The notes under the pieces were generated by a model. That model saw only the letters and a program-made list of their open reading frames with translations, searched no databases and was not told where the DNA came from. The translations under genes were made by a program, and so were the position numbers. This document shows positions 1-64,000 of a stretch of 64,000 nucleotides of DNA, piece after piece (the first letter of the stretch is position 1; each line of letters opens with the position of its first letter). Source of the DNA: an uncultured delta proteobacterium (GTDB lineage: Bacteria; Myxococcota_A; Polyangia; Polyangiales; Polyangiaceae); assembly GCA_963782055.1 (NCBI GenBank), contig CAWAIF010000002.1, forward strand, positions 384,001 to 448,000, in the 5' to 3' direction.

Positions 1-3
1 GTC

Positions 4-285
4 ATGCCCGTCAAACGCCTCCTCGACTCGGTGATCTTCGGTCTGGGCTCCTCGGCGGGCGCAAAGCTCCTCGACGAGCTGGAGGAGAAGCTCGTCGGCA
101 AGGAAGAGACGGAGGAGCAGCGGGCCGAGCGCGAGAAGAAGGAGCGCAAGGAGCGGGAGCGCGCGGAGAAGCTCGCGGCGAAGGAGGCGAAGAAGGCCGT
201 CGAGACGCGCAAGAAGGAGAAGGCGCGCGCCGAGGCGGAGGTGGACGAGGAGCTCGCCGCGCTGAAGAAGCGGATGAAGGGCTGA
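4..285 (+). CDS. Hypothetical small charged coiled-coil protein
   Basis: 93-aa ORF with GC3-biased codons and a long E/K/R/A-rich helical stretch. Confidence 0.7.
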   Translation: MPVKRLLDSVIFGLGSSAGAKLLDELEEKLVGKEETEEQRAEREKKERKERERAEKLAAKEAKKAVETRKKEKARAEAEVDEELAALKKRMKG

Positions 286-300
286 GCCTGCCGGCGCGCG

Positions 301-999
301 TCAGCGCCCGCGTCGGCTCGCGCCGGTGACGGTGTCCGGGACGGTGGCGGTGGTCGTGGCGGTCGGGCGGGTCGTCGGCGGCGGGCGGGTCGTCGGCGGC
401 GGGCGGGTCGTCGGCGGCGGGCGGGTCGTCGGCGGCGGCTTGGTGGTGATGGCGGTGGGGCGCGGCGGGGTGCTGGTGGGTCGGGTGGTGGCCGTGGCGC
501 TCGCCGTCGCCGACACGGTCGGCACCGGCGGCGTCTCGTGCGTCGGCTCTGCGTGACGCGGCAGCGTGGGCTTCCACGCGGTGGTCGTGTGACACTCCTC
601 GCACGTCGTCGGGAAGCGGTTCACGTGGTCGGGCGCGCCCTCGTACTCCTTGCGGTGGCACGCGACGCACGCCTTCGGCGTCCCGTGGAAGGTCGGGGGC
701 TTCGCGCTGTGGCACTTGAAGCAATCCGCCTTGGCGTGGGCGCCGGTCAGCGGCCACGCGTGATCGAGGTGCGTGGGGTGCCAGCCGCTCTGCGCGTGGC
801 ACACCCCGCACGTCGTCGGCTTCTTGCCCACGTGGTTGTGCGCGCCGCGGTAGTCCGTCATGTGGCACGAGGCGCACTGGGCGGCATCGCTCGGCTCCAC
901 GCTCGGGTGGCTGCTCGCCTGCTGGGCGAAGCCGGCGATCCCGGCGGCGGCGAGGCCCGCGGCGAGCAGCGAGGCGCCGATGCGCAGGCGGAGGCTCAC
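301..999 (-). CDS. Secreted pentaheme c-type cytochrome with Pro/Thr-rich tail
   Basis: Signal peptide; five CxxCH motifs (CASCH, CGVCH, CFKCH, CVACH, CEECH); start abuts the NOX gene stop. Confidence 0.85.
   Translation of the reverse strand: MSLRLRIGASLLAAGLAAAGIAGFAQQASSHPSVEPSDAAQCASCHMTDYRGAHNHVGKKPTTCGVCHAQSGWHPTHLDHAWPLTGAHAKADCFKCHSAKPPTFHGTPKACVACHRKEYEGAPDHVNRFPTTCEECHTTTAWKPTLPRHAEPTHETPPVPTVSATASATATTRPTSTPPRPTAITTKPPPTTRPPPTTRPPPTTRPPPTTRPTATTTATVPDTVTGASRRGR
365..436. repeat. 18-bp tandem repeat x4 (GGGCGGGTCGTCGGCGGC) encoding PPPTTR
   Basis: Four exact copies read directly inside the cytochrome tail. Confidence 0.9.
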
Positions 1000-1000
1000 G

Positions 1001-2978
1001 TCAGAACCTCTCCTCGCGGAAGGTCATGCCGAGGCGCGCGCAGATGGGCCGCAGCTTCGCCGCGAGCCCGGGCGGTCCGCAGAAGAAGACGTCGACGGGC
1101 TCGCTCGGGTGCCAGCGGGCAACGTCCTTCAGCATGCCCTCCCAGTCCGGCGGGCCGATGTGCGTGTGCGTCCGCAGGCCGGTGATGAGGTCGCTGCGGC
1201 CGGCGGCGTGCATCACCTCCCGCGCCAGCTCGACGCCCAGCGCGGTGACGCCGGCGCCGCGGCCGTTCATGCAGAGGTGGACGTCCAGCAGGTTCTCCCG
1301 GTCCTCCTGCTCCAGCCGCGCGAGCAGCTCGCGGAACCACTCGAAGGAGTACTGGTCGCGGTTGAGCCAGAAGAAGTGGACCTTGCGCAGCGCGCTGGGC
1401 CGCCGGCTGTCGCCGTTGCGTCGCAGCACCAGGCTCTCCAGCACGCTGGCGAAGGGGGTGACGCCGATGCCGGCGCCGATGAGCACGGCGTTCTTGGCCT
1501 CGAAGATGTGCGCGCTGGGCGAGCCGTACGGCCCGTCGACGTACGCCACGAGACCCGCGCCGCCGCCGCGCTCCACCACCCGCCGGAGCGCGGCGCTCCA
1601 GTTGCCGAGCGAGCGGACGTGGACGGTGAGGGTATCGCGCTCCGGCGCGCTGCTGAGGGTGAAGGGGTGCCACTCGCGCCTGGCGATGGCGGGGATGCGC
1701 AGGAAGACGTAGTCGCCTGCGGCGAAGTCGAACCCCTGCGGCTTCTCCAGCTCCAGGCGCGTGACGCCGGAGCGCAGCGCCTCGCTCGCGACCACCGGCG
1801 TGGCGGGCGCGCGGCGGAAGAGGCGCAGCACGTGCTCCACGCCGAACCCGGCGATGGGCACGCCCGCCCAGAGGAGGAAGGACGGCGCGTGGGCGACGGC
1901 CAGGACGAACCACGCCACGTAGAGCAGGTGGGTGAAGTAAAAGAGCTCGAAGTGCCTGCTGCGGCGGATGAAGGAGAGGGAGAAGACCCACATCACCGCG
2001 AAGACGAGGAGGAGGGCGACCCCGGTACCGCCGCGCAGGCTCGCGACGAAGCCCCACACCGGCGACGACGCGTGGCCCGTCGCGTAGGCGACGACGAAGG
2101 CGGCCGCGTGCGCGACCGAGATGCCGAAGAGGCTGTGGCCGACGAGCCGGTGGAAGTCGATCGAGTCGTCGATGGGAATGACCTTGCCGAGCCACGAGGC
2201 GCGCACGCGCGTGAGCAGGCGCCGCATCATCGGCAAGAGGATGAGCGCGCCGTTCAGGTCGGCGCACTTGCCGAGGGCGCGGCCGAGGTGCGCGGCGGGG
2301 TCCGGGGCGAGGGTGGCGTCGGTGAGCATGGCCCACACGAAGACCGCGCCGTTGGCCAGCACCCACAGCGTGACGAAGAGGGCGGGCAGCCAGCCGTACT
2401 CCGAGGTTTGCGCGGCGATGCTCGTCTGTCCGGCGCGCGCGTCCAGCCACGCGAGGAGGTCCTCGTTGGGCGCGATCCAGAATCGCCTCGCTGCGGGTCA
2501 TCTTGTCGAGCAAGGCCGGGCGCTTGCGCACGACCGCCTCCAGCTCGTCGAAGGTGATGAAGCCGTCCTTGTTCTTGTCAGCCGCCCAGAAGAGGACCCG
2601 CGCGAGCTGCTCCGGCGGCTGCGTCGCGCGGGCGACGTCGCTCTCGCCGAGGCTGAGGGTGATCATCCGCAGCATCTCCTCCGGGGTGATGCGGCCGTCG
2701 CCGTCGTGGTCGTGCACGCGGAAGGCGAAGAGGAGCTTCTCGCGCTCGGTGCCGAACACGAGCTTGCGCACGCCCTCGAGGAACTCGGCCTTGTCGATGC
2801 TGCCGTCGCCGTTCTTGTCGAAGACGGCGAGCACGCGGCGCGCGAGGTAGTCGCTCCGGAGCCCCAGGGCCTTGCGCAGCTCCTGGAGGTCGATCCGGGC
2901 GTCGGCTCCGGCGTGGTGCGCGAAGGAGCGCTCGAGCATGGACAGGAGACGCCTGTCGACGTGGCTGGCGTCGCTCAT
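1001..2978 (-). CDS. EF-hand-containing NADPH oxidase (NOX5-like ferric reductase family); one-base frameshift near 2481
   Basis: EF-hands DKNGDGSIDKAEF, DHDGDGRITPEEM, DKNKDGFITFDEL; heme His pairs FHRLVGHSLFGISVAH and THLLYVAWFVLAVAH; HPFTLSS, DGPYG, GAGIGVTPF, FFCGP, terminal EERF. Removing one base at 2481-2482 joins the two frames. Confidence 0.88.
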
Positions 2979-2979
2979 C

Positions 2980-3507
2980 TCAGAAGCTGGAGTCTTTCGC
3001 GCTCACGCAGTCGCTGACGTCGGTCTGGCCCGCGAGCCAGGAGGTGATGCAGCGGTCCTGCGGATCGCCATCCTGCCATAGGGTGTTGCCCTTGTGATGC
3101 TCGGCGCCGCGAGCTTTACGAACCAGGGTGAGGCGATCTGGCTCTGCGCCTCCCTGATTGACCACGTTGGTCATCACCTCCGGCTCCAGGCCGACGACCG
3201 AGGCATAGTCCTCGTCGTACTCGGCCTCCGTGGTCTGGCCTTGCGAGACGGGTTTGTCGCTGGGGTCCAGGCGCAGGCCGATGTTGCCGTAGAGGCGGAG
3301 GTTGCGCTGGGCCGACCCGTGGCAGTCCAGCGTGCCGCAGCGCTTGACGAGCAGGTCAGCGACGGGCGGGAAGGTGGCGCGGTCGGGGAGGGCCTCCGTC
3401 GTGCGGGAGTCGACCGGCGGCGCCGAGCAGGAGAGGGCGACGCCGGTGGCGAGCACCGCCAGCAGGACGCCCAGCCGGGGGAGCGTCAGCATGCTCGCGT
3501 GCTTCAT
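2980..3507 (-). CDS. Lipoprotein with atypical heme motif (CGTLDCH)
   Basis: ATG at 3507, lipobox-like ALSC, Cx4CH motif; coupled to neighbours. Confidence 0.75.
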   Translation of the reverse strand: MKHASMLTLPRLGVLLAVLATGVALSCSAPPVDSRTTEALPDRATFPPVADLLVKRCGTLDCHGSAQRNLRLYGNIGLRLDPSDKPVSQGQTTEAEYDEDYASVVGLEPEVMTNVVNQGGAEPDRLTLVRKARGAEHHKGNTLWQDGDPQDRCITSWLAGQTDVSDCVSAKDSSF

Positions 3508-4004
3508 GGGGCCACCCCACCGGGCGGAATGTAAACGTGGCCGGGCGACGCGGGGCCGGCCGGGTCGAAGTGGCAGGCAGCGCACGCGCCGTTGCGTCCG
3601 ACGTCGGCGGTCATGCTGGTGGTGACCCCGCCGTAGGTCACCGCGACCTTCATCGGGTAGACCGGCTGGTACTCGTGCGGCAGCACGTAGAAGTTGCCCG
3701 CCTGGTTGGTCGTCGCGTCGAAGGAGTTGCCCTGGCTGTCGGTGAGCGTCACCGTCGCGCCGTTGGCCGCCTGCAGGTCGTTCGCGTTGACGTAGACCGT
3801 CCCGGCCACGCTGAAGCCCGGCGGATTGCCGACGCTCCCGTCGTGGCAGAGCAGGCACGGCTGGCCCGGCCGGTGGAGCGGCCCGTGAGGCACGCCCGGC
3901 GCCTCTCCGCCCAGGGCCGAGATGGCATCGTCGCGCACCGGATCGCACGAGCCGGCGAGCGCCAGCGCGCAGAGGGCCAGGCCGAGCGCCGTGACCGTTC
4001 TCAT
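3504..4004 (-). CDS. Diheme c-type cytochrome lipoprotein with beta-sandwich (carboxypeptidase-regulatory-like) domain
   Basis: ATG at 4004, lipobox-like AGSC, CLLCH and CAACH motifs. Confidence 0.8.
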   Translation of the reverse strand: MRTVTALGLALCALALAGSCDPVRDDAISALGGEAPGVPHGPLHRPGQPCLLCHDGSVGNPPGFSVAGTVYVNANDLQAANGATVTLTDSQGNSFDATTNQAGNFYVLPHEYQPVYPMKVAVTYGGVTTSMTADVGRNGACAACHFDPAGPASPGHVYIPPGGVAP

Positions 4005-5329
4005 AGCGCCGCCTCCAGCGAGATGGACCCGACCATCGACAGGCGCTGCGTGAGGTAGATGTCGTCGAGGTACTGCGTGGAGGTGAGGTTGAAGTCGACG
4101 CCCAGCATCCACGCGTGAGGATCGTCGCTGCGGCCGAGACCGGTGCGGAAGCTGGCGCCGCCGGTGAAGTTGAGCAGCGGACCCAGCTCGCGGTTACCGG
4201 TGCGCAGGGCGGGGTAATCGAACCCTGGCCGCATCACGTACGCGCGCTGCCAGAAGTTCACCGGCGTCTGGCCGTAGAAGCGGAGGTGCGGGCCGAGCTC
4301 CAGGCGGCGCGTGAGGTCGAACAGCCACCGGGCGTCGGTGGTCGTCGCCTTGAGGCCCCACGTGTCGACGTAGGCGCGCTGGTCGAGGCGCAGCGTGGAG
4401 GTGTGGAAACGGTGCGCCCAGCGCATGGAGACGGCGTAGCGGTCGCGGGTGTCCGGGAGCTGCTCGAGGGCGCGCTCGGAGAGACGCAGGCGGGTGACGT
4501 CGGCGACGGACGCGCCGCGCGGCACCACCACGCCGGGCGCGAAGAGCGGCACGTAGCGGTAGGGCTTTGACGGGTCGCCGTACTCGATCATCACGTCGGC
4601 CACGACCGAGAGCACCGTCGCGCGGTCCACCACCAGCGTCATGCCGCCCTTGATGGCGTCGCGGTCCAGGACGCGCGCGAAGACGGAGAAGGGCGTGCCC
4701 GAGCGGCCGGCGATGTCGTGGAGGTGGCTGTAGCCGAGGAGCAGGGTGAGGTTCTTCTCGAAGAGATCCTGCGTGACGGTCGCGCCGCCCATGACCGACG
4801 TGTAGTCCGGCTCGAAGGACAGCGCGGTGTTGGCGGCGACGCCGAAGGTGTGCGGCTTGAACGCGGCGTCCAGCGTGCCCGCGTGCCGCACCTCGACGAA
4901 GGGGGGAGAGGCGGTCGACACGACGTCAGCGGACGCAGCGGACACGACGTCGACCAGGTAGCGGCCGTTGACGCTCCAGCCGGCGACGGCGTTGGTGAGG
5001 CCCCCGGCGATGGATGGCGTCAGGACGTAGACGTTGTCGGAGTCGAGGTAGCCGGCCACGTCCATGGACGCGGTGACGTCCACGGCGTGCTCGACGACCG
5101 ACGTCGCCTTGGCGGTGCGCTCCTCCGGGCTGCCCAGGTGCAGCTCGGCGCGCGGGTGGCCGCCGGGGTCGGTGCTGGAGGGCGACTGCGCGCGCGCGGT
5201 CCCCCTGTGGAGCAGGCACGCGAGGACGGCGAGCAGGACGAGGGCGGAGCGCGCTGCCCCGGGGCTGAGCCGGCTACCTCTTCGGGCCGTCGGCCCGCGC
5301 TCCGCGCGCGACCTCAGTTGCAGCCACAC
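4001..5329 (-). CDS. DUF3570-like outer-membrane beta-barrel protein
   Basis: DVVSAAS motif and amphipathic strands; GTG start (VWLQL) overlaps the GGGCGCN end of the DUF4266 gene as is typical; start approximate. Confidence 0.75.
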   Translation of the reverse strand: MWLQLRSRAERGPTARRGSRLSPGAARSALVLLAVLACLLHRGTARAQSPSSTDPGGHPRAELHLGSPEERTAKATSVVEHAVDVTASMDVAGYLDSDNVYVLTPSIAGGLTNAVAGWSVNGRYLVDVVSAASADVVSTASPPFVEVRHAGTLDAAFKPHTFGVAANTALSFEPDYTSVMGGATVTQDLFEKNLTLLLGYSHLHDIAGRSGTPFSVFARVLDRDAIKGGMTLVVDRATVLSVVADVMIEYGDPSKPYRYVPLFAPGVVVPRGASVADVTRLRLSERALEQLPDTRDRYAVSMRWAHRFHTSTLRLDQRAYVDTWGLKATTTDARWLFDLTRRLELGPHLRFYGQTPVNFWQRAYVMRPGFDYPALRTGNRELGPLLNFTGGASFRTGLGRSDDPHAWMLGVDFNLTSTQYLDDIYLTQRLSMVGSISLEAAL

Positions 5330-5529
5330 CCACCCCCGGCCTCGAAGCCCCCGCCCGTCGCGCCCTCCTGCACGGCGCGCACGTGCGCCTCGCTCGGGCC
5401 GGCCATGTCGGACGTCGTCATCGACGGATGAGCCAGCCGGCCGCGCTCGTAGGGCGCGACACCGGCACAGCCGGTCGTTGCCAGCACCATGAGAACGATG
5501 AGCATCCACCATGCGATCGAGCGAGCCAT
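5314..5529 (-). CDS. DUF4266-family small lipoprotein
   Basis: PYERGRLAHPSM and C-terminal GGGCGCN signature. Confidence 0.85.
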   Translation of the reverse strand: MARSIAWWMLIVLMVLATTGCAGVAPYERGRLAHPSMTTSDMAGPSEAHVRAVQEGATGGGFEAGGGCGCN

Positions 5530-5566
5530 GCCGCATGAGGAAGTGCCCCATGGCCAGCTGAAGCAG

Positions 5567-5581
5567 GCGAACGCCGTGCCA
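5567..5581 (-). promoter_or_regulatory. Putative sigma54 (-24/-12) promoter of the DUF4266-to-cytochrome operon
   Basis: Minus strand TGGCACGGCGTTCGC, exact GG-N10-GC spacing, about 40 bp before the first gene. Confidence 0.65.
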
Positions 5582-5666
5582 CTTTTGCGATGGGATGCCT
5601 GGAACGGGGGGGAGTTGGGTACTTCTTTCATCGTAGCTCCTGATTTCGTTGCGCCGACCACCCTCG

Positions 5667-6410
5667 ATGTTCTTGCCAACTGTTGTAGAGCTGGCGCGCC
5701 GTTTGCGGCCGCTGGTGCTATCTTGCGCATGCGCCGCCTTCGCGCTCGCAGCTCGACCGGTGATGGCCGCCGGCGGCGACCTCCCCGCAGGGAGCCCGGC
5801 CGTGGGAAACGACGAGCCGCCGTCGTCGCCGCCGAAGAAGAAGCCGGCGACGGTGGACTGGGAGCTGGCGGGAAACGCCGGGTACCTCTCGGCGCCCATC
5901 CGCGGGGGGACCACGCCGTTCGGCTTCGGGTTCGGCGCGCGCTTCGGGATGATCGTCACCGGCGCCTACTTCGGCGTGAACGTGGTCGACTACCTCGGCG
6001 GCACCGACGTGACGCTCTCCGACAGCGCGCTGCTGTTCGGCGGTGAGATCGGCTACGGCGTGGTGCTCCACGAGTTCGAGAGCTTCCACGGCACGCTGGT
6101 GCTGCGGCCGCTCGTCGGCGTGGGCAACGCGGCGGTCTCGCACACCGACCCCGCCACCGTCCAGAACGCCAAGCCCGACGTCGTCACCACCGCGAGCGGC
6201 CGCACAGTGACGCGCGGTGCCCCCTCCGACACGACCACCGTCGACAACGTCTACGTGCGACCGGCGCTCGCGCTCATGCTGGTCACCGGCTGGCACTTCG
6301 CCGCGCTGGAGGGCAGCGCGCTCGTCATCCCGGGCATCAGCTACGGCGGGGCCGACCCGACGAGCTGGATCTCCTACGGCGGCCAGCTCCAGCTCGGTCT
6401 GCGCTTCTGA
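5667..6410 (+). CDS. Hypothetical outer-membrane beta-barrel-like protein
   Basis: Signal peptide, alternating strands, terminal GLRF; start uncertain. Confidence 0.6.
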   Translation: MFLPTVVELARRLRPLVLSCACAAFALAARPVMAAGGDLPAGSPAVGNDEPPSSPPKKKPATVDWELAGNAGYLSAPIRGGTTPFGFGFGARFGMIVTGAYFGVNVVDYLGGTDVTLSDSALLFGGEIGYGVVLHEFESFHGTLVLRPLVGVGNAAVSHTDPATVQNAKPDVVTTASGRTVTRGAPSDTTTVDNVYVRPALALMLVTGWHFAALEGSALVIPGISYGGADPTSWISYGGQLQLGLRF

Positions 6411-6451
6411 CGGACGTTGATCCGCCGCACGGCCGGGATTACTATCCCGGT

Positions 6452-7009
6452 ATGTATAGTTCTTCGCGCCTCGGGCTCGTGATCGCGTCGGGGACGGTGG
6501 CGGTGGTGATGACCGCGGCGTGCGGCTCCTCGCCGGCGGTGAGCGCCACCCTCGCCGACGCGTCCTTCGCCACCTCCGGAGGCAACCTCTTCAACTGCAC
6601 CACGCCCTCCCGCCCGGCGACGGCACGGTCGGTTTCGACCGACGGCATGGAGTGCTCGCCGAAGCGCGCGGCCGACGGCAGCTTCACCACGACCCCGGTA
6701 ACCGAGATCTTCAAGATCGGGTGCGGCGACGGCCATGGCGCGTTCTTGACCCTCACGTGCGCCGGCGACGGCAAGACGCGGGTCGTGAGCGGCACGGCCA
6801 CACTTTCCCTCCTGGGGAGCTGCGACACGCCGAAGCAGCCACCGACGAGCGGCCAGACCTTCACCTTCACCGACCTGGCCCCCGGGGACACGCAGTCCCA
6901 GCCGCTGTCCGACTGCGCCGCGTTCTCCAACTTCTGCACGGTCTCCGACCCGTGCGCCTTCAACGAGCTGAAGGCCAGCGTCAGCATCACCAACCCCTCG
7001 CAGCCCTGA
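6452..7009 (+). CDS. Hypothetical lipoprotein
   Basis: Lipobox TAAC, GC3 bias. Confidence 0.65.
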   Translation: MYSSSRLGLVIASGTVAVVMTAACGSSPAVSATLADASFATSGGNLFNCTTPSRPATARSVSTDGMECSPKRAADGSFTTTPVTEIFKIGCGDGHGAFLTLTCAGDGKTRVVSGTATLSLLGSCDTPKQPPTSGQTFTFTDLAPGDTQSQPLSDCAAFSNFCTVSDPCAFNELKASVSITNPSQP

Positions 7010-7066
7010 GCCGCCCCCACACAAAGCCTCCCCGCATTTCGCTCGCTGGCGCATGATCGGCTCACC

Positions 7067-7645
7067 ATGCTGCCGCACCTCTATGCACTCCTGCTGCACC
7101 CCGGGATCCCGCTGGCGGAGAAGGTCTTCCGCACGGCGGTCGTCTACGTCTTCCTCCTGGTGAGCCTGCGGCTCGCCGGCAAGCGCGAGCTGGGACAGCT
7201 CAACGCCTTCGACCTCGTCGTCCTGCTGCTGCTCGCGAGCACGCTGCAGAACGCCATCATCGGGCCGGACAACTCCGTCGTCGGTGGCGTCGTGGGGGCG
7301 ACGACGCTGCTCGTCGTCAACTACGCGATGGTGCGCTTCCTCTACCGCCACCAGAAGCTGGAGCACCTCATCGAGGGCGACGCCGACGTCCTCATTCACC
7401 GCGGCCACGTCATCGACAAGAACCTGGCGCGCGAGCTCATCACCCGCGACGAGCTGGAGGCGGCGGCGCGCCGGCAGGGCATCGCCCGCCTCGAGCTGGT
7501 GGAGGAGGCGCGCATCGAGGTGGGGGGCGCGCTCACCTTCTGCGAGTGGACGCCCACCGAGGACCAGCGCCACCACGCCGAGCTGATGAACCGCCTGGCG
7601 CGGATGGAGTCACTGCTGACGAAGCTGGCGACCGAGCGCCCCTGA
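7067..7645 (+). CDS. DUF421/YetF-family membrane protein
   Basis: GKRELGQLNAFDLVVLLLLA motif and three TM segments. Confidence 0.85.
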   Translation: MLPHLYALLLHPGIPLAEKVFRTAVVYVFLLVSLRLAGKRELGQLNAFDLVVLLLLASTLQNAIIGPDNSVVGGVVGATTLLVVNYAMVRFLYRHQKLEHLIEGDADVLIHRGHVIDKNLARELITRDELEAAARRQGIARLELVEEARIEVGGALTFCEWTPTEDQRHHAELMNRLARMESLLTKLATERP

Positions 7646-7747
7646 GTCCCAGGCGGCGCGTCGCTTCCTGCTCGTCCTGGCGCCGTGGTCGCCTGCAAAG
7701 GGCGTGGGGCCGTTGGCCGGCGCCACGTGCAACGCTATCATGAGAGG

Positions 7748-8299
7748 ATGAACGCTCGCGTCTTGCTTGGCTTGTGGCTGGTGTTCAACATGGGCTGCTC
7801 CGGCGACAGCTTCTCCGGCAAGGATGGCGGTGGCGGCGACGCGTCGATCGCCGACGGCGGGCAGGACGACGGAGGCGGTGGCGACGTCGCCGACTCGGGT
7901 GACGGTGGCGTCATCGACGCCGGGCCGCGCGCGATCCCGTGTGGCGGCCAGAGCGAGTGCGGCGGACAGGACCGCGTGTGCTGCGCCAATCCGGACTGGA
8001 GCAAGACCAGCTGCGTCGCCGCTCAGGACACGACGCATTGCGCGGGCTACCTGACCTGCGTCGACAGCCGGGATTGCCCCGTGCAGGGTCACGTTTGCTG
8101 CGCCAAGGTCACCGCTCCCACGCCGAACGCGGTCACAGTGGATTCCACGAGCTGCGTCCCAGCCAGCAAGTGCGTTGTACCGGACGTGGTTCTCTGCGGG
8201 GCCGGCGCCAACCCGAACAACAAGGACTGCCCGACGCCGACGACCTGCAAGCCCAACACCGACGGCGGCCCGCCCTGGGTGGGCGTCTGCAGCCTCTGA
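7748..8299 (+). CDS. Cys-rich secreted lipoprotein
   Basis: Lipobox MGC, D/G linker, many Cys. Confidence 0.65.
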   Translation: MNARVLLGLWLVFNMGCSGDSFSGKDGGGGDASIADGGQDDGGGGDVADSGDGGVIDAGPRAIPCGGQSECGGQDRVCCANPDWSKTSCVAAQDTTHCAGYLTCVDSRDCPVQGHVCCAKVTAPTPNAVTVDSTSCVPASKCVVPDVVLCGAGANPNNKDCPTPTTCKPNTDGGPPWVGVCSL

Positions 8300-8329
8300 C
8301 GCCTTCTTCTCGGTCGCTGGTGGCGCGGC

Positions 8330-8890
8330 CTACTTGCAGCCGTCCCCGGTGCACGCGCATCCCCCGCCCGAGCAGTCGGTGAAGGAGCACGTCGCGCCGC
8401 TCCCGCAGCTCAGCGAGCAGCCACCCTGCGAGCAGGAGACCGCGCACGTGGACCCCGAAGCGCAGGCGGTGAAGCAGCCGCCGCCGGAGCAGCGGACCGT
8501 GCAGTTGCCGTCCTTCGGGCAGGAGGTGTTGCAGCCACCCCCCGAGCAGTCCACCTCGCACGGGCCGGGCCCGCAGTAGCCGACGCACTTGCCGCCCGAG
8601 CAGCCGAGCGTGCACTCCCCGGTCGGCGCGCAGACCAGCGCGCAGTTGCCGCCGGAGCAGTCCATGTCGCAGGGGGCGCTGGCGCACTGCGAGCTGCATC
8701 CGCCGTTGGAGCAGTCGCACGCGCCGGGGTCGCAGGCGGTCGGCGTGCGCGCGGGGCCGCCGTCGGGCAGCGTGTCGGGCACCGTGGGGCCACCGTTCGG
8801 CCCGCTGGTGTCGCCACCTCCGCCGCAGGCGGCGGCGGCCGCCACGCCCACGGCGAGCGCGACGAGGCTGGAGAGGAGGCGCGCCTTCAT
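8330..8890 (-). CDS. Cys-rich repeat lipoprotein (CSGGxC repeats)
   Basis: Lipobox AAAC, repeated CSGG-C units. Confidence 0.7.
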   Translation of the reverse strand: MKARLLSSLVALAVGVAAAAACGGGGDTSGPNGGPTVPDTLPDGGPARTPTACDPGACDCSNGGCSSQCASAPCDMDCSGGNCALVCAPTGECTLGCSGGKCVGYCGPGPCEVDCSGGGCNTSCPKDGNCTVRCSGGGCFTACASGSTCAVSCSQGGCSLSCGSGATCSFTDCSGGGCACTGDGCK

Positions 8891-8967
8891 CGCCCGCGAG
8901 CGTACCACGGGGACAGGCGGGCGCCGTGGTCCGGGTCGCCCTCGCCTGGTACGCTCGACGCGACGTC

Positions 8968-10221
8968 ATGCAGCCCCTCGCCTACCGCCGCGCGCTAGAA
9001 GCCGCGGCCAAGGTCGCGCTGGTGCTCGGCGCCGCCGGGTGCGACGCGGAGGCCACGGCACCCGAGCCCGACGCCTCGCCGCCACCCTCGTGCGTGATCG
9101 ACGACGCGTGGAAGGACGTCGGCTTCGACGCCTCGGCCGACGTCTTCGTGTCGCCGCCTCCCGGCGTCGCGGTCGACGACGCGGGCTGGGGGTGCTGCCT
9201 GGCCGCGGTCTACCCGCGAGTGGAGCTGGACGGCGGCGTGGCCAAGCTGGACGACGCCGGCGATCCGGACCTGATGGCGTGCTGTCGGGTCATCGAGCTC
9301 GGCTCGAAGGATCACGAGGACCCCAACGCCACGCGCTGGCTCGTCGACCTGCTCGCCTGCTGCGACGCGACCGGCGATCCGGTGAGCACCTGCGACCTCT
9401 GGGGGCCGCCTCCGCCGCCGTCGACGCGCCCGTCCCGGCGGCGCCGTCGCGCCCTGCGGGTGGACCTGCGCCGCACCGCGCGCCGGCTCGCCCCGGCGAT
9501 CCCTGCGGCCCGGTCCGCGCGCCTTCGCGACGCCGCGGTGCGGACGTGGCGCGGACGCATGTTCCACGAGCACGTCTCCTCCGCGGTCTTCGTGGCGCTC
9601 GCCGCGCAGATGCGCGGCGCGGGCTTCGCCGAGAGCCAGGTGCGCGCCTGCGCGGGCTTCGCGCGGGAGGAGCGGCGTCACGGCGTGCTCTGCGGCGCCG
9701 TCGTCGAGGCCCTGGGCGCCGACGCGATCCACGAGGGCGCCGCCCCACCGCCCGTCCCCCGCCACGGCGGCGTCTCGGCGCGCGAGGCCGTCGTGATGAA
9801 CCTGCTGAGCATCGGGTGCATGAGCGAGACGGTGGCCGTCGCCCTCATCGCGGCGGAGCGTGAGCAGATGCCCGCCGGACCGCTGCGGGATCTGCTCACG
9901 CGCATCTGGGCCGACGAGATCGGCCACGCGCGCTTCGGCTGGCGGGTGGTGGCCTCCGAGCTCGCGGGGATGGACGGCGCCGCCCGCGGTCGCGTCGCCG
10001 CGTATTTGCCGCACGCGTTCGAGCACCTGCTCTTGCACGAGCTGGCGCACCTGCGACCCGGCAGCCCCATCGCGGGGGGAGAGGCGCTGGGCGTGTGCGA
10101 CGGCGGGGCGGCGCGCCGGCTGTTCCTGGACGTGGTCGGCCGGGTGATCGTCCCCGCCCTGGAGTCCGCAGGGATGCCCGCGCGGCGCGCGTGGAAGCAG
10201 GCGCTCGCGCAGGTGGCGTAG
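8968..10221 (+). CDS. Ferritin-like domain protein with N-terminal lipoprotein-like region
   Basis: EERRH and DEIGH di-iron-type motifs, GCMSET. Confidence 0.7.
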   Translation: MQPLAYRRALEAAAKVALVLGAAGCDAEATAPEPDASPPPSCVIDDAWKDVGFDASADVFVSPPPGVAVDDAGWGCCLAAVYPRVELDGGVAKLDDAGDPDLMACCRVIELGSKDHEDPNATRWLVDLLACCDATGDPVSTCDLWGPPPPPSTRPSRRRRRALRVDLRRTARRLAPAIPAARSARLRDAAVRTWRGRMFHEHVSSAVFVALAAQMRGAGFAESQVRACAGFAREERRHGVLCGAVVEALGADAIHEGAAPPPVPRHGGVSAREAVVMNLLSIGCMSETVAVALIAAEREQMPAGPLRDLLTRIWADEIGHARFGWRVVASELAGMDGAARGRVAAYLPHAFEHLLLHELAHLRPGSPIAGGEALGVCDGGAARRLFLDVVGRVIVPALESAGMPARRAWKQALAQVA

Positions 10222-10323
10222 ATAGACGAGCGCCAGCCACGCGCGCCGCGCCTATCTGCCCCGGCGCGCCGCTTTTACGCCGGAAAGTGGTCCTCGCCGG
10301 CGGCGGCGCCCTAGCCTGAATCC

Positions 10324-11289
10324 ATGCGCGCGTTTCTCCTCGACGACGGCGTGATCCGCCAGACGAGCGATGTCGGCGAGATACGCGCCGCCGCGGAGGC
10401 GAAGCGGCGAATGTGGGTCGACCTGGAGACGCAGACTCCGGAGGCCGAGGCGCTCCTCTCCGAGGTCTTCGCGCTGCACCCCGTCACGGTCGAGGACGTG
10501 TGGACCGACCGGCCCGGTCCGAAGGTGGACGAGTTCCCCGACTACCTCTACGTCTGCGCCCACGCCCTGCGACGCGAGGGCGACGAGCTGGTCCCCTGCG
10601 AGCTGGATCTGGTGGTGGGCGCGACCTTCGTCCTCACGCACGACCCGACGGGGATGACGACCGGCCCGGTGCGCGAGGACCTCGCGCGCTCGCCTCGCCT
10701 TCTGGCGCGCGGAACGGCGTGGGTCGCCCACGCCGTGCTCGACAAGCTCGTCGACGCGTACCTCCCGATCATCGACGCCTTCGACGACGAGGTCGGCACG
10801 CTGGAGGACGACGTCCTGGCCAAGTCCGGGACGCCGGAGGGTGGCCCGGTGCTCGGGCGGATCCTCTCGCTGAAGCGATCCCTGCAGGCGCTGCGTCGCG
10901 TCTCGGTGCACCAGCGCGAGCTGCTGCTGCGGCTCTCCCGCGGCGAGTTCGACACCTTCCCCACCGAGCTGCTCCCGTACCTGCGAGACGTCCACGACCA
11001 CTTCGTGCGGGTCGGCGACCTCGCCGAGAGCTACCGCGATCTGGTGACGAGCGCGCTGGACGCGTTCCTGAGCGTGCAGTCCAACCGGATGAACGACGTG
11101 ATGAAGACGCTCACCTTGATCTCCACGGTGATGCTGCCGCTGACCTTCGTTGCCGGTCTCTACGGCATGAACTTCGAGCACATGCCGGAGCTCCACTGGG
11201 AGCTGGGGTACCCCTTCGCGCTCGGGTTGATGGCGCTGATCGCGCTGGGAGCCTTCTTCTGGTTCCGGCACAAGCGCTGGATCGGCTGA
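10324..11289 (+). CDS. corA: Magnesium/cobalt transporter CorA
   Basis: YGMNF signature and MPEL loop. Confidence 0.92.
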   Translation: MRAFLLDDGVIRQTSDVGEIRAAAEAKRRMWVDLETQTPEAEALLSEVFALHPVTVEDVWTDRPGPKVDEFPDYLYVCAHALRREGDELVPCELDLVVGATFVLTHDPTGMTTGPVREDLARSPRLLARGTAWVAHAVLDKLVDAYLPIIDAFDDEVGTLEDDVLAKSGTPEGGPVLGRILSLKRSLQALRRVSVHQRELLLRLSRGEFDTFPTELLPYLRDVHDHFVRVGDLAESYRDLVTSALDAFLSVQSNRMNDVMKTLTLISTVMLPLTFVAGLYGMNFEHMPELHWELGYPFALGLMALIALGAFFWFRHKRWIG

Positions 11290-11310
11290 CGCGCAACGCG
11301 CGGCGCGCTG

Positions 11311-12366
11311 CTACGCGCGCGCCCCGGGCATCTCCTTGATGTAGACGTCGCGCTTCGGGTACGGGATCTCGATGCCGGCGCGCGCGAACTCCTTGTAGAC
11401 GCGGCAGTTGAGGCGGTCGACCAGGATGCCGCGCTTGTGCGGCTCCTGCAGCCAAACGAGCAGCTCGAAGTCCAGGCCGGAGTCGCCGAAGTCCCGGAAG
11501 CGCACCTCCGGCAGCGGCTCCTTGCACACGTCCTCCACGCCCTCGGCCGCGCCCTGCAGCACCTTGCGGACCACGTCGATGTCGGAGCCGTAGGCGCACG
11601 ACACCTTGACCCGGACGCGCTGCTTGACCGACGGTCCGCCCGCCTCGTTGACGATCTTGGAGCCGCCGATGACGGCGTTCGGGACGGTGATCTCGATGTC
11701 GTCCATCGTCAGGATGCGCGTCGAGCGGATGCCGATGCGCGTCACCTGCCCACGCAGCTCGCCGTCCAGGACGATCCAGTCCCCCACCTTGTACGGCGCA
11801 TCGGCCAGGATGAAGATGCCGGAGAAGAAGTTCGCCAGCGTGTCCTTGGCGGCGAAGCCCACCGCGATGCCGACGATGCCGGCGGAGGCGAGCCACGCGG
11901 TGACGTCGATGTGCCAGGCGAGGAAGGTGAAGTAGACCGCGGCGCCCACCACGGCGATGCGGCTCACCATCTCGAACGCGGCCAGGGTGCGCGGCTGCAC
12001 CACCGACGACTCGTGCGCGCGCCGGCTGAGCGTCTCCAGCACCGCGGTCGCGACCTTGAAGGCGCCCGAGGTCCAGACGAAGACCGCGATGGTCTTGAGC
12101 ACGGCCTCCGTCACGTTCATCGGCTTGGCGGGGAGGGCCAGGGTGCCCGCCGCCCAGTCGAGCCCGACGAGCATGACGCTGACGAAGACCGGACGCCGCA
12201 GGGCGGCGACGATGCGATCATCCAGGTCGGAGACGGTCTTGCGGGCCAGCGCCATGAAGGTGGCGCGGATGAAGAGCTCGGCGAGGTACGCCGCCAGCAC
12301 GGACCCGACCGCGATGGCCGCCGCGCGCACCGCGCGCTGCTCCAGGAGGTGGTGCAGGAATTCCAC
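11311..12366 (-). CDS. Small-conductance mechanosensitive channel (MscS family)
   Basis: GIAVGFAAKDTLANFFSG, PYKVGDWI, IEIPYP. Confidence 0.9.
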   Translation of the reverse strand: MEFLHHLLEQRAVRAAAIAVGSVLAAYLAELFIRATFMALARKTVSDLDDRIVAALRRPVFVSVMLVGLDWAAGTLALPAKPMNVTEAVLKTIAVFVWTSGAFKVATAVLETLSRRAHESSVVQPRTLAAFEMVSRIAVVGAAVYFTFLAWHIDVTAWLASAGIVGIAVGFAAKDTLANFFSGIFILADAPYKVGDWIVLDGELRGQVTRIGIRSTRILTMDDIEITVPNAVIGGSKIVNEAGGPSVKQRVRVKVSCAYGSDIDVVRKVLQGAAEGVEDVCKEPLPEVRFRDFGDSGLDFELLVWLQEPHKRGILVDRLNCRVYKEFARAGIEIPYPKRDVYIKEMPGARA

Positions 12367-12453
12367 GGCGGCAACCTACCATGCAGGCGCCTGCGGGGTC
12401 AGCTCGCGCCGGGCACAGAGAGCCGGCGCCGCGGAGAGGCGGCGAACCGTGAG

Positions 12454-12490
12454 ATAAAGTCATTGACACTCTAAAAAGAGTACCTAGACT
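12454..12490 (+). promoter_or_regulatory. Sigma70-type promoter (TTGACA-N16-TAGACT) overlapped by a GT-N7-AC palindromic operator
   Basis: AT-rich island; TTGACA 12463-12468, TAGACT 12485-12490; ATAAA-GT-CATTGAC-AC-TCTAA 12454-12474. Confidence 0.65.
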
Positions 12491-12497
12491 TTTTCTT

Positions 12498-13682
12498 GTG
12501 GACGCGACCGATTCCCCGCTCTTCAATCTCGCCGCTCGGGTGACCCGCGCCGCGGTGCCGGAGGACCTCTTCGGGCCCCTCGCGGGGGAGGCCGGCGCCC
12601 GCCGGCGCGCGCTCGCGTCGCAGTACAGGCGGCTCGCCGCGCGGCTTCACCCGGATCGGTACCGCGATCCCGCCTGCGCCCGGGTGGCGAGGGAGGCGTT
12701 CCTCAGGCTGGCGGAGCTGCTGAGCGCGGCGGAGGCCAAGCTCGGCGCCGGCACCTACGGCGACAGGACCGCCGCCCCATCGCCCGTCGTCCTGTGCGCC
12801 GGCTCGCGGAGCTACCGCGTGGGGCCGCGCGTCGCGCGGGGCGACCTGTGCGACGTCTACGCGAGCCACGGAAGTGCCGGCGCGCCCCTCGTTCTCAAGG
12901 TGCTCGGCCGCCCGAGCGACGCCGACCTCGCCCTGAACGAGTCCCGCGTTCTCGGCCGCCTCGCCCCGGCCGGCACGCCGGACCGCCGGTTTCACCGTTA
13001 CCTCCCGCGCCTCGTGGACTCCTTCGTGCTGCGCGGCGCGTCCGGGGGGGAGCGGCGCGTCAACGTGCTGCCGCACTTCGCCGATCACGTCTCGCTGGAG
13101 GAGGTGCTCGCGGCGCACCCCGCCGGCCTCGACCTCCGCGACGTCGCGTGGATGCTCAAGCGCCTGCTCGCCGGGCTCGGCTTCGTCCATCGCCGTGGCT
13201 TCGTGCACGGCGCGGTGGTGCCGCCGCACGTGCTCGTCCACCCCGTGGAACACGGCGCGCGCCTCGTCGACTTCTGCTACGCGGTGGACACCGGGACGCG
13301 CATCGCCGCGCTCAGCCCGGCGTGGCGCGCCTTCTACCCGCCGGAGGTCACGGCGAAGCAGCCTGCCACCCCCGCCACCGACATCGCCATGGCCGCGGCG
13401 TGTGCGGTGGCCCTGCTCGGCGGTGACGTGACGGCGCGCACCGTGCCCTCGCGCGTCCCCGCGCCGCTCGCCACCTTCCTCCGCTGCTGCCTCGCGCCGA
13501 GCCCGGCGCGCCGCCCGGACGACGCGTGGCAGCTCCACGAAGAGCTCGACGAGCTGCTCCTGCGCCTCGTCGGCGAGCCCCGCTACAGACCGCTCGCGAT
13601 GCCCTCGCGAGCCCGAAAGGAGACCGAGCCATGGGAAGCAGCCGATGGAGTGACGACTTTTACCGCGACCGCGAGCACCTGA
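12498..13682 (+). CDS. J-domain (HPD) fused to kinase-like domain, probable pseudokinase
   Basis: YRRLAARLHPD; VLKV lysine; HGAVVPPH in place of HRDLKPxN; DFC in place of DFG. Confidence 0.8.
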   Translation: MDATDSPLFNLAARVTRAAVPEDLFGPLAGEAGARRRALASQYRRLAARLHPDRYRDPACARVAREAFLRLAELLSAAEAKLGAGTYGDRTAAPSPVVLCAGSRSYRVGPRVARGDLCDVYASHGSAGAPLVLKVLGRPSDADLALNESRVLGRLAPAGTPDRRFHRYLPRLVDSFVLRGASGGERRVNVLPHFADHVSLEEVLAAHPAGLDLRDVAWMLKRLLAGLGFVHRRGFVHGAVVPPHVLVHPVEHGARLVDFCYAVDTGTRIAALSPAWRAFYPPEVTAKQPATPATDIAMAAACAVALLGGDVTARTVPSRVPAPLATFLRCCLAPSPARRPDDAWQLHEELDELLLRLVGEPRYRPLAMPSRARKETEPWEAADGVTTFTATAST

Positions 13683-14623
13683 GGAAGAGGACGGGCGCGC
13701 CGGCCTTCGCCCACGACCACGCGGTGCGCACCGGCAAGGCCCGCCGCGCGGTGCACCCCAAGATGGACCCGCGCAACGTCACGCGCGAGTCGCGCGACTC
13801 CGCCGCGCACCCGCAGTCGGTGGCGGTGGGCGTCGTCTTCGACGTGACCGGCTCGATGGGCGGCATCCCGGTCATGCTGCAGAAGAAGCTGCCGCAGCTC
13901 CTCGGGCTGCTGCTCCGCAAGGGCTACGTCACCGACCCGCAGATCCTCTTCGGCGCGGTGGGAGACTTCTTCGCCGACAGCGTGCCGCTGCAGATCGGCC
14001 AGTTCGAGAGCGGCATCGAGATGGACGACGACCTCGGCCGCCTGTACCTGGAGGGCGGTGGCGGCGGCTCGTACGAGGAGAGCTACCAGGACGCCCTGTA
14101 CTTCTTCGCGCGGCACACGGTGATCGACTGCTTCGAGAAGCGCAAGAAGAAGGGCTACCTCTTCGTCATCGGCGACGAGATGCCGTACGGCGTGGCCACG
14201 CGGAAGGAGCTCCGGCGCGTGGTCGGCGACGACGTGCCGGAGGACCTCTCTGTCGAGGACGTCATCCGGGAGGCGCGCGCCCGCTACCACGTCTTCTTCG
14301 TCATCCCGCGCGGCGCGAGCCACGGCGCCGACCCCGCGCTCCGCAAGCGCTGGACCGAGCTGCTCGGCGCCGAGAACGTCCTGATGCTCGACGACCCTGG
14401 CGCCGTCTGCGAGACCATCGGCGTGGCGATCGGCCTGGTGGAGGGCACGGTCATGCGCGACGGCATCGACGCCGACCTCGCCGACACCGGCGCGGACGAC
14501 GCCACCGCGCTCGCGGTGATCTCGGCGCTGGACCCGCTGGCCCGCAAGACGGCGCTCGCGCGTGTGGGGACGGGCTCCATCCCGGAGCGGCCCGCCGGCT
14601 CCTCCCGCGTCGAGCGGCTCTGA
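13631..14623 (+). CDS. vWA-domain protein
   Basis: MIDAS DVTGSM, GGGG..ESY, IGDE; RBS GAAAGGAG upstream. Confidence 0.85.
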   Translation: MGSSRWSDDFYRDREHLRKRTGAPAFAHDHAVRTGKARRAVHPKMDPRNVTRESRDSAAHPQSVAVGVVFDVTGSMGGIPVMLQKKLPQLLGLLLRKGYVTDPQILFGAVGDFFADSVPLQIGQFESGIEMDDDLGRLYLEGGGGGSYEESYQDALYFFARHTVIDCFEKRKKKGYLFVIGDEMPYGVATRKELRRVVGDDVPEDLSVEDVIREARARYHVFFVIPRGASHGADPALRKRWTELLGAENVLMLDDPGAVCETIGVAIGLVEGTVMRDGIDADLADTGADDATALAVISALDPLARKTALARVGTGSIPERPAGSSRVERL

Positions 14624-14642
14624 GCGCCGGAGTGGTGGCGCG

Positions 14643-16063
14643 ATGGTGAAGGTCACGCTGGTCGCCGGGCTCGGCTTCGGCGACGAGGGCAAGGGCACGA
14701 CGGTCGACTACCTCGCCCGGCGCGAGCCGGCGTCGCTCGTCGTCCGCTACAACGGGGGCGCGCAGGCCGCGCACAACGTGGTGGCGGGCGGCGTGCACCA
14801 CACCTTCTCGCAGCTCGGGAGCGGGACCTTCGCCGGCGCCGCGACGCTCCTCTCGCGGCACGTGCTGATCAACCCGGTGGCGCTGCTCGCGGAGGCGGCG
14901 CACCTCCGCGCGCTCGGCGTCGCGCGCCCGCTCTCCCGCGTCTTCGTCGAGGGCGAGGCGCTCGTCACCACGCCGTTCCACGTCGCCGCCAACCGCCTGC
15001 GGGAGAGCGCCCGCAGCCGCCGCCACGGGAGCTGCGGGATGGGCATCGGCGAGACCACCCAGGACGCGATCGAGGCGCCGGAGCAGGCGCTGCGCGTCGC
15101 CGACCTGGCGCGGCCCGGCGTGGCCCGCGCCAAGCTCCACGCGGTGCGCGCCCGCAAGCTGGCCCTCACCAGAGACCTGCGCCCCACCCTGCCGGCGACG
15201 CCGGCGGTCGGGCGGGAGCTCGCCCTCATCGAGGACGAGCGGAGCGTCGCGCTGTGCCTCGAGCGCTTCGCCGCGTTCCGCCGCGGCGTGCACGTCGTCG
15301 ACGTCTCGCTCCTGGGCGAGGCGCTGCGCGGCGACGCTCACGTCGTGTTCGAGGGCGCCCAGGGTGTGCTGCTCGACCAGGACTACGGCTTCCAGCCGCA
15401 CACCACCTGGACCGACATCACCTTCGCCAACGCGCGAGAGCTCCTCGCCCGCGCGGGCTTCGCCGGTCCGGTCGAGCGGCTCGGCGTGCTGCGCGGATAC
15501 ATGACCCGCCACGGCGCCGGCCCCTTCGTCACCGGGGACCCCGCCATGGCCCGCCTCTCCGCCCACGATCACAACGCGACCGGCGAGTGGCAGGGCGGCC
15601 TGCGCAGCGGCGCCCTCGACCTCGTCGCTGTCGCCTACGCCGTGGAGGTGCTGGGGGGATCGACGGCCTGGTGGTGACCAACCTGGACCGCCTCTCCCTG
15701 TTGCCCGCGGTCTCGCTCGCCGTGGCGTACGAGGGGCCCGTCCACCCGCAGCTCTTCCAGATGAACGGCGGCCGCGCCACGGCCATCCGCGTGCGCCGGC
15801 CGTGCGATCTGGATCACCAGGCGCGGCTCGCCCGCGCCCTCTTCGATCTCGCCCCGGTGATGGAGAAACGCGACGCGTGGGAGCCCCCGCTGCGCTTCGC
15901 CGAGGAGATCGCCGCCCGCCTGGGCGCGCCGCTCCGTGTCGCGTCCTTCGGTCCGTCCGCCGAGGACAAGCGGCCGGGGCTCACTCCGGGCCGCCCCTCG
16001 CGTGCCCGGCGAAGAAGCGCGCGTACAGCGCCAGGTACGCCGCCTGCAACGCCGCCGCGATGA
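14643..16063 (+). CDS. Adenylosuccinate synthetase-like (PurA paralog); one-base frameshift near 15655
   Basis: GLGFGDEGKG, RYNGGAQAAH, FEGAQGVLLD, TRHGAGPF; C-terminus (IDGLVVTNLD..SFGP) continues in another frame after a G run. Confidence 0.8.
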
Positions 16064-17186
16064 AGAAGGGTGCCCGCAGCATACCGGCGTGCAGCATCAG
16101 CGCGGCGACGAGCGGGCCCACTGCCCGCGGGATCTGGATGGAGACGTTCTGCACGCTCGCCGCGAGGCCGCGCCTGTCGCGCGTGAGGCCGATGACCAGC
16201 GCCTGCCGCACGCCGGCGGTGCCCTGGTTGAAGCCGGCGCGCACCGCGTAGAGCCCCGCGGCGACGGCGAAGGCGGGGACCAGCGGCACCAGCACGAGCA
16301 GGACCAGCCCCACGCCGCGCATCACCACGACGGGCCGGATGAGGCCGTAGGTGCGCGCCAGGCGCGCGGCGACCAGCGACCCCAGCGCCCCGAAGACGAA
16401 GCTCGCCGCCAGCGCCGGGCCGATGGACCCAGGACCGTGACCGAAGCGCAGCGCCATCCAGTACGCGATGAGCGGCGCGATCATCCCGATGCCGAGCCCG
16501 TTGAGCGTGTTGACGATCACCAGCCGCGCGAGGAGTCGGTTCTCGGTGCTCCTCTCCGCCGCCGCGCCGTCCGCGGCCGACCCTGGCGGCGCGCCTCCGG
16601 GCTCGGCGAGGCTGGCCACGAGGGCAAAGGCGGCGACGGACCCGGCGAGGGAGAGCGCGAAGAGGGGACGGTAGGCGAGGACTGGCCCGAGGGGACGGAT
16701 GAGGAAGTGCACGCCGCCGGCGATGACGGCGCCCGAGGCCATCCCGACGAAGCCGATGGCGATGTTGGTGCTGAAGACGATCCCCCGGCGGGCCGGCGCG
16801 ACCGCCTGCGCGAGCCACGCCTGCTCCAGCGGACTGAAGGGCCCCGCGCTCCCGTTGGCGCCGCGCCCGAAGCCCCCGATGACGGCCCCGGCGACCAGGG
16901 CGGGCGGCCAGGCGGTGACCAGCGCGAGCAGCGCCGCGCCGGCCTGCAGAGCCTCGTAGACGAGCAGGAAGCGGCGGCGGCCTCGCCGGTCGCTGAGGGG
17001 CCCCACGACCATGGTGAGCACGGCCCCGACGAGCAACGCGGCCGAGAGGGTGGCGCCGATCGCCGGGGCCGACCAGCCGAGCGCGCGCAGGTAGAGCGCG
17101 AACGCGGCCACGAGCGCGCCCTGCCCCACGCTGCGCGCCGCGCGCGCGGCCATGAGGCGCCTGACGGGCTTCGGCCAGGGATCCAC
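15981..17186 (-). CDS. MFS transporter
   Basis: GPLSDRRGRR motif A, about 12 hydrophobic segments. Confidence 0.88.
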   Translation of the reverse strand: MDPWPKPVRRLMAARAARSVGQGALVAAFALYLRALGWSAPAIGATLSAALLVGAVLTMVVGPLSDRRGRRRFLLVYEALQAGAALLALVTAWPPALVAGAVIGGFGRGANGSAGPFSPLEQAWLAQAVAPARRGIVFSTNIAIGFVGMASGAVIAGGVHFLIRPLGPVLAYRPLFALSLAGSVAAFALVASLAEPGGAPPGSAADGAAAERSTENRLLARLVIVNTLNGLGIGMIAPLIAYWMALRFGHGPGSIGPALAASFVFGALGSLVAARLARTYGLIRPVVVMRGVGLVLLVLVPLVPAFAVAAGLYAVRAGFNQGTAGVRQALVIGLTRDRRGLAASVQNVSIQIPRAVGPLVAALMLHAGMLRAPFFIAAALQAAYLALYARFFAGHARGGPE

Positions 17187-17248
17187 GCCGAGGACTTAGC
17201 CGGCGTGGGTGCCGGCCGCGAGTCCGATCGTCCGTCGAGGGCTCCGCC

Positions 17249-18277
17249 TCAGTGGTGGTGGTGTCCCCCGCCGCCGAAGTGAACGTGCTCGTGCACGTCG
17301 AGGTGAACGTGTCCCGGCTCGTGCACCACCACACCCGGCGCGCCGACGACGATACCGGGCGCACCGACGACGACGCCCGGCGCGCCGACGACGACGCCGT
17401 GACCGTGGTGATGCCCGTGCAGCACGACCACGCCGTCCTCGTCCCACACCGGCTGGGCGACCACGAACACGTGGACGCGCGGCGCCTTGTGGCCCACGAC
17501 GACCACCTTGCCCGGCACCCAGCCGACGAGGCACGCGTGCGTCGCGCCGTGGACGTTCACCGCCACCGTGACGTGCACCGGGTCGACGCGCGTCCTGACG
17601 TGACCTACGACGAACCTGCCCTTCGGCGCGGGCGTGAGGACGACCACCTCCGGGTCGTGGCCCTCGAAGGCGAGCGTGATCTTGCGGTCGCCGGGGTCCA
17701 CGACGTGGTAGTCGGCGTCGAGCACGTACGCGCGCACCTCCCCGGTCTCCCGGTTGGCGACGACCTCCACCCGGTCCGGCCCGACCACCTGCACGACGCC
17801 GCCGTTCGGTCCCACCGTCTTGTCCTCGGGGATCGTCGTCTGCAGCTTCGCCGTCTCGACGAGGTCCTGCGTCCCCCCGCGGGGCACGTCGATGGCGCCG
17901 TCGATCGGCTTGCCGTCGGCGACGAGCGCATAGGTCACGTGGTTGAGATCCGCGTCCAGCTTCGGCCCGGTGGCGGTGAGCACGCCGGTCTTCTCGTTGT
18001 AAGTCGCCGGCACAGTCTTGGTCTTGCCGTCCTGCTCGAAGCTGACCTGACCCACCACGCCGGGCATGGGCTTGCCGTCCTCGCCGTGAAGGAGCGCGGA
18101 GACGCTGCCATCGGCGCCGATGATCCACGCGCCGGTGCCGTGATCATACTGCGTGGTGATCGCCGCAGCCGACTTCTCGATCTGGTCGGCGGTCACCATG
18201 GCCTTCTTGCAGCCGGTGCCGGCCAGCGAAGCGAGACCGATGAACCCGACCAGCGCCAGGGAGCGGAGCACGCGCAT
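17249..18277 (-). CDS. Hypothetical lipoprotein with VVGAPG repeats and His-rich C-terminus
   Basis: Lipobox GTGC; GGAGG RBS; His-rich tail. Confidence 0.7.
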   Translation of the reverse strand: MRVLRSLALVGFIGLASLAGTGCKKAMVTADQIEKSAAAITTQYDHGTGAWIIGADGSVSALLHGEDGKPMPGVVGQVSFEQDGKTKTVPATYNEKTGVLTATGPKLDADLNHVTYALVADGKPIDGAIDVPRGGTQDLVETAKLQTTIPEDKTVGPNGGVVQVVGPDRVEVVANRETGEVRAYVLDADYHVVDPGDRKITLAFEGHDPEVVVLTPAPKGRFVVGHVRTRVDPVHVTVAVNVHGATHACLVGWVPGKVVVVGHKAPRVHVFVVAQPVWDEDGVVVLHGHHHGHGVVVGAPGVVVGAPGIVVGAPGVVVHEPGHVHLDVHEHVHFGGGGHHHH

Positions 18278-18411
18278 GAATCACCTCCGGGGAAGATGCT
18301 ACCCCGTGTTGGACACGAAGCCCCGCACGCGCATTCAGCGGACCTCCGCGCACATCGTCGCACGCTGCTGCAGAGGGGAACCTCGCGCGTCGGCGGTTGT
18401 CCCCATTTTCC

Positions 18412-18894
18412 ATGGGTATCGCGGCTCGACGTGCCCTGCTGCGCCACGGCCTCTCTCTTGCACTGCTGACCAGTAGCTGCGCCGTGGCCCCGCCGCCGCC
18501 AGCCCACCTGGCGCCGTCCGCGCTCGTCGGCGCTCCGGCGATCGCGCCTCACGCCGTCGATGATGGCTGCGACGACGCGGTCGCGCCGCCGGTGAGCGCC
18601 GTCCTCCACCTCTCCGCGACGCAGACGACGCGCGCCCTGCGCCCGGCGTTCCACGCGGTGTGCGCGTGCACCCGGCCGGGGGAGGAGGTACGCGTCGTGG
18701 CGACCATCTCGCCGGAGGAAGGCCGGACCGTCGCGACGGTCGAAGACGCCCCCGCCATCGACGCGTGCGTCAAGGGCATGCCCTCGGGCCGCTTCGATCC
18801 GCTCGTGGTGGGTAGCGACTGCGTCGGCTGCGGCCGGCCGGGCGAGACGCGGATCCGCTTCCCCTTCCGGTTCGTCCACGGCGCACGACCCTGA
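18412..18894 (+). CDS. Hypothetical lipoprotein
   Basis: Lipobox TSSC; ends in a RFPFRF strand; start uncertain. Confidence 0.5.
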   Translation: MGIAARRALLRHGLSLALLTSSCAVAPPPPAHLAPSALVGAPAIAPHAVDDGCDDAVAPPVSAVLHLSATQTTRALRPAFHAVCACTRPGEEVRVVATISPEEGRTVATVEDAPAIDACVKGMPSGRFDPLVVGSDCVGCGRPGETRIRFPFRFVHGARP

Positions 18895-18927
18895 GCACGA
18901 CCGGGCCGTTCGGATTACCATCGGGGC

Positions 18928-19500
18928 ATGGCGAACCCGAACGCTGGCACCTACGACGTGATCGCGCTCCTCGGCCCGGACGGCGCGGGCAAGTCCACCC
19001 TCCTCCAGGACCTCGTGACCGCGCTCGCTGACCCGTCCGCCGCGCCGCGCGCCATCCAGGTCGCCGGGCACTCCGCCAACGTCCTGGACATCCAGGGTCA
19101 GCAACGCGTCTGCCAGGTCGCCGACTTCGCCGACGCCGAGACCGAGGCCGCGCTCCTCGGCTCGACGCGCTTCGCCGGGGCGATCCTCGTGGTGTCGAGC
19201 GCCGACTCGCTGATGCCCGGTCACAGGGCCAGCCTGGAGCGGGCCAGGCAGCTCGGCGTCCCGCTCCTCGCCGTCGCGCTCACGCACTGCGATCAGGTCG
19301 CTGACGAGGAGCTGCAGGACCTGGTGGAGATGGAGATCCGCGAGCTGGCGTCCAAGTACGGCTACCCTGGCGACACCCTGCCCATCGTCCACACCCGTGG
19401 CGCTGGTCGCGCGGAGCGCCCGCGCGAGGGCCGCGAGCCCACGCCGCGACAGTCGGGGAGCGTTGACGGCCTGCTGTCCGTCCTGCTCGGACGCGGGTAG
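18928..19500 (+). CDS. Truncated EF-Tu-like G-domain protein
   Basis: P-loop GPDGAGKST; GAILVVSSADSLMP and DEELQDLVEMEIRELASKYGYPGD closely follow EF-Tu domain I; no domains II/III. Confidence 0.8.
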   Translation: MANPNAGTYDVIALLGPDGAGKSTLLQDLVTALADPSAAPRAIQVAGHSANVLDIQGQQRVCQVADFADAETEAALLGSTRFAGAILVVSSADSLMPGHRASLERARQLGVPLLAVALTHCDQVADEELQDLVEMEIRELASKYGYPGDTLPIVHTRGAGRAERPREGREPTPRQSGSVDGLLSVLLGRG

Positions 19501-19512
19501 CGTACGGCGTCC

Positions 19513-20901
19513 ATGACCGAGCCCCACGAGACGCTGCGCGACGGCCGCTACGTCGTCCTCGGCACGCTCGGCCTCGGCTCGCAGGGAAAGACGCTCGACG
19601 CGGTCGACAAGCGGGAGGGGCGCCCGGTGGCGATCAAGCGCTTCGACCTGGCGCACGCGCGCGCGTGGAAGGACGTGGAGCTCGCCGAGCGCGAGGCCCG
19701 CGTGCTCGGCTCGCTCTCCCACCCGATGCTGCCGCGCTACATCGAGCACTTCGAGGAGGGCGGCGCCCTGTACCTGGTGATGGAGAAGATCGAGGGCGAG
19801 TCGCTCGCCTCGCTGCGGAAGAAGGGCCGCCTGAGCGACCAGGACGCTCTGCGCCTCCTGCACGACGCCGCCGAGGTGCTGGATTACCTCCACGGGCGCG
19901 CCCCGCCCGTCTTCCACCGCGACCTGAAGCCGGCCAACGTCATCCGCCGCCCGGACGGCTCCTTCGCCTTCGTCGACTTCGGCGCGGTGCGCGAGCGCAT
20001 GCGGCCGGAGGGGGGCAGCACCGTCGTCGGCACCTTCGGCTACATGGCGCCGGAGCAGTTCCAGGGGCGCGCCGGCCCCGGGTCCGATGTCTACGCGGTC
20101 GGCGCCACCGTGCTGTCGATGCTCACGGGGGAGGAGCCGGAGTCGCTCCCCCACCGCGGCCTGGCGATCGAGGTGGGCGCCGCGCTCGGCGGTCGCGCGA
20201 ACCCGCGACTTCGGCACATCCTGGAGCGCATGCTGGAGCCCGACCCCGACCGTCGCGCGACGCGCATCGGTCCGCTGCTCGCCGAGAGCGGGCGGACCCC
20301 GGCCTCCAGACCCCGGCCCGCGCGCGCGCAACCGACGCCGGACCTCGGCGATCTCGGCCGGCAGATCCGCGATCAGGTGGAGCGCAAGATCCGCAGCGAG
20401 GTCGACCGCGCCACCACCCGCGCCGAGCGTCACGCCGCCCGCCGCGCGCGTCACGCCAGACGGCGCGCGGAGCACGCGCAGCGCCGGGCCCGGCGGAGGC
20501 GTGAACATCCGGTGCCCTTCTTCGTGCGCTTCATCGTGTGGGTGGCGCTCACCGTCACCCAGCTCGTGGTGGCGCTCGCGGTGGGCGCGGTCGTCCCGCT
20601 CCTCTTGCTCCTTTTGTCCCTCTTCATCGGGGCGCCGATGCGGCGCGCCGCGAAGAAGGTGTATGGCGCCAACCGCCGCGCCGTCGGCGCCATCGGCCGG
20701 GCGCGGTCGACGGTGACCGGCCAGGCGCCGGAGGAAGAGGAAGCCGACCAGGGTGCCGCGCACGAGGCGATGGACGTCCGCGTCGGCGCGGAGGACGAGC
20801 GCATCCGCGTGAGCGCCGCAGCCGACGAGCGGGAGGCCGAGGAGGACGAGGAGGCGGAGGCCGGCGAGCCGCCGCGCCGCGCGCGCGTCCAGCGGCGCTA
20901 G
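19513..20901 (+). CDS. Ser/Thr protein kinase with C-terminal membrane segment
   Basis: VAIK, HRDLKPAN, DFG, GTFGYMAPE. Confidence 0.92.
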   Translation: MTEPHETLRDGRYVVLGTLGLGSQGKTLDAVDKREGRPVAIKRFDLAHARAWKDVELAEREARVLGSLSHPMLPRYIEHFEEGGALYLVMEKIEGESLASLRKKGRLSDQDALRLLHDAAEVLDYLHGRAPPVFHRDLKPANVIRRPDGSFAFVDFGAVRERMRPEGGSTVVGTFGYMAPEQFQGRAGPGSDVYAVGATVLSMLTGEEPESLPHRGLAIEVGAALGGRANPRLRHILERMLEPDPDRRATRIGPLLAESGRTPASRPRPARAQPTPDLGDLGRQIRDQVERKIRSEVDRATTRAERHAARRARHARRRAEHAQRRARRRREHPVPFFVRFIVWVALTVTQLVVALAVGAVVPLLLLLLSLFIGAPMRRAAKKVYGANRRAVGAIGRARSTVTGQAPEEEEADQGAAHEAMDVRVGAEDERIRVSAAADEREAEEDEEAEAGEPPRRARVQRR

Positions 20902-21001
20902 CGCGTCACCATCGCGTGAACCGCGGCCGGTCGGTTCCCCCGCGGCCACCCGCCGCCAGCACGACTTCGTGCAGGGTGGACCGCGCCCCGAGGCGTGCCC
21001 T

Positions 21002-22564
21002 TCAGAGCAAGCAGCCCGTCGCCCACTTCAGGGCGTTGATGGTCAGCTTCATCGTGTTGGCGTCGTTCACCCAGGTCGTGTTGGCCGAGTAGTTCGCCGC
21101 GTGGGTGACGTACACGAGCCGGCCACCCGGGCTCGATCGCACCACCACGCCCGCGCCGCCGCAGAACGTGTTGTTCGCGATGGCCGTGCCGCTGTTCATG
21201 ATGGTGCCGATGGAGCACCCCATGCTGCTGGTGGTGGTGAAGGAGCTCGGCAGCCCGGTCCAGATCGGGTGGGCGACGGTGTTGGTGAAGGTGAGCGCGC
21301 CCGTGCTGCCGCTCGTGTACTGGTAGAGGTTGATGCTCTTGAGCGTCTGCCAGCGGCCGTTGTAGGGGTGGTAGCCCGCCCAGTCGGTGAAGACCACGCC
21401 GATGCCCTGCGCCTGCGCGTCGACGATCGCCTGCTGCCCGGCGGTGGGCATGTCGACGGAGTAGTCGTCGCCCACCATGAGCATGATGACGCGAAAGTTG
21501 GTGGCGGCCGGGGTGCCGGCGTAGGCGCTGGCGCCGTTGTCCACCATCGTCCCGCTCAGACCTGCGGCGTTGATCGCCGTCAAGAACGCCTGGTTGGTCG
21601 CCGTGTGCGTGTCGCTCAGGACGAGCACCGTGTTGCTGCACGTGGTGCAGGCGCCGTTGGCGCAGTACGGCGTGCCGCCGCTGCAGGTGGTGCTGCAGTT
21701 GCCGCAGTGGTCGCGGTCGAAGTCGGTGTCCACGCACTGGTTGCCGCACTTGGTGAGGCCCTGAGAGCACTGGAACTGGCACGCGCCGGCGGCGCAGACG
21801 AGCCCCTGGCCGCACACGTTCCCGCACGACCCGCAGTTGGCGTTGTCGGTGTCGGTCTTCGCGCAGTACGGCGCCCCGCCGTCGCCGTCGCAGAGCACCT
21901 CGTTCGGCCCGCAGTTGGCGACGCAGCTGCCGCCGGAGCACACCAGTCCGTTGGTGCACGCGTTCCCGCACGACCCGCAGTTGGCGCTGTCGGTCTGGGT
22001 GGCGGCGCACACCGGCGGGCCGCCGTCGCCCGGGCACAGCGTCTCCCCCGCGCCGCACGTGTCCTCGCACGTGCCCCCGGTGCACACCTTGCCCGGGTCG
22101 CACACGCTGCCGCAGCCGCCGCAGTTGTCGTGGTCGTTCTGGGGCGACACGCACAGCGCCTCGCCCGCGTCCCCCACACAGAGCGTCTGCGCCGCGGCGC
22201 ACTGCGCGGTGCACTTGCCTTGCTCGCACACCTCGCCGGCGTTGCACGCCTTGCCGCAGGCGCCGCAGTTCTTGCGATCGACGTCGACATCGAAGCACGA
22301 CTGCCCGCACTGCGTGGAGCCGCCGGCGCACTGGAGCGCGCAGTTACTCTGTGAGCAGACCTCCCCCGTGTCGCACGCGTTGCCGCAAGCGCCGCAGTTC
22401 GCCGGGTCGGCCGCCGTCTCCGCGCACTGATCGCCGCAGAGCGTCTCCCCAGCCACGCACGTCTTTGGCGCCGGCGTCGTGTCGCTGCTGGAGCAGCCAG
22501 CCATGGCGGCCGCGACGATCGCCCCGCCGGCGGTGGTCGCCTTGATCCAATCCCCGAGCCTCAT
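21002..22564 (-). CDS. Cys-rich repeat lipoprotein (NCGxCGxxC, Stig1/MXAN_6577-like repeats)
   Basis: Lipobox MAGC; six D..(N/H)CG.C...C repeats. Confidence 0.82.
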   Translation of the reverse strand: MRLGDWIKATTAGGAIVAAAMAGCSSSDTTPAPKTCVAGETLCGDQCAETAADPANCGACGNACDTGEVCSQSNCALQCAGGSTQCGQSCFDVDVDRKNCGACGKACNAGEVCEQGKCTAQCAAAQTLCVGDAGEALCVSPQNDHDNCGGCGSVCDPGKVCTGGTCEDTCGAGETLCPGDGGPPVCAATQTDSANCGSCGNACTNGLVCSGGSCVANCGPNEVLCDGDGGAPYCAKTDTDNANCGSCGNVCGQGLVCAAGACQFQCSQGLTKCGNQCVDTDFDRDHCGNCSTTCSGGTPYCANGACTTCSNTVLVLSDTHTATNQAFLTAINAAGLSGTMVDNGASAYAGTPAATNFRVIMLMVGDDYSVDMPTAGQQAIVDAQAQGIGVVFTDWAGYHPYNGRWQTLKSINLYQYTSGSTGALTFTNTVAHPIWTGLPSSFTTTSSMGCSIGTIMNSGTAIANNTFCGGAGVVVRSSPGGRLVYVTHAANYSANTTWVNDANTMKLTINALKWATGCLL

Positions 22565-22685
22565 CGAGCCTCCGCGATCAGTCTACCTGAGCCGGGCGCC
22601 AGCGTCCCACCGCTCTGCCGGGTCGCCACGTCCGCCGCAGCGTTTCCTCGAGGGGCGGGGCACGCGTCTTGCTCGTCATGCGCAC

Positions 22686-23327
22686 ATGCAATCCGTGGAA
22701 CCCGAGCGCGCCTCTGCCACACGTACCCACCAGGAAGAGCGCATCGACGAGGCGCTGGACGAGTCCTTCCCGGCCAGCGACCCGCCCTACTTCTCGCTCG
22801 GCGTGAAGGCTCCGGCCGAGCCGCCGCCGCCTCCAGCCGAGAAGCGGACGGCGGCGCCGATGGTCGAGCCGCGGCGCTACGCCTTCGGTGCCACCGCGGC
22901 GATCGTCACGAGCGTGAGCCTCATCGTCGGCCTCGCCGCCGCCTCGGCGTCGCGCACCGCGATCGTCACTGGCCTCCTCATCATCGCGCTGGCCGACAAC
23001 ATCACCGACTCGCTGAGCGTGCACATGTACCAGGAGTCGGAGAAGCTGGAGTCCACCGCCGCCTTCCGCGTCACGCTCACCAACTTCGGCGCGCGCCTCT
23101 TCGTGGCGAGCAGCTTCGTCGCGCTCGTGCTCACGCTGAGCATCCCGGCGGCGTCCATCGTGGCCGTCACGTGGGGCGCCGTGCTGCTCTCCCTCGTCAC
23201 CTATGACGTGGCGCGCACCCGCGGTCTGAGCCCGGCGCGCGAGATCGCCAAGCACCTGGCGGTGGCCACGCTGGTGATCGCCGTCGGGCGGACCATCGGC
23301 TGGCTCCTCGCGCCCGGCGCCGCCTGA
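22686..23327 (+). CDS. VIT1/CCC1-like membrane protein with N-terminal IDEALDESFPASDPP motif
   Basis: ADNITDSLSVHMYQESE and about five TM segments. Confidence 0.65.
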   Translation: MQSVEPERASATRTHQEERIDEALDESFPASDPPYFSLGVKAPAEPPPPPAEKRTAAPMVEPRRYAFGATAAIVTSVSLIVGLAAASASRTAIVTGLLIIALADNITDSLSVHMYQESEKLESTAAFRVTLTNFGARLFVASSFVALVLTLSIPAASIVAVTWGAVLLSLVTYDVARTRGLSPAREIAKHLAVATLVIAVGRTIGWLLAPGAA

Positions 23328-23754
23328 CGCGTGCCATCGCCAAGGAAGCATGGGGGAGTGAGGGCGGCGCGAAGGGTCAGGATGAGAGAGAGAGAGCGGG
23401 CGCTCTCTGTCGGGAGAGCTTCCCCAGCGCGCCCGGCAGGATTCGACGACGCCCGCACGGGCCAGGACACGACAGAGGCGCGACGCGTGCCATCGCCAAG
23501 GAAGCATGGGGGAGTGAGGGCGGCGCGAAGGGTCAGGATGAGAGAGAGAGCGGGCGCTCTCTGTCGGGAGAGCTTCCCCAGCGCGCCCGGCAGGATTCGA
23601 CGACGCCCGCACGGGCCAGCACACGACAGAGGCGCGACGCGTGCCATCGCGAAGGAAGCAGGGGGGAGTGAGGGCGGCGCGAAGGGTCAGGATGAGAGAG
23701 AGAGCGGGCGCTCTCTGTCGGGAGAGCTTCCCCAGCGCGCCCGGCAGGATTCGA
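23326..23754. repeat. Tandem ~155-bp repeats (starts 23326, 23482, 23636), each carrying the tRNA-Arg 3' end
   Basis: Near-identical units with a variable (GA)n tract and an AGAGAGCG/CGCTCTCT hairpin; third unit runs into the intact tRNA. Confidence 0.92.
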
Positions 23755-23809
23755 ACCTGCGACCTACGGCTCCGGAGGCCGTCGCTCTATCCAGCTGAGC
23801 TACGGGCGC
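23736..23809 (-). tRNA. tRNA-Arg(CCG)
   Basis: GCGCCCG acceptor stem, TAGCTCAGCTGGATAGAGC D-arm, ACGGC-CT-CCG-GA-GCCGT anticodon arm, GGTTCGAATCC; CCA not encoded. Confidence 0.95.
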
Positions 23810-23941
23810 GAGAGCAGGAGAGGTAGCGCAGGGGCGTGTCGGGGTAAAGAGGACAGGATTCGCGCATCGGTGCACGGAGTCCAGGAAGTGGACGGAGTGC
23901 AGCGAGGCCCACGAAGCGCACGGCGGAGCCGTGCTCCGTGC

Positions 23942-23994
23942 ACCTGCGACCTACGGCTCAGGAGGCCGTCGCTCTATCCAGCTGAGCTACGGGC
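23942..23994 (-). pseudogene. 5' tRNA-Arg fragment with anticodon CCT, truncated in the T-loop
   Basis: Matches the neighbouring tRNA from position 3 to GCAGGT except for CCG>CCT. Confidence 0.85.
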
Positions 23995-24057
23995 CGGACC
24001 CCTGCGGACCGACGCCGGGGAAGCTGGACCCCACCAATCCCGTACGTTCAGACCGCC

Positions 24058-24855
24058 ATGCCGCGTTTCCTGCCCATCGCCGCCCTCGCCCTCTTCGCCC
24101 CCGCCTGCCTGCTGATGCAGCCCCCGGCGGAGTCGACGACCTCCGCGAGCCCCCACCACCCGACGGCGAGGCCCCCCTACCACGACCCAGCGTTCGACCA
24201 CCCCGCCTCCGAGCTGGAGCCCTTCATCGCCAAAAACACCAAGGGGTTCACCAAGCAGGGGCCGCTCGTCAAGGGCACCCTGGAGGACTTTCAGCCGGTG
24301 GCGGTGACCCTCCAGCGCGGGCACTGCTACCGCATGGTGCTCCGCCTGGCCGACGACGCGACCATCTCCAATCGCGCGCGCAAGGGCATCGCCTTCATCT
24401 ACCGCAACGGGGACCGCGGCATGGAGGTCCACGGGGGCCCCGGCATGCACGGCCCCACCGGCGGCGTCGCCTCCGGCGGCTGCCCGCAGCAGACCGCGCA
24501 CGCCACCTTCGACATGATCGCCAACTGGGGCAGCGCCCTGGACAAGTCGCACCTCCACGACCTGGGCACGGGCGCCTTCACCTTGCAGCTTTACTCCAAG
24601 CCCATCTCCAAGCAGGAGCTCGCCGCGCGGAAGGCGGACGAGGAGCGGCAAATCGCCGAGTCGGAGGCGTTCGAGCGCCAGGAGCGGCAGAAGAAGCACG
24701 ACAGGATGGTGCGCGGTTGCCGCGTCTGCGAGGACAAGTACACCGAGTGTCTCGCCGACTGGCGTCGCGGCGCCTCGAAGGAGCAGTGCCGGGAGGACCG
24801 CGACAGCTGCGTGTTCTCCGAGGCGGGGCTGCCTAGCGCCGCGGATTGCCGGTAG
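24058..24855 (+). CDS. Hypothetical lipoprotein
   Basis: Lipobox APAC, C-terminal Cys cluster. Confidence 0.7.
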   Translation: MPRFLPIAALALFAPACLLMQPPAESTTSASPHHPTARPPYHDPAFDHPASELEPFIAKNTKGFTKQGPLVKGTLEDFQPVAVTLQRGHCYRMVLRLADDATISNRARKGIAFIYRNGDRGMEVHGGPGMHGPTGGVASGGCPQQTAHATFDMIANWGSALDKSHLHDLGTGAFTLQLYSKPISKQELAARKADEERQIAESEAFERQERQKKHDRMVRGCRVCEDKYTECLADWRRGASKEQCREDRDSCVFSEAGLPSAADCR

Positions 24856-24867
24856 ACTCGGGGCCCG

Positions 24868-25503
24868 ATGCGCGCCTCCTTCTCTCTCGCAGCCGGCGGC
24901 CTCACCGTCCTCGTCGCGTGCGGCGGCGTCACCGTGGGCCCTTCTTCGACCGACGCCGGGCAGGACGGCTCCCCCACGCTGCGAGAGCCGAAGACCCACC
25001 GCGCGCAGGGGAACGCGTGCACGACCCCGCGCGGGCCGGGGACAATCAACGGCACGCCTCCCCCCGGCGCGCCCTGCTCCAAGGACGCCGACTGCACCGC
25101 CGGCCAGAACGGGCGGTGCGAGACCCTGCCCATCGAGCAGTCCAACCCCCCAGGGCAGCGCGTGTGCTCCTACGATCAGTGCACCGCCGACGCGGACTGC
25201 GGCGCGAGCAGCGTGTGCGATTGCCGCAACCCGGCCAACTACGACGCCAACACCTGCTTCCACGGCGACTGCCGCGTCGACGCCGACTGCGGCGCGGGCG
25301 GGTGGTGCTCGCCCTCCGGCACCACCGTCGACTCCGGCTGCACGACGGGCATCGACCCAGGCCAGTTCGGCTTCTTCTGCCACACCGCCGCCGACGAGTG
25401 CACCGACGACGCCGACTGCCCGGGCGTCACGCCGCCGGAGCGGTGCATGTTCAGCCCCACGGCGAACCACTGGGTCTGCCAGCAGCAGTTCTGCACCGGC
25501 TGA
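24868..25503 (+). CDS. Cys-rich lipoprotein (CxxDADC repeats)
   Basis: Lipobox LVAC; four C..DADC repeats. Confidence 0.75.
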   Translation: MRASFSLAAGGLTVLVACGGVTVGPSSTDAGQDGSPTLREPKTHRAQGNACTTPRGPGTINGTPPPGAPCSKDADCTAGQNGRCETLPIEQSNPPGQRVCSYDQCTADADCGASSVCDCRNPANYDANTCFHGDCRVDADCGAGGWCSPSGTTVDSGCTTGIDPGQFGFFCHTAADECTDDADCPGVTPPERCMFSPTANHWVCQQQFCTG

Positions 25504-25521
25504 TCGCGCCGGCCTCGGGCG

Positions 25522-26691
<1,170 letters not shown>

Positions 26692-26768
26692 GCGATTATT
26701 CTTTCCGACGCACGGGTGGTCAAGTCTCGTTGATCGCGCCCCGCATCCCTCGTAGCCTGCGAGCCCCC

Positions 26769-27686
26769 ATGAGTCACCGCAAGTACATGACCATTCTCAA
26801 GCTGAACGAGGCGGAACTCAGGAGTCGCCGCGCGTTCTTCGAGGTCGCCGACGAGGATCTGGCACGCCTGGCCGCCCTCCGCGATCATGCGGAGAAGTGG
26901 ACCCACGAAATTGTGGAGGGCTTCTATCAGCTTCTTCTGGGCCACCCGGAGACTCGCAAGTTCTTCCCCGACGAGGCCACCGTCCGGCGCGTCAAGGCCA
27001 CCCAGCGGGAATACTTCCTAGAGCTGTTCGCCGGTCGCTGCGATCTCGCCTACGTGGAAGACCGACTGCGCGTCGGCACCGCCCACCAGCGCATCGGCAT
27101 GCCGCCGAAGTGGTACCTGGGCGCCTACCGCCGCTACCTGCAGCTCCTTCACGAGCGGCTCCATCGCGATCTTCCCCCCGAAAAGGCCGCCGCGGCGTAC
27201 GAGTCGGTCCTCAAGCTCGTCTCCTTCGACGAGTCGCTCGCCATCGACACCTATATCGCCGCCAATCAGGAGTCGATCGAGCGCCACCAGACCGCCATCC
27301 GCGAGCTCTCCACGCCGGTCATCCGCGTGCACGAAGGCGTGCTTCTGCTCCCGCTCGTCGGCGCCATCGACAGCCTGCGCGCGCAGCAGATCATGGAGAG
27401 CGTGCTCACGCGCGTGACCGAGGACCAGGCGCGCTGCATCATCATCGACATCGCCGGCGTAGCCGTGGTGGACACGCGCGTGGCCGACCATCTGGTCAAG
27501 ACGACGTCCGCCGTGAAGCTGCTCGGCGCGCAGACCATCCTGACGGGCATCAGCGCCCAGGTCGCGCGGACGATCGTGCAGCTCGGCGTCGACATCTCGG
27601 CGATGCACACCCTGAGCCGCCTGGCGGAGGGCATCGAGCTGGCGCTGTCCCTGGTCGGCAAGAAGATCGAAGCGAAGGAGCGATGA
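26769..27686 (+). CDS. rsbR: RsbR-like globin-coupled sensor (protoglobin + STAS)
   Basis: Globin (FYQLL, RLRVGTAHQRIG) followed by ELSTPVI STAS domain with DIAGVAVVDT. Confidence 0.85.
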   Translation: MSHRKYMTILKLNEAELRSRRAFFEVADEDLARLAALRDHAEKWTHEIVEGFYQLLLGHPETRKFFPDEATVRRVKATQREYFLELFAGRCDLAYVEDRLRVGTAHQRIGMPPKWYLGAYRRYLQLLHERLHRDLPPEKAAAAYESVLKLVSFDESLAIDTYIAANQESIERHQTAIRELSTPVIRVHEGVLLLPLVGAIDSLRAQQIMESVLTRVTEDQARCIIIDIAGVAVVDTRVADHLVKTTSAVKLLGAQTILTGISAQVARTIVQLGVDISAMHTLSRLAEGIELALSLVGKKIEAKER

Positions 27687-28057
27687 TGCTCGGCGCCATC
27701 CCCATCCTGCGCGTCGGAAGCACGCTGCTCGCCACCGTGCACGTCGAGCTGCACGACGACGTGGCCAACGCCTTCCAGGCGGACGTGCTCAGCACGATCG
27801 AGAAGACCGCGTCCACGGGACTCGTCATCGACATCAGCGGCCTGGAGACGGTGGACAGCTACGTCGCTCGCGTCCTCGCAGAGACAGGGCACATGGCGAG
27901 CCTGATGGGCACCATCACCGTGCTCGTCGGCATGCGCCCGGAGGTCGCGGCGACCCTCATCCGCATGGGGTACGTGATGGACGGCATCCGTACCGCCCTC
28001 AATCTCGAGGACGGCCTGGCCATGCTCGGCCAGCGCCTCGTGACCGTGCAGAAGTAG
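27683..28057 (+). CDS. rsbS: RsbS-like STAS antagonist
   Basis: IDISGLETVDS, GMRPEVAATL. Confidence 0.85.
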   Translation: MMLGAIPILRVGSTLLATVHVELHDDVANAFQADVLSTIEKTASTGLVIDISGLETVDSYVARVLAETGHMASLMGTITVLVGMRPEVAATLIRMGYVMDGIRTALNLEDGLAMLGQRLVTVQK

Positions 28058-28067
28058 GAGAGGGGTC

Positions 28068-28484
28068 GTGCCGGTCGACGTCCTTCGCCGCGAAGAGCTG
28101 AAGATCGACTGCGAGGACGACGTCATCGTCGTCCGGCGCAGGGCGAAGGCGCTCGCCCAGGAGCGCAAGTTCGACACGTTCGCCACCGCCGCGCTGACGA
28201 CGGCCACCTCCGAGCTGACGCGCAACGTCTGGATGCACGCTCGCAAGGGCCGCGCGGTGCTGGAGGAGGTGACCGACGGCTCGCGCATGGGCATCCGCAT
28301 CGAGTTTCGCGACGAGGGACCGGGGATCCCCGACATCGAGCGCGTCCTGAAGGGCGGCTACTCCACCGCGCGCTCGATGGGCCTGGGCCTCTCGGGCAGC
28401 AAGCGGCTCGTCGACGATTTCTCCATCGAGTCCGTTGTTGGCCAGGGCACCGTGATTACGATCACCAAGTGGAAGCCGTTCTGA
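28068..28484 (+). CDS. rsbT: RsbT-like anti-sigma/serine kinase
   Basis: TATSELTRN, DEGPGI, GYST, GLGLSGSKRLVD. Confidence 0.88.
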   Translation: MPVDVLRREELKIDCEDDVIVVRRRAKALAQERKFDTFATAALTTATSELTRNVWMHARKGRAVLEEVTDGSRMGIRIEFRDEGPGIPDIERVLKGGYSTARSMGLGLSGSKRLVDDFSIESVVGQGTVITITKWKPF

Positions 28485-29485
28485 TCGACGGGTGGCTGGG
28501 GGGCGCCGAGGCCATCCCCGTCCTCGACGAGGCGTCCGTCTCGGTGGTTCGCGAGGGGGTCCGGCGCGCGGGGGTGTCGCTCGGCCTCTCGGAGACAGTC
28601 GTCGGCAGCATCGTGACGGCGGCGAGCGAGCTCGCCCACAACCAGCTCGTCCACGCGCGTGACGGCGTGGTGGCGGTCCGCGTGGTGGACCGCGACGGCG
28701 TGCCCGGGCTGGAGGTGGTGGCGGCGGACGTCGGCCGGGGCATCCAGGACCCGGAGGCCGCCCTGCGCGGGGGTGGCGGCTCGCGCACCGGGCTCGGGAT
28801 CGGTCTGGTGGGGGTCAGAGCCCTGTGCGACGAGCTGGACATGGACGTGCGGCTGGGGGAGGGAAGCTGCGTGTGGGCGCGCAAGTTCGCCGAGCCGGTC
28901 CCGCGGCGCCGGGAGGTCGGGATCTTCGGTCGTCCGCACCCCGCCGAGGACGTCTCGGGCGACCACGCCGCGTTCGTCCGGCGCCGCGACGTGCTCTCGG
29001 TGGCGCTGGCCGACGGCCTGGGCCACGGGCCGCACGCGCGAAAGGCCTCCGAGGCGACGATCGAGTGCTTCCGGGCGGGCCCGGAGCGCTCGCTGGACGC
29101 GCTGCTCGCGGGCTGCCACGACGCGGCGTTGGGTACGCGTGGCGCCGTCATGTCGGTCGCGCGCCTCGAGGAGCCGTCGGGCAAGATGGAGACGGCGTCC
29201 ATCGGCAACGTCACGGTGCACGTGAGCGGCCCGGACGTGGCGCACCGGTTCGGCGGCACCTCCGCCGTGCTCGGGATGCGCGGGCAAGCGCGCGCGGCCC
29301 GCGTGGAGCAGCAGGTGCTGTCACCGTGGGAGGTGCTCTTGGTCTTCAGCGACGGCATCACCTCACGCGCCAGCGTGGAGCAGGACCACGCCCTGTTGCG
29401 CGAGCACCCGGTGGTCGTGGCGCAGGCGGTGGTGCAGCGCTTCGCCCGGGGGGACGACGACGTGCTGGTGCTGGCCGTCCGCTGA
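28469..29485 (+). CDS. RsbX-like HATPase + PP2C (SpoIIE) phosphatase
   Basis: ASELAHN, SGD, ADGLGHG, FSDG, DDD. Confidence 0.82.
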   Translation: MEAVLIDGWLGGAEAIPVLDEASVSVVREGVRRAGVSLGLSETVVGSIVTAASELAHNQLVHARDGVVAVRVVDRDGVPGLEVVAADVGRGIQDPEAALRGGGGSRTGLGIGLVGVRALCDELDMDVRLGEGSCVWARKFAEPVPRRREVGIFGRPHPAEDVSGDHAAFVRRRDVLSVALADGLGHGPHARKASEATIECFRAGPERSLDALLAGCHDAALGTRGAVMSVARLEEPSGKMETASIGNVTVHVSGPDVAHRFGGTSAVLGMRGQARAARVEQQVLSPWEVLLVFSDGITSRASVEQDHALLREHPVVVAQAVVQRFARGDDDVLVLAVR

Positions 29486-29505
29486 GGCGAACGTTCGGTC
29501 GCGGC

Positions 29506-30216
29506 TCAGTCGCCGAAGGCGACGGTCTTGCGGGCGCCGTCGCTGCCGGCCTCCACCACGCGGGCGCGATACAGCATCTTGCCGCCCTTGGCGGTGACCT
29601 CGCCGGCGATGTCGCCCCAGGCGAAGCCGTCGCGCTGCGTCAGCGTCATGACCGCCTCCTTGCCGCCGACGTGGACATGGAAGCTGGTGCGGGTGGCCTT
29701 GACGGTCGACCCGCCGAAGTCCACGTCCACCGGCTCGCTGTCGATGAGCCCGTCGTTCTGGTCGACCGCGGGGATCGTCCTCTGGAGCATGGCCTCGTAG
29801 GCCGCCGGCGTGGAGGCGTGCTCGACGCCGTCCTTCACGCGCGTCACGTCGGTGATCTCGTCGCCCTCCGTCCGGACGCGGAAGGTCTCGGTGCGCGCGC
29901 CGTCCTGGAGAGAGACCTCCACGACGGTGGCGTCGCCGTCGCGGGCGATGACCTTCTGGTTGAGCACGAGCGGCTTCTTCCGGCCGCGGGTGGCGACCTC
30001 GGTGACGACCCAGTCGCCGACCTTGCGCGTGTCGGCGGGGACGGCGGAGGCCGCGGCGACGTCGCGCGACGCGGCCGCCTCCGCGACGGAGTCGAAGGCA
30101 GGCGCCAGGATGTGCGACGCCAGCGGCGCCTGCGCCACGGCCGCGGGACGCCGGGCCGACGCACAGCCGGCGAGGGAGAGCGAGATCACGGCGAGGGAGA
30201 GGAGCGTGCGCTTCAT
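29506..30216 (-). CDS. Hypothetical lipoprotein
   Basis: Lipobox LAGC, GC3 bias. Confidence 0.7.
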   Translation of the reverse strand: MKRTLLSLAVISLSLAGCASARRPAAVAQAPLASHILAPAFDSVAEAAASRDVAAASAVPADTRKVGDWVVTEVATRGRKKPLVLNQKVIARDGDATVVEVSLQDGARTETFRVRTEGDEITDVTRVKDGVEHASTPAAYEAMLQRTIPAVDQNDGLIDSEPVDVDFGGSTVKATRTSFHVHVGGKEAVMTLTQRDGFAWGDIAGEVTAKGGKMLYRARVVEAGSDGARKTVAFGD

Positions 30217-30310
30217 GCTCTCCGCCATCGCAGAGTCGGCACGGGCGGGCCAAGTTTCCGCCTGCGACGGCTCGACGGGCGGGGCCGGGTCCGCTAGAAA
30301 CTCCCTCGCC

Positions 30311-31267
30311 GTGCGCCTCACCCGCTTCGCCCGCTACTCCTGGGCCGTGCTGGCCTACACCCTCGCGGTGATCCTGTGGGGCGCCTACGTCCGCGCCAGC
30401 TTCTCCGGGGACGGCTGCGGAGCGCACTGGCCACTGTGCCAGGGCGTGGTCGTGCCGCACGCGCCGCACGTCAAGACGCTGGTGGAGCTCAGTCACCGCG
30501 CGTCCAGCGGGCTCATCCTGGGCTTCACCCTGGTGATGATGGTCTGGTCCTTCTTCGCGTATCCCCGCGGGAGCCAGGTCCGCCGCTTCGCGACGCTGTC
30601 CTTCGTCTTCACGATGAGCGAGGCGGTCATCGGCGCGGTCCTCGTGCTCTACCGCCTCGTCTCGCACGACAAGTCGATGATGCGCGCGCTGTCGATGGCG
30701 ATGCACCTCGTCAACACCTTCGTGCTGCTCGCGTGCCTGGTGCTCACCGCATTCCTCGCGTCGGGCGCCGCCGCGCTGCGCCTGCGGCGGCAGGGGTGGG
30801 TCTCGGCGCTGCTCGGCCTCGCGCTCGCGGGCATGCTGCTGCTCGGCACCAGCGGCGCGGTCACCGCCCTCGGCGACACGCTCTTCCCGTCGCGCTCCCT
30901 GGCGGAGGGCATGGCGCAGGACCTCTCGCTCACCGCGCACGTGTTCGTTCGCCTGCGCGTCCTTCACCCCTTCATCGCCGTCGCGGTGGGCGTGCTCTTG
31001 CTCGGCCTGGCGACCTTCGTCCCGACGGTGCGTCCCTCGCCGCGTGTGCGGCTCTTCGCCCGCGCGCTGACGATCGCCTTCTTCACGCAGGTCGGCCTGG
31101 GCGTCCTCAACATGGTGCTGCTCGCGCCCATCTGGTTGCAGCTCACGCACCTGCTGGTGGCCGACGCGGTGTGGCTCGCGCTGGTGCTGCTGTCGGCGTC
31201 TGCGCTGGCGGACGAGCAGCCGCAGGCCGCGCCCGCCGCCACCTCGGCCGCGCCTTCCCATTCGTGA
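30311..31267 (+). CDS. ctaA: Heme A synthase (COX15/CtaA family)
   Basis: GAYVRASFSGDGCGAHWPLC, ELSHR, about eight TM segments with conserved His. Confidence 0.85.
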   Translation: MRLTRFARYSWAVLAYTLAVILWGAYVRASFSGDGCGAHWPLCQGVVVPHAPHVKTLVELSHRASSGLILGFTLVMMVWSFFAYPRGSQVRRFATLSFVFTMSEAVIGAVLVLYRLVSHDKSMMRALSMAMHLVNTFVLLACLVLTAFLASGAAALRLRRQGWVSALLGLALAGMLLLGTSGAVTALGDTLFPSRSLAEGMAQDLSLTAHVFVRLRVLHPFIAVAVGVLLLGLATFVPTVRPSPRVRLFARALTIAFFTQVGLGVLNMVLLAPIWLQLTHLLVADAVWLALVLLSASALADEQPQAAPAATSAAPSHS

Positions 31268-31302
31268 CGAGGACGCGCATCCTTCCGGGCGGAGGACGAG
31301 CA

Positions 31303-31911
31303 ATGCGAGGCAAGACGGCGTGGCTTCTCGCGTGGATGGTCTGCGGGTCGGCGTGCGGCGGCACCGTCTTCTCGCCCAGCGACGGCGGCACGAAGGACGC
31401 GGGCGGCAGTGACGGCGGCGCCTCCCCCGATGGCGCCACCGGCGCGTCGTGCGGCGGCACGTCCGCGGCGTGCCCGGCCGGGCAGTACTGCGACGTGGGC
31501 GGCATCTGCTCCTTCTTGGTGGAGCACCGGGGGACGTGCACGCCGCGCCCCTCCGGCTGCTCGCTCCTGTATGCGCCGACATGCGCGTGTGACGGCAAGG
31601 TCTACGAGAGCCCGTGCGTGGCGCACGCCGCGGGTGTGGACATCGATGACAAGGGCGGATGCTCCAGCGGCCCGGACGGCTACGTCAGCTGCGGCTCGGG
31701 CTACTGCGACACGAAGGTGTCCTACTGCGAGCGGATCACCAACGACGCCGTCGACCCGAATCACCCGGTCCTGTACCAGTACGCATGCCAGCCGCTCCCG
31801 CCGTCGTGCCAGGGCAAGCAGGACTGCGCGTGCTTCCCGTCGCAGACGCCGTGCGTCGACGCGTGCCAGGCCGTCGCCCCGGGCTTCGTGCTCACGTGCC
31901 CGGGCGGCTGA
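31303..31911 (+). CDS. Cys-rich lipoprotein with Kazal-like motif
   Basis: CSLLYAPTCACDGKVYESPC. Confidence 0.72.
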   Translation: MRGKTAWLLAWMVCGSACGGTVFSPSDGGTKDAGGSDGGASPDGATGASCGGTSAACPAGQYCDVGGICSFLVEHRGTCTPRPSGCSLLYAPTCACDGKVYESPCVAHAAGVDIDDKGGCSSGPDGYVSCGSGYCDTKVSYCERITNDAVDPNHPVLYQYACQPLPPSCQGKQDCACFPSQTPCVDACQAVAPGFVLTCPGG

Positions 31912-31926
31912 CCGCCGCGCCGCCCG

Positions 31927-32727
31927 TCACCCCATCATCTCGAGGAACGGCCCGGCGCCGATGAGCGAGGTGCCGCCGTCGACGAGGAGCGTGGCGCCCG
32001 TGACGTAGGCAGCGGCCGGAGAGACGAGGTAGGTCACCGCCTCGCACACCTCGAAGATGGATCCCCAGCGCTGCAGGGGCACCCGCTTCTTCAGGTCGCT
32101 CTCGGCGCCAGGCGGCGAGAGGCGCGCCATCCCCTCGGTGCCCTCGATGGGGCCGGGCGCGACCGCGTTGACGCGCACACCGAAGCGGCCCCACTCGAGG
32201 GCGAGGTCGCGCGTGAGCTTCTCGATGCCGGCCTTGGCGGCGCCGGCGTGCGCCTGCAGCGGGGTGGGGACCTCCGCTTGCGTCGCGGTGATGTTGACGA
32301 TGCACCCGCGCGAGCCGGACAGATGGGCGAAGGCGGCGCGCGAGGCGTTGAAGGTGCCGCACAGGTCGATCTCGATGACCGACCGGAAGCCGTTGGCGCT
32401 GAGCGAGGCCGCCGGCGAGAGGAAGTTGCCCGCGGCGCTGTTGACGAGCACGTCCAGGCTGCCGTGGGCGGCCGCCGCGTCATCGATGGCCTTCTGCAGG
32501 GCGTCGAAATCGCGCACGTCCGCGGGGTGGGTGCTCGCCGTGCCGCCGGCCGCGCGGATCTCCGCCGCGACGGCGTCGAGCTTCTCGGCGCGCCGGCCGA
32601 GGAGCGCGACCCTGGCGCCCTGCTCGGCGAGCCGCCCGGCGATGCCGGCGCCGATACCGCTGCCCCCGCCGGTGACGAAGGCGACCTTGCCCCGCAAAAG
32701 ACCCGTGACGAAGACGCTCGAGCTCAT
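31927..32727 (-). CDS. SDR oxidoreductase, 2,4-dienoyl-CoA reductase-like
   Basis: TGGGSGIG, NSAAGNF, HAGAAKAG, APGPIEGTEG. Confidence 0.88.
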   Translation of the reverse strand: MSSSVFVTGLLRGKVAFVTGGGSGIGAGIAGRLAEQGARVALLGRRAEKLDAVAAEIRAAGGTASTHPADVRDFDALQKAIDDAAAAHGSLDVLVNSAAGNFLSPAASLSANGFRSVIEIDLCGTFNASRAAFAHLSGSRGCIVNITATQAEVPTPLQAHAGAAKAGIEKLTRDLALEWGRFGVRVNAVAPGPIEGTEGMARLSPPGAESDLKKRVPLQRWGSIFEVCEAVTYLVSPAAAYVTGATLLVDGGTSLIGAGPFLEMMG

Positions 32728-32805
32728 GCCCGTGGACCTAACGCGCCTTGGTCGACGAGGAAAGCGCGAACCCTTCCGCGGCCCGGATGGGTCTAACCTC
32801 GGACC

Positions 32806-33300
32806 ATGCTTGCCCGCACCATCCTGGCCCTCTTCTTCGCCGCCCTCGCCGTCTGCAACGTCACCGGCTGCGATCACCACGCCGGAAAGGACGAGGTGGC
32901 GTCGGGTGGGGGGTCGGACGGGCCGCCGGTGCCGTGGACGTCGTCCGACGTGGTGGAGCCGGCGGACCTCGCGAAGGAGATCGGTGGCGCCAGCGGGCCC
33001 ATCGTCATCCACGTCGGGCCGGAGGTGCTCTTCCACCGCGAGCACGTTCCGGGCGCGACGCACGCCGGCGAGGCCAGCACCGACGAGGGGCTCGCCAAGC
33101 TGGAGGCGGTCGCCAGGACGTTGCCGAAGGACCGCGACGTGGTCGTCTACTGCGGCTGCTGTCCGCGCAGCGACTGCCCCAACATCCGGCCGGCCTACAA
33201 GAAGCTCAAGGAGCTCGGCCTGCGTGTGAAGGTGCTGGACCTGCCGACCAACTTCCGGACCGACTGGACGAAGAAGGGCCTGCCCGTCGACAAGGGGTGA
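32806..33300 (+). CDS. Rhodanese-like lipoprotein
   Basis: HVPGA and YCGCCP..CPNIRPA. Confidence 0.8.
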   Translation: MLARTILALFFAALAVCNVTGCDHHAGKDEVASGGGSDGPPVPWTSSDVVEPADLAKEIGGASGPIVIHVGPEVLFHREHVPGATHAGEASTDEGLAKLEAVARTLPKDRDVVVYCGCCPRSDCPNIRPAYKKLKELGLRVKVLDLPTNFRTDWTKKGLPVDKG

Positions 33301-33397
33301 GCCAGAGCCCGCGGCGGCGGCCGATCGTTCGCCGGCAAGCGATCGCCGGGCTCAGGCGGAGCGCGCTGGAGGGCGGCGTCCACCGCGGCGCCCGGAG

Positions 33398-33826
33398 TCA
33401 GGGCGACGACGACGGCGCCTCGCGCACGCGGAACACCTTCCGCCAGAGGGGATAGCTCCAGCCCAGGAAGACCAGGTGCGTGGTGGCGAGCCGGACGGCC
33501 CAGTAGGCGCCGGCGGTCTGCGGGAAGGTGCGCAGCACGAAGTCGTAGAGCATCGCGTTGAGCGCCAGCGCCACGAGCTCGACGGCGAGGTACCCGACCG
33601 CCTGATGGGTCAGGGAGCCCCCGCGCGCGCGGAAGGCGAAGTGGCGGTTTCCCAGAAAGTTCGCGACGCCCCCCGCGACCAGCGCGGGGAAGCTCGCGAG
33701 GCGCGCGTCCATGTGCAGCAGCGAGACGCATGCCGCGAGGACGCCCACATCGACCGCCGTGGCGACGATTCCGGCGGCGCCCGCGCGGAGCGCCTGGAGA
33801 GCTTCGCGTGACCACGAGCGGACCAT
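33398..33826 (-). CDS. GtrA-family membrane protein
   Basis: Four TM segments, NFLGNRHFAF. Confidence 0.8.
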   Translation of the reverse strand: MVRSWSREALQALRAGAAGIVATAVDVGVLAACVSLLHMDARLASFPALVAGGVANFLGNRHFAFRARGGSLTHQAVGYLAVELVALALNAMLYDFVLRTFPQTAGAYWAVRLATTHLVFLGWSYPLWRKVFRVREAPSSSP

Positions 33827-34124
33827 GTGCACCTTGGTCTGCAACCTGGAGACCAGCCCGGACCTTCCCGTATCGACGTGCCGATGCGGCGACTTCCCGG
33901 CGAGATGCCCGCGAAACCCGCTGCGCGCGTCCGCGCACGGTACACACCCCAGGCCAGCTGGCCCGTCCAGCCGGTCTGGTTCCCGATCGTTGGCAGGCGT
34001 ACGCTCCCGACGCTCCTGCCCGCACCCGAAAGAGCCACCCCCGCCGCCCGGCGGCCATGGGCCCGGCGCTCACCCCGGCGGAGCGCGTGATCGATGGCCG
34101 GCTAACGATCGACCGCCGCCGGCC

Positions 34125-34421
34125 TCAATGCGGGGGCTTCCCCGCCCGCTCGTCCTGCTCCGCGACCTCCGCCAGGCCCGCGAGCGCTGCCAGCGGCAAC
34201 GGGTGGAAGGGGGGCCGCGGCGTGAAGGGCAGCGCGGCCTTGCCGCCCCGCTCGGCCAGCAGGCGCGCGCAGAGGGCGACGCACGATTTTCCCTGACACC
34301 AGCCCGTCCCGAACCCTGTGTAGCGCTTGAGCGACTCGAGGTCGTCGTGGCCACGGGCGATGGCCTCCTCCAGCTCGTGGAGGGTCACGTCCTCGCAGCG
34401 GCAGACGAGCGCCTTGCTCAC
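34125..34421 (-). CDS. BFD-like (2Fe-2S)-binding protein
   Basis: [27 protein letters not shown]; start overlaps the queD stop. Confidence 0.82.
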
Positions 34422-34798
34422 GCGGTCTGCCCCCGGTACTCGCAGCGGGCCTCGCAGGTCTCGAACACGGTGATCTGGTCGAGAGCGGGCAGAGGCACTA
34501 CCAGCCGCTCCCAGAGCCAGCGGGCGAGGATCTCGCTCGTGGGGTTCTCCAGCCCCTCCACGTCGTTCAGGTAGTGGTGATCGAGCACTTCGTGGAGCGG
34601 CTGCCAGGCATCGTAGAGCTCGTTGAAGTCGATGAACCACCCGGTCTCGGGGTTGACCGGCCCCGCCACGGCGATCTCCACCCGGAAGGAGTGGCCATGC
34701 AGCCGCGCGCACTTGTGCCCGGCGGGCACGTGCGGCAGGCGGTGAGCGGCTTCGAAGCGGAATTCGTGGACGAGACGGACGTGCTGCGCGGCGGGCAT
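34418..34798 (-). CDS. queD: 6-carboxy-5,6,7,8-tetrahydropterin synthase
   Basis: [25 protein letters not shown]. Confidence 0.92.
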
Positions 34799-34866
34799 CG
34801 CGGCGAGATGCTAGCAGAAAGCGCGGTGTCGGGTTCGCCGTGAGGCGGCGGGTGTAGACTCGGCGG

Positions 34867-36465
34867 ATGCGCCTCCTTGCCGCCGTTGCCGCCACCGGGC
34901 TCGCCCTCCTCGCCGTCACCGCCGCCTGCGGCTCGGACGATGTCTCCGGCGCTCCGGACGCAGGCGTGGACGCGCCCGCCGACACGGGCGGCCCCGCCTG
35001 CACGGGGAATCAGACGGACTGCGGTGGGACGTGCGCCGAGCTCTCCACCGACGTGCGCAACTGCGGCTCATGCGGTCACGCGTGCCAGGGGGGCGACCTC
35101 TGCTGCGGTGGCGTCTGCGTGAAGTCGTCGGGGTGCGATTTCGCCGTGACGGGCCTCCAGCCGTATCGAGGCAACCAGAGCGGCGGCGACTACGTGACGC
35201 TCACCGGCGCGGGCTTCACCTCCGACATGGCGGTCTACATCGCCGACGGCCGCGCCCCCGTGCTCGTCAAGAGCCCGACGAGCGCGGTCATCCAGACGCC
35301 GCCCGGGCCGGTGGGCACCGACGACATCACCCTGGTCAGCACCAAGGGAACGTCGGTGAGCCGCGGCGTGTTCCAGTACGTGAGCGCGGGCCTGGTCCTG
35401 CCCTGGCAGAAGAAGCCGATGGCCGAGGTGCGCGGCGAGCACCCGGGTATCGCGGTGCTGCAGGACGGCCGTGTGCTCATCGCGGGCGGCACCACCGACC
35501 CCGACGTCGCCGCGAACGCCCTGAAGTCGGCGGAGCTCTACACGCGGAAGACGGACGTGGTCACCCCGGCGAAGGGCGACATGAGCGTCCCGCGCTGGCG
35601 CGACGCGGCCACCACGCTGCTCGACGGCCGCGCGCTCGTCGTGGGGGGCGCCGTGTGCAACGGCACCGACTGTGAGACGGCCGATGTCTTCGACCCGGCG
35701 ACGGACACCTTCACCGCGTCGAAGAGCCTGATGAGCGAGTCGCGTCAGTTCGTGTGGGCGGTGCTCATGGTGGACGGCCGCGTGATGATCACCTCGGGCG
35801 GCTCGGCCACCGCCGAGATCTACGATCCCGTCGCCGACACCTTCTCCACGGTCCCGCTGAAGGTGACGCACCAGTTCGGCCAGCGCATCGTGCGCCTGCG
35901 CGATGGCCGCGTGATGATCATGGGCGGCGACGGGTGCTCCGGCGCCTGCGGCCCGGCGCAGAAGGACGCCGAGATCTACGACCTGAAGACGGGCCAGTTC
36001 GCCTCCGCCGCACCGATGAACCAGGGGCGCTCGCAGTTCACCGCGCACGTGCTGCCGGATGGCCGCGTCATGGTCTTCGGCGGTTCGAGCAGCTCGGCGG
36101 GCGGCGTCAACGCGCCGATGGACTCCATCGAGGCGTACGACCCCAAGGCGGACACGTGGACGGTGATGCCGTACAAGCTCAGCGTCGGCCGCACGTGGCA
36201 GGCGAGCGCGCTGGTGCGGGACGGCACCATCCTGGTGATGGGCGGGTATACCCAGCAGGGCTCCTGCGCGCCCGCCGACACCGTGGATCAGGTCGACCCG
36301 GTCAAGGGCACGGTGACCCCCTTCGGCACGCTCCCGGACCCCAACACGGAGTGGAACGCCGTCACCCTGCTCGACGGTTCGGTCCTCGGCGTCGGCGGGG
36401 GCGCTTGCGGCGCCAACGCCCTGCCCGACCTGGACTTCCTCCCCGGCCAGCCCCTCCCCAACTGA
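34867..36465 (+). CDS. Lipoprotein with Cys-rich repeat, IPT/TIG domain and Kelch repeats
   Basis: Repeated LxDGRVLxxGG..AExYDP. Confidence 0.85.
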
Positions 36466-36526
36466 TCGAGTTGCACAGGAAGCCGCGTTCGGCTATCAGT
36501 TCGCGCCCAGCCTCCGGAGCCCTCCC

Positions 36527-36658
36527 ATGTTCATCATGCTCTCCAAGAAGCCGCGCAAGGCCGACCGCAACCGCAGCTCTCGTTTCCGCGCCAAGTTGAA
36601 GGCGAAGAACGCGCGGCGGCGGCGTCAGCTCCACACCTGGAAGGCGTCCAAGCTCTGA
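36527..36658 (+). CDS. Small basic 43-aa protein (MFIMLSKKPRKADRNRSSRFRAKLKAKNARRRRQLHTWKASKL)
   Basis: Below the ORF-track cutoff; GGAG RBS; GC3-biased codons. Confidence 0.6.
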   Translation: MFIMLSKKPRKADRNRSSRFRAKLKAKNARRRRQLHTWKASKL

Positions 36659-36772
36659 CGAGCCAGCCGGCCTGAGCGGGCCGGCGGTTCCGGTCCGCGT
36701 GACGTCGGCGCGGCGCGCTGCGTCATGCCCACGCCTTGCACGCGCCCCGGCCGTGCGCGATGCTTCGCGTCC

Positions 36773-37615
36773 ATGCGCTCCTTCGTGGCCGTCCTCCTGG
36801 CAGGCACCGTGCTCGCCGCCGCAGCCTCCATGGCGGCGTGTTCTTCCTCGCCCGACACGACCGCGGCGCCCGACGGCGGCGACGACGCGGCGGTGGATGT
36901 CGCGACGGACACGGCTCAGCCTCCCGACGAGCCCGCGGTGACCTACCACGTCGGGGGCACCGTCCTCGACTTCCAGGACGCCGGCTACGCGACCGCGCAG
37001 GTCACCGTGTGCGCCTCGCTCTGCGTCTACGCCACGGTGGACGACGCCGGGGCCTTCACCGCCACGGTGCCCGCGGGCGACGGCTACCACGTCAAGGCGA
37101 CCGGCACGCCGGGTGATGGCCGCACCGCCTCGGCCCTGGAGCAGCCGATCGGGACGCTCGACAAGGACGTGACGCTCGCCGCGCCCCTCTACCTGCCGGA
37201 GACGGGCGCCGGCACGGTGGTCAGCTCGGCGCAGACGGTCGACCTCGGCGACGTCACGCTCGCCGTCGATCCGGCGACGCTCTCCCTGCCCTTTGGCGTC
37301 ACCACCGCGTACGCAGCCGCGATCGCGGTCCCGGCGGACAAGCAGCCGGGGCTCACGCCTGACGGCAAGGTCGCCGGCAAGACGATCCTCGGCATGTGGG
37401 CGCTCAACCCGTACGGCACCACGAGCAGCACGCCGATGGCCGTGACGTTCAAGAACACGTTCGGGCTCTCGCCGTCGGACCCGGTCACCGTCTATACGAT
37501 GGACGACAACAACGCGCAGCTCGTCGACCCCAGCGACGGCACCGTCTCGGGCGACGGGCAGACAATCACCGGCGCCACGGTGAAGCGCATGACATGGATC
37601 GTCCTCGCCCACTAG
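36773..37615 (+). CDS. Hypothetical lipoprotein
   Basis: Lipobox MAAC, beta-rich. Confidence 0.7.
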   Translation: MRSFVAVLLAGTVLAAAASMAACSSSPDTTAAPDGGDDAAVDVATDTAQPPDEPAVTYHVGGTVLDFQDAGYATAQVTVCASLCVYATVDDAGAFTATVPAGDGYHVKATGTPGDGRTASALEQPIGTLDKDVTLAAPLYLPETGAGTVVSSAQTVDLGDVTLAVDPATLSLPFGVTTAYAAAIAVPADKQPGLTPDGKVAGKTILGMWALNPYGTTSSTPMAVTFKNTFGLSPSDPVTVYTMDDNNAQLVDPSDGTVSGDGQTITGATVKRMTWIVLAH

Positions 37616-37681
37616 CGCGCGGCCGCGGCCGTCAGACACCGCCTGGCCTCGAGCGTCCGGTGGCGGTCTGCTCGGCGCGGC

Positions 37682-38293
37682 TCACTCGATCATCGGTGCG
37701 GGCCACTCGAACGGGTCGCCGGACGCCCGGCGCCGCTCGATGCGCCTGTTCGCCGCGACCCTGTCCACCAGGTCGAGCCAGGTCCACCCCGACTCGTACG
37801 GATCGCCCTCCGCGGCGTGCAGGGTCGCGAAGTCGCCGAAGGTGTTGCGCAGGCGGCTGTGCAGCCGCGACAGCCACCGTCGGGCGCGGCCGCACGCCTT
37901 CGGGTGGGGCCAGTGGTGCGGGTCCGGCGTGAGCGCCGAGTCCGTCGTCAGGTCGATGAGCCCCGTGCGCACCAGGCTGCGGAACGCTCGCGAGACGCGA
38001 CGGCGCCCCTCCGGCGTGAGCTGCACGTCCACCTGCCGCATGTCCTCGAGCGGCGGCAGCCGCTCCACCAGGCCGATGCCCTGGAGCGACGTCACCATCT
38101 TGCTGATGGTCGACCGCGCCACCCCCAGCGCCTTGCGCAGGTCGCTCTGGTAACAGAAGTGGTGCGGCACCCGAAACAGCGCATACAGCAGGTCGAAGCG
38201 CGCCGGGGTGAGCCCGAAGCGAGCGAGAAGCCGGCGCGTCACACGCAGCGTCGCGTAGTAAGCGCGCTTGGTCCCAAAGAAGAGCGGTGTCAT
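37682..38293 (-). CDS. MarR-like winged-helix protein, copy 1
   Basis: GLTPARFDLL, QSDLRKALGVARSTISKMV, VQLTPEGR. Confidence 0.8.
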   Translation of the reverse strand: MTPLFFGTKRAYYATLRVTRRLLARFGLTPARFDLLYALFRVPHHFCYQSDLRKALGVARSTISKMVTSLQGIGLVERLPPLEDMRQVDVQLTPEGRRRVSRAFRSLVRTGLIDLTTDSALTPDPHHWPHPKACGRARRWLSRLHSRLRNTFGDFATLHAAEGDPYESGWTWLDLVDRVAANRRIERRRASGDPFEWPAPMIE

Positions 38294-38484
38294 GCCTCCA
38301 CTCCTCAGCACCCCCCATGCCAGCCCCCCCTCCCACGCGCTCCCCAGAAAACAGGGCGCTCGTTTGCCGGCGAACAATCCACGGGTGTCCCCGGACAGAA
38401 AAGGGGTGTCCGGGGACAGGTGGACGGGTAGCGCTTCGTCCCCAGGGGGCGGCGAGGGTGAGGGCGGCCGGGAGGCGCGTCCCC

Positions 38485-39075
38485 CTAGCTCTGGCCCTTG
38501 CGCAGCTCCGTCAGCACCAGCTTGGCCACGGCCTTGAGGGTGTCGAACACCCCCACGCCGGTCCGCGCGACCGCCTCGAACTCCGGCTGGTTGGTCGGGT
38601 TGAGCAGACCGCGCAGCTCCTCGACGCTCGCGACGTTGGGCAGGTCGCGCTTGTTGTACTGCATGACGTACGGGAGCTTGTCGAGCGCGTAGCCTTGCTC
38701 GGCGAGGTTGGTGCGCAGGTTCTCCACGCTCTCGATGTTCGCCTCGGTGCGCTCGATCTGCGAGTCGGCCACGAAGATGACGCCGTCGACGCCCTTCAGG
38801 ATGAGCTTGCGGCTGGCGTCGTAGAAGACCTGGCCGGGCACCGTGTAGAGGTGGAAGCGCGTCTTGAAGCCACGGATCTCGCCGAGCGACAGCGGCAGGA
38901 AGTCGAAGAACAGCGTGCGCTCCGTCTCCGTGGCGAGGCTGATCATCTTGCCCTTCGCCTCCGGGTTGGTGCGCTCGTAGATGTACTGGAGGTTGGTCGT
39001 CTTCCCGCAGAGGCCGGGGCCGTAGTAGACCAACTTGCAGTTGATCTCGCGGGCCATGTAGTTGATGAAGCTCAT
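38485..39075 (-). CDS. mglA: Gliding-motility GTPase MglA
   Basis: [35 protein letters not shown]. Confidence 0.97.
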
Positions 39076-39091
39076 CGCGCGCCCGCTCCGT

Positions 39092-39574
39092 TCAGTCGTT
39101 GAACAGGTTGTCGATGTCTTCGTCCGTGATTTCGGCGAAGGGTGAGTCCGCCCCCGGTTCCGCTACCTTCTTCAAGAGCGACTCGAAGATGTGGTTCAGC
39201 TCTTCGGTCGCCTTCTTCACGCGCAGCCGGACGAGGCCCAGGCTGGAGCGCGAATCGAAGATGACGACCAGGATGACGCGGTTGCCGACGAGCTGGATGT
39301 GGATGTTGGCCTTCTCGCCCTCGTGGAACTGGGTGGCGAACTCGTTCTCCTTGAGGAGCTTGGCCATGCCGCCGGTGGCGGCGATGTTGCCGGCCGTCAG
39401 GGAGGCCAGGCTCGTCGTGTCCACGTTGTCGATGTCGCCGGCGGCCGCGATGAGCTGCCCGTTCTTGTCGACGATGAAGACGACCTTGGCGTTCGCGTCG
39501 CGAACCAGACGGTCGACGACCGCCTGGATCTGATTGAACTCCTCCTCGTACATCACCATCTGGGGATTGACCAT
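39092..39574 (-). CDS. mglB: Roadblock/LC7 protein MglB
   Basis: [31 protein letters not shown]; upstream of mglA. Confidence 0.96.
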
Positions 39575-39755
39575 CCGAAGCCTCCACGCCTGCCGAGGCG
39601 CCGGTCCAGGCGGCCTCGACGGGTCCGGCGCTCGAAGCGAGGCTGGGGACCCTTAGGCAGACTTCGGTTCTATCCGAGCGCCGGCATACAGTCCAGGGGT
39701 ACGCTCCGGCGAGCCCGGCCGTGGCGTCGCGGAAAAGACAGCGGTTTCCAGCCCG

Positions 39756-41156
39756 TCAGCGGGCGAACCCCTCCACCGCGTCGAACAGGACGCGCAGCCC
39801 CCAGTGCAACCCGTCCACCGGCACCCGCTCGTCGTGCCCGTGGTACATCCGCGAGAAGCTCACGTCGTGCGTGGGGTCGAACCGGACGGGCGCGAACCCG
39901 TAGCACTTGGAGCCGAGCCGCGCGTAGGCCTTGGCGTCGGTGAACCCCGGGATGACGAAGGGGATGGGCAGCCCCAGCGGGTCGTGCTCCAGCAGCGTTC
40001 GCGAGAGGTGCGCGAACATGGGGGTCTTCTCGGAGACCTCCACCGGCGGAAGCGATCGCATCACCTCCAGCCGTGCGTCGGGCCCCAGCACCTCCCGCAG
40101 CTCGGCGAGGAAGCTGGCGTCGGTCTGGCCGGGCAAGGTGCGGCCGTCGATCTCCACCGAGGCACGGCCCGGGATCACGTTCACCTTGTTGCCCGCGCGC
40201 AGCACCGTGGGCGTCGCGGTGTTGGAGAGCAGCGCGTTGAAGGTGCGCTTCTGGCCCGGGTCGCGCACCAGGTAGTCGACGATGAGGGCCGCCACCTGGG
40301 GCGTGGTGAGCCGCCGGAGCACGGCGCGCTGCGGGCGCGGCAGCTCCCGCGCCATCGCCCCGACGAACTTGCCGACCGCCTCCGTCGGGTGCTGCGGGAG
40401 CCGCCGCCGGCCGAGCTTCTTCACCGCGGCGGCGAGGCGGAGCACGGCGCTGTCCGGGTTGGGCATGGAGCCGTGGCCCGGCTCACCCTCGTAGGTGGCG
40501 CGCACCCAGCACACGCCCTTCTCCGCGGTCTGGATGGGGTAGAAGGTGCGGCCGAAGAGGACGGTGGAGAAGGCGCCAATCTCCCCTAGCGTGTACTCTG
40601 CACGCACCTCGTCGGGGTGCTGGTCGACGAGGAACATGCTGCCGTGGGTGCAGGCGGCCTCCTCGTCGGCCACGCCCGCGAAGATGACGTCGCGGGAGAG
40701 CTTGCCCTTGCCGACGCGCTCGGCGAGCAGGCGCAGCACGCACGCGCTCATCGCCGCCATGTGCTTCATGTCGATGGCGCCGCGGCCCCACACGTAGCCG
40801 TCGTGGATCTCCCCGGAGAAGGGCGGGTGCCGCCACTTCGACGCGTCCGCCTCCACCACGTCCAGGTGCGCGTTGAGGAGGATGGGGGGCTTCTCGCCCG
40901 TGCCCTTCAGCCGCGCCACCACGCTGCTGCGGCGGTTCCCGGGCTCCAGCAGCTTCGGCTCCAGGCCGCCCTCGCGCAGGAACTCCGCCAGGCGCTCGGC
41001 CGCGGGGCGCTCGTTGCCGTCGCCCTCGTCGTTGGTGCCCCGGTTGACCGTCGGGATGCGGAGCAGGTCCTGCAGCAGCGCGACGCAGCGCTCGCCCTCG
41101 GCCTTCCAGTCGATGCCTGCGCGCGCGGCCGTCGTCATCTCGGGCAGGGTCTCCAC
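39756..41156 (-). CDS. M20/M25/M40-family metallopeptidase
   Basis: HLDVV, GRGAIDMK, ADEE, GHGS, HGHDER. Confidence 0.9.
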   Translation of the reverse strand: METLPEMTTAARAGIDWKAEGERCVALLQDLLRIPTVNRGTNDEGDGNERPAAERLAEFLREGGLEPKLLEPGNRRSSVVARLKGTGEKPPILLNAHLDVVEADASKWRHPPFSGEIHDGYVWGRGAIDMKHMAAMSACVLRLLAERVGKGKLSRDVIFAGVADEEAACTHGSMFLVDQHPDEVRAEYTLGEIGAFSTVLFGRTFYPIQTAEKGVCWVRATYEGEPGHGSMPNPDSAVLRLAAAVKKLGRRRLPQHPTEAVGKFVGAMARELPRPQRAVLRRLTTPQVAALIVDYLVRDPGQKRTFNALLSNTATPTVLRAGNKVNVIPGRASVEIDGRTLPGQTDASFLAELREVLGPDARLEVMRSLPPVEVSEKTPMFAHLSRTLLEHDPLGLPIPFVIPGFTDAKAYARLGSKCYGFAPVRFDPTHDVSFSRMYHGHDERVPVDGLHWGLRVLFDAVEGFAR

Positions 41157-41270
41157 GCCACCTCTATAGCCTGGTGGGGCCGCCGCGGACATCCCCGGAG
41201 GAGGGCGGTTTGCCGCGGCAAGCCCCCCCAGGCGGGCGGGCCCCCCATCGAGCGTCGCCTCTGCTGCGGT

Positions 41271-41433
41271 GATCGTTCGCCTGCAAACGGTCCTCCGTCA
41301 CCTCCCGGCTGCAGGGCTGTTTCCATCGCCGCTCCGCCTGGATCGTTCGCCCGCCAACGAGCCGGCATGGCTGCCCTTCGCCAGGGCCCCCCCGTCGCTA
41401 CCCCGTACAGCGATCGTTCGCCCGCCAACGCTC
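41271..41433. repeat. Three copies of a 22-bp imperfect palindrome at 70-71 bp period
   Basis: GATCGTTCGCC(T/C)GC(A/C)AACG at 41271, 41341, 41412. Confidence 0.8.
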
Positions 41434-41515
41434 TGGGGAGGGCGCCTCCGCCCGCAGGCCCCCATCAGGGGAGGGGCCGTCGCCCGCGCCGCACCTTTGG
41501 TCTACAGTTCGCCGC

Positions 41516-42721
41516 ATGTTCGACGCCGCGCAGAAGGTCTATGACGCCACCCTCAACGAGATCCGCGAGGCGGGTCTCTTCAAGGAGGAGCGCATCATCC
41601 TCTCGCCGCAGGGCGCGTCCATCCGCTCCAGCCCCCGCGAGGGCGCCCCGGCGAAGGAGGTCCTCAACTTCTGCGCCAACAACTACCTCGGCCTGTCCTC
41701 GCACCCCGAGGTCATCGCGGCGGCGAAGCACGCCATCGACACCCACGGCTTCGGCCTCTCCAGCGTGCGCTTCATCTGCGGCACGCAGGACATCCACAAG
41801 GAGCTGGAGCACACCATCTCCCGCTTCTTCGCGACCGACGACACCATCCTCTACACGTCCTGCTTCGACGCCAACGGCGGCCTCTTCGAGACCCTGCTCG
41901 GCGAGGAGGACGCCATCATCTCCGACGCCCTCAACCACGCCTCCATCATCGACGGCGTCCGCCTGTGCAAGGCGGAGCGCCACCGCTACGCCAACGGCGA
42001 CATGAACGAGCTGGAGGAGGCCCTCAAGAAGACACAGGGCAAGCGCCTGCGCATGGTGGCGACGGACGGCGTCTTCTCCATGGACGGCTACCTCGCCAAG
42101 CTGGACCAGATCTGCGACCTCGCGGAGAAGCACGGCGCGATGGTGATGGTCGACGACTCCCACGCCACCGGCTTCATCGGCAAGACGGGCCGCGGCACGC
42201 CGGAGCACTGCGGCGTGATGAAGCGCATCGACGTGATGACCGGCACGCTGGGAAAAGCGCTCGGCGGCGGCTCCGGCGGCTACACCACCGGCCGCAAGGC
42301 CGCGATCGGCATGCTCCGCCAGCGCTCGCGCCCCTACCTCTTCTCCAACACCGTGGCGCCCGCCATCGTCGGCGCGAGCCTCAAGGTCTTCGAGCTGCTG
42401 GGCAAGACGACGGAGCTGCGCGATCGCTCCGAGGCCAACACGAAGCGATTCCGCGAGGGCATCACGAAGGCGGGCCTCTCCATCAAGGAGGGCATCCACC
42501 CCATCGTCCCGATCATGCTGGGGGACGCCAAGCTCGCGCAGCAGTTCGCGGCCGACATGCTCGAGGAGGGCATCTTCGTCATCGGCTTCTTCTACCCGGT
42601 CGTGCCGAAGGGGCAGGCGCGCATCCGCGTGCAGATCAGCGCGGCGCACACGCCGGAGCAGATCGACAGGGCGGTGGCCGCCTTCGCCAAGGTGGCGCGC
42701 AAGCTCGGCGTCGTGAAGTAG
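41516..42721 (+). CDS. kbl: Glycine C-acetyltransferase
   Basis: [38 protein letters not shown]. Confidence 0.95.
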
Positions 42722-43395
42722 TGGACTTCCGCGTCCCGGTGGGCGCCGGCGCGGTGCCCGCGCGCTTCTACGCGGCGAAGGACGCCGCCGCGGTCCTGGT
42801 GCTCGCGCACGGCGCGGGCGCCGGCCAGTCGCACCCGTGGATGCTCCGGTACGCGGCGGGCCTGGCGGCGCGTGGCATCCACGTCGTCACCTTCGACTTC
42901 CCCTACATGGCGGCGGGCAAGAAGCTCCCGGATCGCAAGGACGTGCTGGAGGACTGCTATCGGGCGGTGGTGGGGCGCGTCGCGTCGATGAAGCGCGCGG
43001 GCGGCAAGCCTCTCTGCGTCGGCGGCAAGTCCATGGGCGGGCGCATCGCCTCCCAGGTGGTCGCGGGCGGACTGTCGGTGGCCGGCCTCCTCTTCTTCGG
43101 CTACCCCCTCCACCCCCCGGGCAAGCCGGAGCAGCGACGCGACGCGCACCTGCCGTCCATCCGCGCGCCGATGCTCTTCGTCCAGGGCGAGCGCGATGCG
43201 TTCGGCACGCCGCCCGAGCTGCGCGCGGTGCTGGCGAAGCTGGGGAAACGCGCGCGCCTCTTCGTGGTGGCCGCGGGCGACCACTCGCTCAGCGTGCCCA
43301 AGCGGGGTGGGCGGTTGCAGGCGGAGGTGGACGCGGAGGTCTGGGACGAGGCCGCCCGCTTCGTCCGTGGCCGGAGCGGATCGCCAGCAAGCTAG
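42721..43395 (+). CDS. Alpha/beta hydrolase family protein
   Basis: HGAGA, GGKSMGGR, GYPLHPPGK, QGERD, GDH. Confidence 0.85.
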   Translation: MDFRVPVGAGAVPARFYAAKDAAAVLVLAHGAGAGQSHPWMLRYAAGLAARGIHVVTFDFPYMAAGKKLPDRKDVLEDCYRAVVGRVASMKRAGGKPLCVGGKSMGGRIASQVVAGGLSVAGLLFFGYPLHPPGKPEQRRDAHLPSIRAPMLFVQGERDAFGTPPELRAVLAKLGKRARLFVVAAGDHSLSVPKRGGRLQAEVDAEVWDEAARFVRGRSGSPAS

Positions 43396-43431
43396 CGGTC
43401 TGGCCGACCCCGCCTCACAGCGCCCGCCCGC

Positions 43432-43683
43432 TCAGGCGCCCTTGAAGCGCACCTCGATCTCCGCCTCCGCCTCCGGCGACGCGCCGCGCGAGACCGGGAT
43501 CGCTTCGAACCCCGGCTCGGAGCGCAGCGCCTGGAAGACGGCGCTCAGCATCCGGGGACGCACCCGCTCCTCCCACGCCCGAAGCCACGCGTAGCCGTCG
43601 TCGTCGCCCTCGTAGTCCTCGTCGAACTCGGCGGCGAGCTCGACGCGCACGACGAAGCGCGCCTCTTCGCGGTGAACCTTCAT
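43432..43683 (-). CDS. Hypothetical protein
   Basis: 83-aa ORF (FDEDYEGDDDGYAW), GC3 bias. Confidence 0.65.
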   Translation of the reverse strand: MKVHREEARFVVRVELAAEFDEDYEGDDDGYAWLRAWEERVRPRMLSAVFQALRSEPGFEAIPVSRGASPEAEAEIEVRFKGA

Positions 43684-43705
43684 GGCGCTGTGGTAACACG
43701 AGCGC

Positions 43706-44657
43706 ATGGGAACGCTCGGCGTGCGGCGCGCCCGCGCCGCCACCGTGGTCGAGATGGCGCGCGCCTCCCGGGATGCGCTGTCGCGGCCGCTCCTCCACGA
43801 CGCCGAGCTCCACGTCGGACGCGGGGCGGAGGACGGCGTGCTGGTGGGAGCCTTCCAGCGCGCCTGCGACGCCCGCGCGCTGTCGCCGCTCGCCCGTCGC
43901 GCGACGGGCGGGGCCGCCGTCCGTGTGGGCCCCGGCTCGCTGCACGTGGTCCTCGCCCTGCCGAGCCCCTCCGCCCTCACCCCCTGCCGCGAGGACCAGA
44001 ATCCTCAACCGCTACGTGCGACCTCTGCTCCGCGCGCTGACGAAGGCCGGCGCGCCGGCGCACTACTTCGGGCGCGACTGGATCTCGGTGGCGCACCGCC
44101 CGGTGGGGTGGGTGGGATTCGGTCATCTGAGGGCGAGCGCGCGCACCGTCGTGGAGGCCATCATCGCGCTCGACACGCCTTTTGACGTCTACGCGCGCGC
44201 CTCGTTCGACGGCAAGACCCCCGCCACGCTCGCCGAGCTCGGGTTGCGGCGTGACGGCCACGAGGAGGACGTGGTGCGTGCCTACGCTGCCGCGTTCGAT
44301 CTGGAGCCTCGCTCCATGTCCGGTGAAGCGATGGCGTCGTCCGACGCCGCCGAGGCGGCGCCCGCCCTCGATCCCCCCTGGGCCGCCTGCGTCGACGAGG
44401 CGATCGGGCCCATCTGCGCGGGGCGCGACGTCACGGGCCGACTCCGGGTGGGAGGAGAGCTCCAGGCCTCGACGGAGGCCCTGCGCGACCTGGAGGAGCG
44501 CCTGTCCGCGGCCGCCCGCCTGACCCCGGACGTCGTGGGTGAGGCCGTGGACGCCGCCTTCGGCGCGCCGCACACGGCCCTGCTCGGCGTTCGCTCCCTG
44601 GCCTCCGTCCGCGACGCGATTCTCGCCGCGCTGCGGCATGGCGATCGCGCCCCCTGA
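43706..44657 (+). CDS. Lipoate-protein ligase-like protein; one-base frameshift near 44000
   Basis: VGAFQ and RRATGGAAV in the first frame; ILNRYVRP..YFGRDW in the second. Confidence 0.65.
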
Positions 44658-44704
44658 CCTCAGACTCTCACCGTAGACTACGTTCCGCGGACCAGGAGGA
44701 CAGC

Positions 44705-45730
44705 GTGCGACGCAAACCGGTGGTGCTGATCACGGGCGCGAACGGCGAGATGGGGCACGGACTCATCCACGCGTTGGCGGACCATCCCGACTACGACGTG
44801 CTCGCCCTCGACATCAAGGACCTGGAGCCCGAGCTCGCCAAGCGCTGCGTGGCGACCATCGCGGGCGACATCCTGGACCGCCACCTGCTCCAGCGGCTGG
44901 TGAGCGAGTTCGAGATCCACGCCATCTTCCACCTCGCCGCCCTGCTCTCGACGCGCAGCGAGTTCTCCCCGGAGACGGCCCACGAGGTGAACGTCACCGG
45001 CACGCTCAACCTGCTCGGTCTGGCCATCGAGCAGTCGCGCTGGCACGGGCAGAAGGTCAAGTTCCTCTTCCCGAGCTCCATCGCCGCGTACGGCGTTCCC
45101 ACCCTCGCCCGCAAGCGGGAGATTGGTCGAGTCGCGGAGGACCAGTGCCTCCAGCCAACGACCATGTACGGCTGCAACAAGCTGTACTGCGAGCACCTCG
45201 GCCGCTACTTCACGCGCCACTACCGGCAGCTCGCGAAGGAACCCGAGACCAAGGGCGTGGACTTCCGCGCCATCCGCTTCCCCGGGCTCATCAGCGCCTT
45301 CACAGTGCCAAGCGGCGGAACGAGCGACTACCTGCCCGAGATGCTGCACGCCGCCGCGCAAGGACAGCCCTACGAGTGCTTCGTCCGGGAAGACACGCGC
45401 ATCCCCTTCATGGCGATGCCCGACGGTATCAACGCCCTCCTCGGCTTGCTCCACGCCCCCGCCGAGAAGCTCTCCGGCTGCGTGTACAACATCGCGGCGT
45501 ACGCGCCGAGCGCCGGCGAGTTCGCTGACCTGGTGCGCCGGGCGTTCCCGGGCGCCGACATCCGCTTCGTCCCCGACGTGCGCCGCCAGGGGATCGTGGA
45601 TTCGTGGCCGGAGGACGTCGACGACCGCTGCGCGCGCCGCGAGTGGGGCTTCTCGCCGAAGTACGACATGACCCGGAGCTTCGACGAGTACCTGCTCCCG
45701 AACATCAAGGCACGCTACAGCTCCATTTGA
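44705..45730 (+). CDS. SDR-type L-threonine 3-dehydrogenase-like protein
   Basis: TGANGEMG, HLAALLS, PTTMYGCNK, GGTSDY, IVDSWP; lies near kbl. Confidence 0.85.
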   Translation: MRRKPVVLITGANGEMGHGLIHALADHPDYDVLALDIKDLEPELAKRCVATIAGDILDRHLLQRLVSEFEIHAIFHLAALLSTRSEFSPETAHEVNVTGTLNLLGLAIEQSRWHGQKVKFLFPSSIAAYGVPTLARKREIGRVAEDQCLQPTTMYGCNKLYCEHLGRYFTRHYRQLAKEPETKGVDFRAIRFPGLISAFTVPSGGTSDYLPEMLHAAAQGQPYECFVREDTRIPFMAMPDGINALLGLLHAPAEKLSGCVYNIAAYAPSAGEFADLVRRAFPGADIRFVPDVRRQGIVDSWPEDVDDRCARREWGFSPKYDMTRSFDEYLLPNIKARYSSI

Positions 45731-45900
45731 GGGGCGCACTCCCAGCCACCCACGCCCAGCAAGCGTCAGCCCCGCCTGTCCCCGGACACCCTTTTTCTGT
45801 CCGGGGACACCCGTGGATCGTTCGCCGGCAAACGAGCGCCCTGTTTTCCCGGGAGCGCGTGGGAGGGGGGGGTGGCATGAGGCGTGCTGAGGAAGGGGGG

Positions 45901-46512
45901 ATGACACCGCTCTTGTTCGGGACCAAGCGCGCGTACTACGCGACGCTGCGTGTGACGCGCCGGCTTCTCGCTCGCTTCGGGCTCACGCCGGCGCGCTTCG
46001 ACCTGCTGTACGCCCTGTTTCGCGTGCCGCACCACTTCTGTTACCAGAGCGATCTGCGCAAGGCGCTGGGGGTGGCGCGGTCGACCATCAGCAAGATGGT
46101 GACGTCACTCCAGGGCATCGGCCTGGTGGAGCGGCTGCCGCCGCTCGAGGACATGCGGCAGGTGGACGTGCAGCTCACGCCGGAGGGGCGCCGCCGCGTC
46201 TCGCGAGCGTTTCGCAGCCTCGTGCGCACGGGGCTCATCAATCTGACGACGGACTCGGCGCTCACGCCGGACCCGCACCACTGGCCCCACCCGAAGGCGT
46301 GCGGCCGCGCCCGACGGTGGCTGTCGCGGCTGCACAGCCGGCTGCGCAACACCTTCGGCGACTTCGCGACCCTGCACGCCGCGGAGGGCGATCCGTACGA
46401 GTCGGGGTGGACCTGGCTCGACCTGGTGGACCGGGTCGCGGCGAACAGGCGCATCGAGCGGCGCCGGGCGTCCGGCGACCCGTTCGAGTGGCCCGCACCG
46501 ATGATCGAGTGA
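45901..46512 (+). CDS. MarR-like winged-helix protein, copy 2
   Basis: Differs from copy 1 at two visible residues (F>L near the start, D>N). Confidence 0.8.
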   Translation: MTPLLFGTKRAYYATLRVTRRLLARFGLTPARFDLLYALFRVPHHFCYQSDLRKALGVARSTISKMVTSLQGIGLVERLPPLEDMRQVDVQLTPEGRRRVSRAFRSLVRTGLINLTTDSALTPDPHHWPHPKACGRARRWLSRLHSRLRNTFGDFATLHAAEGDPYESGWTWLDLVDRVAANRRIERRRASGDPFEWPAPMIE

Positions 46513-46612
46513 GGGCGTTCCCCTCGGTGGCGCTCGCCGCAACGCTTCGCGCCGCCGGCGTCATCGCGCCCGCCCGCGCCCACACCGGCGCCACCGCGCC
46601 ACGCGCCGGCCG

Positions 46613-47182
46613 CTACTCGCGCGCCGCCGCGCCGAACGCCATGTTCATGATGACGGCCTTGCCCGGGCACTTCGAGCCGTCGAAGTGCGCGTCGGTCGCC
46701 ACCTTCTTCATGCACGCCACCGCCTCGGCGCTCAGGTCCTTCGGGTCCTTCGGGTTCGCGACCTCGATCTTCTTGACGTGCCCCTTCACGTCGATGCGCA
46801 GCGTGACGCGCACATGGCCGGTCATGTCCGGCTTCTTCGCGCGCGCCTTGAAGAAACAGCGCTTCACCTTGGGCCGCAGCGCCTGCTCGAAGGGCACCGC
46901 GGGCGCGCCGCACGTGTCGGCCTCCTCGGGCGGCGCGCTCGCCATCGCGCTCGCGCTCGGCGCCGCCGACGCGCTCGGTGCCGCCGACGCACTCGGTGCC
47001 CCCGCGGCACCCGCGGTCGCGCTCGCCGCCTCGCCCGGCGCCGATGCGCTCGGCGCGACCGTTGCGCTCGCGCTCGCCGTGCTCGTTGGCTCCGGCATGG
47101 CGTGCGTCTCCGCCTGACCACCACCGCACGCGCACGCCCACACACACGCCGCCACCAGCACCCCGATGCGTCCCTTTTGCAT
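46613..47182 (-). CDS. Lipoprotein with AgmX/PglI (TonB-C-like) C-terminal domain
   Basis: Ala/Ser/Pro linker; VKRCF..GHVRVTLRID..VACM. Confidence 0.7.
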   Translation of the reverse strand: MQKGRIGVLVAACVWACACGGGQAETHAMPEPTSTASASATVAPSASAPGEAASATAGAAGAPSASAAPSASAAPSASAMASAPPEEADTCGAPAVPFEQALRPKVKRCFFKARAKKPDMTGHVRVTLRIDVKGHVKKIEVANPKDPKDLSAEAVACMKKVATDAHFDGSKCPGKAVIMNMAFGAAARE

Positions 47183-47214
47183 GCGCGCATCTTACTCGCG
47201 CCACGCGCTCCCTC

Positions 47215-47430
47215 CAATCAAACGCAATTGTTTGAAGAGATTTCAATCAATCATTTGACACATCAAACATCGAGCTTTCACCCCTGTCCGCACTGCGCCC
47301 CGGAAATCAGCCTCGACCGAGAATGTGTGGATAACTTGAGGAGAACGCTGTGGGCTTCGGTGTGGACAAAAAAAGTGATTGAGCCGCCACTTTTTTTGTT
47401 GAACCCGGTCACCGTTCTGGTGCACATATG
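47215..47430 (+). promoter_or_regulatory. AT-rich regulatory region with DnaA boxes and a 12-bp inverted repeat
   Basis: TGTGGATAA 47326-47334; TGTGGACAA 47361-47369; ACAAAAAAAGTG-N10-CACTTTTTTTGT 47366-47399. Confidence 0.7.
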
Positions 47431-47459
47431 CCCTCGCAGTTCGCGGTACGTCAGTTCCG

Positions 47460-49620
47460 CGAGCCAACAATCGTAGAAGCCGTAAGGGGCGCTGCGGTCG
47501 GGGGCCGTCCGGGGTCTTCGGACCTCGGGGGGTCGGCCGACCGGGCCCGCAGGCGACGCTTGGACGTCAAATCCAGGCGCACGCGGCGGGTTCGAAAAGG
47601 CGCGGACACTTCGCTCGGCAAGGCCCGTACAAGGCGGCGTCGTTCGAAGGTCCTGCCGGACGTTTCCAGGGAGCAATCCCTTCTGGCGTCCGGTTCTCAC
47701 GGTGGAAGGCACCTCGGTCTCCGGAATGGCATCACCCTTCGCGGGGTGGCGTCGGAACGGAGGCCTCGGCCGGCGATGCATTCGCGGACGGGCTCCAACC
47801 CGGCTCGCGGTCACCGTCGGTGACAGGAGGGGCCTGTCCTCGCACCAAGGAGGGACCCGCCCGGCGAAAGCCGCGCGGGGCAGGAGCTCCGAGGGCACCA
47901 CGCCCTCGTCTCTTTCGCCTTCGCTCGAGCGAGGACGACCCGCGCGACTCTCATGTCATCGCGTCAGCCCGACAAAAGGCCGGCGCGGTGGGCTCTGGTG
48001 AATTCGGACCGGAGGGGTCCGGGCGCAAGCCCGGGCGTCGGAGAGATCGCGTGGCTCGCTGCAGCGTCGTGGCACGGGTGGCTTCGAAAGAGGCTGCTCG
48101 TGGCAGGTGCGCAAGCACCAGACACACGCGCGGCAAACGCTGGCGGGGCAATCCCCCGCGGCGGGCGAGGATCGCGCTCGGACGGAACGTGTCCGTGCGT
48201 CGTAAAGAAAAGTCGTTGCAGAAGTCGAGAGGCCGCGCAGGTCCAAAGAAGCGCCACCCACGCAAGCGGGGGCGTGAACGGGGGCCTGGCCATGGGAACC
48301 GCTCTTGCCCAAAGCAGAGCGCCATCCCCACGGTGAAGAGGCGCGGTGGCGGCGGGATCCTGGCGGCAAAACCAGGCCCGGCGCAGGCTCGTTCGTCCGG
48401 CGCAAGCCAGGCGGGCGCGGTTCGGGGCCTACGGTCTCCGAGCAGCAGGAAGAAGCTCCTTTCGACGGAAGGCGTCTCGGGTCGAGGAAGCGGCGTTGCC
48501 TTCACGGGCGCGTCGAACAGCCGGCCTCGGCGTCTTCGAATCGCCGTTCGGCACCGCGGAGCAATCCGCGACCGGGCGCGAGGAGAGGGCGCGACAGGGA
48601 CGTCAGAGGCTCGGTCGATCGCGCAGGCGGTGGGAACAACACGCCCCCCGGAATGCACGGCGGCCCGCCGAAGCGAGCCACGCGTCGTGAAGCGCAGGGC
48701 TCCTTGATCACGCACCCGACGGGGCAACCTCCACGGTGCGTGGCGCACGCAGGGCCGAGAAACCCCTGCGGACGCGAGGCGCGACCTCATCAGGAACGGA
48801 CGAGGCACGGGTGCTCGCAGTGAAGTTGTCGATGGCAGACGCTGGTCGTACGCATCGCGCGTGCGCGCACGGGATGTCGCAAGGCACCCCGCGGGCGTGC
48901 GCTAGCCCTCAGCCTCCGAGGTCACCGCCCTGAACGCGGTCCCCGGCCAAAGCGGAGTGCGAAACGGTGTGCGAGTACCGCGGGGATTTCATTCCGAAAC
49001 CCCAGGTGCTCGATCCGCGGGCTCGAATCCCACGGAACATTCGACACGGCGGAAGGCGCTCTGGGTCGTGGCTACATCACCCTCTCAACGGGGTGGCGAA
49101 AGCGCGGCTCTGGCTCCGCAGGTGGAAGCACGTGTCGTCGTCGCAAGACGAAGGCGCGCGCGGTCGGGCGCTCGGCGCGAGTCGAGTGTGCGGCGAGCTC
49201 GGTGAGGAATGGATCCCCATCGGGTGCCTGTGGGCGACACGGAGCGTCAGAGGTCGGTCTCTCGTCGGTCAAGGCTCCTCCAGCCGTAACAAGGCGCGGG
49301 GGGTCCGCACGCAGCACGCCGAAAGGCGACAAGCTCGCGTGCACCGGCGGCGAATCGTACCGAAGCAGGTGGTCGGTAATACCGCCACCATCCTCTCCAG
49401 GCCCTGCCGGCGCGAACCGCGCGGGGCCCGTGACGAAGGCATCGGCACCACTGGATGACGCGCGGAGCGGCGCTCGATCCTCGAAAGCGGAGATCGAGAC
49501 GCGCTCTGCGGGTGGATCGTGAGAGGCACGAAGACTGTCTCCGGGGCCAAGCGGCCCGCCACGATCAAGCGACTCCACGAAGGGCGGCCTGGGTGACCAG
49601 GTCGCCCTCGTGCTTTTTTG
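47460..49620 (+). ncRNA. Candidate very large structured non-coding RNA (~2.15 kb), family unknown; 5' end approximate
   Basis: No credible ORF; many GNRA/UUCG-capped stems with G-U pairs on + strand; terminator at the 3' end. Confidence 0.7.
49576..49619 (+). terminator. Intrinsic terminator
   Basis: CACGAAGGGCGGCCTGG-GTGA-CCAGGTCGCCCTCGTG followed by CTTTTTT. Confidence 0.88.
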
Positions 49621-49694
49621 TCGCGCAAGCCTTGCGATCGTTCGCCGGCTTGCGAGCGGGGCACGGGGCGGCAGAAGGCGCTACCCTTCTCCCC

Positions 49695-51035
49695 GTGGAC
49701 AAGGCCCTCCTCTCCCGGCTCTACGACAAGCACGTCGCCACCCTCACCGAGGCCTATGCCAAGGCCCTCGCGAGCGCGGGCTTCGACGCCGCCGTGCTGC
49801 ACTCCGGCTCCCTCGTCCGCAAGACGCGCTTCGACGATCAGGACTGGCCGCTCCGGGTGGTCCCTCACTTCGCGCACTGGCTCCCCCTCGCCGAGCCGGA
49901 CTGCGCGCTCGTCGTCGCCCAGTCGGGCCCGCCGAGGCTCATCCACCCGCACACCACCTCCTTCTGGGAGGCCCCGCCCGCCCCCGAGTCGGACCATTTC
50001 TGGCCGTCCTTCCAGCTCGTGCGGCCCGCCTCGGTGGAGGCGGTGCGGTCCGAGCTGCCCAGCGGTCGGGTGGCGTTCGTCGGGGACGATGAGCGGCGGG
50101 CGGCGGGGTGGGACTTCGCCCCCGAGGCCGTCAATCCGCCTGCCCTCATCGTGGCCTTCGACGCCATCCGCACCCGCAAGACCGCCTACGAGGTGGAGTG
50201 CATCGCCGAAGCCAACCGCCGGGCCTCGCGCGGCCACGATGCGCTGCGCGAGGCGTTCGCCAGCGGCGAGACCGCCGAGCTCGCCCTGCACCTGCTCTTT
50301 TTGAAGGCCACCGCGCAGGACGATCCGGAGACGCCCTACAAGAACATCGTCGCGGGCGGCCGCCACGCCGCCACCCTGCACCACGTGAGCTACCGCAAGG
50401 ACGCCTCCGGCGCGCCCAGCCTGCTCGTCGACGCGGGCGCCGTCTGCCTTGGCTACTGCTCCGACATCACGCGCACCTGGGTCAAGGGCGACGGGGCGGG
50501 CGCCAGCGCCTTCGCCTCCCTCGTGGCGGCGGTGGAGGCGATGCAGAAGCGGCTGGTGGAGCGCATCGCCATCGGCCTGCTGTACGAGGAGCTGCATGAC
50601 GAGTCGCACCGGCAGGTGTCCGCCATCCTCCACGAGCTGGGAGTGGCCCGCATGTCCCCCGAGGCCATCGACCACGAGGGCATCAGCCGCGCCTTCTATC
50701 CTCACGGTCTGGGTCATTCGCTTGGCCTCCAGACGCACGACGTCGGCTGCGCCACCACCAGACCGCGCGCGGACAACCCCTTCCTGCGCAACACCGCCCG
50801 GATCGAGACCGGGCAGGTCTTCACCATGGAGCCGGGCGTCTACTTCATCGAGGAGCTGCTCGCCCGCCTGAAGGCCGGGCCGCACGCGGGGGACATCGAC
50901 TGGGACGTGGTGGGGGCGCTCGCGCCGTTCGGCGGGGTGCGGGTGGAGGACGACATCCTGGTGCGCGCCGAGGGCGAGCCGGTGCGGAATTTCACCCGGG
51001 AGGTGCTGCCGTGGGGCGGAGGCCTGGTCCGGTAG
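49695..51035 (+). CDS. pepQ: Xaa-Pro dipeptidase
   Basis: PHFAHWLP, DAGA..SDITRT, PHGLGHSLGLQTHDVG, TMEPG, GGVRVEDD. Confidence 0.9.
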   Translation: MDKALLSRLYDKHVATLTEAYAKALASAGFDAAVLHSGSLVRKTRFDDQDWPLRVVPHFAHWLPLAEPDCALVVAQSGPPRLIHPHTTSFWEAPPAPESDHFWPSFQLVRPASVEAVRSELPSGRVAFVGDDERRAAGWDFAPEAVNPPALIVAFDAIRTRKTAYEVECIAEANRRASRGHDALREAFASGETAELALHLLFLKATAQDDPETPYKNIVAGGRHAATLHHVSYRKDASGAPSLLVDAGAVCLGYCSDITRTWVKGDGAGASAFASLVAAVEAMQKRLVERIAIGLLYEELHDESHRQVSAILHELGVARMSPEAIDHEGISRAFYPHGLGHSLGLQTHDVGCATTRPRADNPFLRNTARIETGQVFTMEPGVYFIEELLARLKAGPHAGDIDWDVVGALAPFGGVRVEDDILVRAEGEPVRNFTREVLPWGGGLVR

Positions 51036-51136
51036 CCCCTCCCGTCGGCCGCCCCTCGCCCGATCGTTAGCCAGCCAACCCTTCCCGCCCACCGTGGGCG
51101 TTGACGGGGCGGGGGTGCCGGGCAACCCTTCGGTCG

Positions 51137-51892
51137 ATGGGTATCGGCTTCGTCGGGCATGGCGCACCCACCCTCGCGCTGGACCCGAAAAAGGGAGCAG
51201 AGGTGGCATCGGTCACGGAGGCCGAGCCCACACCAGCTGCCATCCTGGTCGTCTCGGCGCACTGGGAAGAGGAGGAGCCCACCCTCGGAACAACGGAGAA
51301 GCGCCCCCTCATCTACGACTTCTACGGCTTCCCGGAGCCGCTCTATCGCGTGCAGTACCCCGCGCCGGGCGCGCCGGACCTCGCCGAGCGGGTGCGGGGG
51401 CTCGTCCCGGGGGTCCGCCAGGTCGATCGAGGGCTGGACCACGGCGTGTGGGCACCCCTCATTCACATCTCACCAGGAGGGAAGGTGCCCGTGCTCCAGC
51501 TCTCGCTGGCCTATCCCGGGGACCCTCGCAAACTCTTCGACCTTGGCGCGTCGCTCGCGCCCCTCTCCGCCGAGGGCGTGCTCCTGCTCGGAAGCGGCAA
51601 CGTGGTGCACAACCTCCGCGCCATCGACTTCCATGATCGCACCCCGCCGCCAGGCTGGGCGATCGAGTTCGATGCGTGGTGCGAGGATGCGCTGGTGCGC
51701 AAGGACTACGACCTGCTGATCGACTTCGCGCGTCGCGGGCCAGGCGCCTCCCTCGCCCACCCCACCCACGAGCACTTCCTGCCGCTCCTCCTCGCTGCCG
51801 GGGCCGCGAGCGCAGGAGCTCTCGCCCCCCACTTCCCGCTGACAGGCTTCGAGTACGCGACGATCGGTCGTCGCTGCGTCGTCTGGTCGTAG
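51137..51892 (+). CDS. DODA-type extradiol ring-cleavage dioxygenase (LigB/YgiD family)
   Basis: HGAP, SAHW, IYDFYGFP, RGLDHG, GSGNVVHNL, HPTHEHFLPL. Confidence 0.9.
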   Translation: MGIGFVGHGAPTLALDPKKGAEVASVTEAEPTPAAILVVSAHWEEEEPTLGTTEKRPLIYDFYGFPEPLYRVQYPAPGAPDLAERVRGLVPGVRQVDRGLDHGVWAPLIHISPGGKVPVLQLSLAYPGDPRKLFDLGASLAPLSAEGVLLLGSGNVVHNLRAIDFHDRTPPPGWAIEFDAWCEDALVRKDYDLLIDFARRGPGASLAHPTHEHFLPLLLAAGAASAGALAPHFPLTGFEYATIGRRCVVWS

Positions 51893-51952
51893 CCGTCGCG
51901 CGGGTCGCGAGCGCCTTGCCCCTCCCGCCCGCGGCTGAGGTATCCTCGCGCC

Positions 51953-52663
51953 ATGGCCTCCTCCAAGACGCATGGTCCCCGCACCCTCGCCATCGACATC
52001 GGTGGCACCGGGCTCAAGGCGACGATCCTCGACCCGAAAGGCAAGCAGCTCGTCGACCGCGTGCGCGTCGAGACCCCGCACCCGGCGACTCCCTCCGCGG
52101 TGCTCGAGTCCCTGGTGAAGCTCGTCGCCCAGCTCGGGCCCTACGACCGCATCTCGACGGGCTTCCCTGGCGTCGTCGTCGACGGCACCACCCGGAGCGC
52201 ACCCAACCTCGACCCCGCCTGGCGCGGCTTCCCCCTCGCGTCGGAGCTCACGCGTCGCCTGAAGAAGCCCGCCCGCGTCCTCAACGACGCCGGCGTCCAG
52301 GGCTTCGGCGTGATCAGCGGCAAGGGCACCGAGATGGTGCTCACCCTGGGCACCGGCATGGGTTGCGCCATCTACGTCGATGGCAAGTACGTGCCCAACA
52401 TCGAGCTGGCGCACCACCCCCTCAAGGGCAGCAAGACATACGAGGACTACATTGGCCAGAAGGCGCTCAAGAAGGTGGGCAAGAAGCGCTGGAACAAGCG
52501 CGTCAAGCACGTGCTGGAGCAGATCGAGCCCATCTTCAACCCCACGCGCGTCTACCTCGGTGGTGGCAACGCCAAGCGGATCGACTTCAAGCTCCCGCCG
52601 CACGTCTCGGTGACCGACAACGTGGCGGGCCTGCTGGGCGGCATCGCCCTCTGGCACCACTGA
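51953..52663 (+). CDS. ROK-family sugar kinase (polyphosphate glucokinase-like)
   Basis: DIGGTGLK, NDAGVQG, TLGTGMG, ELAH. Confidence 0.85.
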   Translation: MASSKTHGPRTLAIDIGGTGLKATILDPKGKQLVDRVRVETPHPATPSAVLESLVKLVAQLGPYDRISTGFPGVVVDGTTRSAPNLDPAWRGFPLASELTRRLKKPARVLNDAGVQGFGVISGKGTEMVLTLGTGMGCAIYVDGKYVPNIELAHHPLKGSKTYEDYIGQKALKKVGKKRWNKRVKHVLEQIEPIFNPTRVYLGGGNAKRIDFKLPPHVSVTDNVAGLLGGIALWHH

Positions 52664-52893
52664 GTCTGGCCCGCTGCTGCGGGCTCCTTCGGGGTGGCAT
52701 CAGGCCACCTGGCCCATCGCTAGCCGGCGAACGATCCCGTCCAGCTTGCGCGGGCGCCGAGGGGATGGCCGGAACGCGGACGCACAAACGACCGGCCGGT
52801 CCGTCGCCTCTCCCCGCCCCGCACGTCCCATCGCTAGCCGGCTAACGATCGCGCGTTCCGCCGCGTTTCCGCGGCGAAGGGCCCCCGCGGGGG

Positions 52894-54528
52894 CTACGAC
52901 GCCGTCGCCGTGGTGCCGCGGGCGGTCTCGGCGTACGTGATGCCGCTGAAGGTCCGCTTGGCGCTGTTGAGCTGCCAGTCTCCGGCGAACAGGACCACCG
53001 GCCGGTCGCGCACGTCCATCACCGGGATCCCCACGCGCTCGCGGTCGAAGGCGCGCATGTCCACCGGCTGACCGTCCTCGCGCGCCACCCACCGCGCGAA
53101 CTCCACGCTCATCGGCTCCAGGCGCACGTCCACGTCGTACTCGTTCTTGAGGCGGTACTTGACCACCTCCAGCTGCAGCCGCCCCACCGCCCCCAGCACC
53201 GGATCGCCCGGGAGGCCGTCCGCCGGCCGGTAAAGCTGGATGGTGCCCTCCTGCGCGAGCTGCTCCAGCCCGCTCTTGAGCTGCTTGCGGCGCATCGGGT
53301 CCGCCATCACCGCGCGCACGAAGTGCTCCGGCGCGAAGCTGGGGATCTCCTCGTAGCGGAACTCCGGGCCACTGGTGATGGTGTCGCCGATCTCGAAGAC
53401 CCCCGGGTCGTAGACGCCCATCACGTCGCCTGCGTAGCCCTCCTCCACCAGGCTGCGCTCCTGCGCGAGGAAGGTCGTCGGGTTGGCGAGGCGCATCTCC
53501 TTGTGCGTGCGCACCAGCTTCACCTTCATCCCGCGCTCGAAGCGCCCGGAGCTCACCCGCACGAAGGCGACGCGATCGCGGTGCGACTTGTTCATGTTCG
53601 CCTGGATCTTGAAGACGAAGGCGCTGAAGACATCGCTGTCGGGCGGGATGGGGCCCTTGTCGCTCATGCGCGGCGCGGGCGGCGGCATGAGGCTGCAGAA
53701 GGAGTCGAGGAACGCTTCCAGGCCGAAGTTGTTGATGGCGCTCCCGAAGAACATGGGCGACACGTCGCCGGCGATGAACCGTTCCATGTCGAAGGCGTCG
53801 CCGGCGGCGTCGAGCAGCTCGGCCTCCTCGCGGAGCTGCGCGTAGCCCGCCTCGTCCAGCTCCTCCTTGAGGAGCGGATCGTCCAGGCCGGTCACCCGCA
53901 CGGGCGCGACCTCGCTGCCCGCCGCCGCGCTGGAGGTGGCCCGCGACGCGTCGAAGAGGTGCACCGCCTTGTTGAGCCGGTGGTAGACGCCGCGGAAGGT
54001 CGCCCCGCGGTAGATGGGCCAGGTCACCGGGAAGACGCCGATACCCAGCACGTGCTCCACCTCGCCGATGAGCTCGAAGGGCTCACGCCCCGGCCGGTCC
54101 ATCTTGTTGACGAAGGTGAAGATGGGCATCTTGCGCTGCTTGCACACGCGGAAGAGCTTCTTCGTCTGCGCCTCGACGCCCTTGGCGCAGTCGAGCAGCA
54201 TCACCGCTCCGTCCACCGCGTGCAGCGTGCGATAGGTGTCCTCGCTGAAGTCGGCGTGACCGGGCGTGTCGAGCAGGTTCATCTGCAGCCCGCGGTAGGG
54301 GAACTGCATGACGCTCGTGGTGATGGAGATGCCACGCTCGCGCTCCATCTCCATCCAGTCGGAGAGGGCGCCGGCGCGGCCGCGCTTGGCCTTCACCGCG
54401 CCCGCGAGCTGGATCGCGCCCCCGTAGAGCAAGAGCTTCTCGGTGAGGGTGGTCTTGCCCGCGTCGGGGTGGGAGATGATGGCGAAGGTCTTTCGCTTCC
54501 GGATCTGCGCGGCCAGCTGCTCGGACAT
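52894..54528 (-). CDS. prfC: Peptide chain release factor 3
   Basis: TFAIISHPDAGKTTLTEKLL, SDWMEMERERGISIT, HRDRVAF. Confidence 0.96.
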   Translation of the reverse strand: MSEQLAAQIRKRKTFAIISHPDAGKTTLTEKLLLYGGAIQLAGAVKAKRGRAGALSDWMEMERERGISITTSVMQFPYRGLQMNLLDTPGHADFSEDTYRTLHAVDGAVMLLDCAKGVEAQTKKLFRVCKQRKMPIFTFVNKMDRPGREPFELIGEVEHVLGIGVFPVTWPIYRGATFRGVYHRLNKAVHLFDASRATSSAAAGSEVAPVRVTGLDDPLLKEELDEAGYAQLREEAELLDAAGDAFDMERFIAGDVSPMFFGSAINNFGLEAFLDSFCSLMPPPAPRMSDKGPIPPDSDVFSAFVFKIQANMNKSHRDRVAFVRVSSGRFERGMKVKLVRTHKEMRLANPTTFLAQERSLVEEGYAGDVMGVYDPGVFEIGDTITSGPEFRYEEIPSFAPEHFVRAVMADPMRRKQLKSGLEQLAQEGTIQLYRPADGLPGDPVLGAVGRLQLEVVKYRLKNEYDVDVRLEPMSVEFARWVAREDGQPVDMRAFDRERVGIPVMDVRDRPVVLFAGDWQLNSAKRTFSGITYAETARGTTATAS

Positions 54529-54662
54529 GAAGCCAGCGCGCTTTAGCATGACCACCCACCCTGAGGGGTTCATCATGCTCGTTTGCGATGGCGTATTGCA
54601 GACATGCAATGCGAGCGCACAGCTAGGGCGAGGATTTGCCGAGAAAACGGGGGTGGGACCCA

Positions 54663-54678
54663 TGGCACGGCACCTGCA
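54663..54678 (+). promoter_or_regulatory. Putative sigma54 promoter
   Basis: TGGCACGGCACCTGCA with GG-N10-GC spacing; an inverted repeat near 54592-54610 may be an enhancer site. Confidence 0.7.
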
Positions 54679-54688
54679 AAGGGAGTTC

Positions 54689-54748
54689 TTGCCTGCGCGG
54701 AGTGTGGCTGCCCCCCCCGGCCCCTTTGCGCAGGCACTTTTCTTTTTG
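54689..54748 (+). ncRNA. Candidate small RNA: single hairpin with poly-C loop and U-tail
   Basis: TGCCTGCGCGGAG/CTTTGCGCAGGCA stem, C-run loop, then TTTTCTTTTT; starts at the predicted sigma54 +1. Confidence 0.55.
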
Positions 54749-54803
54749 TCTCGGGCGCGCCTCGCCGGACCTGTGGTCCGCACGGCTGGCGGCCCGATGC
54801 CGT

Positions 54804-57758
54804 ATGCTGCGGGTCGTGCGCTCCCGACAGCTTGCTTGGCCCATCGCTCTGGCCCTCCTGCCCGTTCTAGCCCGGTGTGACGGCACATCGTCGCCGCCCG
54901 CCCCACCCCCGGACGAGAACCTGCCGGGGGAGCAGGCGTGCGACCCGACGACCATCACCACCTTCGCCCTGTCCTTCGACCCTCCGTCGGTCGTGGTGGC
55001 GCCCGGCCAGTCGCGTCCGGTCCGGCTGACGGTCGACCCCGACGTCTGCACCGTGAAGTCGGTCGACTTCTCCAGCGCCGACGGGAGCGTGGCCGCCGCG
55101 CCCCCCAGCGCGAAGGTGGACCTGCGCCACGCGACCTACGACTTCAACGTCATCGGCGGCGCGGCTGGCAAGACGACGCTCACCGCGAGCCTCGCCAACT
55201 ACGACGGCACGACCGTCACCGTGGACCTCCCGGTGGACGTGCGCGACGCCGCCGCGCCCGCGTGCGCCCTGGGTGACACGGCGGACGCCACGATCGACCA
55301 GGGCGCTCCCTCGATGAAGGGCAAGGGCGGGCTCGCGGACGCCGCGCTGGCCACCAACGCCAACGCCTTCGTGCGCACCGACGCGTGGAAGCTCCCCCCC
55401 TTCGACGCCAGCATCAGCTGCGGCTCGGACCTGGTCGGCCCGTCCGGCATCGACTACGTCGCCCTCTCGCCGGCCGTCACCTTCACCGCCAAGACCGCGC
55501 TCGACACCACCCGGCCGCTACGCCGCGAGCTGGACTTCACCATCCCGGTCAACCCCGCCGCGTTCCCCGGGCCCGCGCGCATGCGCCACCTGGAGGTGCT
55601 CTTCTCCAGCCCCGCCGCCAAGGTGCCGCGGCCGATCGTCATCGCCAGCCCCCGCATCGAGGCCGTCGGCAGCGGCTACGTCCTTCACTTCTCCTCGCCG
55701 TGGCTGGGCACCTACCAGGCGGTGGTGCGCAAGGACGCCGGCTCGATCGTGCGCACGCGCCACCTCACCCACCGCGCCGTCATCGGCTTCTCGATGGGCG
55801 GCGGCGGCGCGGCCACCTTCGGCTTCCGGCACCACGACGAGTTCGACGCCATCGCCCCGATGGGCGGGCCGAGCGACTGGACCTGGCTGCTCTGGTTCGT
55901 GGAGAACTACGCTCTCGGCGGCTTCTGCCCGAAGGGCCAGACCTGTCCGCAGACGGCGCCGGGCGACTACCCCATGCGCGACACCTTCGCGCACAGCGAG
56001 GACTTCAACCACTGGTGGTACGAGACCGGCAGCGGCAACGGCGGCCACTTCCCCCGCGACGAGTACGTCCAGATCTTCACCGACCTGGCGCTCATGGAGC
56101 AGAACCCCAACGGCGACAACGCCGACGCGGGCCTCTCCTTCTTCGCGCGTGGACCGAAGGCGAGCGATCCCTGGGTCGCGGGCGATACGACGGGCCTGCC
56201 GCCGGGGACGAACTGCGCCTTCACCGTCGAGCCCATCAAGAACGACCCGAACAACGCGCTGCAGAACCAGATCAAGAAGCAGTGCGCCAAGTCGCGGTGC
56301 GACCCGAAGAACGCGTGGATCGTCCCGAGCGGCTACTACGACGACGAGTTCAACCCCGACGGCTCCGAGCAGGTCATCAGCGTGTGCGACGGCGCGCAGG
56401 TGGGCGAGACGGACAGCCCGTACTCCAACACCTGGGCGCCGCCGTCGGCGGACCAGGCCTACCCCATGGACCTCGCCCTGGCGGTGGACCTGAACAAGAA
56501 CGGCGTGCGTGACGAGAACGAGCCCATCATCCGCAGCGGACACGAGCCGTGGAGCGACGTGGGCGTCGACGGCCTCGCCGACAAGAACGAGCCGGGCTAC
56601 GACGCGGTCACCAACCCGGACCCGGACCAGGACGACTACGACTTCCAGATGAACCCGTCGGGCACCGAGGGCGACCACCGCTACGAGCAGGGCGAGCCCT
56701 ACGAGGACTACGGCCTGGACGGCGTGCCCAACACCAAGTCTTCGCCCTACGACGTGGGCGAGGGCGACGGGAAGTTCACCATGGCCAAGGGGCTGGAGAA
56801 CTTCTACGCGGTGGACCCGCACAGCATCCTGCGCGGCTGGTCGACCGACATCCCCGGCGGCCCCATGACCGACCAGGCGCTCGCCAACCTCGCCGTGTGG
56901 AGCGACGGCGGCGTGCGCGACCTGTTCAACTTCGCCGCGGTGGCCGACAACCTGGAGGGCGCGATCGCGTCGCGCCGCACCGCCGACGGCCACTTCGTCT
57001 CGTCGGTCGCCTTCTACAACGGCTTCCAGGACCTGCCGGGGCAGGACCCCACGCGCCCGGACGACTTCGCCCCCGCGCACATGCGCTGGGCGGACCTGGT
57101 CGCCTCGCCGAGCCTCCGCTACGGCAACGTGGACGCCACCAAGACGCAGATCGAGTCGGGCGATGGTCAGCACGTCGGCACCGGCGCGCAGATCCTCTAC
57201 CGCCTCGAGGCGGCGTTCTACTTCGTCGCGCACCAGTGGCCCGACGCCGACCGCTTGCTCACCGAGCCGGACGTGGACAATCCGGAGACCGCCACCAAGA
57301 ACGAGCTGGGCATCGACTGCGAGCTCAAGGGGCGCTGCGAGAAGATCTTCACCGGACCCAAGACCAACCGCACCGGGCCCATCGCCATCACCTTGCCGCC
57401 CGGCTACGGCAACGAGGACAACCGCCTGCGCGACGTCCGCTACCCGGTCGTCTACGTGCTGCACGGCTACGGGCAGGACCCGCGCGACCTCGAGGCGCTC
57501 GCGGTGATCAGCAACAACTTCATGAACGACGGGACGCGGTCGGCGCCCAACCGCCTCGCCAAGTTCATCACCGTGTACGTCGACGGCCGCTGCCGGGTGG
57601 GCGCCGACGGGCAGCCGGAGTGCATCCAGGGCAGCTTCTACCTGGACTCCAAGCGGCAGGGCGGCCCGCAGTTCGACTCGTGGTTCGACGAGGTCGTGAA
57701 GTACATCGACCAGAACTACCGGACGATGGCCCCGAGCGACGTGGAAGAGGCGCCGTAG
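54804..57758 (+). CDS. Large secreted alpha/beta-hydrolase (esterase-like) protein
   Basis: Signal/lipobox-like N-terminus; GFSMGG; YPVVYVLHGYG; acidic Ca-binding-like repeats. Confidence 0.8.
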   Translation: MLRVVRSRQLAWPIALALLPVLARCDGTSSPPAPPPDENLPGEQACDPTTITTFALSFDPPSVVVAPGQSRPVRLTVDPDVCTVKSVDFSSADGSVAAAPPSAKVDLRHATYDFNVIGGAAGKTTLTASLANYDGTTVTVDLPVDVRDAAAPACALGDTADATIDQGAPSMKGKGGLADAALATNANAFVRTDAWKLPPFDASISCGSDLVGPSGIDYVALSPAVTFTAKTALDTTRPLRRELDFTIPVNPAAFPGPARMRHLEVLFSSPAAKVPRPIVIASPRIEAVGSGYVLHFSSPWLGTYQAVVRKDAGSIVRTRHLTHRAVIGFSMGGGGAATFGFRHHDEFDAIAPMGGPSDWTWLLWFVENYALGGFCPKGQTCPQTAPGDYPMRDTFAHSEDFNHWWYETGSGNGGHFPRDEYVQIFTDLALMEQNPNGDNADAGLSFFARGPKASDPWVAGDTTGLPPGTNCAFTVEPIKNDPNNALQNQIKKQCAKSRCDPKNAWIVPSGYYDDEFNPDGSEQVISVCDGAQVGETDSPYSNTWAPPSADQAYPMDLALAVDLNKNGVRDENEPIIRSGHEPWSDVGVDGLADKNEPGYDAVTNPDPDQDDYDFQMNPSGTEGDHRYEQGEPYEDYGLDGVPNTKSSPYDVGEGDGKFTMAKGLENFYAVDPHSILRGWSTDIPGGPMTDQALANLAVWSDGGVRDLFNFAAVADNLEGAIASRRTADGHFVSSVAFYNGFQDLPGQDPTRPDDFAPAHMRWADLVASPSLRYGNVDATKTQIESGDGQHVGTGAQILYRLEAAFYFVAHQWPDADRLLTEPDVDNPETATKNELGIDCELKGRCEKIFTGPKTNRTGPIAITLPPGYGNEDNRLRDVRYPVVYVLHGYGQDPRDLEALAVISNNFMNDGTRSAPNRLAKFITVYVDGRCRVGADGQPECIQGSFYLDSKRQGGPQFDSWFDEVVKYIDQNYRTMAPSDVEEAP

Positions 57759-57776
57759 CCGCTTCCCCAGGCCGGT

Positions 57777-58115
57777 TCAGCGGACCACGATCTCGACCGG
57801 GTCCCAGACGACCACCTCGTCGCCCTCCAGCATCGCCACGAAGCGTCGCTGGTCGTCGCAGAGCCCGCGCGGGGCGACCAGCGCGCCGGTGCGCAGGGAG
57901 AAGACGTACCCGTGCATCGGGCACACCACGCACTCCGGCCGCATCTCGGAGCGGCCGCCGTCGGTGAGGCTCGCGCCGGCGTGGTTGCAGGCGTCCTCGA
58001 TGGCGTACGGCTCACCGTCGACCAGCCCCACCGCCACGTCGAAGGGCGGGTAGTGCAGGCGCACCAGCGCCCCCGACTCGAGCTCCGCCCGCGCGACACG
58101 GCCCACGAGGCGCAT
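57777..58115 (-). CDS. Rieske (2Fe-2S) ferredoxin
   Basis: CNH and CPMHG motifs. Confidence 0.85.
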   Translation of the reverse strand: MRLVGRVARAELESGALVRLHYPPFDVAVGLVDGEPYAIEDACNHAGASLTDGGRSEMRPECVVCPMHGYVFSLRTGALVAPRGLCDDQRRFVAMLEGDEVVVWDPVEIVVR

Positions 58116-58762
58116 CAGTTGAGGACCCGGCGCTCCCCGCCCATCGCGTGCTCCTGCACCGTGAGCTCGCGCGTGACGAACGCCACGCGGTCGCCGTCGT
58201 CGAGCTGCTCGAGCATCGCCTGCCGGGCGCGCGGGTCTGCCAGCAGGTGCGCCGCGCACACGTCCGCCACGGCGCCGGCGTCCAGGCTCTCCGGGACGTC
58301 GAAGGAGAAGCGGGGCTCGCGCGCTCGCACCGTCCGCACGAAGGAGCGGGCGGCCGCGATCAGCGCGGCGCGATCCAGCTCGGTGACCGCGCCCGCGACG
58401 GTATCGAGCACGGTGGCGCGCGCGCGCCGGAAGGGCGCGACGAAGGGCAGCTCGTCCAGGCGCACGCGCACCTGGCCCGCGAGCAGGATGTTGGAGCGGC
58501 CGTCGGGCAGCACCTCGTGGCGCGCGATGAGACCCGCGCCCGCCACGCCGGCGATGCGCGGCTGATCGCCCGCCGCCCCCGCGGCCTCCTCGTCGAGCAT
58601 GACGACGGCCATCGCCCCGTGTGTCTTCAGGCAGTGAGAGAGCAGGGCGCGGTAGCGCGGCTCGAAGACGTGGAGCGGGAGCACGGTGTGCGGGAAGAAG
58701 GCGAGCCGCGGCAGCGGGAACACCGGCAGCTCGCCGAGGGCGGCGCGCAGGTCGGGCGTCAT
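58115..58762 (-). CDS. LON peptidase substrate-binding domain protein
   Basis: LPVFPL..FFP..LPLHVFEPRY, LPDGRSNI. Confidence 0.88.
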   Translation of the reverse strand: MTPDLRAALGELPVFPLPRLAFFPHTVLPLHVFEPRYRALLSHCLKTHGAMAVVMLDEEAAGAAGDQPRIAGVAGAGLIARHEVLPDGRSNILLAGQVRVRLDELPFVAPFRRARATVLDTVAGAVTELDRAALIAAARSFVRTVRAREPRFSFDVPESLDAGAVADVCAAHLLADPRARQAMLEQLDDGDRVAFVTRELTVQEHAMGGERRVLN

Positions 58763-59451
58763 GGGCCGAACATCTCCACCGCGCTGCCGTTCATGGCGTC
58801 GGGCGCGTCCAGGCCGGCGAAGACCACCGCGCGGGCCACGTCGTCGGCGTGCATCCGCGGGGCGAAGCCGCTCCCCTCGAGCATCCTCGTGTCCACCGAG
58901 CCGGGCAGCACGCACATGGCCTGCAGCCCGGTGCCGCGCAGCTCCTCCGCCAGCGACTTCACGAAGCCCACGACGCCCCACTTGGCCGCGCAGTAGGCGC
59001 TCTGGCGCGCCGTGCCGATGGTCGAGGAGATGCTGCCGATCGCGACGAACCGGCCGCGGCCGCGCTCGAGCATGGGCGGGAGGAAGGCGCGCGCGGTGAG
59101 GAAGACGCCGGTGAGGTTCACCGCCAGCACCTCGTCCCACTCGCCCTCGCTCATCTCGTGGACGGGGGCGCGACGGACCACGCCCGCGTTGGCGACGACG
59201 ACGTCGGGCGCGCCGAGCTCACGCGCCACCTCCGCGGCGGCGCGCGCCACCTCGTGCGACTGCGTGACGTCGCACCGGAGCGCGAGCGCGCGGCGGCCCG
59301 CCTGCACCACGCGCCCCGCGGTCTCCTCCAGCGCCTCCACCGTCCGCGCGAGCAGCGCGACGTCCATCCCACGCGCCGCCAGCGCGAGCGCCGCCGCGCG
59401 ACCGATGCCGCGGCTCGCCCCGGTGACCACCGCCACCTTCGGCGCGGTCAA
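58759..59451 (-). CDS. SDR oxidoreductase
   Basis: TGASRGIG, NAG, YCAAK; TTG start overlaps the folE stop. Confidence 0.88.
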   Translation of the reverse strand: MTAPKVAVVTGASRGIGRAAALALAARGMDVALLARTVEALEETAGRVVQAGRRALALRCDVTQSHEVARAAAEVARELGAPDVVVANAGVVRRAPVHEMSEGEWDEVLAVNLTGVFLTARAFLPPMLERGRGRFVAIGSISSTIGTARQSAYCAAKWGVVGFVKSLAEELRGTGLQAMCVLPGSVDTRMLEGSGFAPRMHADDVARAVVFAGLDAPDAMNGSAVEMFGP

Positions 59452-60008
59452 CGTCGATCCCTCACCGCCGCGAGCGCCTCGGCGCGGTCCGCCGGGGTCC
59501 CCGCGCGCACCGCGATCGTCTCCAGCGCCGCGCCGTGGCGCCGCTCGCCCCGCGCGGTCATGCACGTGTGCGTCATGACGATGCGGCACGCCACCCATCG
59601 CGGCGCCAGTCCATGCTCCAGCGCGCCCGCCACCCCTTCGCCGATGGTCTCCTGAAGGGTCAAGCGGTGGGCGAAGGCGTCCACCAGCCGCGCGATCCCG
59701 CCCACGCCGAGGGCCCGCCCGCGCGGCGCGAAGGCCACCAGCGCGGTGCCGGTGCCGGGCATGAGGTGATGCGGACAGGTCGTCGTCACGCCGAGATCGC
59801 GCAGCGCGACCACGCCGCTCGCCTCCACCTCGAGCGTCTCCGCCTTCACCAGCGCGTCCACGTCCACCGCGTAGCCCGCGCACAGCTCGTCGAGGAACGC
59901 CGCGGCCACGCGCTCCCCGGTGCCGGCGAGCTCCGGCTCGGAGTCCGGGTTGCGGCCGATCGCGCGGAGGAAGGCGTCGATCGCCCGCGCTGCTTCGGCG
60001 CGGTTCAT
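59448..60008 (-). CDS. folE: GTP cyclohydrolase I (divergent)
   Basis: CPHHLMP, RLTLQE, HTCMTARG. Confidence 0.78.
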   Translation of the reverse strand: MNRAEAARAIDAFLRAIGRNPDSEPELAGTGERVAAAFLDELCAGYAVDVDALVKAETLEVEASGVVALRDLGVTTTCPHHLMPGTGTALVAFAPRGRALGVGGIARLVDAFAHRLTLQETIGEGVAGALEHGLAPRWVACRIVMTHTCMTARGERRHGAALETIAVRAGTPADRAEALAAVRDRR

Positions 60009-60099
60009 CCGGACGGCATTGTGCCACAGGTCGCGGGGGCGGCACGCGCCACCCCTCCCCGCCCAGCGAAAATTGCGCGCGGCCCCGTGGAGAACGCGC

Positions 60100-61269
60100 T
60101 CAGCCCCCGCGCATGGCCGACATCGGGTCGACGATGGACGCGCGCCACGCCGGCACGACGCTCAGCCCGACGAACGGACCGACGACCGCCGCGGCGATGG
60201 CGAGCAGCTGCGCGAAGTCCACCGCTGGGGTGAGCGGCACGGTGGGGTAGAGCACGCTCCAGCCGACGAGCGCGGGGCGCAGGCCGGGCGCCCCGAGCCA
60301 GAAGACCCAGGCGTAAGCGGCCAGCAGCCCCAGGGCGCTGGCCAGCGAGGCGACCATGAGCGACTCGATGAGCTTGACCCACAGCACGTGCCGCGTGCCG
60401 AACCCGACGGCCTTCAGGATGGCGATCTCCCGCTGCTCCTCCGGCCCGACGCCGCTCGCACGGTCCCACGCGAGCACCAGGAGCGCGATGAGCGCGGGGA
60501 TGGAGGCCGCCAGCAGCAGGCCCGCGCGCCGCCCGTAGGAGAGGGTGTAGACACGCGCCAGGATGCGCTTGTCCACCACGCGCGCCTCCGGCATGCGATC
60601 GAGCACCGTGCCCGCCACCACGCGCGCCTCCTCCGGGTTGGCGAGATCGAGCGAGATGTCGGTCCCCTCGTCGGGGGCGAGGCCGAGGATGGCGCGGGCG
60701 TCGTCCTCGTCGCACAGCACCACGTCCGCCGTGTAGAGCTCGACGGGGCTGCCGAAGACGCCGACCAGCTTCAGCGAGGGCGACGGGGCCGTCGTCGGCA
60801 GGCCGAGCTTGTCCCCCGGGGCGAGCCCCATGATCCGCGCGAAGTCGGCGCCGGCCACCATCTCGTGCGCGCCGAAGTGCAGATCGCGCCCGGAGGAGAG
60901 CTCGCCCTTCACCTGCCCGAGCGGCGGCGCCCCCTTCGGGACGCCCACGATGGTGACGTTGCCCTGGATGGCCGGGAGAAAGACGTAGCCCCACACGCGC
61001 ACGCGCGCGCTGCGCACCGAGTCGATCTGCCCGAGCCGCGCGACGTCCGCCTCGTGCACGGTGGTCGGCCGCCCGGCCACGAGCCGCTGCACCACCACGT
61101 CGGGCAGCGACGCGGTCGCACGCGCCGCTTCCCCGCGCAGCGACTCGGTCAAGAACACCACCGAGGCGAGCAGGGTGACGGTGATGGCGAGCCCCGCCCC
61201 GAGGGCGAAGGCGCGGCCGCGCCGGCGGCCGAGAGCGGCCACCGCGTAGGCGAACAGCGAGCGTGTCAT
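60100..61269 (-). CDS. ABC transporter permease (FtsX/MacB-like)
   Basis: REIAILKAVGF, four TM segments, RASIVDPMSAMR. Confidence 0.82.
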   Translation of the reverse strand: MTRSLFAYAVAALGRRRGRAFALGAGLAITVTLLASVVFLTESLRGEAARATASLPDVVVQRLVAGRPTTVHEADVARLGQIDSVRSARVRVWGYVFLPAIQGNVTIVGVPKGAPPLGQVKGELSSGRDLHFGAHEMVAGADFARIMGLAPGDKLGLPTTAPSPSLKLVGVFGSPVELYTADVVLCDEDDARAILGLAPDEGTDISLDLANPEEARVVAGTVLDRMPEARVVDKRILARVYTLSYGRRAGLLLAASIPALIALLVLAWDRASGVGPEEQREIAILKAVGFGTRHVLWVKLIESLMVASLASALGLLAAYAWVFWLGAPGLRPALVGWSVLYPTVPLTPAVDFAQLLAIAAAVVGPFVGLSVVPAWRASIVDPMSAMRGG

Positions 61270-61610
61270 CGAGCTCCTTTGCGCGGGGCGTCCACCCACG
61301 CCTGTACCGGGGGCGCCATCGCCCCGCCGGCCGGGTCCGGATCGGGCACCGCGATGCCGTCGGCGAAGGCCGCGCCGGGTTCTTCGAGAGAGGGAAAGCG
61401 AAGCCACCGGGCCCCGCCGGAGAGCGCCAGATCGCCGCTGGGCAGCCGCGCCACGACGGCGTCCACGGCCGCGACGTCGTGCGCGCGGGCGCGCTCGCGC
61501 AAGCGCGAGTCCACGCCGAGCACCACGAGCACCAGCGGGAGGGCCAGCACGGCCAGCGCCCCGAAGACCACGGTCCGGACGCGGAGCACGGAGGTGGGGC
61601 GTACGCTCAT
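61266..61610 (-). CDS. Hypothetical membrane-anchored protein
   Basis: Overlaps both neighbours by 4 nt; one N-terminal TM segment. Confidence 0.6.
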   Translation of the reverse strand: MSVRPTSVLRVRTVVFGALAVLALPLVLVVLGVDSRLRERARAHDVAAVDAVVARLPSGDLALSGGARWLRFPSLEEPGAAFADGIAVPDPDPAGGAMAPPVQAWVDAPRKGAR

Positions 61611-62461
61611 GGCGGAAGGAAGGTGAGAAAGAGCTTGGTGAGGAAGAAGTCGGCGATGAGGATCGCGATGGAGACCACCACCACGGTCTTGGTGGTGCTG
61701 GTGCCGACGCCCTCGGTGCCGCCGCTCGTGTGCAGGCCGAAGTGGCACCCGACGATCGCGATGATGAAGCCGAAGACCGGCGTCTTGCCGAGCCCGGAGA
61801 AGAGGTCGGACATGTGCACGACCGAGAGCGACGAGCGCAGGAAGAACTCGCGGCTGATGCCGTACTGCACGTCGCAGATGAGCATCGCCCCCAGCACGCC
61901 GAGGAAGATGGCGAAGAGGCTGAGCACCGGCAGCACGATGATCGCGGCCACCATGCGCGGCAGCACCAGCTTCTTGTGCGGGTCCGCGCCGAGGGCGCGG
62001 ATGGCGTCCACCTGCTCGGTGACGTTCATCGCGCCCACCTCCGCCGCCATGCCGCTGCCGATCCGCCCGCCGACGATGACCGCGGTCAGGGTGGGGCCCA
62101 GCTCGCGGAGGAAGGAGAGGGTGACGACGCGCGGGATGTACTCCAGCCCGCCGAAGCGCTGCAGACCGAAGGCGAACTGGATGGTCATGACCATCCCGAT
62201 GAAGACGCTGGTGACCGCGACGATGCCCGTCGACTGCACGCCGAGCGACTCCATCTGGTAGACGATCGACCGCAGCTCCAGCGGGCGGCGGAACGCCGCG
62301 CGGAAGGTGCGCCCGATGAGCAGCGCCACCTGGCCGAGCTGCACGACGAGGTCCGAGACGCGGTCGGCGAAGCCGGGCGGGGGCATCCGCGGCGGCGGTC
62401 GTAGCGAGAGGCGCGAGCTCTCCGGCGGCAGGTCGGACGGGCGGTCGGCGTCGGTCGTCAC
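61607..62461 (-). CDS. mlaE: MlaE-family ABC transporter permease
   Basis: RELGPTLTA..GRIGS..AEVGAM..EQVDAI, GTEGVG..TT..VV. Confidence 0.9.
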   Translation of the reverse strand: MTTDADRPSDLPPESSRLSLRPPPRMPPPGFADRVSDLVVQLGQVALLIGRTFRAAFRRPLELRSIVYQMESLGVQSTGIVAVTSVFIGMVMTIQFAFGLQRFGGLEYIPRVVTLSFLRELGPTLTAVIVGGRIGSGMAAEVGAMNVTEQVDAIRALGADPHKKLVLPRMVAAIIVLPVLSLFAIFLGVLGAMLICDVQYGISREFFLRSSLSVVHMSDLFSGLGKTPVFGFIIAIVGCHFGLHTSGGTEGVGTSTTKTVVVVSIAILIADFFLTKLFLTFLPP

Positions 62462-63036
62462 GGCGCGCCCGCGTCCACCGTGTGGAAGTCCGCGACGAAG
62501 CGCTCGAAGGTCGAAGCTCCCGCGTCGAACCGCGCGGGCGGTGCGGCGTAGACCAGGTCGTAGACGCAGCCGTTCTTCTTCAGGACGTAGATGTCCCAGA
62601 CGAGCGGGACCCCGTCCAGCTTGGCGTGGAGGACGGTGTGCCGCGCCTCGCGGCGATCGAAGGGGATGACCTCTTCCTTCGCGTACTGCCGGTCCGTCGT
62701 GCCGATGATGAGCTGGTTGGTGAGCGCGACGAGCGGCACGTCGTCGGAGGCGACGCCGCACTGCGCGGCCACCAGGACGGACGCCTCGCCCGTGTCGTCG
62801 CGGAAGGCGAGCGCGTCGTCGCTCACGTGCACGCGCCGCCACGCGGTCGGGACGGTCCCCACGGCGAAGGCCACCTGACCGCTGTGGTAGACGTGCCCGT
62901 CGAAGGCGGCCGACGCCCCGCCGCACCCCGCGGGGGTCAGCGCAAGCAGGACGAGCGCAGCCAGGCGGGCGAGCGCGGCGGGCTCGCGCCAAGACCGACC
63001 GAGGCCGTAGGCCGAGGGAAGGTCGTGCATTCGCAT
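62458..63036 (-). CDS. Hypothetical lipoprotein
   Basis: PAGC lipobox; LDGVP..VLKKNGCVYD; start uncertain. Confidence 0.7.
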   Translation of the reverse strand: MRMHDLPSAYGLGRSWREPAALARLAALVLLALTPAGCGGASAAFDGHVYHSGQVAFAVGTVPTAWRRVHVSDDALAFRDDTGEASVLVAAQCGVASDDVPLVALTNQLIIGTTDRQYAKEEVIPFDRREARHTVLHAKLDGVPLVWDIYVLKKNGCVYDLVYAAPPARFDAGASTFERFVADFHTVDAGAP

Positions 63037-63178
63037 CGCGACGACCGGGTGATAGCACGTAACGCGCTTGATTGGACCGGTCGATGGTTCAGGCGCGAGG
63101 GGCGTCGCGCGTCGGTTGGACAGGCGGCCCGAAAGCGCGGTCACGCCGGAGGAGTTGCGGTATATGCGACCACGCACC

Positions 63179-64000
63179 ATGTCCCTGCGCCTGTACAATA
63201 CCCTCACGCAGCGCCTGGAGGCCTTCACGCCGCTGGAGCCGGGCAAGGTCCGCATGTACGTGTGCGGTCTCACCACCTACGACCTCGCGCACGCCGGTCA
63301 TGGCCGCACGCTCACGACATTCGACGTGCTCGCGCGTCATCTGCGCGCCCGCGGGCTGGAGGTCACCTTCGTCCGCAACGTCACCGACGTCGACGACAAG
63401 ATCCTCGCCCGCGCGCGCGAGCGTGGGGAGGAGCCGCTCGCCCTCTCCGCGCGCATGAGCGATCTGTGCGACGCGCAGCTGCGCACCATCGGCTGCGCGG
63501 ACCCGACGCACGAGCCCCGCGTCTCCACGCACATGGCGGAGATCATCGCCATGATCGAGGGCCTGATCGCGAAGGGCAACGCCTACGTCGTCAAGACGCC
63601 GAAGGGCGAGGACGTCTACTTCGCGGTGCGCAGCTTCCCGTCGTACGGCAAGCTCTCCCGCCGCAAGATCGACGATCTGATGAGCGGCGCCCGCATCGAG
63701 GTCGGGGAGACCAAGCGCGACCCGCTCGACTTCGCCCTCTGGAAGGGCGATGAAGCCGAGGAGGCGTGGGGCATGCCCAGCCCCTGGGGCAAGGGACGGC
63801 CCGGCTGGCACATCGAGTGCTCCGCCATGAGCCGCAAGTACCTGGGCGAGCACTTCGACATCCACGGCGGCGGGATGGACCTCGTCTTCCCCCACCACGA
63901 GAACGAGATCGCCCAGAGCGAGGCGCTCTCCGGCCCGGAGATGGCGCGCTTCTGGCTGCACGGCGGCTTTCTGGAGGTGGACAACGAGAAGATGTCCAAG
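63179..64000 (+). CDS. cysS: Cysteine--tRNA ligase (runs off the window end)
   Basis: [48 protein letters not shown]. Confidence 0.96.

What the first reader, a model, noticed from the sequence alone, without database searches (positions are those of the whole stretch)
47460..49620. Candidate giant (~2.15 kb) structured non-coding RNA of no recognisable family
Seen: this is the only multi-kb stretch in a gene-dense window without a credible gene; its ORFs lack GC3 bias and motifs. It is dense in stems closed by stable RNA tetraloops: CCGGGGTC-TTCG-GACCTCGG (47509), GGGA-GCAA-TCCC (47669), CGGC-GAAA-GCCG (47862), CCGGGC-GCAA-GCCCGG (48019), CACGGGTGGCTTC-GAAA-GAGGCTGCTCGTG (48073), GGTGC-GCAA-GCACC (48106), CGCGGA-GCAA-TCCGCG (48555), CGGTGT-GCGA-GTACCG (48965), TCGTC-GCAA-GACGA (49138), CGCTCGGC-GCGA-GTCGAGTG (49169) and CGCC-GAAA-GGCG (49317). 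The loops are GNRA/UUCG and the stem mismatches are G-U only on the + strand. It has purine-rich linkers, an AT-rich upstream region and a terminator at 49576-49619. Known: this signature typifies large folded RNAs (rRNA, RNase P, introns, OLE, GOLLD, ROOL), but I find none of the rRNA, RNase P, tmRNA or intron core motifs, and OLE, GOLLD and ROOL are under about 1 kb. Inference: a stand-alone, highly structured RNA, or a polycistronic RNA precursor, possibly undescribed.
Basis: partly seen in the sequence, partly recalled or inferred. Interest (0 to 1): 0.95.

Follow-up and report, generated by a model that had tools for sequence, protein, structure and literature searches.

The report
Giant folded RNA of soil myxobacteria
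This 2.2-kilobase stretch is a gene for a heavily folded RNA, not a protein; many soil myxobacteria of the order Polyangiales carry it, soil RNA libraries contain it, and it matches no catalogued RNA family, though what it does is unknown.

Summary
Window ~47435-49615 (+) is a stand-alone gene for a ~2.18-kb structured non-coding RNA.

- **Not coding:** there is no conserved ORF, and only 41 of 268 gap events are multiples of 3.
- **Folded:** it has 13 GNRA/UUCG hairpins against 2.1±1.4 in shuffles. MFE z = -10.7. A consensus fold of 723 pairs has 347 with compensatory changes.
- **Not catalogued:** Rfam 15 gives no match for the window or for 7 orthologous loci.
- **Expressed:** contigs from metatranscriptome runs of three studies cover 47445-49615. 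One ends at the terminator U-run and continues into 24 A's.
- **Widespread:** two covariance models and BLAST found verified relatives of 1.7-2.4 kb in 36 genomes. That includes 29 of 151 sampled genomes of the order (9 families). No confirmed relative turned up in the class or phylum samples.
- **Promoter:** every verified promoter carries sense-oriented TGTGGA(T)AA boxes (the DnaA-box consensus) at phased offsets. The same boxes sit upstream of dnaA.

Function is unknown. My best guess is an abundant scaffold RNA whose transcription DnaA controls. Seven literature searches found no description of it.

The parts
47326..47334 (+). Upstream box 1, TGTGGATAA. This is a perfect match to the DnaA-box consensus TTATCCACA read on the other strand (consensus recalled).
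   Evidence: It is one of only 5 perfect boxes in the 7.58-Mb genome. Boxes sit at about -109 from the RNA's 5' motif in many relatives.
47361..47369 (+). Upstream box 2, TGTGGACAA (one mismatch to the consensus).
   Evidence: Only 3 places in the genome have two relaxed boxes within 60 nt: this promoter, the dnaA upstream region, and C3:207845. The -76 offset recurs across genera.
47366..47430 (+). Conserved promoter block: an A-run, a T-run, a -35-like TTGAAC (47399-47404) and a -10-like CATATG (47425-47430; CATAAC in relatives).
   Evidence: The block is conserved in all 7 genus orthologs and in the metagenome loci. The sigma-70 consensus scan itself found 0 sites, so the hexamer assignment is inference.
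47435..49615 (+). The RNA itself, about 2.18 kb. The 5' end is approximate (47428-47445).
   Evidence: RNA-run contigs span 47445-48980, 49027-49580, 47571-49615 and 47453-49456. Four metagenome contigs of relatives begin 5-12 nt before the 5' motif. The consensus fold has 723 pairs, 347 with compensatory change.
47439..47464 (+). 5' hairpin, containing the family's most conserved motif GAAG[T/G]TCGCGG...
   Evidence: Searches show it in all verified relatives, with changes on both stem sides (e.g. TCACGG...TCGTGA). It is a top-level domain.
47468..48180 (+). Domain I (~710 nt).
   Evidence: Top-level domain in the alifold consensus. The sub-region 47596-47775 has 53 pairs, 26 compensatory, 94.0% paired against 86.1% in shuffles (0 of 500 reach it).
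48189..48814 (+). Domain II (~625 nt).
   Evidence: Helices with 4-5 compensatory pairs, e.g. 48471-48478 with 48597-48604 and 48555-48560 with 48565-48570.
48815..49455 (+). Domain III (~640 nt).
   Evidence: Helices 49055-49062 with 49241-49248 (5 compensatory pairs) and 49118-49123 with 49226-49231.
49458..49570 (+). Two 3' hairpins (49458-49513 and 49515-49570).
49581..49619 (+). Intrinsic terminator: a 12-pair stem at 49581-49608 and a U-run at 49614-49619.
   Evidence: It is conserved in the orthologs. The X2 RNA contig ends at 49615 and runs on into 24 A's that are not in the DNA.
46613..47182 (-). Divergent upstream neighbour, a TonB_C-domain protein gene. This is context, not part of the RNA.
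   Evidence: Pfam PF03544. It lies upstream in 6 genus genomes and 6 metagenome loci but not in other genera.
49695..51035 (+). Downstream neighbour, an Xaa-Pro dipeptidase (PepQ). This is context only.
   Evidence: Pfam PF21216 and PF00557. It lies downstream only in part of the genus.

Best explanation
Window ~47435-49615 (+) is a stand-alone gene for a ~2.18-kb, highly structured non-coding RNA.

Shown:
- It has its own conserved promoter and an intrinsic terminator.
- It has a multi-domain fold kept by compensatory changes: a 5' hairpin, three domains of ~0.6-0.7 kb, two 3' hairpins, and about 47 hairpin loops, 13 of them GNRA in the consensus.
- It is present in RNA libraries from soil and sediment.
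- It is the founding example of a family of 1.7-2.4 kb RNAs found in many genomes of its order (Polyangiales, by record titles), with one or two copies per genome.

Inferred:
- Transcription is controlled by DnaA. Every verified promoter carries sense-oriented TGTGGA(T)AA boxes at fixed, roughly helical-turn-phased offsets (-76, -87, -98, -109, -131, -142). The same boxes sit upstream of dnaA.
- The RNA works through its folded shape. It would be an abundant architectural or scaffold RNA (a ribonucleoprotein or an RNA-only assembly held together by GNRA-tetraloop contacts), not a base-pairing regulator, an mRNA or a leader.
- The conserved core carries the function, and the variable hairpins behave like expansion segments.
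For: **Not coding.** Every open stretch of at least 90 codons in G000 is broken by stops, or shifted by lengths that are not multiples of 3, in most of the 21 other near-full sequences. Only 41 of 268 distinct gap events are multiples of 3.

**Structure.**
- 13 tetraloop hairpins against 2.13±1.38 in shuffles.
- MFE z = -10.7 from 18 shuffles.
- Helices with at least 3 compensatory pairs: 38 on the + strand, 13 on the reverse complement, 0-3 in 5 column shuffles.
- The G000-only MFE fold (752 pairs) stays paired in 69.5% of cells in 20 other sequences that are ~62% identical. Slid controls give 38-44%. Pairs with a double-sided change number 180 against 56-85.
- Sub-domain A1: 26 of 53 pairs compensatory, with 0 of 500 shuffles reaching any of the five measures.
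- Global alifold: 723 pairs, 95.8% of cells paired, 347 compensatory.

**No known family.** Rfam gives nothing at gathering score for the window, only E >= 0.7 noise on 47100-49800, and 0 matches at E <= 1 on 7 orthologous loci.

**Expression.**
- 12 of 14 listed runs are RNA.
- Contigs of X1, X2 and X9 (three studies) cover 47445-49615 at word depth 99-923. The X2 contig ends at 49615 with a 24-A loose end.
- Metagenome contigs L042, L046, L055 and L056 begin 5-12 nt before the 5' motif.

**Family.**
- 6 of 6 genus genomes and 22 metagenome loci.
- G019 and G028; G058, G141, G095 and G037; G014 and a second G037 copy.
- The R2 model hits 36 of 151 order genomes. 22 of the 23 new hits I examined have the 5' motif, upstream boxes, 5-13 tetraloop hairpins on + against 0-4 on the reverse complement, and no gene-like ORF.
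- 17 of 20 loci have a terminator 1676-2272 nt downstream.

**DnaA boxes.**
- All 25 properly anchored loci have at least 1 sense box and no antisense box. The background is 0.0013 per 160 nt.
- 7 of 8 dnaA upstream regions carry boxes, against 4 boxes in 54,420 nt of control DNA.
- In G000, only 3 places have paired boxes, and they include this promoter and the dnaA upstream region.
Against: - No experiment shows a function, a protein partner, catalysis or an oligomer. The scaffold reading rests on anatomy alone.
- All RNA evidence comes from assembled contigs. Contigs cannot show strand, true ends or level, and RNA libraries can hold DNA (tool note).
- The alifold statistics are measured on a structure fitted to the same alignment. 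No R-scape-type test was run.
- DnaA binding is inferred from a recalled consensus and from the parallel with dnaA promoters. Another factor could read TGTGGA.
- The sigma-70 scan found no promoter.
- Carriage is patchy: 0 of 15 and 0 of 10 genomes in two families, and only about half of its own family. The RNA is therefore not essential to the order.
- In X1 the 3' part has four times the depth of the 5' part (923 against 240). That could mean a stable processed fragment.
Confidence: 0.8

Rival explanations
1. The 2.2-kb transcript is a precursor that is cut into several smaller stable RNAs, each with its own role.
For: The consensus fold falls into independent top-level domains of 0.6-0.7 kb plus small hairpins. 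In run X1 the 3' part (49027-49580) has word depth 923 against 240 for 47445-48980. Metagenome contigs L042, L046 and L055 leave the RNA just before the terminator hairpin, and L040 and L047 join internal pieces to the 5' end.
Against: Single contigs span almost the whole RNA in two other studies (X2 47571-49615, X9 47453-49456) and in several metagenome records. The X1 break coincides with a patch of small variant contigs at 48951-49055, as strain mixtures give. All domains are retained together in all 20 full-length loci. Contigs cannot settle the matter either way.
Confidence: 0.12
2. It is a large ribozyme. The fold exists to build a catalytic centre, not a scaffold.
For: Its size, multi-domain fold, many GNRA loops and short invariant single-stranded islands resemble the large natural ribozymes. 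That comparison is from general knowledge.
Against: No match to any ribozyme family in Rfam (group I or II introns, RNase P and others). No flanking exon-like or mobile context. No substrate is evident. Nothing here tests catalysis.
Confidence: 0.08
3. The important element is the DNA. The phased DnaA boxes would form a DnaA-titrating or origin-related site, and the transcript would be secondary.
For: Boxes lie at phased offsets in every promoter. In the genus the locus is 16-38 kb from dnaA.
Against: In G156 the RNA is 715 kb from dnaA on the same contig. In G141 it lies at least 0.74 Mb inside a contig that lacks dnaA. Selection clearly acts on 2 kb of RNA base-pairing, which a DNA site would not need.
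Confidence: 0.04
4. It is a decayed or unusual protein-coding gene, a very long leader of pepQ, or a mobile-element remnant.
For: GC-rich DNA gives long chance ORFs here, up to 425 codons in G000.
Against: No ORF is conserved, and gap lengths show no preference for multiples of 3. A terminator separates it from pepQ, and the downstream gene differs between genomes. It is single-copy in G000, with housekeeping neighbours and no integrase or transposase.
Confidence: 0.01

Closest known systems
GOLLD and ROOL RNAs (large ornate bacterial and phage RNAs)
   Same: Large, ornate, GNRA-rich non-coding RNAs of unknown function, recognised by covariation. GOLLD is described as the largest of the three classes studied, 'many members exceeding 800 nucleotides' (PMC12286853, passages read).
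   Different: No covariance-model match. This RNA is about 2-3 times longer. [quoted passage not shown] Whether it forms a homo-oligomeric cage was not tested.
OLE RNA (ornate, large, extremophilic; Bacillota)
   Same: A chromosomal, abundant, large structured RNA that acts with protein partners (recalled). It belongs to the same informal class of large ornate RNAs.
   Different: No Rfam match. The phylum differs. OLE is about 600 nt (recalled). No gene is adjacent to this RNA across genera.
Ribosomal RNAs (16S and 23S)
   Same: It lies between 16S and 23S in size. It has a multi-domain fold with a conserved core and variable hairpins that come and go like expansion segments, and an A/T-run promoter block.
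   Different: No match to any rRNA model, even at E <= 10. It is a stand-alone gene, not in an rRNA operon. It is confined to one order and missing from many of its genomes.
DnaA-regulated promoters (the dnaA autoregulated promoter and other DnaA-box genes)
   Same: Consensus DnaA boxes lie just upstream of the core promoter. The same box type sits upstream of dnaA in these genomes.
   Different: The product is a giant non-coding RNA. I know of no DnaA-box-controlled structured RNA (recalled, and the library searches did not target this). Binding was not tested.

Membership tests
Any Rfam 15 family (including OLE, GOLLD, ROOL, HEARO, raiA, RNase P, tmRNA, 6S, group I/II introns, SSU/LSU rRNA) | A match to the family's covariance model at its gathering score. 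| tested here: not met
   The window has only a tRNA at 23736-23809. Region 47100-49800 at E <= 10 gives 5 chance-level hits, the best at E 0.7 and all far below gathering score. Seven orthologous loci give 0 hits at E <= 1.
GOLLD / ROOL | Encoded in phages or prophages, often near tRNA islands (PMC12286853, passage). | tested here: not met
   The neighbours are MarR, TonB_C, PepQ, LigB, ROK and RF3. In other genera they are an oxidoreductase, OmpA and others. It is single-copy in G000.
GOLLD / ROOL / OLE | Homo-oligomeric RNA-only assembly (PMC12286853 abstract). | not testable with these tools
   The only lead is a CGCG palindrome in the hairpin loop at 49411-49416, present in 19 of 22 sequences. 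It is invariant, so it gives no covariation evidence.
Informal class 'large ornate bacterial ncRNA' | Several hundred nt or more, non-coding, with an extensive covariation-supported secondary structure. | tested here: met
Stand-alone RNA gene (own promoter and terminator) | A conserved promoter block, an intrinsic terminator, and transcript ends that coincide with them. | tested here: met
   Ends come from contigs only, and the sigma-70 consensus scan was negative.
Protein-coding gene | An ORF conserved in frame, with indels in multiples of 3. | tested here: not met
   stops and frame-breaking length differences in the orthologs; 41 of 268 gap events are multiples of 3.
DnaA regulon | DnaA-box consensus sites in the promoter. 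| tested here: met
   The consensus TTATCCACA is recalled, not taken from a call.
DnaA regulon | DnaA binds the sites and changes transcription. | not testable with these tools
   Needs ChIP or EMSA and reporter assays.

The most novel reading that the evidence does not exclude
This is the first member of an undescribed class: the largest structured non-coding RNA of bacteria apart from ribosomal RNA (1.7-2.4 kb). It is order-wide in Polyangiales and present at high contig depth in soil RNA libraries. It is wired to the replication initiator DnaA through phased DnaA boxes. On this reading it would be a growth- or cell-cycle-coupled RNA machine, either a large ribonucleoprotein or a self-assembling RNA body, whose job is not yet imagined.
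Probability: 0.45. Interest if true: 0.92.

Novelty: categorically new. Interest (0 to 1): 0.88.

Why it matters
Large structured RNAs with an unknown job are rare. Each one found so far (OLE, GOLLD, ROOL) has opened new RNA biology, most recently RNA-only nanocages (PMC12286853, abstract and passages read). This one is two to three times longer than those. It belongs to a group of soil bacteria known for large genomes and complex behaviour (recalled). Contigs of it stand at word depth 99-923 in three RNA libraries. Its promoter points to control by the replication initiator DnaA, which gives a concrete first experiment. It also shows that GC-rich environmental genomes still hide RNA genes on the scale of ribosomal RNA.

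Tried and rejected
- **Flank cover.** The flanks 45500-47308 and 49721-51500 had no cover in any of the 4 laid runs.
- **Share of a run.** I could not compute one. The 'million letters' figures are contig totals, so abundance is given only as contig word depth.
- **DNA(?) run X12.** It held only two ~240-nt pieces at depth 2-3, which is uninformative.
- **GC skew.** Cumulative skew of contigs C2 and C3 gives no clear origin signal.
- **Partner gene.** I looked for a conserved neighbour. The TonB_C gene is adjacent only within the genus, and other genera have other neighbours.
- **pepQ synteny.** It holds only for G004 and G005, and at a distance for G001.
- **Model R1 (47596-47775).** It was too insensitive at large sample sizes: 7 of 151 in the order and 2 of 151 in the phylum sample. 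R2 replaced it.
- **Hits outside the order.** G374, G308 and G225 (E 2e-4 to 1e-3) lack boxes and tetraloop excess. G075 inside the order is also false. Six further weak R2 hits (G097, G160, G032, G077, G142, G168) were not examined.
- **Chance motif matches.** The two Winogradskya matches to the 22-nt motif were treated as chance and not examined.
- **Palindromic loops as a sign of kissing dimers.** Only 4 of 98 unpaired runs qualify, and none covaries.
- **Sigma-70 promoter scan.** 0 sites.
- **Earlier findings of this scan.** Nothing bears on this locus.
- **Literature.** Seven searches found no description. Subscription journals are not in the library.
- **Box anchoring.** In one search my anchor regex failed on 3 loci (G171, G149, G112) and mis-anchored 5 (G003, G005, G037, G046, G065). 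Their boxes are seen instead.
Full report
**1. What is in the sequence**

Window 47460-49620 has no gene-like ORF. With GC3 >= 0.82 as the test, the last gene before it ends at 47182 (- strand). The next listed ORF starts at 49455; it is pepQ, which I start at 49695. Upstream GC falls to 0.53 at 47150-47449. A 12-pair GC-rich hairpin at 49581-49608, followed by a T-run, closes the stretch.

A mechanical count of stems of at least 4 pairs closing GNRA or UUCG gives:
- 13 on the + strand of 47440-49615;
- 2 on the reverse complement;
- 2.13±1.38 (max 8) in 500 dinucleotide shuffles;
- 1.69±1.48 (max 6) in 54 other tiles of the window.

The MFE is -1190.4 kcal/mol against -1086.2±9.8 for 18 shuffles (z = -10.7). 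The reverse complement gives -1058.7.

**2. It is conserved, not coding, and its pairing is under selection**

The stretch is single-copy in its genome. BLAST found collinear homologs at 60-63% identity in 6 of 6 genomes of the same genus. Record titles call these genomes Polyangiales or Polyangiaceae MAGs or 'uncultured delta proteobacterium'. A 22-nt invariant 5' motif recovered the same six genomes plus two chance matches in Winogradskya, and 22 metagenome loci.

On a 25-sequence alignment (2974 columns) no ORF is conserved. Every open stretch of at least 90 codons in G000 is interrupted, or shifted by a length that is not a multiple of 3, in most of the 21 other near-full sequences. Only 41 of 268 distinct gap events are multiples of 3. 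Whole hairpins come and go between orthologs.

A covariation scan that uses no energy model gave these counts:

| Helices with | + strand | Reverse complement | 5 column shuffles |
|---|---|---|---|
| at least 3 compensatory pairs | 38 | 13 | 0-3 |
| at least 4 compensatory pairs | 15 | 4 | 0 |

Forty-nine mutually compatible helices carry at least 2 compensatory pairs.

As a test that does not depend on the alignment's own covariation, I folded the G000 sequence alone (752 pairs) and projected that fold onto 20 other sequences, leaving G000 out. It stays paired in 69.5% of cells, against 38-44% when the 3' partners are slid by 1-3 columns. Pairs with a double-sided change number 180 against 56-85. 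The support is even along the RNA, at 61-78% per 250-nt bin.

For the sub-domain 47596-47775 (18 sequences from 3 genera), RNAalifold predicts 53 pairs, 26 with compensatory change. Cells are 94.0% paired against 86.1% in shuffles. None of 500 shuffles reaches any of the five measures, and slid controls give 36-50%.

A global RNAalifold consensus (12 sequences; counts taken on 22) has 723 pairs, 95.8% of cells paired and 347 pairs with compensatory change. It has 47 hairpin loops, 13 of them GNRA in the consensus. The layout is a 5' hairpin (47439-47464), three domains (47468-48180, 48189-48814, 48815-49455) and two 3' hairpins, followed by the terminator. These last figures are measured on a fitted structure and lean towards it.

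Two lie in hairpins of variable length, and two are not conserved.

**3. It is in RNA libraries, with ends where the gene predicts them**

Of 14 runs listed as holding the stretch, 12 are metatranscriptomes. Eight of them hold at least 87% of the sampled words.

I laid four runs on window 45500-51500:
- Run X1 gives contigs at 47445-48980 (word depth 240) and 49027-49580 (depth 923).
- Run X2 gives one contig at 47571-49615 (depth 144). It continues into 24 A's that are not in the DNA, which marks an RNA 3' end inside the terminator U-run on the + strand.
- Run X9, a related strain with 87 differences, gives 47453-49456 with adapter sequence at both ends.

These three runs come from three studies.

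Among the relatives, four metagenome contigs (L042, L046, L055, L056) begin 5-12 nt before the 5' motif, directly after the conserved promoter block. Contigs cannot prove strand, ends or level. Taken together they agree with a transcript of about 47435-49615.

**4. How wide the family is**

BLAST islands showed full-length collinear homologs in another genus of the family (G019, ~2.4 kb) and in another family (G028, ~1.78 kb).

A covariance model of 47596-47775 (R1) found G058, G141, G095 and G037, all verified as collinear ~1.8-2.3 kb loci. In a 40-genome run it also found G014 and a second copy in G037.

A model of the 5' domain built from 9 genera (R2) hit 36 of 151 sampled genomes of the order at E <= 0.01. 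I examined 23 of the new hits. Twenty-two have all of the following:
- the GAAG[T/G]TCGCGG start;
- upstream boxes;
- 5-13 tetraloop hairpins on the hit strand against 0-4 on the other;
- no gene-like ORF in the 1.4-1.7 kb held.

One hit (G075) is false, and six weaker hits were not examined.

Counting those already known, 29 of 151 genomes (9 families) are verified carriers, and 36 genomes overall. Two families had no hit (0 of 15 and 0 of 10). Seventeen of 20 loci fetched in full have an intrinsic terminator 1676-2272 nt after the 5' motif, usually followed at once by a gene.

In the class and phylum samples (151 genomes each), the only hits outside the order were three weak ones that lack boxes and tetraloop excess. 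I write 'not found in those searched', not 'absent'.

**5. Promoter and DnaA boxes**

Upstream of a conserved A-run/T-run, -35-like and -10-like block lie TGTGGATAA (47326-47334) and TGTGGACAA (47361-47369). TGTGGATAA is the reverse complement of the DnaA-box consensus TTATCCACA; the consensus is recalled and comes from no call.

In the G000 genome:
- There are 5 perfect boxes, against 5.7 expected from composition.
- Only 3 places have two relaxed boxes within 60 nt. They are this promoter, the region just upstream of dnaA (C2:450323 and 450335), and C3:207845.

All 25 properly anchored family loci have at least one box in the sense orientation and none in the antisense. The offsets cluster at about -76, -87, -98, -109, -131 and -142, roughly one helical turn apart. 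The background is 0.0013 per 160 nt. The loci my regex mis-anchored also show boxes.

Seven of 8 dnaA upstream regions from across the order carry the same boxes, and four of them (plus G000) carry them as an inverted pair 12 nt apart. Control DNA has 4 boxes in 54,420 nt.

The locus is 16-38 kb from dnaA in the genus. In G156, however, it is 715 kb away on the same contig. The boxes therefore belong to the RNA's promoter and not to an origin. That DnaA binds them is inference.

**6. What it is not**

Rfam 15 gives nothing for the window except a tRNA elsewhere. Region 47100-49800 gives only chance-level hits at E <= 10. Seven diverse orthologous loci give no hits at E <= 1. Neighbours are housekeeping genes (MarR, TonB_C, PepQ, LigB, ROK, RF3) and differ between genera, so there is no phage, mobile-element or operon context and no constant partner gene. 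Seven full-text searches found no description. Earlier notes of this scan hold nothing on it.

**7. How it most likely works**

Shown: it is a stand-alone, expressed RNA gene whose ~2 kb of base-pairing is conserved across an order, with a conserved core and expansion-like hairpins.

Inferred:
- **(a)** It acts through its folded form as an abundant architectural RNA, either a ribonucleoprotein scaffold or a self-assembling RNA. This follows from selection on the pairing itself, the many GNRA loops that typically make tertiary contacts, and the lack of any target-like or coding feature.
- **(b)** DnaA sets its level, which would tie it to replication or growth state.

I put the gene-and-fold statement at about 0.95, DnaA control at about 0.5, and the scaffold mechanism at about 0.35. 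The rivals are a processed precursor, a ribozyme, a DNA-level DnaA site, and a coding or leader sequence. They are listed separately with their evidence.

**8. Comparison and novelty**

The closest known things are the large ornate RNAs OLE, GOLLD and ROOL. GOLLD is described as the largest of these, 'many members exceeding 800 nucleotides', and as phage-encoded (PMC12286853, passages read). This RNA shares their general character. It fails the membership test for each family (no model match), it is 2-3 times longer, and it is chromosomal. In size it lies between 16S and 23S rRNA but matches no rRNA model. I rate it as a new class and not a member or variant of a known one. The caveat is that subscription literature could not be searched.

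Noticed in passing
G000:C2:450323-450343 (about 2.3 kb beyond the window's end; locus L070): An inverted pair of DnaA-type boxes (TTATCCACA, 3 nt, TGTGGAAAA) lies just upstream of dnaA, which is only ~16 kb from the RNA gene. The same inverted pair recurs upstream of dnaA in G122, G156, G058 and G001.
   Followed up: partly
G000:C3:207820-207880 (locus L147 1521-1580): The third box cluster in the genome has four phased TGGA(A/G)A-type repeats (AGTGGAAAG, TGTGGAAAA, TGTGGAAAA, CGTGGAGAA) in a gap between two - strand ORFs. It could be another DnaA-controlled promoter or an origin-type site.
   Followed up: partly
Metagenome loci L040, L047 (5' ends) and L042, L046, L055 (3' ends): Some contigs join internal pieces of the RNA directly to its 5' motif. 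Others leave the RNA for unrelated sequence just before the terminator hairpin (after ...CCCACGCAGCAA). These are either chimeric assemblies or hints of processed or permuted forms.
   Followed up: no
Window 48951-49580 in run X1: The 3' part of the RNA has about four times the contig word depth of the 5' part (923 against 240). The assembly breaks at a patch of small variant contigs at 48951-49055. This is either strain collapse or a stable 3' fragment.
   Followed up: no
G037 (C23 and C8); also G122, G171, G095, G109: Some genomes give two hits. The second G037 copy is verified, with its own promoter carrying four TGTGGA-type repeats, only one of which (TGTGGATAA) is a strict box.
   Followed up: partly
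Window 49411-49416 and 48024-48028: The hairpin loop CGCGAA holds a CGCG palindrome in 19 of 22 sequences. A second loop holds UCGA in 20 of 22 relatives but GCAA in G000. These are possible kissing-loop sites, with no covariation to support them.
   Followed up: partly
Window 23736-23809 (-): A tRNA gene, the only Rfam gathering-score match in the window.
   Followed up: no
Order-wide carrier list: Verified carriers have genomes of 3.8-11.5 Mb. The small-genome families of the order (about 2.7-4.8 Mb, e.g. f8, and f9 with only 1 weak unverified hit in 23) have almost no hits. Carriage may go with large genomes. This was not tested statistically.
   Followed up: no
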